Shown here: positions 1 to 25,513 of the stretch, one piece after another
Layout of the letters: the number at the start of each line of letters is the position of its first letter
Numbering within the stretch: position 1 is the stretch's first letter
Virus record (IMG/VR): IMGVR_UViG_3300005805_000438
Coordinates: 1 to 25,513 of that record
Direction: 5' to 3' (one strand)
DNA from: a virus
Taxonomy: Duplodnaviria; Caudoviricetes
DNA length: 25,513 nucleotides
Program-made: the position numbers and the translations under genes
Notes under the pieces: generated by a model
What the model saw: only the letters and a program-made list of their open reading frames with translations
Database searches by the model: none
What the model was told of the DNA's origin: nothing

Positions 1-99
1 GGGGAGGGGTGGGGTCGTGCTGTGAAATTTGCGGGTGCCTCCCATCCACCAAAAAAACCCAAATTTGACCTATACGCTGATGCTGTGCGCGTTGTGGGA

Positions 100-345
100 A
101 TTGGTCTAGATTGTTTTGATTGTGGGCAATGACCAGGAACCCGAGAGGTCGGGTGGTCCTTTGGGAAGGGAGCCTCTCGTTTATCTAGACTACGCATTGC
201 TGCGCCTGAGTCACATGCCCTGTTCACCTGGTCTGCGGCGTCATCACGACGTTGGCAGAGGGCTACTTGAGACTCACCCAGTTCGTCACGTTTATCCTAC
301 TTGGTCGGCTCAACCGCATAGAGGGGTGGGTTATGCCCCCGTGTG
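100..345. ncRNA. Candidate structured non-coding element upstream of terminase (ncRNA or packaging/regulatory DNA)
   Basis: Several complementary pairs: GTCTAGAT 104-111/ATCTAGAC 183-190; ACCCGA 139-144/TCGGGT 149-154; CGAGAGG 142-148/CCTCTCG 173-179; nested TGAGTC 207-212/GACTCA 271-276, GCCC/GGGC, TCTGC 232-236/GCAGA 255-259, GGCGTC/GACGTT. No convincing CDS. Strand not resolved. Confidence 0.4.
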
Positions 346-372
346 ACCCAACTGTAATATGTTTTTATTTGC

Positions 373-400
373 TAGACTAGATGGCAGTTTTCTATACAAT
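373..400 (+). promoter_or_regulatory. Putative sigma70-type promoter for terS (possibly leaderless mRNA)
   Basis: TAGACT (373-378), 16-nt spacer, TACAAT (395-400), AT-rich upstream. ATG at 407 lies at the expected +1 position with no Shine-Dalgarno. Confidence 0.4.
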
Positions 401-406
401 GGTCAT

Positions 407-718
407 ATGGGATACCGAGTACCTGCCGTTTTGCCAAAGACTGAGTTCCAGAGGGTTAAAGAACTCAAGAAGATGTTGATTGAGAGCAAGGGCGAGGCTG
501 TGGTCAAGAAAGTCATTGACATTGCCCTCAATGATGACCATCCTATGCAGATGGCCGCTTTGAAACTGTGCATGGAACGGGCTTTGCCTGTCAGCCTGTT
601 TGAGAAGACCTCTGCCCAGCGCAATGCTGTCAACATCACCATCTCTGGCATCGGCGTCGAGGTGAAACAAGATCAGATCGTCAATGACCAAGATATTGAG
701 GACGTTGAGCCTAAATGA
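407..718 (+). CDS. terS: Putative terminase small subunit
   Basis: Small helical protein directly upstream of terL with ATGA overlap (715-718) and an acidic tail (IEDVEPK). Start moved from 359 to ATG 407 because 359-406 looks like promoter DNA. Confidence 0.65.
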   Translation: MGYRVPAVLPKTEFQRVKELKKMLIESKGEAVVKKVIDIALNDDHPMQMAALKLCMERALPVSLFEKTSAQRNAVNITISGIGVEVKQDQIVNDQDIEDVEPK

Positions 719-1971
719 GTGATCTGAACTTCTCTCTCCTGCCCTGGCAGCAAGATGTCTATACAGACCCAACCAGGTTTAAGGTAATCGCTGCTGGCCG
801 CAGGTGTGGGAAGTCTAGACTCGCAGCAACCATGCTGATCATTGAGGGGCTACGTTGTCCACAGGGGTCTGCCGTGCTGTACGTCAGCCCCACTATGGGT
901 CAGTCCCGTCAGATCGTCTGGGATCTCTTGCTGGAGCTTGGACGAGAGGTCATCCAGACCAGCAACGTCAACAACCTGGATATCACCCTGATTAACGGTG
1001 CCAGGATCTATGTCCGAGGCGCTGATCGGCCAGATACTCTGCGCGGTGTGTCGCTGACCTTTGCCGTGCTGGACGAGGTTGCCGACATCAAGCCCCAAGC
1101 CTGGGAACAGGTTATCAGAGCCTCCTTGTCCGACAAGAAGGGCAAGGCTATCTTCATCGGTACGCCCAAAGGCAGGAACTGGTTCTACGACCTGTACAAG
1201 CTGGGGCAAGAGGGAGAAGACAAGGATTGGAAGTCCTGGCACTTCACCACCAAGGACAACCCTCTGATCGACCCGGATGAGATCGAATCAGCCAAGAAAA
1301 CCCTGTCCAGCTTTGCCTTCAAACAGGAATACATGGCCTCGTTTTCTAACGCTGGCTCTGACGTATTCAAAGAGGAATGGATCAAGTACGGGGAAGAACC
1401 GCAGTATGGCTCGTACTTCGTGGCCGTCGATCTAGCTGGATTTGAGGAGGTTGCTAAACAAGCGGCCAACGCCAAGAAACGGCTGGACGAGTCGGCTATT
1501 GCGGTGGTCAAGGTCACTGATGACGGCAAATGGTTTGTTCAGGAGATTGAACACGGCAGGTGGGACATCAGGGAGACTGCCGCCAAAATCCTGATGAAGA
1601 TGCGGGATTACAGGCCCTTGAGCGTTGGAATCGAGAGGGGGGCTCTAAAGAACGCTGTTTTGCCTTATTTGAGTGATCTCATGAGGAAGAACAACATCTA
1701 CTCCCATATCGTTGATTTGACGCATGGAAATCGCAAGAAAACAGATAGAATCGTGTGGGCGTTGCAGGGCCGGTTCGAACACGGCAGAATCGTTCTGAAC
1801 AGCGAAGAGAATTGGGATGACTTTGTTGACCAACTTCTGATGTTCCCAGCCGTGGGTGTTCACGATGACCTACCGGATGCACTCAGTTACATCGACCAAC
1901 TAGCTGTTACCAGCTACTTTGAACAGGAAGATGATAACTGGGAGCCTGTGGACGTAATATCAGGAGTCTAG
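715..1971 (+). CDS. terL: Terminase large subunit
   Basis: Walker A AAGRRCGKS, Walker B FAVLDE, GTPKG coupling motif, RNase H-like nuclease VAVDLA...HDDLPDAL. Confidence 0.96.
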   Translation: MSDLNFSLLPWQQDVYTDPTRFKVIAAGRRCGKSRLAATMLIIEGLRCPQGSAVLYVSPTMGQSRQIVWDLLLELGREVIQTSNVNNLDITLINGARIYVRGADRPDTLRGVSLTFAVLDEVADIKPQAWEQVIRASLSDKKGKAIFIGTPKGRNWFYDLYKLGQEGEDKDWKSWHFTTKDNPLIDPDEIESAKKTLSSFAFKQEYMASFSNAGSDVFKEEWIKYGEEPQYGSYFVAVDLAGFEEVAKQAANAKKRLDESAIAVVKVTDDGKWFVQEIEHGRWDIRETAAKILMKMRDYRPLSVGIERGALKNAVLPYLSDLMRKNNIYSHIVDLTHGNRKKTDRIVWALQGRFEHGRIVLNSEENWDDFVDQLLMFPAVGVHDDLPDALSYIDQLAVTSYFEQEDDNWEPVDVISGV

Positions 1972-1972
1972 T

Positions 1973-3982
1973 ATGGATCAAAACGAGTTCTACGAGCCGA
2001 CAGAGAACGATAAAGAACTGACGGCATTCGTCGTAGACCACTGTGATCGCTGGCGTGATTACAGGAACACCAACTACCTTGATTCTTGGATGGAATACGA
2101 GCGTATCTTCCGTGGCGAATGGGCTGCTGAAGACAAGATTCGTGAATCCGAGCGCTCCAGAATCGTCACTCCCGCTACCCAACAAGCCGTTGAAACCCGC
2201 CATGCTGAGATCATGGAGGCAATCTTTGGCCAGGGCGAGTTCTTCGACATCGAAGATGACCTCAAAGATGTAAACGGCAATCCTCTAGATGTGTCTATGC
2301 TCAAGGCACAGCTAATGGAGGACTTCAAACAGGACAAGATTCGCAAATCCATCGACCAGATCGAGTTGATGGCAGAGATCTATGGCACTGGCATCGGTGA
2401 GATCATCGTCAAAACCGAGAAAATCTTTGAGCCCGCTACCCAACCTATTCCCGGACAAGCTCAAGCAGCCATCGGAGTAGTTGAAAAGAACAGGGTCGCC
2501 GTTAAGCTGATGCCTGTCAACCCTAAAAACTTCCTTTTTGACCCCAATGGCACATCGATTGATGACTGCATGGGCGTCGCAATCGAGAAGTATGTCTCTA
2601 TCCACAAGGTTGTGGAAGGCATTGAGAAGGGCATCTACCGCAAAGTCAACATCACTCCTACCTACGAGGACAGTGATCTTGAGCCTACACAGGAACCAAG
2701 CCAGTATCAGGACGAAAAAGTTGTCCTCCTGACCTACTATGGCCTAGTGCCTAAAGAATACCTCATGGAAGAGGATACGGAAACCGTAGAACTCTTCCCT
2801 GATGACTCTGCTGTTGAAGATTACACCAACATGGTCGAGGCAATCGTAGTCATTGCCAACGGGTCAATGCTTCTGAAGGCAGAAGAGAACCCGTACATGA
2901 TGAAAGACCGCCCTGTCATCTGCTATCAAGATGATACGGTGCCCAATCGTCTGCTTGGCAGGGGGACGGTTGAAAAATCCTACAACATGCAGAAGGCTAT
3001 TGACGCTCAAGTCCGTAGTCATCTGGACTCCCTGGCCCTGACAACTGCCCCAATGATGGGTATGGATGCTACTCGGCTACCAAGGGGCGCAAAATTTGAG
3101 GTCAAGCCCGGTAAAGCCTTTATGGTCAACGGGAACCCATCGGAAATCCTGTATCCCTTTAAGTTTGGTCAAAGCAGCCCTGAAAACCTGGCTACGGCTA
3201 AGGAATTTGAGCGTATGCTTCTTCAGGCAACTGGCACTTTGGATAGCCAAGGCATGGTCAGTCAGGCCGCTAGAGATGGCGCCGGTATGTCTATGGCCGT
3301 TGCAACGATCATTAAGAAGTACAAGAGGACTCTGGTTAACTTCCAAGAGGACTTTCTGATCCCTTTCATCCAGAAAGCCTCTTTCCGGTACATGCAGTTT
3401 GACCCAGAACGGTATCCGAGCGTTGATATGCGCTTCATTCCGACTGCAACTCTGGGCATCATTGCACGGGAATACGAACAACAGCAGTTTATTGGTCTAC
3501 TTCAGACCTTGGGTCCGAATACGCCTGTACTGCCGTTGATTTTGAAGGGAATTTTGAACAACTCTAGCCTGACCAACAGGTATGAGTTGATTGCAGCCCT
3601 TGATCAGATGAGTCAACCTGATCCGCAAGCCCAACAACTTGCTCAGGCTCAGCAACAGCTTGCTCTTCAGGCCGCACAAGCCCAGATTGCAGTGCAAACG
3701 ACTCAGGCAGAGCAGAACCGCGCAGAAGCACAAAAGCTGCTGACCGAGGCGCAACTGATGCCCGAGGAGATCAAGGCAAAAGTCCTGTCGGCATCGACAA
3801 AGAACCTTCCAAGCGCTGATGATGTAGCCTCAAAAGAGTTTGACAAACGAGTCAAGATTGCTGAGTTGATGCTCAAAGAAGAAGACATCAAGAATAAGAC
3901 CAAAATTGTCGAGCTTCAGATGGCTGACAAGGCTAATCAAAGCAAGAAAGATGAGGACTTCCTCAAGAGCATCGTTGGCTAA
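1973..3982 (+). CDS. Portal protein (P22-like, with Q/A-rich C-terminal coiled coil)
   Basis: 669 aa immediately after terL; YGTGI motif, acidic overall, long QAQQLAQAQQQ helical C-terminal barrel region. Confidence 0.88.
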   Translation: MDQNEFYEPTENDKELTAFVVDHCDRWRDYRNTNYLDSWMEYERIFRGEWAAEDKIRESERSRIVTPATQQAVETRHAEIMEAIFGQGEFFDIEDDLKDVNGNPLDVSMLKAQLMEDFKQDKIRKSIDQIELMAEIYGTGIGEIIVKTEKIFEPATQPIPGQAQAAIGVVEKNRVAVKLMPVNPKNFLFDPNGTSIDDCMGVAIEKYVSIHKVVEGIEKGIYRKVNITPTYEDSDLEPTQEPSQYQDEKVVLLTYYGLVPKEYLMEEDTETVELFPDDSAVEDYTNMVEAIVVIANGSMLLKAEENPYMMKDRPVICYQDDTVPNRLLGRGTVEKSYNMQKAIDAQVRSHLDSLALTTAPMMGMDATRLPRGAKFEVKPGKAFMVNGNPSEILYPFKFGQSSPENLATAKEFERMLLQATGTLDSQGMVSQAARDGAGMSMAVATIIKKYKRTLVNFQEDFLIPFIQKASFRYMQFDPERYPSVDMRFIPTATLGIIAREYEQQQFIGLLQTLGPNTPVLPLILKGILNNSSLTNRYELIAALDQMSQPDPQAQQLAQAQQQLALQAAQAQIAVQTTQAEQNRAEAQKLLTEAQLMPEEIKAKVLSASTKNLPSADDVASKEFDKRVKIAELMLKEEDIKNKTKIVELQMADKANQSKKDEDFLKSIVG

Positions 3983-3984
3983 TA

Positions 3985-4467
3985 ATGGATGCCAAAAAGA
4001 TTCTTCTTTCGGGTGCGTCTACTGATGCAAAGTTGTCTGCACTGGCAATTTTGCTCAGCAGGGAACTGCCTGATCTAAAAACTACTGTTGACAATGTACA
4101 GAAGCAGGTTGGGCCGAGAGGTGAACAGGGTCCAAAAGGAGATCCTGGCAAAGACGGTGTTGACGGGAAAGATGGAAAAGACGGCAAAGATGGAGTCAAT
4201 GGTAAAAATGGTGTAGATGGCAAAGATGGCTCTGATGGCATCTCAATTGTCAGCACCAACATTGATTTCGACGGCTCTTTGGTAATCAAGTTTTCCGATG
4301 GTCGAGTTGTTAACGTAGGCGAAGTAGTTGGCGAAAAAGGCGAACGAGGTCCACAAGGCGCGGCGGGTGTTTCTGGCGTAGATGGAGAGGCTTTTGCCAA
4401 TCTTGATGGTGGTACACCAGGTAGTATTTACGGTGGCACAACACCTATTGATGCCGGGGGAGTTTAA
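3985..4467 (+). CDS. Collagen-like (Gly-X-Y) virion appendage protein
   Basis: GPRGEQGPKGDPGKDGVDGKDGKDGKDG... and a second GEKGERGPQG run; TAATG coupling to the next gene. Confidence 0.85.
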   Translation: MDAKKILLSGASTDAKLSALAILLSRELPDLKTTVDNVQKQVGPRGEQGPKGDPGKDGVDGKDGKDGKDGVNGKNGVDGKDGSDGISIVSTNIDFDGSLVIKFSDGRVVNVGEVVGEKGERGPQGAAGVSGVDGEAFANLDGGTPGSIYGGTTPIDAGGV

Positions 4468-6101
4468 TGGCTATCCAGATACAAATTCGTAGGGGCACTT
4501 CATCGGAATGGAGTACATCCAATCCCATTTTGGCGCAGGGAGAGGTTGGCTATGAGTTGAACACCGGGAAAGCCAAAGTTGGCGACGGCCTGACTGCGTG
4601 GAATTCGCTTGGGTACTTCAACCCAAACAATTCTGTGACATCTGTTGCGATGACAACGCCTACTGGCCTACAAGTCAGTGGCAGTCCTATCACAACATCG
4701 GGCACTTTGGCATTGACCTATGCCTCTGGTTACTCAATTCCAACTACGTCCAGTCAAACAAACTGGGATACTGCTTACTCTGAGCGCCGTCAATGGGATG
4801 GCGGATCAACCAACCTAGTCGCTTCTACTGGCCGCACATCTCTTGGTGCTACCACTCTTGGATCTAATCTTTTCACAATCACAGATCCAGGGGCAATCAC
4901 ATTTCCCCGTTTTAATGCTGACAACACTGTTAGCGCTTTAACAGCATCATCGTTCAGAACGGCCATTGGCGCTGGTACTGGTGATGGCACTGTTACATCT
5001 GTTGGAGCAACATCTCCAGTTGCATCTTCTGGTGGAGCAACACCAACAATCAGTCTGTCTTCTGGATATGGAGACACGCAAAATCCATACGCTAGTAAGA
5101 CCGCCAACTTCTTTTTAGCAGCACCAGATGGCTCTGCTGGCGCTCCAACTTTCAGAGCTATTGTTGCCGCTGATGTCCCGACACTGAATCAAAACACTAC
5201 TGGTACTGCCAGCAATGTTACAGGCACTGTGGCAATTGCCAATGGTGGTACGGGACAGACCACACAACAAACAGCATTGAATGCGCTAGCCGGGGCTACG
5301 ACATCGGCCCAGTTCCTGCGAGGCAACGGCACAAATGTATTGATGTCTGCGATTCAGGCATCTGACGTACCGACCTTGAATCAAAACACGACTGGTACCG
5401 CAAGCAACGTTACTGGAGTTGTTGCCATTGCAAACGGTGGATCTGGGCAAACCACAGCACAGTCTGCAATGAATACGTTTGCTGGCGCGGTTACGTCAGG
5501 ATCGTATCTGCGCGGTAATGGAACAAACGTGGTTATGTCCACGATCCAGGCGGCAGACGTTCCGACGCTCAATCAGAACACTACTGGCACTGCCTCCAAT
5601 GTGACCGGAACCGTAGCGATTGCTAATGGTGGAACTGGCCAGACAACTGCTAGTGCCGCTTTCAATGCTCTATCTCCTGTAACAACAACTGGAGATCTGA
5701 TAATTGGCAATGGCACGAACAGTGCAACCCGTCTTCCTATTGGCGCAAACACCTATGTGTTGACATCCAATGGAACAACTGCTTCATGGGCAGCGCCAAG
5801 TGGCGGTGGAAGTGGAACGGTAACAAGTGTTGCCGCAACAGTTCCATCGTTCTTGTCAGTATCTGGATCTCCGATCACTACAAGCGGAACACTGGCAATC
5901 TCTCTTGCATCAACACCATCAAATGGGCAGTTGTTGATTGGTAATGGAACGGGGTTTTCCTATGCAACCCTTACTGCTGGAAGTAACATCACGATTACAA
6001 ATTCAGCGGGTGGCATCACTATCGCATCAACTGGCGGCGGCGGTGGTGGAAGCACTGGCCCTAAAGCTAAACTTGACACATGGATGATTGGAGCAATGTA
6101 A
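4467..6101 (+). CDS. Fibre protein with Mtd N-terminal-like domain and internal 64-aa repeats
   Basis: N-terminus QIQIRRGTSSEW...NPILAQGEVGYE..TGKAKVGDG..AWNSL matches the major-tropism-determinant N-terminal motif; G/T/S/A-rich; ANGGTG repeats. Confidence 0.85.
   Translation: MAIQIQIRRGTSSEWSTSNPILAQGEVGYELNTGKAKVGDGLTAWNSLGYFNPNNSVTSVAMTTPTGLQVSGSPITTSGTLALTYASGYSIPTTSSQTNWDTAYSERRQWDGGSTNLVASTGRTSLGATTLGSNLFTITDPGAITFPRFNADNTVSALTASSFRTAIGAGTGDGTVTSVGATSPVASSGGATPTISLSSGYGDTQNPYASKTANFFLAAPDGSAGAPTFRAIVAADVPTLNQNTTGTASNVTGTVAIANGGTGQTTQQTALNALAGATTSAQFLRGNGTNVLMSAIQASDVPTLNQNTTGTASNVTGVVAIANGGSGQTTAQSAMNTFAGAVTSGSYLRGNGTNVVMSTIQAADVPTLNQNTTGTASNVTGTVAIANGGTGQTTASAAFNALSPVTTTGDLIIGNGTNSATRLPIGANTYVLTSNGTTASWAAPSGGGSGTVTSVAATVPSFLSVSGSPITTSGTLAISLASTPSNGQLLIGNGTGFSYATLTAGSNITITNSAGGITIASTGGGGGGSTGPKAKLDTWMIGAM
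5172..5650 (+). repeat. Tandem 192-nt (64-aa) repeats in fibre gene, third copy partial
   Basis: DVPTLNQNTTGTASNVTG starts at 5172, 5364 and 5556; this 18-aa core is identical in protein but synonymously diverged in DNA. Confidence 0.92.
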
Positions 6102-6545
6102 ATGGCACAAAACACAAATCCTATTTTTCCACTGACGCCTGTTAACTCATGGGTCAGCGGTGCTGCGGCTACGGCTGGAACTCCTGGTCTAACAGCAAAT
6201 ACGGCTAAGGATGCGGCTAGCGGAACAATCTATGGCCCGATCTTTACTGGCAAAGCGGTTGATGGCTCTCGCTTGGACTTCATCAAGGTTCGTGCGCTTG
6301 GTACAAATGTAGTAACCGTTATCCGCATCTTTATCAACAACGGATCAGCCACGACGACTGCGGCTAACAATGCGCTATATCTGGAGCGCACATTGACAGC
6401 AACTACTGTGTCTGAAACAGCAGATCAGCCAGACATTATTTTGCCGTTGAATATTAGTTTGCCTGCTGGCTACCGCATCTATGCAACATTTGGCACTGCT
6501 GTGGCTGCGGGTTTCCACCTGACTGCTGTTGGTGGAGACTACTGA
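6102..6545 (+). CDS. Small beta-rich structural/fibre-associated protein
   Basis: GGAG RBS, abuts the fibre gene, T/A/G-rich, ends GGDY; TGATG coupling to the next gene. Confidence 0.7.
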   Translation: MAQNTNPIFPLTPVNSWVSGAAATAGTPGLTANTAKDAASGTIYGPIFTGKAVDGSRLDFIKVRALGTNVVTVIRIFINNGSATTTAANNALYLERTLTATTVSETADQPDIILPLNISLPAGYRIYATFGTAVAAGFHLTAVGGDY

Positions 6546-7792
6546 TGTTTACCGGATTTGCTACTGAAAATACACCTGCAATTCAGGTGTGGGATTTGCA
6601 AAATTCCTATGCTAGTAGTGCTGCCAATAGGCGCATTTCTTTAACAGATGATTGCGCCCCTATTCAGTATTTTAAAACAGGTGGAACTAGTCTTGGTTTT
6701 ATTGCAGTTTATCTTCCAACCTGTTCAATAGAGGGCAAGGAGATAAAAATAATAAATGCAAGATATGGAAGCTCCGTACAATATCTTTACCTTTACGCAT
6801 CTGATTCAACTTGGTCGTTTGGGTCTGGAACAGAAGTTGTTTTATATGTTATTGGCCCAGGACAAACCCTAGATTTATGTTATTCAAAAAATTTTATAAG
6901 TTTTGGGCCAACCGCTGGTCAATATGCGTCTGGGTGGATTTCTTTAAATCAGGCGTCACCAGCAGCGGCAAATTATTATGCTACTTGTTTAGCAAATAGT
7001 AGTGCTGCAAGTGCAAATTATTCAGCCGTTGTTGGTGGACAATCTAATGTCACCAGCGGGACATATTCTTTTATAGGTAGTGGCCAAAGTAACACAGCAA
7101 GTGGGCAATATTCTGCTGTAATTGGTGGCTCAAATAACACAGCAAGCAATTCAAATGCAGTCGTAATTGGTGGTAATGGTGGAACTGCAAACATAAATGG
7201 CGCTGCTGTTTTAGGAGGAACAAATTGTGCGGCAACAGGAATTTATGGGGCCGCAATAGCTGGAAATCAAACCGTAGCAAACGGATCAAATAGTTGTGTT
7301 GCAGGAGGATCGCAAGGTACATCAAGATCAATTACTGGCAACTTTGTTTTTCCTGCTAGTGATGTTCCGATACAAAATAATTCTGGCAGACAACAATTGG
7401 CAACGTTGTTGCTCGGCCGAGCAACAACTGACGCAACCGCAACAAGACTTACAAGCAACACATCTGCCGCATCCACAACCAACCAAGTCATTCTTCCAAA
7501 CAATAGCGCATATACGTTCCAAGGCACTTGCATCGCAGCAAAAACTGCTGCTGGCGACACATCATCGTGGAAGTTTGAGGGCGCAATCAAGCGAGGTGCT
7601 AATGCCGCTTCTACTGCTTTGGTTGCTGCTGTTACTCCAACAGTCATTGCTCAAGACGCTGGCGCTTCTACATGGGTTCTCGCTATCACTGCCGACACAA
7701 CCAATGGTGGTATTGCTGTAACTGTTACTGGTCAAGCAGCCACCACAATCAGATGGGTGGTAAAAATTGAAACAACTGAGGTAACTTTCTGA
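6545..7792 (+). CDS. Putative receptor-binding spike/fibre tip with beta-roll (YadA-head-like) repeats
   Basis: About 14-15-aa repeats SAVVGGQSN/SFIGSGQSN/SAVIGGSNN/AVVIGGNGG/AAVLGGTN; AT-rich N-terminal half. Confidence 0.72.
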   Translation: MFTGFATENTPAIQVWDLQNSYASSAANRRISLTDDCAPIQYFKTGGTSLGFIAVYLPTCSIEGKEIKIINARYGSSVQYLYLYASDSTWSFGSGTEVVLYVIGPGQTLDLCYSKNFISFGPTAGQYASGWISLNQASPAAANYYATCLANSSAASANYSAVVGGQSNVTSGTYSFIGSGQSNTASGQYSAVIGGSNNTASNSNAVVIGGNGGTANINGAAVLGGTNCAATGIYGAAIAGNQTVANGSNSCVAGGSQGTSRSITGNFVFPASDVPIQNNSGRQQLATLLLGRATTDATATRLTSNTSAASTTNQVILPNNSAYTFQGTCIAAKTAAGDTSSWKFEGAIKRGANAASTALVAAVTPTVIAQDAGASTWVLAITADTTNGGIAVTVTGQAATTIRWVVKIETTEVTF

Positions 7793-8055
7793 TGGCTCTA
7801 AAAATCTCTATCCCCACCAGCAGCGTTGGTGTTCCCTTCACGGAAGCCTACGCCCGTATTACCAATATCTTTGCCAACAAAGATCAGTGCCAATATCAAG
7901 TCAGCGTTAGCGCCAATGCTGATGCTCGGCAAGCCAATGCACAAGAGGTTGCAAGCCATGCGTTCTACTGTGCTACACCACAGGGCAATCTAATGGATGG
8001 CCTGTATGCCGATCTCAAACAACAGGTCGGTTTTGAAAACGCAGAGGATTGTTGA
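7792..8055 (+). CDS. Hypothetical protein, possible fibre assembly chaperone
   Basis: 87 aa, coupled (TGATG) directly after the spike gene; function inferred from position only. Confidence 0.65.
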   Translation: MALKISIPTSSVGVPFTEAYARITNIFANKDQCQYQVSVSANADARQANAQEVASHAFYCATPQGNLMDGLYADLKQQVGFENAEDC

Positions 8056-8056
8056 C

Positions 8057-8269
8057 ATGGAACCCGGTGAAATTGATCCAGTCAGGTATGGTGTTCTTTG
8101 GGAGCGCGTACAGTCTATGGACAAGAAGGTAGACAAGATGGAGCGCCAGATTGAGGAGCTTTTGGCATTGGCTAATAAAGGCAAAGGTGGTTTCTGGATG
8201 GGGATGACTATTGCCTCCTCTGTTGGCGCTGCCGTAGCATGGATTGGAAATCATTTCAGGGGAGGCTGA
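8057..8269 (+). CDS. Small coiled-coil plus C-terminal TM protein (holin/XhlA-like architecture)
   Basis: ATG 8057 after GAGG; heptads VQSMDKKVDKMERQIEELL, then hydrophobic FWMGMTIASSVGAAVAWIG. Confidence 0.75.
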   Translation: MEPGEIDPVRYGVLWERVQSMDKKVDKMERQIEELLALANKGKGGFWMGMTIASSVGAAVAWIGNHFRGG

Positions 8270-8270
8270 C

Positions 8271-8741
8271 ATGATAGATCCCATCACCGCACTAGCAGCA
8301 GTCTCATCTGCTGTCAATCTAGTAAAAAAGGCTGTTGCTACTGTCCAAGATGTACAGAGTCTTGGCCCGGTGCTGGGAAAATACTTCGATGCCAAGGCTC
8401 AGGCCATTGAGGTCATTGAGAAGTCTAAGAACGGCGAATTCAAAGGCTCTAGTCTTGGGAAAGCACTAGAGTTGGAGATGGCTCTTGAACAGGCCAGAGA
8501 GTTTGAAGAGCAAGTCAAGATGCTGTTTTTCCAGGCAAATAAGATGGATGTCTGGGCAAGGATTACTGCTCGCGCCAAGCAAATGGATGTGGATGCCGCC
8601 CATGCCGCTAGACGCAAGAAAGAAGCTGAGAAACGCAAGAAGCAAGAAGAGGACGATTTCTTTGCTATCGTCATTGGGCTCATGATAGCTTTTTCTGCTG
8701 TCGGTGTGTGTATCTGGGCTGTAATGAACGTTGTTAGCTGA
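8271..8741 (+). CDS. Membrane-anchored hypothetical protein
   Basis: GGAGG RBS at 8261-8265, start MIDPITALAA; charged coiled coil followed by a C-terminal TM helix FFAIVIGLMIAFSAVGVCIWAV. Confidence 0.78.
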   Translation: MIDPITALAAVSSAVNLVKKAVATVQDVQSLGPVLGKYFDAKAQAIEVIEKSKNGEFKGSSLGKALELEMALEQAREFEEQVKMLFFQANKMDVWARITARAKQMDVDAAHAARRKKEAEKRKKQEEDDFFAIVIGLMIAFSAVGVCIWAVMNVVS

Positions 8742-8742
8742 T

Positions 8743-9195
8743 ATGACCCGATCTGAGCTTGAAATCATCATCAAGAAACGTGCGGCAATCACGGTAACGA
8801 TTTTTGCTGCTCTATTGGCTATCAACACGATGGTCGGAAACAGCAATTCCAGCAAGATCCTGACAAACACGATAGCCGTTAACAATATGTGGGCGTGGTA
8901 TCAAGCCAAGAACGTTAGATCTATCATCTATGAGGTAGCCAAAATAGACGCCGCTGTTGCTCGGATGAAGTCTGACATGGAAGAAATAATGGTCAAGGCT
9001 CAAGCTATGGAGAAGGAGCGTGATCAAGCCAAAAATCGGAGTCCGTTCTACACCTATGCTGGTGCAGCACTCCAAATCGGGATTGTTTTGTCTACAGCGG
9101 CCATTCTTGCGGTCACGATGCCCTTGTTCTGGGGCAGTGTGGCTGTAGGGTGGATTGGAGCCGTGCTAATGGCCTGGGGATACTATGTCGCCTGA
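8743..9195 (+). CDS. Multi-pass membrane protein, DUF4337-like
   Basis: TM AAITVTIFAALLAI, motif NNMWAWYQAKNVR resembling the DUF4337 WxxYQAK motif, coiled coil, two C-terminal TMs (LQIGIVLSTAAIL...). ATG 8743 follows the upstream stop. Confidence 0.68.
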   Translation: MTRSELEIIIKKRAAITVTIFAALLAINTMVGNSNSSKILTNTIAVNNMWAWYQAKNVRSIIYEVAKIDAAVARMKSDMEEIMVKAQAMEKERDQAKNRSPFYTYAGAALQIGIVLSTAAILAVTMPLFWGSVAVGWIGAVLMAWGYYVA

Positions 9196-9424
9196 ACTGC
9201 AACGGTACTATGAAGACCGTTTCGACCTTTTCGTTCACCCTGGGTGGATTGATTTGATGGAAGATATTGACAATATGCTTAGCGCTATGAACAATATCTC
9301 TACTATCAATGATGAGAAAAGTTTACAATTCCGCAAAGGTGAAGTCTCTATCCTGACTTGGCTGAAAACCTTGAAAAAGGTCAGCGAGGACGCATACGAG
9401 GATTTGAATGAAAAGAATGTATGA
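9185..9424 (+). CDS. Conserved hypothetical head-module protein
   Basis: 79-aa helical protein (GWIDLMED...LQFRKGEVSIL) of the kind commonly found between portal and scaffold in podoviruses; overlaps both neighbours. Confidence 0.72.
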   Translation: MSPELQRYYEDRFDLFVHPGWIDLMEDIDNMLSAMNNISTINDEKSLQFRKGEVSILTWLKTLKKVSEDAYEDLNEKNV

Positions 9425-9635
9425 ATTTGTCTGCAATTGTGGACAACGCATTGAGGCGCTGGTTGGTTATGAGACAACCACGGCTCGATGTGGATGTGGT
9501 GGGCAAGCTCACCGTGTCATAAGCGCTCCATCTTTCAAGCTCGAAGGGTGGTCTGGTCATTTCCCGTCCGAACATGGGCGGTTTGAACGGAAACACATCG
9601 AGAAACTGAAAGCAGAGCGTAAAGCCAACTCATAA
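9408..9635 (+). CDS. FmdB-like zinc-ribbon protein
   Basis: MYEFVCNCG...RCGCGG..AHRVISAP..KLEGW; GAGG RBS. Confidence 0.75.
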   Translation: MKRMYEFVCNCGQRIEALVGYETTTARCGCGGQAHRVISAPSFKLEGWSGHFPSEHGRFERKHIEKLKAERKANS

Positions 9636-9685
9636 GTCGCATGACCGAGTTGAATCTCCTACAACCATTTTGGCAGGAACCTAAT

Positions 9686-10417
9686 ATGTTGGTTGATCAA
9701 GATCCCGAGCCGCTAGGCGAAATCGAAGCTGAGGAACAAAAGCCTGGACTCCCTGACAAATACAGGGATAAAAGTCTAGAAGATGTTATACGGATGCACC
9801 AAGAGGCTGAGAAGCTGATTGGCAAGCAAGCCCAAGAAGTGGGTGAAGTCCGTAAATTGGCTGATGAGCTTATCAAGCAAAACCTCGGGGCGAAGCAACC
9901 GATTGAAAAGCAAGATGAGCCTGAAATAGATTTCTTTGAAAATCCACAGAAGGCAGTTCAAGCAACCATAGAAAAGCATCCAGACGTTCTTGCTGCGCGT
10001 CAAGCCAGCATGGATTTCAAACGGATGCAGATTCAGCAAAAGCTGGCGCAAGAGCATCCTGACTACACACAAGTGGTTGGGGACGCAGACTTCCAGAACT
10101 GGGTGAAAGGATCATCCGTCCGTCTAGCGCTCTATGCAAAGGCAGATGCTGAGTTTGACTATGACTCTGCCAATGAACTGCTATCTACCTTCAAGCAATT
10201 GCGTGGCACTAAGGCTAAACAGAACGAGCAAGCAAGTGATGCTGCTCGGACCAAGAGCATGAAGGCCGCACAAGTTGATGTGGGTGGATCTGGTGAGAGT
10301 TCAAAGAGGGTCTATCGTAGGGCTGATCTTATTCGGCTGAAAATGACAGATCCAGCAAGGTACGAGAGCCTCAGTGATGAGATCATGCAAGCGTACTCTG
10401 AAGGACGAGTCCGGTAA
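9686..10417 (+). CDS. Capsid scaffolding protein
   Basis: Acidic helical protein directly upstream of the capsid gene; PDKY..KS.EDV..MHQEAEKLIG motif and C-terminal AYSEGRVR. Start set at ATG 9686 after AGGA. Confidence 0.85.
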   Translation: MLVDQDPEPLGEIEAEEQKPGLPDKYRDKSLEDVIRMHQEAEKLIGKQAQEVGEVRKLADELIKQNLGAKQPIEKQDEPEIDFFENPQKAVQATIEKHPDVLAARQASMDFKRMQIQQKLAQEHPDYTQVVGDADFQNWVKGSSVRLALYAKADAEFDYDSANELLSTFKQLRGTKAKQNEQASDAARTKSMKAAQVDVGGSGESSKRVYRRADLIRLKMTDPARYESLSDEIMQAYSEGRVR

Positions 10418-10440
10418 AAACTTTCTTTTGGAGATTTAAC

Positions 10441-11415
10441 ATGGCAAACACCGCCTTTTCCCCTACCAATTCGGTAACCACCACCTCCGCTGCTAATTTC
10501 ATCCCCGAAATTTGGAGTGATGAGATTGTTGCTGCCTATAAGAAGAACCTCGTCCTGGCCAATGTGGTCAAGAAGATGTCCTTCCGTGGCAAGAAGGGTG
10601 ATACCATCAATATCCCCTCGCCTGCCCGTGGCAATGCTTCGGCCAAAGCTGCTACTGATGCCGTTACTCTGATTGCAGAGAGCGACACCAATATCCAGGT
10701 GCTGATCAACAAGCACTATGAGTACAGCCGCTTGATCGAGGACATCGTTGAGGTGCAAGCCTTGACCTCGCTGCGTTCTTTCTACACGGAAGATGCTGGT
10801 TATGCTCTGGCTAAGCGCATTGATACCGACCTGGTTCAACTGGGCCGTGCTTTCAACGGCGCTACCATCGGCACCAACGACTATGCCACCAGTGCTGCAA
10901 GCACCAAGGCATATGTTGGCTCTGATGGCACCACTGCCTATAACAGCAGCACCTCGAACGCTGCGGCACTGACTGATGCGGCTATCCGTCGCACCATCCA
11001 GCGTCTGGACGACAACGATGTTCCTATGGATGGTCGTTTCTTCCTGATCCCTCCGTCGAGCCGCAACACCCTGATGGGTCTGGCCCGTTACACCGAGCAA
11101 GCATTCATCGGCAACGGTGATGCTATCCGCAACGGTGAAATCGGTCAGTTGTACGGTATCGCTGTGTTCGCTTCGTCCAACGCCGACACCGGCGCTGGTA
11201 ACAGTGGCGCAGACCGTATCTGCCTGATGGGTCATCGTGACGCGATGGTTCTGGTTGAGCAGCTTGGCATTCGCTCGCAGACTCAGTACAAGCAAGAGTA
11301 CCTGGGCACCTTGTTCACCGCAGACACGATCTACGGTGTGAAGGCCCTGCGTACCAATGCTACTGGTACTGCTGCTGACGCCTCCGCTGCTTTTGCCCTG
11401 GCTGTCCCGGCCTAA
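10441..11415 (+). CDS. Major capsid protein (HK97 fold)
   Basis: GGAGA RBS; FIPEIWS, GDTINIP, AGYALAKRID, VPMDGRFFLIPP, GEIGQLYGI, ADTIYGVK motifs; strongly biased codon usage; followed by a terminator. Confidence 0.93.
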   Translation: MANTAFSPTNSVTTTSAANFIPEIWSDEIVAAYKKNLVLANVVKKMSFRGKKGDTINIPSPARGNASAKAATDAVTLIAESDTNIQVLINKHYEYSRLIEDIVEVQALTSLRSFYTEDAGYALAKRIDTDLVQLGRAFNGATIGTNDYATSAASTKAYVGSDGTTAYNSSTSNAAALTDAAIRRTIQRLDDNDVPMDGRFFLIPPSSRNTLMGLARYTEQAFIGNGDAIRNGEIGQLYGIAVFASSNADTGAGNSGADRICLMGHRDAMVLVEQLGIRSQTQYKQEYLGTLFTADTIYGVKALRTNATGTAADASAAFALAVPA

Positions 11416-11425
11416 TTGCAGTTGC

Positions 11426-11457
11426 CCCTTCCCCTTCGGGGGGAGGGATCTTTTTCT
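11426..11457 (+). terminator. Rho-independent terminator after capsid gene
   Basis: CCCTTCCCC-TTCG-GGGGGAGGG stem with a cUUCGg tetraloop, followed by ATCTTTTTCT. Confidence 0.85.
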
Positions 11458-11470
11458 ATAGGAGATTGAA

Positions 11471-11794
11471 ATGACTGCTGCTACCGCTGTAACTTCCCGC
11501 CGGGGAAATGACCAATTCCGAGGCTTGTTCTCGGATACCTGGGAAGTCCAATGTACTTTGGATGCTGGCTCGGTTAGCGCTGGTGCAACTGACACCGATA
11601 CGGTGACTGTTCCTGGTGTTGCGTTGGGTGATATGGTTATCGGTTTTTCTCATGCTGTAAGCGAGGCTGGCTTGGTCAAACGGGCATATGTCTCTGCTGC
11701 CAACACGGTGACTATCGTTACCTACAACCCAACCGCTGGATCTGTGAATCTGGCATCAACCACTGTTACGCTCGTTATCGGGCGCACTGTGTAA
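11471..11794 (+). CDS. Putative capsid decoration/minor head protein
   Basis: AGGAGA RBS; beta-rich TVTVPGVALGD.V...VSAANTVT; directly after the capsid gene and flanked by terminators. Confidence 0.7.
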   Translation: MTAATAVTSRRGNDQFRGLFSDTWEVQCTLDAGSVSAGATDTDTVTVPGVALGDMVIGFSHAVSEAGLVKRAYVSAANTVTIVTYNPTAGSVNLASTTVTLVIGRTV

Positions 11795-11797
11795 AAG

Positions 11798-11824
11798 ACG
11801 GGGGGCCACAAGCCCCCTGTTTTT
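11798..11824 (+). terminator. Rho-independent terminator
   Basis: ACGGGGGGC-CACAA-GCCCCCTGT followed by TTTT, with an A-tract upstream (possibly bidirectional). Confidence 0.82.
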
Positions 11825-11838
11825 CATGGAGATCTTAA

Positions 11839-12039
11839 ATGGCAACCTTCCGTTGTTTGGCAAGCGGCAACACGGTAACGTTTACCTACACCCACGACAT
11901 TGAGTCCATGAAGGGCCATTCTGGTTATGTTCGTATTGATGAGCCAGAGCAAAAACAGGAAGATGATCGCCCACTTCCTATGACCGCCCCAGTCAAAAGA
12001 CTTGGACGCCCACCAAAGCTGAAGACTAAAGGAAATTGA
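11839..12039 (+). CDS. Hypothetical protein with C-terminal AT-hook-like KRLGRPPK
   Basis: GGAGA RBS; basic C-terminal GRP motif. Confidence 0.78.
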   Translation: MATFRCLASGNTVTFTYTHDIESMKGHSGYVRIDEPEQKQEDDRPLPMTAPVKRLGRPPKLKTKGN

Positions 12040-12041
12040 TC

Positions 12042-12197
12042 ATGTACGGAAAAGCACCAAAGATGTCAAGCCCTAAAAAGTCATCCAAGAAGATGGCTAT
12101 GCCTGTTGCAATCATGGTTGCTGTTGGCAAACCAAAACCGCTGCCTCAGCGTGGTCAACGTGCAATGACAAACAAGATGACTAGGGGCAAGAAATGA
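12042..12197 (+). CDS. Small K/M-rich basic protein (51 aa; not in ORF track)
   Basis: AAGGA RBS; MYGKAPKMSSPKKSSKKMAMPVAIMVAVGKPKPLPQRGQRAMTNKMTRGKK; ATGA overlap with the next gene. Confidence 0.75.
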   Translation: MYGKAPKMSSPKKSSKKMAMPVAIMVAVGKPKPLPQRGQRAMTNKMTRGKK

Positions 12198-12352
12198 AAA
12201 AGACCAAGGCTGAGAAAAAAATCAGCAAGGTCATGCGGGAGTACAAAGCTGGTACTCTGCACTCCGGTAAAGGTGGCCCTGTTGTTAAGAGTCCTCGACA
12301 GGCAGTTGCGATTGCACTATCTGAGGCCGGGAAAGCCCGGAAGAAGAAATGA
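12194..12352 (+). CDS. Small basic protein, DUF6496-like (52 aa; not in ORF track)
   Basis: MKKTKAEKKISKVMREYKAGTLHSGKGGPVVKSPRQAVAIALSEAGKARKKK; ATGA overlaps at both ends. Confidence 0.82.
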   Translation: MKKTKAEKKISKVMREYKAGTLHSGKGGPVVKSPRQAVAIALSEAGKARKKK

Positions 12353-12498
12353 GACCCGGTCTGTACGCCAACATCAACGCCAAACGCGCCCGTATCAAGG
12401 CTGGGTCTGGTGAAAAGATGCGAAAGCCCGGCACCAAAGGCGCTCCGACGCCAGCGGCGTTCAAGCAATCAGCAAAAACGGCGAAAAAGGCAAAGTGA
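12349..12498 (+). CDS. Small basic protein (49 aa; not in ORF track)
   Basis: MRPGLYANINAKRARIKAGSGEKMRKPGTKGAPTPAAFKQSAKTAKKAK; ATGA and TGATG coupling. Confidence 0.82.
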   Translation: MRPGLYANINAKRARIKAGSGEKMRKPGTKGAPTPAAFKQSAKTAKKAK

Positions 12499-12647
12499 TG
12501 AGCAAGACAGCCACGCACTACCTACCTAACGGCAAAGTCTACAAAGGACCGGTCCATAAGGAGGGCGGCGTCTTGATGACGGGCGCAAAGCACACGGCCC
12601 AGAGCCGCACCCTTACGCATAAGCCGCCCAAGAGAGTCAAAAAATGA
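12498..12647 (+). CDS. Small basic His-containing protein (49 aa; not in ORF track)
   Basis: MSKTATHYLPNGKVYKGPVHKEGGVLMTGAKHTAQSRTLTHKPPKRVKK; TGATG and ATGA coupling. Confidence 0.78.
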   Translation: MSKTATHYLPNGKVYKGPVHKEGGVLMTGAKHTAQSRTLTHKPPKRVKK

Positions 12648-12937
12648 AAACACCCGCCTGGACACGCAAAGAAGGCAAAAATCCCGCTGGCGGCCTTAAC
12701 GCCAAGGGGCGAAAGTCCTATAATGCGGCTACTGGAGGCAATCTAAAAGCTCCAGTGAAGTCAGGCGACAACCCTCGACGGGCCTCCTTCTTAGCGCGAA
12801 TGGGCAATATGCCTGGGCCTGAGTACAAGGATGGCGAACCGACTCGCCTTCTACTGTCCCTCCGAGCCTGGGGCGCATCGTCCAAAGAAGATGCCCGATC
12901 TAAAGCCAAGGCAATATCAGCGAGGAACAAGAAGTGA
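12644..12937 (+). CDS. Basic protein, DUF6321-like
   Basis: AWTRKEGKNPAGGLNAKGR...LKAPV...RRASFLARM...SLRAW; GTGA overlap with the next gene. Confidence 0.8.
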   Translation: MKTPAWTRKEGKNPAGGLNAKGRKSYNAATGGNLKAPVKSGDNPRRASFLARMGNMPGPEYKDGEPTRLLLSLRAWGASSKEDARSKAKAISARNKK

Positions 12938-13269
12938 GGCCAGTCTCAGTTGGCTTTGAACCCACAGCAGCGGTACTGACAACAGTCTATACCGTACCAA
13001 CGGGGTACTATGCCAAAATGAATCTGATGTACATCCACAACGCTGGTAGTGGATCAAAGTACATCACGGTTCAATGGATTGATAGCAGCGCCTCTGCTAC
13101 TCATGAGATCCTAAATCAATACACCATGAACGCCAAAGAGTACCTTCAATTCAACGGAGGTGCTTACATTGCTCTTGAAGAAGGCGATCAGATCAAAATA
13201 GAGACTGAATCAGGGAGCGTATTTACGTTCATTGCAACCTTTGAAGAAACAGGATTGACACGGCAATGA
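12934..13269 (+). CDS. Small beta-sandwich virion-associated protein
   Basis: GTG start with GAGG RBS; TTVYTVP...LEEGDQI pattern; ATGA overlap with the adaptor gene. Confidence 0.75.
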   Translation: MRPVSVGFEPTAAVLTTVYTVPTGYYAKMNLMYIHNAGSGSKYITVQWIDSSASATHEILNQYTMNAKEYLQFNGGAYIALEEGDQIKIETESGSVFTFIATFEETGLTRQ

Positions 13270-13913
13270 CCTACTTAGAACTCATCAATGACGTGTTGAT
13301 CCGGTTGCGCGAGTCTACCGTTTCAACCAACAATGAAACCTCGTACTCCAGTCTGATCGGCAAGTTTGTTAACGATGCCAAGCGACAGATTGAAGATGCG
13401 TATGCTTGGAACGTACTAGGCCAAACGCTGACCATTACCACTGTTGCTGCCACATACATTTACTCCATGACTGGTGCTGGACAAAAGTTCCAGGTCATGG
13501 ATGCTATCAATGTGACCTCCAACGTTGGTCTACGCAACATCAGTTTTGTAGAGATGAATCGTCTACAGAACTTTACAACTCCTATCTCTGGCATCCCAGA
13601 GGCTTACGCATTTGATGGCGTTGATGGCAACGGAGACACTAAAGTTGTGCTGTATGCGCGTCCTGACAATGTGTATTCGATCCAATTTTCACTGACTGTA
13701 CCGCAAGCCACACTCGCGGCTGACAGCACCTCAGTTTTGGTTCCTGATGTGCTGGTTGTTCAAAATGCCTATGCCCGTGCGTTGGTTGAGCGCGGGGAAG
13801 ATGGTGGTCTTGCGTCTTCAGAGGCTTACGCTTTGTATCGGACGATGTTGGCAGACTACATCGCTCTTGAGAGCACTCGTTATCCAGAAAACCAAGAGTT
13901 CGTTGCTATATGA
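13266..13913 (+). CDS. Tail adaptor / tail tubular protein A-like
   Basis: MTYLELINDVLIRLRE...FVNDAKRQIE.AY.W N-terminus; size and position before the nozzle gene. Confidence 0.8.
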   Translation: MTYLELINDVLIRLRESTVSTNNETSYSSLIGKFVNDAKRQIEDAYAWNVLGQTLTITTVAATYIYSMTGAGQKFQVMDAINVTSNVGLRNISFVEMNRLQNFTTPISGIPEAYAFDGVDGNGDTKVVLYARPDNVYSIQFSLTVPQATLAADSTSVLVPDVLVVQNAYARALVERGEDGGLASSEAYALYRTMLADYIALESTRYPENQEFVAI

Positions 13914-14407
13914 GCGAAGTACTCCAGATCGCCAGTATTTCAGCGCCAGGATTTTTTGGCCTGCAAAGTGTTGGCTCGTCTGTACTTCAATGCTCTCATT
14001 GCAAACAAAGTAAACCAGCAAATCAGTTCCCTAAAGCCAACAATCGTGTTCGTGGCTTCGCCTGGATATGTAAGCAATGTAAAAAAGAAAAGTTGCAAAA
14101 GAAAAAAGCATCTATGTCAAAAGATGACTGGATGCTCTTGAATAGGAAGTACTGGCTTAAATCGCAGTACAACTTGTCAATTGAAGATTACAACAAAAAA
14201 CTTGTAGAACAAAGTCATAGGTGTGCGATCTGTGGATGTGATGAAACAGAGGCTTTTAAGTCATTGCTGTTCGTAGATCATTGCCATAAAACTCAAAAAG
14301 TTAGAGGCCTTTTGTGTCATCATTGCAACACGGCACTTGGCAAATTTAGAGATTCCAAAGAAATCCTAAATCAAGCCATTACTTATTTGGATCAGCACAA
14401 TGGCTGA
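13910..14407 (+). CDS. Endonuclease VII-family (His-Me finger) homing endonuclease fused to the first 18 aa of the nozzle gene
   Basis: N-terminal CSHC...CKQC zinc site, YNLSIEDY, CAICG...VDHCHKTQKVRGLLCHHCNTALG endo VII signature; N-terminus MSEVLQIASISAPGFFGL duplicates the nozzle N-terminus. Confidence 0.9.
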   Translation: MSEVLQIASISAPGFFGLQSVGSSVLQCSHCKQSKPANQFPKANNRVRGFAWICKQCKKEKLQKKKASMSKDDWMLLNRKYWLKSQYNLSIEDYNKKLVEQSHRCAICGCDETEAFKSLLFVDHCHKTQKVRGLLCHHCNTALGKFRDSKEILNQAITYLDQHNG

Positions 14408-14453
14408 AGTTCTTCAAATTACCAGCATTTCCGCTCCAGGATTTACTGGATTG
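13964..14453 (+). mobile_element. 490-nt free-standing homing endonuclease insertion carrying a recoded replacement 5' end of the host gene
   Basis: Bounded by imperfect direct repeats 13910-13963 and 14400-14453 (15/18 aa, 39/54 nt identical); AT-rich (sampled 60-nt lines 32-38% GC versus 50% in the upstream gene). Confidence 0.8.
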
Positions 14454-15959
14454 AATACGCAAGACTCGCCTCTTGATTTGGCGTCTGGCTTTGCTCTTGT
14501 TGCAACCAATTGCGTGATTGACCAGTATGGAAGAATTGGCTCGCGTAAGGGCTGGTCCAAGGTCAATTCGTCTTCTGGGAACTTGGGAGCCAATACTGTT
14601 GGTGTGATTCATGAGCTTGTCCAAGCTGATGGCACTCTTACAGTCCTGTTCGCTGGCAACAACAAGCTGTTTTTTCTCAATGGCTCTAATGCGGTTGTGG
14701 AGTTGACCTACGGGGGGGGTGGATCTGCTCCTACGATTACTGCCAACAACTGGTCTTGTGCCTCTCTAAACGGGATCACCTATTTCTTCCAGACTGGTCA
14801 TGATCCACTGATTTTTGACCCAGCCGTTAGTACGACTACTTACAGGCGCGTCAGTGAGAAGACGGGCTATGTGGCGACTGTTCCAAGCGCGAACATAGCG
14901 CTGTCTGCATTTGGTCGGCTATGGGTTGCCAACACATCGACCATCAAGAACACGGTCTACTTCTCTGACCTGTTGTCCGGTCATGTCTGGTCTACTGGCA
15001 CTGCTGGATCGCTTAATGTTGATCGAGTGTGGCCTAACGGACCTGATGAGATCCAAGGTCTTGCTGCTCACAATGGCTTCCTGATCATCTTTGGCAAGAG
15101 GCAAATTCTTGTTTACCAAGACGCCACCACGCCATCTACGATGTCTCTAAGTGACACTGTGGGTGGCATTGGGTGCATTGCTCGGGACTCAATTCAGACC
15201 ACTGGTAAAGATGTTCTGTTCTTATCCAACTCTGGTGTGCGCTCGTTTGCCAGAACAATCATTGAAAAGTCTGCGCCTCTTGGAGATCTGTCCAAAAACG
15301 TTCGCAATGACTTGATGGACATTGTGGCAGGAGAAACACTAGCCAACATCAAGTCTGTCTACTCTGAGAAAGAGGCGTTCTATCTGCTGACTCTTCCTTC
15401 TGTGGATGAGGTTTATTGCTTTGACACTCGCGGGCAGTTGCAAGATGGCTCGTTCAGAGTCACCGTGTGGGATTCTATTGAGCCAACAGCACTTCTATCT
15501 CGCAGGAATGGCGATGTTCTGATTGGCAAAATTGGTTACATCGGAAAGTACGGCACCTATCAGGACGATACTTCATCCTATCGGATGCTGTACTACACCA
15601 ACCATGCTGACCTTGGCAATGCAAACGTCACCTCGATCCTCAAGAGGCTCAAGACTACGGTAATTGGCGGCACGAATCAGGTTCTCACGATGAAGTGGGC
15701 CTTTGACCTGATCACTAACTATCAATCTGCCAACTCTGTGATCCCAACTCAAGGGATTTCTGAGTACGGTATCGCTGAGTATGGAGCCAATGGCTCTCCG
15801 GTGGCTTACTACTCAGAAGGCATCTTGATCCAAGTGCTATCAGTTCCCGCCTCTGGTAGCGGCAAGATTGTTCAGACTGGCTATGAGTCAGACATCAATG
15901 GATCTGCGCTGTCAATCCAAAGAATTGAGATTCAGTATAAAGATGGGAAACTATCATGA
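14400..15959 (+). CDS. Tail nozzle / tail tubular protein B-like (beta-propeller)
   Basis: 519 aa, beta-rich, after the adaptor; GRLWVA, VYFSD, GIGCIARDSI, VLFLSNSGVRS motifs; start overlaps the endonuclease stop by 8 nt. Confidence 0.8.
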   Translation: MAEVLQITSISAPGFTGLNTQDSPLDLASGFALVATNCVIDQYGRIGSRKGWSKVNSSSGNLGANTVGVIHELVQADGTLTVLFAGNNKLFFLNGSNAVVELTYGGGGSAPTITANNWSCASLNGITYFFQTGHDPLIFDPAVSTTTYRRVSEKTGYVATVPSANIALSAFGRLWVANTSTIKNTVYFSDLLSGHVWSTGTAGSLNVDRVWPNGPDEIQGLAAHNGFLIIFGKRQILVYQDATTPSTMSLSDTVGGIGCIARDSIQTTGKDVLFLSNSGVRSFARTIIEKSAPLGDLSKNVRNDLMDIVAGETLANIKSVYSEKEAFYLLTLPSVDEVYCFDTRGQLQDGSFRVTVWDSIEPTALLSRRNGDVLIGKIGYIGKYGTYQDDTSSYRMLYYTNHADLGNANVTSILKRLKTTVIGGTNQVLTMKWAFDLITNYQSANSVIPTQGISEYGIAEYGANGSPVAYYSEGILIQVLSVPASGSGKIVQTGYESDINGSALSIQRIEIQYKDGKLS

Positions 15960-17122
15960 CAAATTACGTTAAGAGTACAAATTTCGCTACCAAAGATGCG
16001 CTTGCATCTGGCAATCCGCTGAAGATTGTCAAGGGCGCAGAGATTGACACTGAGTTCAACAACATTGCTACGGCTGTTGCGACGAAGGCTGACTTAAACT
16101 CGCCAACTTTGGTCACACCGGCCCTTGGAACGCCTTCATCTGGTACGCTGACCAATTGCACATCACTCCCAATTGATGGTGGCACCACTGGAACTTTGCC
16201 TGTTGCTCGCGGTGGTACTGGCGTCACTACATCCACTGGGTCGGGCAACAATGTGCTATCTACTAGCCCAACACTGGTTACGCCAATACTTGGGACGCCA
16301 ACGTCTGGGACTTTAAGCAATTGCACATCACTGCCCATTGACGGAGGTACTACAGGTACGCTTCCGGTTGCTCGTGGCGGCACTGGAGTTACCACATCTA
16401 CGGGTAGCGGCAATGTTGTTCTGTCAACAAGCCCAACTTTGGTTACGCCCATTCTCGGTACGCCGACGTCAGGGACGCTTACTAACTGCACTGGTCTCCC
16501 CATGACGACGGGCGTGACCGGAACACTGCCTGTTGCCAACGGAGGCACGGGTGTCACAACTTCTACTGGATCTGGGTCTACTGTATTGAGTAACACCCCA
16601 ACCATAGCAAGTCCAACTTTTACAGGTACTCCCGCAGCGCCTACGGCATCTTCAGGGACTAATACGACTCAATTGGCAACAACTGCTTTTGTGCAAACCG
16701 CGTTGCAAGCGATATATCCTGTAGGCTCTGTTTACATCAATGCGACAAATGCAACTAATCCCGGCACGTTGCTTGGCTTCGGCACTTGGGCAGCGTTCGG
16801 TGCTGGCCGAGTCCCTGTTGGTTTTAATGCTAGCGACCCACTGTTTGATACTGCTGAAGAAACAGGCGGTTCTGCCGACGCCGTAGTGGTCAGCCACACG
16901 CATACGGCAACTGTTACAGACCCAGGCCACTCGCATGGGCTGCCTATTCAGAATGACTATGGTTACCCAGTTGGTTCTGGCGGTGCTCGTCAGGGTACTG
17001 GAACTACTACTGATTCAGCTACTACGGGTATCAGTGTGGCTATCAGCACCGCCGGCTCTTCCGGCACCAATGCCAACTACCAGCCTTATATAACCGTGTA
17101 CATGTGGAAACGGACTGCATGA
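15956..17122 (+). CDS. Tail fibre with 55-aa repeats and T4 gp10-like C-terminal domain
   Basis: N-terminal anchor EIDTEFNNIATAV, three repeats, fibre motif SPTFTGTPAAPT...TTQLATTAFV, IYPVGSVY...WAAFGAGRVPVG...QPYITVYMWKRTA, and HTH/HSH metal motifs. Confidence 0.85.
   Translation: MTNYVKSTNFATKDALASGNPLKIVKGAEIDTEFNNIATAVATKADLNSPTLVTPALGTPSSGTLTNCTSLPIDGGTTGTLPVARGGTGVTTSTGSGNNVLSTSPTLVTPILGTPTSGTLSNCTSLPIDGGTTGTLPVARGGTGVTTSTGSGNVVLSTSPTLVTPILGTPTSGTLTNCTGLPMTTGVTGTLPVANGGTGVTTSTGSGSTVLSNTPTIASPTFTGTPAAPTASSGTNTTQLATTAFVQTALQAIYPVGSVYINATNATNPGTLLGFGTWAAFGAGRVPVGFNASDPLFDTAEETGGSADAVVVSHTHTATVTDPGHSHGLPIQNDYGYPVGSGGARQGTGTTTDSATTGISVAISTAGSSGTNANYQPYITVYMWKRTA
16100..16594 (+). repeat. 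Three tandem 165-nt (55-aa) repeats
   Basis: SPTLVTP.LGTP.SGTL.NCT.LP...GTLPVA.GGTGVTTSTGSG units start at 16100, 16265 and 16430. Confidence 0.93.
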
Positions 17123-17412
17123 TCACACACCACTTCAGCGATGGTCTGTACGCTAAGGAAGCAAGATTTCCTGCTGGCGTGGCTATCTTGAAGCACACCC
17201 ATGAATTTAGCCACTTGTCGATCTTGGCTAAGGGTAAAGTAGCGGTCATGAAGGGTGAGGACGTTGAGATCATCAATGCCCCGGCATGTATAGAGATTAA
17301 AGCAGGTTTAACGCATGGCGTTAAAGCTCTAGAAGATTGTGTATGGTTTTGCATCCATGCTACGGACGAGACAGATGTGTCCAAGGTGGATGATGTTTTG
17401 ATGGGGGTTTGA
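17119..17412 (+). CDS. Cupin-fold (RmlC-like) protein
   Basis: HHFSDGLYAKE...KHTHEFSH...GK...AP..I..KAG..H pattern of a metal-binding cupin; ATGA overlap at 17119. Confidence 0.7.
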   Translation: MITHHFSDGLYAKEARFPAGVAILKHTHEFSHLSILAKGKVAVMKGEDVEIINAPACIEIKAGLTHGVKALEDCVWFCIHATDETDVSKVDDVLMGV

Positions 17413-17413
17413 T

Positions 17414-19087
17414 ATGCCTATAACAGCGGCGTTAATTGGTGATGGGGCTTCATTGCTCGGCGGCTTATTTGGAGGAAGATCAGCCCAGCGTGCAGCAGAA
17501 GAACAATCACGGGCGCAGATTGAAGCTGCGCGTATTGCTGCTGAAGAGGCGCGTTTCCGTCCGGTTGGCGTAACAAGCCGCTTTGGTCGCTCAATGTTTG
17601 AGTATGGCCCAGAGGGTCGAGTCACTGGTGCTGGTTACGAGGTATCTCCTGAACTTCGCGCCTATCAAGACCGCCTGATGGGTCTTGCTGGACGAGGACT
17701 GACTCAAGCAGAACAGGCACAGGCTCTCTATGCGCCTCTTATGGGCGCTGCTGGCGGTTTGTTTGGTGCTGGTCAGCAATATCTGACAACTCCTGCTGAT
17801 CAGCGCCTTGGAGAGCTTGCTGGTCGGTATCTTGGTGGTCCTGCCGAGATTGGTGTTGGCGCTATTGGACAGGGTTTGCTTGGGCGCCCTATTGACCAAG
17901 AGATTCTGAACATTGCTCGTCAACAACTAGCCCCATCGGGTGGCACTGAAGCGGCGTTTGGAGAGGCCAGCAGGCGTCTTCTTGCTCAACCAGCAGATCA
18001 GCAACTGGTAGACATTGCTCGTCAGCAGTTGGCGGCTCCTTCTGGCGCCCAGGCTCTGACAAGCTTGGGCGCTCAATACGTTGCACAGTCTCCGCAAGAG
18101 GCTGCACAGCAATACATGGCGCGTCAGCAAGAGCTTTTGGCGCCTACCCGCGAGCGTCAATACGCGCAGTTGCAGAACCAGTTGTACCAGACTGGGCGAA
18201 GTGGCTTGGCTGTTGGTGCTACTGGCGCTCGTCCGAGTGGCGCTGCTGGCTTGGGCGCAACGACTCCTGAGACTGAGGCTTACTACAACGCGCTTGCTCA
18301 GCAGGACGCTGCACTTGCTGCTCAAGCTCAACAGGCTGGTCAACAGCAAGCTCAGTTTGGCGCTGGGTTGCTTGGCACAGGTCAGGCTTTGGGTCAGGGT
18401 CAGATTGGCTTTGGTGCTGATTTGCTGGCTCGTCAGCAAGCTCAAGAGGCACAGCGACTTGGGTTAGCCTCTACTCTTGCCGGGCAAGAACAAGCGCTTG
18501 GGCAGGGCAGGCTTGGATTTGGCGTTAATCTGTTGTCCGGTGAACAGGCTAGGGAGCTTGCGCGGATTGGTGCTGGCGCTGGCTTGATTGGTCAGGAACA
18601 GGCGCTTGGTTTGTCTCGGTATGGATTCGGTGCTGATCTTCTTGGTCGGCAACAGGCGCTGGAGCAGGGGCGCCTTGGGTTTGGTGCTGGTTTGTTTGGC
18701 ACTGCTGGCAATCTGTTGGGTCAGATGTATGGCGGTCAGACGGCTGCTCTTGCCCCATATCAAGCCTATCTGGGCGGTGCAACGAGCTTGGAGAGCCTTG
18801 GTCAGCAACCACTTGATGTTGGGATCAATCTTGGTGCTAAAGGTATGAGCCCGACTGCTGCAAGTGCTTTATTGGCTGGTGGCATGGGAGCAGCATCATC
18901 AATGGCGGCTGCCAACGCATACAACCCGTTTGCTGATTTCTTGACTATGGGCTCTCGCAACCCTCAATTTACCCAAGGTCTTTCTAGGTTGTTTGGCGGT
19001 GGCACTGGACCGGCTCTTGATTACAGTTCACCAATCTATGGTGGCTATTCATTGAATCAACTTCAAACTATGCCTTACGGTGTTTAA
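17414..19087 (+). CDS. Ejection/pilot protein 1 (G/A/Q-rich)
   Basis: Hydrophobic G-rich N-terminus (ASLLGGLFG), Q/A-rich helices and repeat arrays; first of three large ORFs before the lysis genes. Confidence 0.72.
   Translation: MPITAALIGDGASLLGGLFGGRSAQRAAEEQSRAQIEAARIAAEEARFRPVGVTSRFGRSMFEYGPEGRVTGAGYEVSPELRAYQDRLMGLAGRGLTQAEQAQALYAPLMGAAGGLFGAGQQYLTTPADQRLGELAGRYLGGPAEIGVGAIGQGLLGRPIDQEILNIARQQLAPSGGTEAAFGEASRRLLAQPADQQLVDIARQQLAAPSGAQALTSLGAQYVAQSPQEAAQQYMARQQELLAPTRERQYAQLQNQLYQTGRSGLAVGATGARPSGAAGLGATTPETEAYYNALAQQDAALAAQAQQAGQQQAQFGAGLLGTGQALGQGQIGFGADLLARQQAQEAQRLGLASTLAGQEQALGQGRLGFGVNLLSGEQARELARIGAGAGLIGQEQALGLSRYGFGADLLGRQQALEQGRLGFGAGLFGTAGNLLGQMYGGQTAALAPYQAYLGGATSLESLGQQPLDVGINLGAKGMSPTAASALLAGGMGAASSMAAANAYNPFADFLTMGSRNPQFTQGLSRLFGGGTGPALDYSSPIYGGYSLNQLQTMPYGV
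18341..18718 (+). repeat. Seven 18-aa repeats
   Basis: QQQAQFGAGLLGTGQALG / QGQIGFGADLLARQQAQE / AQRLGLASTLAGQEQALG / QGRLGFGVNLLSGEQARE / LARIGAGAGLIGQEQALG / LSRYGFGADLLGRQQALE / QGRLGFGAGLFGTAGNLL. Confidence 0.85.
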
Positions 19088-19099
19088 TAAGGACTGATC

Positions 19100-20800
19100 A
19101 TGGCAGAAATCGTTGGATCATTGTTTGGCGTAACGCCAGAGGACTACCAGCAAGCTAGGCAAGCACAGGCCGATAAGATGGCCTTGGACTTTGCCAAACT
19201 TGATCCTTTTCAGAGTGCAAGGTTTGCCATTGGCCGTGGTGCTTATGGCTTGGCTGGCGCTCTCGGAGGTGCGTTGGGCGCTCAAGATCCGCAGTTGCAG
19301 CTAATCAGCGCTAGGAATGCTATTTCCAAGCAGATTGACTACAACGATCCTGCGTCAATCATGCAAGGTGTGCAGTCATTGTCACAAGCTGGAGACACGG
19401 TTGGTGCGATGCAACTTGCAGATGTGGCCCGTAAGCTGCAAAGCGAGATGGCTCAGACATTTCAGCGCACGGCTGCTGGTCGCGCTTCATTGGCACAGGC
19501 GTCGAAAAGTCAAGCGGAAATCGACGAGATCAAACTTCAACAACGGGTTTTTGACGCTCTTACCGGGAAAGCGCCGCCCGCTGCTGCACCAGCCAAGGCT
19601 ATGCCCGCCATGCCAGCTGCTGCACTTACGCCTGAAGGTGAGCTTGTTGCCGCGCCAATTGGCGCAATGCCATCGCCCGTAACTTTGCCTGTCGCTGCCG
19701 ACGCGACTGCGCCTCCGGGCGAAACGTCCCTTGCATATCTTCAGCGACAGTTTGGTATGCCGGGCGCTGCTGCTGCTCCACCGGATGCTGCACCTGCTGC
19801 TGCTGCACCGGCCCAAACGCGGGCTACGCTGAACCAGCAAATTGCCACATTGGAGAGCCGGCGTGGTCAGCTATTGGCTCTTACAAAAATTCCAGCAGCC
19901 AAGGCAGAAGCCGATGTGCTTGGCGATCAAATCAAAGATTTGCGGTCGCAACTCAAGCCCACAGAGCTTACGAATTTGGAGCGTGAGATCGACCAACTTC
20001 GCGCTGAAGGTGCGGTTGATACCGATCCTCGCATCAAGACTCGTCTGGACAAAATTGTTAAACTTTCAGCCCCAACTTCGGAGCGTTTTGGTGAGTTTGC
20101 CGAGCGCGTTGCAATGGCTGAATACGGTAAGCCTTTCGGGCAACTAACGCAAGAACAGCGCAAAGAAGTCAATAGGCAGGTTGATGAAAGTAAAGGCAGA
20201 ACAGCCGAGCGAGGCGCGGCTAAGTTTACGGTCACTCAAGAATCCGAATTTGCTAAACAGTTGGGCGCCGCGCAAGGAACGCGGTACAAAGACGCGATTG
20301 GCCTGCGTGATAACGCTATATCCGCGCTCAACACGTTCGATCAACTGTCTAAACTCAATGACCAAGGGCTTATCAGCGGTTCGTTTGCGACCGGTCGCGT
20401 GGGAGCCACAAATCTGCTCAACACGTTGGGTCTTATTTCGCCTGCGGATTCCGCCACGTTAGCGCGCTCGGAGAACTACCAAAAAGTTGCGGGGGATGCG
20501 ATTTTGGCTGCGCTCGGCGGCAAACTCGGCGCAGGCTTCTCTAACGAGGACCGTAAGTTCATCCAAGGACTAGTGCCACAGTTGGAGAATAGCCCCGCCG
20601 CCCGTAGGCAACTCATTGACTTTATGGCCTCTAAAAACCGCGCTATTGTCGGTGAGACCACAAGACTCATTGACTACGCTGAAAATAAGCGTACGCTTAA
20701 CGGGTTTGTTCCATCGGTCCCGTTGCCGGGCAGAGGCGGCCTGCAAGGCTTGTCTGACGAAGATTTGCGTAGGCGTTATGAAGCAGCGAGGAAAAAATAA
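19100..20800 (+). CDS. Ejection protein 2
   Basis: AAGGA RBS; helical with a central Ala/Pro-rich linker; position in the internal-protein module; TAATG coupling. Confidence 0.68.
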   Translation: MAEIVGSLFGVTPEDYQQARQAQADKMALDFAKLDPFQSARFAIGRGAYGLAGALGGALGAQDPQLQLISARNAISKQIDYNDPASIMQGVQSLSQAGDTVGAMQLADVARKLQSEMAQTFQRTAAGRASLAQASKSQAEIDEIKLQQRVFDALTGKAPPAAAPAKAMPAMPAAALTPEGELVAAPIGAMPSPVTLPVAADATAPPGETSLAYLQRQFGMPGAAAAPPDAAPAAAAPAQTRATLNQQIATLESRRGQLLALTKIPAAKAEADVLGDQIKDLRSQLKPTELTNLEREIDQLRAEGAVDTDPRIKTRLDKIVKLSAPTSERFGEFAERVAMAEYGKPFGQLTQEQRKEVNRQVDESKGRTAERGAAKFTVTQESEFAKQLGAAQGTRYKDAIGLRDNAISALNTFDQLSKLNDQGLISGSFATGRVGATNLLNTLGLISPADSATLARSENYQKVAGDAILAALGGKLGAGFSNEDRKFIQGLVPQLENSPAARRQLIDFMASKNRAIVGETTRLIDYAENKRTLNGFVPSVPLPGRGGLQGLSDEDLRRRYEAARKK

Positions 20801-22884
20801 TGGCTACTGTTCAGGAACTTGAAGATGAGATGCGCCAGCGCGGTATGCTGGTGTCTGAAGAGAGCGTGTTGGCTGGACCTAAGACAACGCCTCAACAACT
20901 GCAAACTTTTGGAGAGTCTTTACTCAAAGGCTCAGCGCGTGGTGTTGTTGGGATACTTGGCGGTTGGGGCAATCTATATGATTACCTCAATAAAAGCAAA
21001 AATCCAAGTGCGTTCTCCTCTGCTGGAATTATGCAGGGTATCAAGGACCTGACTGGCATAGACATCAATAAAATACAGGGCTACCCTGGAGCATATGAGT
21101 TTGGAGCAGCTGGTGGGCCTGCTGCGGCATTCACTGCACTGGGTGTTCCGGGTCTGTTTTCCAGATCTATCCCTGGCGTTGCGGCAGAATTTGGCGTTGC
21201 CGGTTCCACTGGTATGCTGGCTCAATCTATTGCTCCAGAGAGCATGGCCGCACAATTAGCGATACAAAGCGCTCCATTTGCCGCCAAAGCTGCATATCAA
21301 GCAACACAACGAGCTGTTAACGCACCTCAAGGGCCATTCCCAACAACTTCTGAAACACAAGAATTGTTGCGTGTTGGCAGGATGACTCCTGGAGAACTAT
21401 CTCAAAATAGGCCTCAACTCGCTACTGAAGCACGAGTAGAGGCATCTCCATCTAGTGGACAAGCGCCGATTGCTTTTCGTAGAGGTCAAGCCCTTGATGT
21501 TGAGGGATTCTTGACTAATCTCTTTGAGAGGTCAGCAGGCGCACCAGTTGGCATGGCTCGCGCACAAGCCACCACAGAGTCTGTTTTTAACGCCTTCAAC
21601 AATTTTGGCAAAGCTTTGTCGGGCAAACTTCGATCTGATGCTGCGCGTGACTTTGGAGCAGCTAAACGGGCTGGAGGCATGATTGACACAGCACCAGTTT
21701 TGGATTCAGCTAAGCGCAGTCTTTCAGCCATCTCTCCAGAAGAGCCTGGCTTTGCAACGCTCAAACAGTCGTTGGATAAGATTATTGAAGAGTACGCAAT
21801 TCCAGCGCAACCAGCTAAAACCACTCCATCTACTGTTCTTGGCCCAACAGGTGAACCTGCCACTGTCACTGTGACGCCAGAAGTGCCAGCCTCATCTCGC
21901 AAAATTGACATCAAGCGCCTGCAAGACAACTTGGCTGTTTGGGGTGATGCTGCTTATTCTGGGAAAGCAGATTTTGGCAAAGGGAACATTTTTGAAGGCG
22001 TGGCCCCAGGTAAAGCCAAGGGAATTGCACTCAATATTTTGCAAGGCTTTCGTCAATCGCTGGATGATGCTATTGATGCGAAGGTCGCTGGGGCTGATCA
22101 ACTTGTCCAAGCGCGCAACAATTTTCGGGACAACATCAAACGCATCGAAGAGTTTTCAAATCGCCCTCTTACCAAAGAATTTGATGTTCCTGACGTATCC
22201 GCGCTAGTCCCAGAAGATGTTATATCAAAGCTTAAGCGGAAGCCTGCATCACAACAAGCGTTGCTTATTGAGGTGATGCAATCTAGCCCTAATGCAGATG
22301 TCGCAGCAGTATTAGATACCATACGCCGGTCTAGGATGGATGAAATTCTTTCCAAAGGCCAAGGCCCTGACATTCAAAAACTATCTCGCGCTTTGCAATC
22401 CAAAGGAGATCTTGCAACGCTGTTTCCAAATCCAAAAGATTTGCAAGACGCACAATTGGCTGTCAAATTTATGGAGCAAGTATCGTCCAAAGAAAGTGCT
22501 AGTGGTGTAGGTGGCAGACCATCTACGGCATATGCGGCTACACGAGTAGCTGGAGGAACATCAGCAGCAGGCTTAATTGCTAGTGAGTTTGCCTCATTAA
22601 TTAACTCCACATTGTCTAGCCCTTCTGCTCTATCAAAAATGATTTTTGAGCCAGACAACAGAACATTGCTATTAAATTTGGCCAAGAAAAAAACACCAGC
22701 AGAAAAATCACTTGAAATCATTAAAACTCTTGCTCAGAACACAGGAGTGATTGCTGTTCGTGGAGGACCAGCATTAGATGTCGGCGCTCCTGAGTCTTTA
22801 GAAACTTCAGTTCCGACAAATAAAGCCATTGATGAGGCCAAGGATCTTGAAGATGAAATGCGCCGCCGTGGATTTCTCCAATGA
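20800..22884 (+). CDS. Ejection protein 3 (large DNA-transfer protein)
   Basis: 694 aa; G/A-rich hydrophobic segments near the N-terminus; last gene before the holin. Confidence 0.68.
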   Translation: MATVQELEDEMRQRGMLVSEESVLAGPKTTPQQLQTFGESLLKGSARGVVGILGGWGNLYDYLNKSKNPSAFSSAGIMQGIKDLTGIDINKIQGYPGAYEFGAAGGPAAAFTALGVPGLFSRSIPGVAAEFGVAGSTGMLAQSIAPESMAAQLAIQSAPFAAKAAYQATQRAVNAPQGPFPTTSETQELLRVGRMTPGELSQNRPQLATEARVEASPSSGQAPIAFRRGQALDVEGFLTNLFERSAGAPVGMARAQATTESVFNAFNNFGKALSGKLRSDAARDFGAAKRAGGMIDTAPVLDSAKRSLSAISPEEPGFATLKQSLDKIIEEYAIPAQPAKTTPSTVLGPTGEPATVTVTPEVPASSRKIDIKRLQDNLAVWGDAAYSGKADFGKGNIFEGVAPGKAKGIALNILQGFRQSLDDAIDAKVAGADQLVQARNNFRDNIKRIEEFSNRPLTKEFDVPDVSALVPEDVISKLKRKPASQQALLIEVMQSSPNADVAAVLDTIRRSRMDEILSKGQGPDIQKLSRALQSKGDLATLFPNPKDLQDAQLAVKFMEQVSSKESASGVGGRPSTAYAATRVAGGTSAAGLIASEFASLINSTLSSPSALSKMIFEPDNRTLLLNLAKKKTPAEKSLEIIKTLAQNTGVIAVRGGPALDVGAPESLETSVPTNKAIDEAKDLEDEMRRRGFLQ

Positions 22885-22900
22885 TGCAAAGGAAAGTTAA

Positions 22901-23416
22901 ATGCTAACCCTTCTCTCCACTGTTGTATCGTTCCTGATGGGTGGTTTGCCTAAGATCCTGGACTTCTTTCAGGACAAGGCAGACAAGAAGCATGAGCTTG
23001 AACTGGCTCGTATGCAGACTGAGCGTGAGCTTCAAATGCTGGAGCGCGGCTATGCTGCCCAGGCTAGGGTCGAGGAGATCAGGCTTGATCAAATCCAGGC
23101 CAATGCAGAGATGCAGCAACAGCAGACGCTGATCCAGGCTCAACAGGCCGAGATGCAAGCGGTCTATGCTCACGATATGAGTCTCAATGAGGGCACCAGC
23201 ACCTGGATGAAAAATCTGCGAGCCAGTGTACGCCCGGTGATCACCTATGGCTTCTTCTTCCTGCTTGTGGCAATCGATCTTGGCTTGTTTCTATACGGCT
23301 GGAACCGTGGAGTAGACTTCAAGCAGTTGGCTGATATGCTGTGGGACACTGAAACGGCTACCCTGTTTGCGTCCATCATCGCATTCCATTTTGGTGGCCG
23401 TGCATTCGGTAAATGA
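22901..23416 (+). CDS. Holin (GTA 3TM-holin-like)
   Basis: Hydrophobic N-terminus, coiled coil, LRASVRPVITY plus TM, C-terminal IIAFHFGGRAFGK; adjacent to the endolysin. Confidence 0.8.
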   Translation: MLTLLSTVVSFLMGGLPKILDFFQDKADKKHELELARMQTERELQMLERGYAAQARVEEIRLDQIQANAEMQQQQTLIQAQQAEMQAVYAHDMSLNEGTSTWMKNLRASVRPVITYGFFFLLVAIDLGLFLYGWNRGVDFKQLADMLWDTETATLFASIIAFHFGGRAFGK

Positions 23417-23892
23417 AAGTCTCAAACAAGTTAATCGAGATGATCAAGCACGACGAGGGAGTGCGGGTCAAGCCATATCGTTGCCCGGCGTTGCTGTGGA
23501 CTGTTGGCGTTGGTCATGTCATTGATCAAAGCCATATCAAGATTCCACTTGAAGAGCGCAAAACTCTTTCGATCCCTGCTGGCTGGGACCGAACTCTGAG
23601 TATGGATGAAGTCAATGCAATACTTGCTAAAGATCTTGAGAACTTTGAGCGAGGTGTACTGCGACTTGCTCCTAATCTTGCTGGGCATCAAAGTAAGTTT
23701 GATGCTTGTGTCTCTTTCAGCTTCAATGTAGGGCTGGGCAACTTCCAGCGCAGCACCATCCGCATGAAGATCCAGCGGGAAGAATGGGAAGCGGCTGCTG
23801 ACTCATTCCTGCAATGGACTAAAGCAGGTGGAAAAGAGCTTCCTGGGCTTGTCAAGCGCAGGAAAGGCGAGAGGGCTCTATTCCTTTCGTAG
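23413..23892 (+). CDS. Endolysin, GH24 lysozyme
   Basis: Catalytic E-x8-C-x5-T (EGVRVKPYRCPALLWT), VGVGH, FDA.VSFSFNVG.G, W.KAGG..LPGLVKRR..E..LF. Confidence 0.95.
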   Translation: MKVSNKLIEMIKHDEGVRVKPYRCPALLWTVGVGHVIDQSHIKIPLEERKTLSIPAGWDRTLSMDEVNAILAKDLENFERGVLRLAPNLAGHQSKFDACVSFSFNVGLGNFQRSTIRMKIQREEWEAAADSFLQWTKAGGKELPGLVKRRKGERALFLS

Positions 23893-24087
23893 AAGCGTTC
23901 TGTAGGCTTCTAGGGCTGCTTTGATGTCAAGTTTGAGGTCTTGGATCTCGTCTTCCTGAGATCTCATCTTCTCATAGGCATCTTTGGCAAAGTTAGCCAG
24001 GTTTTCGTGGCTCCAGCTTGCGAAATCTGGCCCCGCCGTGAGACTTTGAGGGGACTTGTCTCTCTTCAGTGGTAAAACGATGCTCAT
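23878..24087 (-). CDS. Small coiled-coil hypothetical protein
   Basis: [22 protein letters not shown]...[16 protein letters not shown]; ATGA-coupled to the upstream ORF at 24084-24087. Confidence 0.65.
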
Positions 24088-24175
24088 TGCCGCACTCTCT
24101 GATTCTCTGAACGTACTCTTCCATCTTCTTGGTCAATTTTACTTCTGTCCATTTTCCGCATGTTGGGCACTTCAC
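23993..24175 (-). CDS. NrdR-N-terminal-like zinc-ribbon protein (putative regulator)
   Basis: GTG start 8 nt after GGAG; MKCPTC...[15 protein letters not shown]. Confidence 0.72.
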
Positions 24176-24272
24176 TTAGTGGTCTCCATCCAAATTTTCT
24201 CCATGTTGCCTGGATGTCTGTAGCTGCTGCTGAGACATACTTAAAGTTGGGGTCTAGGATACGAGATTTCAT
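24084..24272 (-). CDS. Hypothetical protein
   Basis: ATG 24272 with AAGGGAGA RBS; [28 protein letters not shown]; ATGA overlaps at both ends. Confidence 0.65.
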
Positions 24273-24370
24273 AGGATCTCCCTTGCGATCAACCATATTA
24301 CAAGCGCTGTCATTGCAAAGATCAGCAGCTTTCCCTTAAAGATTCGGCGTTTTATTTCCTCGCTGGGCAT
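24269..24370 (-). CDS. 33-aa single-TM peptide (not in ORF track)
   Basis: GGGGAG RBS; [33 protein letters not shown]; ATGA overlap with the next gene. Confidence 0.65.
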
Positions 24371-24645
24371 AGTCTCCCCTGTTCACATTGTTGGTTACAG
24401 GGTGGGCATGTTTGAAACGCAGGCCAGTCATCAAACAAAGGCATATCATCTGGCATAGACCTGATGGCCTCTGCTGCTGGGCTTACCCATTCCCAAGAGC
24501 CGTCTTTCTTGACCAGCTTGTGCTTGCGCTCTTCTTCATCTGCAATGTTGGCGCATCGGACACGCTGGATGTTGAGCAGTTCTCTGGCAAAGCCAATGAC
24601 TTCTTGATGCTTGCGCCATAGAGTCACGATTTCATTGTTTGTCAT
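24352..24645 (-). CDS. Hypothetical protein with C-terminal CPPC.QQC.QGR.CP motif
   Basis: ATGA-coupled; four-Cys C-terminal motif. Confidence 0.7.
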
Positions 24646-24851
24646 ACGTCACCATTTTTCCTGATAAATTCAGCGCAATCTAACAGGGCCTCAATGCAGA
24701 TTTCTAGATGTCCGTCAGTGGCATCAGCTTCTGTTTTACAGATCTCTGAGCAAGACTCACACGCATACTTCCATACATATCTGGCATTGTTTCTGCCGAT
24801 TGTTAGCTGTTCTTTGTGGCTTAGTGTGGCCCACCATTGGTCAAAAGTCAT
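24642..24851 (-). CDS. Hypothetical protein
   Basis: Start MTFDQWW at 24851 after AAGGGG, ATGA overlap with the upstream gene; ACESCSEIC...CAEFIR. Confidence 0.7.
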
Positions 24852-25063
24852 GTGTTCCCCCTTGCTCGGATGGCGTCCGACACCATTTGCCGCACAGACC
24901 AATCAGCACCTTTATTGATTAAAGCCTTCCATGCACGCTCTGATGCGGCCTCACGCTCTGCGGCAGCGACAAGGGCGGCGAATTGACGCAAGCATTTGTT
25001 CTCACCATCAAAGCCAAAGAGCCCAGCCTCCCGCGCCATGCGGGTGATGTCATCTTTGGTCAT
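24848..25063 (-). CDS. Hypothetical protein (MAREAG...FAALVAAAEREA...AIRARG type)
   Basis: GGAGA RBS; small-gene motif that I recall from phage accessory regions. Confidence 0.75.
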   Translation of the reverse strand: MTKDDITRMAREAGLFGFDGENKCLRQFAALVAAAEREAASERAWKALINKGADWSVRQMVSDAIRARGNT

Positions 25064-25441
25064 TTAAATCTCCAGCCGATCAATCAAACTCATGATGTTC
25101 TTGCTGGCGTAGTCGAGTCGGCGGTTGAACGTATGCAGTGTGCTTGCCATAGGGGACATCGACTTGGTCAGGCCATCGCTCTCAGCTTTGCCGGGTTCTT
25201 CACGCAGCACCATATGCAGACGGGACTCCAGCGTGTCAATGGCATTCATCAAAAAATGGATGTGGTTCTCCATGTGCCCCATCTGATCTTGTATGTTGCC
25301 CAGCGTCAGAGCCTCGGGCCTACCACCTTGAATCGCACCGCGTTTTTGTTCCATCATTTTTTCCTCTTTCATGCACTCAGGCATTTGGTTGTTCCAGTTG
25401 CGCCCAAGTCGGGCCGGGTCGTCATAGTTCATGCTGCTCAT
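25064..25441 (-). CDS. Coiled-coil hypothetical protein
   Basis: GAGGAG RBS and ATGA overlap; heptad pattern; stop abuts the next start. Confidence 0.7.
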   Translation of the reverse strand: MSSMNYDDPARLGRNWNNQMPECMKEEKMMEQKRGAIQGGRPEALTLGNIQDQMGHMENHIHFLMNAIDTLESRLHMVLREEPGKAESDGLTKSMSPMASTLHTFNRRLDYASKNIMSLIDRLEI

Positions 25442-25512
25442 TGCGGGTTCTCCTCTTCATCAAACGACATATCTGGCGGGTGCGGTATGTCGTCATGCAC
25501 GATCACCCCATC
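25438..25512 (-). CDS. 3' end of a gene entering from beyond the window
   Basis: ...DGVIVHDDIPHPPDMSFDEEENPQ* with ATGA overlap at 25438-25441. Confidence 0.5.
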   Translation of the reverse strand, partial: DGVIVHDDIPHPPDMSFDEEENPQ

Positions 25513-25513
25513 G

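Follow-up and report, generated by a model that had tools for sequence, protein, structure and literature searches.

Organization of the Locus

The window, the whole 25,513-nt stretch of viral DNA that was analysed, comes from a short-tailed phage and spans its region for packaging and virion genes, with terminase, portal, capsid, SU10-type adaptor, tail and lysozyme genes. Three overlapping genes on the plus strand are the subject of this study. The head-tail adaptor gene (13266..13913; PF24175, SU10_adaptor, E 1e-13) ends in a stop codon that overlaps the ATG of the next ORF (ATGA). This second ORF (13910..14407, 165 aa) encodes a protein with an N-terminal CxxC..CxxC arrangement and a C-terminal endonuclease VII motif (PF02945, E 3.7e-22), and its stop codon overlaps by 8 nt the start of a 519-aa nozzle gene, or P22 gp10-like tail hub gene (14400..15959). 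A reading made earlier from the sequence alone (the sequence-only reading) had claimed that translational coupling is restored at the second start, and the two overlaps bear this out. A GGA at 14389..14391, inside the nuclease ORF and 9–11 nt before the second start, may act as a ribosome-binding site; GGA or AGG at −16..−6 is present in 29/30 upstream sequences of nozzle alleles occupied by a nuclease versus 81/130 of empty ones. Promoters and terminators were sought in 13700–14600, and none was found.

The nuclease ORF and the nozzle gene begin alike. The first 18 codons of the former (13910..13963, hereafter the stub) and of the latter (14400..14453, hereafter the spare) agree at 15/18 residues and 39/54 nt (72%), use different synonymous codons at nine of the identical residues and share no exact match longer than 9 nt (at 13946 and 14436). 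The duplicate did not arise by chance, since the next best match to this 18-mer among the 50,914 six-frame 18-mers of the window is 7/18. The starts lie 490 nt apart (490 mod 3 = 1, a frame shift by 1), and deletion of these 490 nt in silico yields a single stop-free nozzle ORF. The core between the copies (13964–14399) has a GC content of 38%, against 48–49% for the adaptor and nozzle genes. Every figure among these that the sequence-only reading had given was reproduced when recomputed, and the core is AT-rich as it had stated.

The gene identities proposed earlier also stand. The predicted structure of the nozzle protein matches P22 gp10 (E 1.7e-16, TM 0.63), with the Pa223 tail as the best match (TM 0.72); the gene is assigned to phrog_578, head closure (E 1.6e-6), and PF11134 was found on 16% of a near cluster. 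The identity came from the fold search, as a PDB sequence search with the nozzle alignment returned designed propellers only. From its family, the nozzle gene would be essential. The structure model has a strand at residues 6–11, which suggests that the first codons are not dispensable. Among cultured phages, no close relative of the nozzle protein was found, only two records at 24–25% identity.

Several other features of the region were observed. Directly after the portal gene, apart from the tail genes, lie a gene for a collagen-repeat protein (3985–4467) and one for a protein with a major-tropism-determinant N-terminal domain (4467–6101). In the tail gene at 15956–17122, a stretch of roughly 60 residues is repeated internally about three times; in relatives, these repeats are often missing. 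In one related locus (L074:3001-4809), the nozzle gene carries an in-frame insertion of about 85 codons near the C-terminus.

The Nuclease

The PF02945 match spans residues 82–161 of 165, that is, the C-terminal half. Across 43 homologues, D123, H124, H126, R132 and N140 are invariant, and so are all eight cysteines of the four CxxC pairs, including C105, C108, C136 and C139. A central DHxH between the cysteine pairs CX2-4C and CX2C is the signature of the endonuclease VII motif, and the spacing of D123/H124/R132/N140 equals that of D101/H102/R110/N118 in F-CphI. In a PDB sequence search, the site-specific enzyme Hpy99I matched best (E 1.2e-13), and T4 endonuclease VII gave a weaker match (E 1.8e-7). 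A fold search returned nothing at E 0.001 or better, the best match again being Hpy99I (E 3.5e-3, TM 0.22). Residues 1–20 of the nuclease model have a pLDDT below 50, so that the stub is without confident structure. The dN/dS ratio is 0.02–0.14 in the six measurable pairs out of 14 (seven are saturated and one is identical); at the level of the reading frame and its substitutions, the nuclease is shown to be intact and under purifying selection. The nuclease does not conform to a resolvase of the T4 endonuclease VII type: the motif is C-terminal, the likeness to gp49 is partial (profile positions 70–127 only, against gp49 residues 10–71), and the gene is missing from most relatives.

Empty and Occupied Alleles

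The existence of empty alleles had been predicted, and they proved to be the rule. The best 80 nozzle loci comprise 73 empty and four occupied alleles and three without flank, while a motif scan covering 3/64 parts of the collection yielded 120 loci, of which 117 are empty, none is occupied, two are otherwise classed and one is unclassified. Eight loci were found in the genome collection, with the nuclease in none of them. When related nucleases were collected instead, 28 distinct ORFs were obtained (loci L373-L413); 27 stand directly before a nozzle gene and one at a contig end. On a FastTree nozzle tree of 149 rows, 20 of them occupied, occupancy requires at least 12 state changes. Such patchy presence among close relatives at a fixed intergenic position is a mark of free-standing homing endonucleases. 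In 8/13 pairs, elements with an identity of 96% or more are carried by nozzle alleles that are at most 91% alike, versus 1/13 control pairs of empty alleles; the pairs overlap. The nuclease element is mobile.

Origin of the Two Copies and Edges of the Foreign Block

Which copy belongs to the host can be read from close pairs of occupied and empty alleles. In four of these (L082/L011, L093/L017, L085/L059 and L290/L260), the last 150 nt of the adaptor gene are 91–99% identical. The stub is 90–98% identical to the start of the empty allele, whereas the spare, of the same length, is only 62–73% identical, and the last mismatch of the foreign block falls at nt 51–53 of the nozzle gene, after which near identity resumes. 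This agrees with the earlier proposal that the upstream copy is the host's own start, borrowed by the nuclease. By analogy, the stub of the window (13910..13963) would be the host's original nozzle codons 1–18, now the N-terminus of the nuclease, and the element would be the 490 nt at 13964..14453, made up of a linker, the nuclease core and the replacement codons 1–18. The best empty relative of the window reaches 0.83, and the edges of its element are therefore taken from relatives.

A wider comparison started from 38 distinct occupied alleles, 14 of which have an empty neighbour at 0.90 or more over nozzle nt 61–210. In 14/14 pairs, identity is 0.59–0.72 over nt 1–54 and 0.85–1.00 over nt 55–108; these pairs represent about eight element lineages rather than 14 independent events. 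Among empty alleles with such a neighbour, 1/74 is at 0.75 or below over nt 1–54, the median being 0.94. To judge from this comparison of alleles, a diverged version of the target is co-inherited with the nuclease gene (14/14 vs. 1/74), as is expected of homing. The comparison also supports the claim that the element carries the downstream copy, the end of which lies at about codon 18/19. The foreign block ends at nozzle nt 48–57 in 12/14 pairs and at 60 and 84 in the other two. Eight of the 14 have no long stub and start at the host ATG or up to four codons in, yet the same 54 nt are replaced. As judged from these alignments, the block is shown to have a right edge fixed to within a few bases and a left edge that varies.

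More distant nucleases (40–44% identity) also occupy the adaptor-nozzle junction, in L424, L425, L429 and L436. In L424 and L425, no foreign block was found at the nozzle start, which indicates that position alone does not produce the block. The target of these two may lie in the adaptor gene.

The Stub among Relatives

The long duplicate is not what defines the family: of the 28 related ORFs, 10 have a stub of 13–18 codons, 17 keep one to four host codons and replace the same 54 nt, and one is cut off. A tree of 71 rows, from which three of the first 52 matches had been left out as fragments or frameshifted, places the nucleases linked to a nozzle gene in one clade (63 rows, 97/97). The forms with a long stub are scattered over four places among the short ones, and the group of 12 that includes the window is supported at 100/97. 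A single stub clade is rejected by the AU test (p 3.8e-7; 47 rows, with the relative P0005 counted as a stub form and the group named after the first tree had been seen). Forms with the long duplicate make up four separate clades, and the family can do without it. As the tree is unrooted, repeated capture or repeated loss of the stub is possible.

Some members of the window's group keep 13 nozzle-like codons only, and within the group the first 13 codons track the host. Such host tracking would fit a renewal of these codons at each homing event. P0005 closely resembles the window's nuclease (80% over the core) but begins with 24 residues that are unlike the N-terminus of the nozzle protein; it may have moved to another gene, and a search for its genomic context found none.

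Spelling of the Spare and Candidate Immunity Changes

It had been suggested from the sequence that the spare is specially recoded. Most of the comparisons speak against this. The 9/14 synonymous changes of the window are reached or exceeded by 165/804 empty pairs of like protein identity, and the values for L082 (6/13), L093 (5/9) and L089 (6/12) also lie inside the empty-pair range (means 0.48–0.55). L290 alone stands out, with 15/15 residues kept and 11/15 codons changed between stub and spare, above all 65 comparable pairs (maximum 0.67); against its nearest empty allele, 13/16 synonymous codons of its spare differ. The spare is A/T-rich at third positions (GC3 0.30 vs. 0.44). C is depleted in spares at nt 45 (1/23 vs. 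86/163) and nt 51 (1/23 vs. 52/163), and this depletion may be explained by the A/T bias.

A single base that could confer immunity was sought, and none is common to all spares. Missense changes in a conserved motif would be better candidates. Thr16 is present in the window, L082 and L093 and in 2/163 distinct empty alleles, most of which have Phe or Tyr at this position, and Cys18 is present in L290, L408 and L410. A palindromic site was also tried and rejected: the best mean near the edge was 0.44 (centres 54–54.5) against a median of 0.24, and nt 99 scored higher (160 tested).

Two alleles without a nuclease, L004 and L005, are of host type over nt 1–24 and match the window's spare at 29/30 nt over nt 25–54, where their close relative L023 matches it at 19/30. 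They may be either excision products or conversions that left the nuclease gene behind. To judge from these chimeras, the spare can persist without the nuclease, and the earlier claim that it resists recombinational excision was not upheld. The one empty allele with a foreign start, L189, is at 0.59 to its neighbour L224 over nt 1–54 and matches the window's spare at 26/30 nt over nt 25–54. It is possibly another immune, nuclease-free allele.

Proposed Mechanism and Alternatives

The insert is best explained, with a probability of about 80%, as a homing element whose site-specific nuclease is predicted to cut the empty nozzle gene near codons 15–20 and which is copied in together with diverged codons 1–18. 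During a mixed infection, the nuclease would break the empty allele near these codons. The donor would serve as the template for repair of the right end of the break, immediately beyond the spare. The left end would pair wherever homology ends: at the host ATG or up to four codons in for most relatives, and 13–18 codons in for the stub forms, including the window. The stub would then lend the nuclease the host's coupled start, while the start of the spare, which overlaps the nuclease stop, would restore the nozzle protein. Neither junction would be cut, because the stub would lack the right-hand part of the site, and the left-hand part would be altered in the spare. Most of the spelling differences of the spare would have accumulated long ago within the limits set by the protein, and a few changes at codons 15–18 are candidate immunity sites.

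Alternatively, selection may have recoded the spare throughout at synonymous sites, so that it would no longer be cut and could not recombine with the stub to excise the insert. The codon changes of L290 favour this explanation, which is unlikely on the whole given that the window, L082, L093 and L089 stay inside the empty-pair range. Relatives without a long stub are equally foreign over nt 1–54, so that the divergence needs no duplicate, and L004 and L005 keep the spare without any nuclease. In addition, the synonymous sites of the nuclease genes are saturated in 7/14 pairs, which means that age suffices for the divergence of the spare, and the data lean towards stub-form spares being no more diverged than stub-less spares of equal age.

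It is more doubtful still that the nuclease serves the phage, as a packaging resolvase or competition factor carried in an ordinary cassette, with the duplicate as the scar of one illegitimate event. Endonuclease VII has been proposed as a resolvase in some podoviruses (PMC6083498), the purifying selection on the nuclease is strong, and phage genomes are mosaic anyway (1/13 empty control pairs). Yet the nuclease is missing from most close relatives, its C-terminal motif is the arrangement of the endonuclease clade as described in the same paper, and the long stubs fall in four places, with a single stub clade rejected as above. Nor would a right edge fixed within a conserved motif be expected of a passive cassette. 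It is very improbable that the nozzle protein is made from the first start through removal of the insert from the RNA or the protein, or through ribosomal bypass, even though it is this start whose coupling to the adaptor gene is seen in empty alleles. In line with the sequence-only reading, which had found no intron or intein, the insert is coding throughout, is closed by a stop codon and shifts the frame by 1, and in an Rfam search of 13500–15000 nothing reached the gathering score (two weak matches, E 0.86 and 0.95); moreover, stub-less relatives can use the second start only. An assembly chimera or collapsed repeat, named earlier as a point to check, is the least probable explanation and in effect already refuted. 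A second, separate assembly, L281, carries both junctions, with 58 mismatches in 1691 nt against the window and zero from stub nt 25 to nozzle nt 56. The layout also recurs in 10/28 distinct related ORFs, and the two copies are only 72% alike.

Comparison with Known Systems

A close likeness to the homing element proposed here is found in the mORF gene hybrids of fungal mitochondria, known from atp6 of Allomyces macrogynus and from atp6, atp9, cox2 and nad3 of Glomus (PMC3630166). In both cases, an intron-less endonuclease gene lies inside a gene that is kept whole by a foreign replacement terminus, and the native terminus is nearer to relatives than the replacement (91% vs. 63.5% for mORFs; 90–98% vs. 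62–73% here) (PMC3630166). In mORFs, the C-terminus is replaced, the enzymes are of the LAGLIDADG or GIY-YIG type, and the setting is organellar (PMC3630166). Here, the N-terminus is replaced, the native piece has become the start of the nuclease, the motif is that of endonuclease VII, and the target is a phage virion gene.

Free-standing intronless homing endonucleases of T4, such as MobE, SegG and SegF, form the second comparison; their genes can be promoterless and lie in an operon (PMC2988022). The mobE gene opens within the stop codon of the gene before it and has the gene behind it, nrdB, as its target, which is co-converted to the donor allele (PMC2988022). The stub-less relatives are laid out in this way. 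That review places the cuts of the T4 enzymes at distances of hundreds to thousands of bases from the gene; the term "duplicat" is not used in its available text (PMC2988022). Here, by contrast, the predicted site would be only some 50 nt away from the start; the foreign block ends 48–57 nt into the adjacent gene (12/14). In the stub forms, the insertion site and the probable cut site nearly coincide, as for an intron.

Among proteins with the endonuclease VII motif, those with a C-terminal motif mostly fall in the endonuclease clade and those with an N-terminal motif in the resolvase clade (PMC6083498). F-CphI (DHHRN) resembles the present nuclease in its C-terminal motif, its catalytic spacing and in having Hpy99I as the nearest solved structure, and self-cleavage by F-CphI is prevented by a group I intron close by in psbA (PMC6083498). 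There is no intron at the present locus, and the diverged gene start would prevent self-cleavage instead.

SXT/R391 integrative elements supply a new 5′ end to prfC, and the rescue copy of engineered home-and-rescue drives is recoded. Like the present element, SXT/R391 inserts into the 5′ end of a gene, in this case prfC; unlike it, SXT/R391 is integrase-mediated, excisable, about 100 kb long and without a homing nuclease (PMC4344509). Home-and-rescue drives pair a nuclease against an essential gene with a linked rescue copy, and the likeness is an analogy only, as these are synthetic CRISPR/Cas9 constructs in Drosophila rather than a phage element (PMC7968924). A survey of ICP1 nucleases, in its available text, uses "duplicat" for repeats inside nuclease genes only (PMC10448857). 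In the literature open without subscription, main texts only, no phage case with a retained and fused gene start was found. The present system is a variant of homing-endonuclease gene replacement with new features and not a new category. Of the earlier proposal of an alternative to introns and inteins, it stands that neither is present and that the gene is kept whole.

Distant endonuclease VII loci were also screened for a downstream start duplicate, which was found at 1/110 (L159) in a weak screen that considered the first downstream ATG only. At L159 (2932–2964, 3007–3504, 3562–3594), an endonuclease VII ORF precedes a DNA methyltransferase-like ORF (family assigned by eye from motifs), and about 11 first codons of the methyltransferase-like gene are duplicated upstream, where the copy stands apart from the nuclease ORF; there may be a third copy at 3505, in a decayed state. 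In Klebsiella phage VAC1, where an endonuclease lies between the internal virion genes A and B, no duplicate was seen by eye. More distant endonuclease VII ORFs (39–50% identity) occupy other junctions of the virion operon in related phages: nozzle/tail-fibre (L294-L296 and L414-L427, a range that includes L424 and L425, placed at the adaptor-nozzle junction), before terminase (L428, L431, L438), terminase/portal (L440, L444) and portal/scaffold (L448). Each may be a separate homing family.

Implications

From natural pairs of alleles alone, the likely target of a phage homing system could be mapped to about 20 bases. T4-type free-standing homing and the fungal mORF hybrids appear as the ends of one series, which can be ordered by the number of host codons kept: 1, 3–4, 13, 15–16 and 18. 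For the annotation of phage genomes, this means that the true start of a structural gene can open a nuclease ORF. Dozens of small (140–165 aa) candidate site-specific nucleases are added to a family with few characterised members.

A broader view can be put forward tentatively, at somewhat less than even odds: homing by replacement of a gene start may be a distinct, recurring strategy of phages, a third way beside introns and inteins of persisting within an essential gene, with the stub step having arisen in up to four lineages of one family. The stub would make a free-standing nuclease intron-like, and immune alleles such as L004 and L005 would close a cycle of drive and resistance. If this is true, stub forms have homology on both flanks at the break and could home without a match in the upstream gene. 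The nozzle locus, where invaded and empty alleles coexist with probably immune ones, may serve as a natural model for how an essential gene resists a gene drive.
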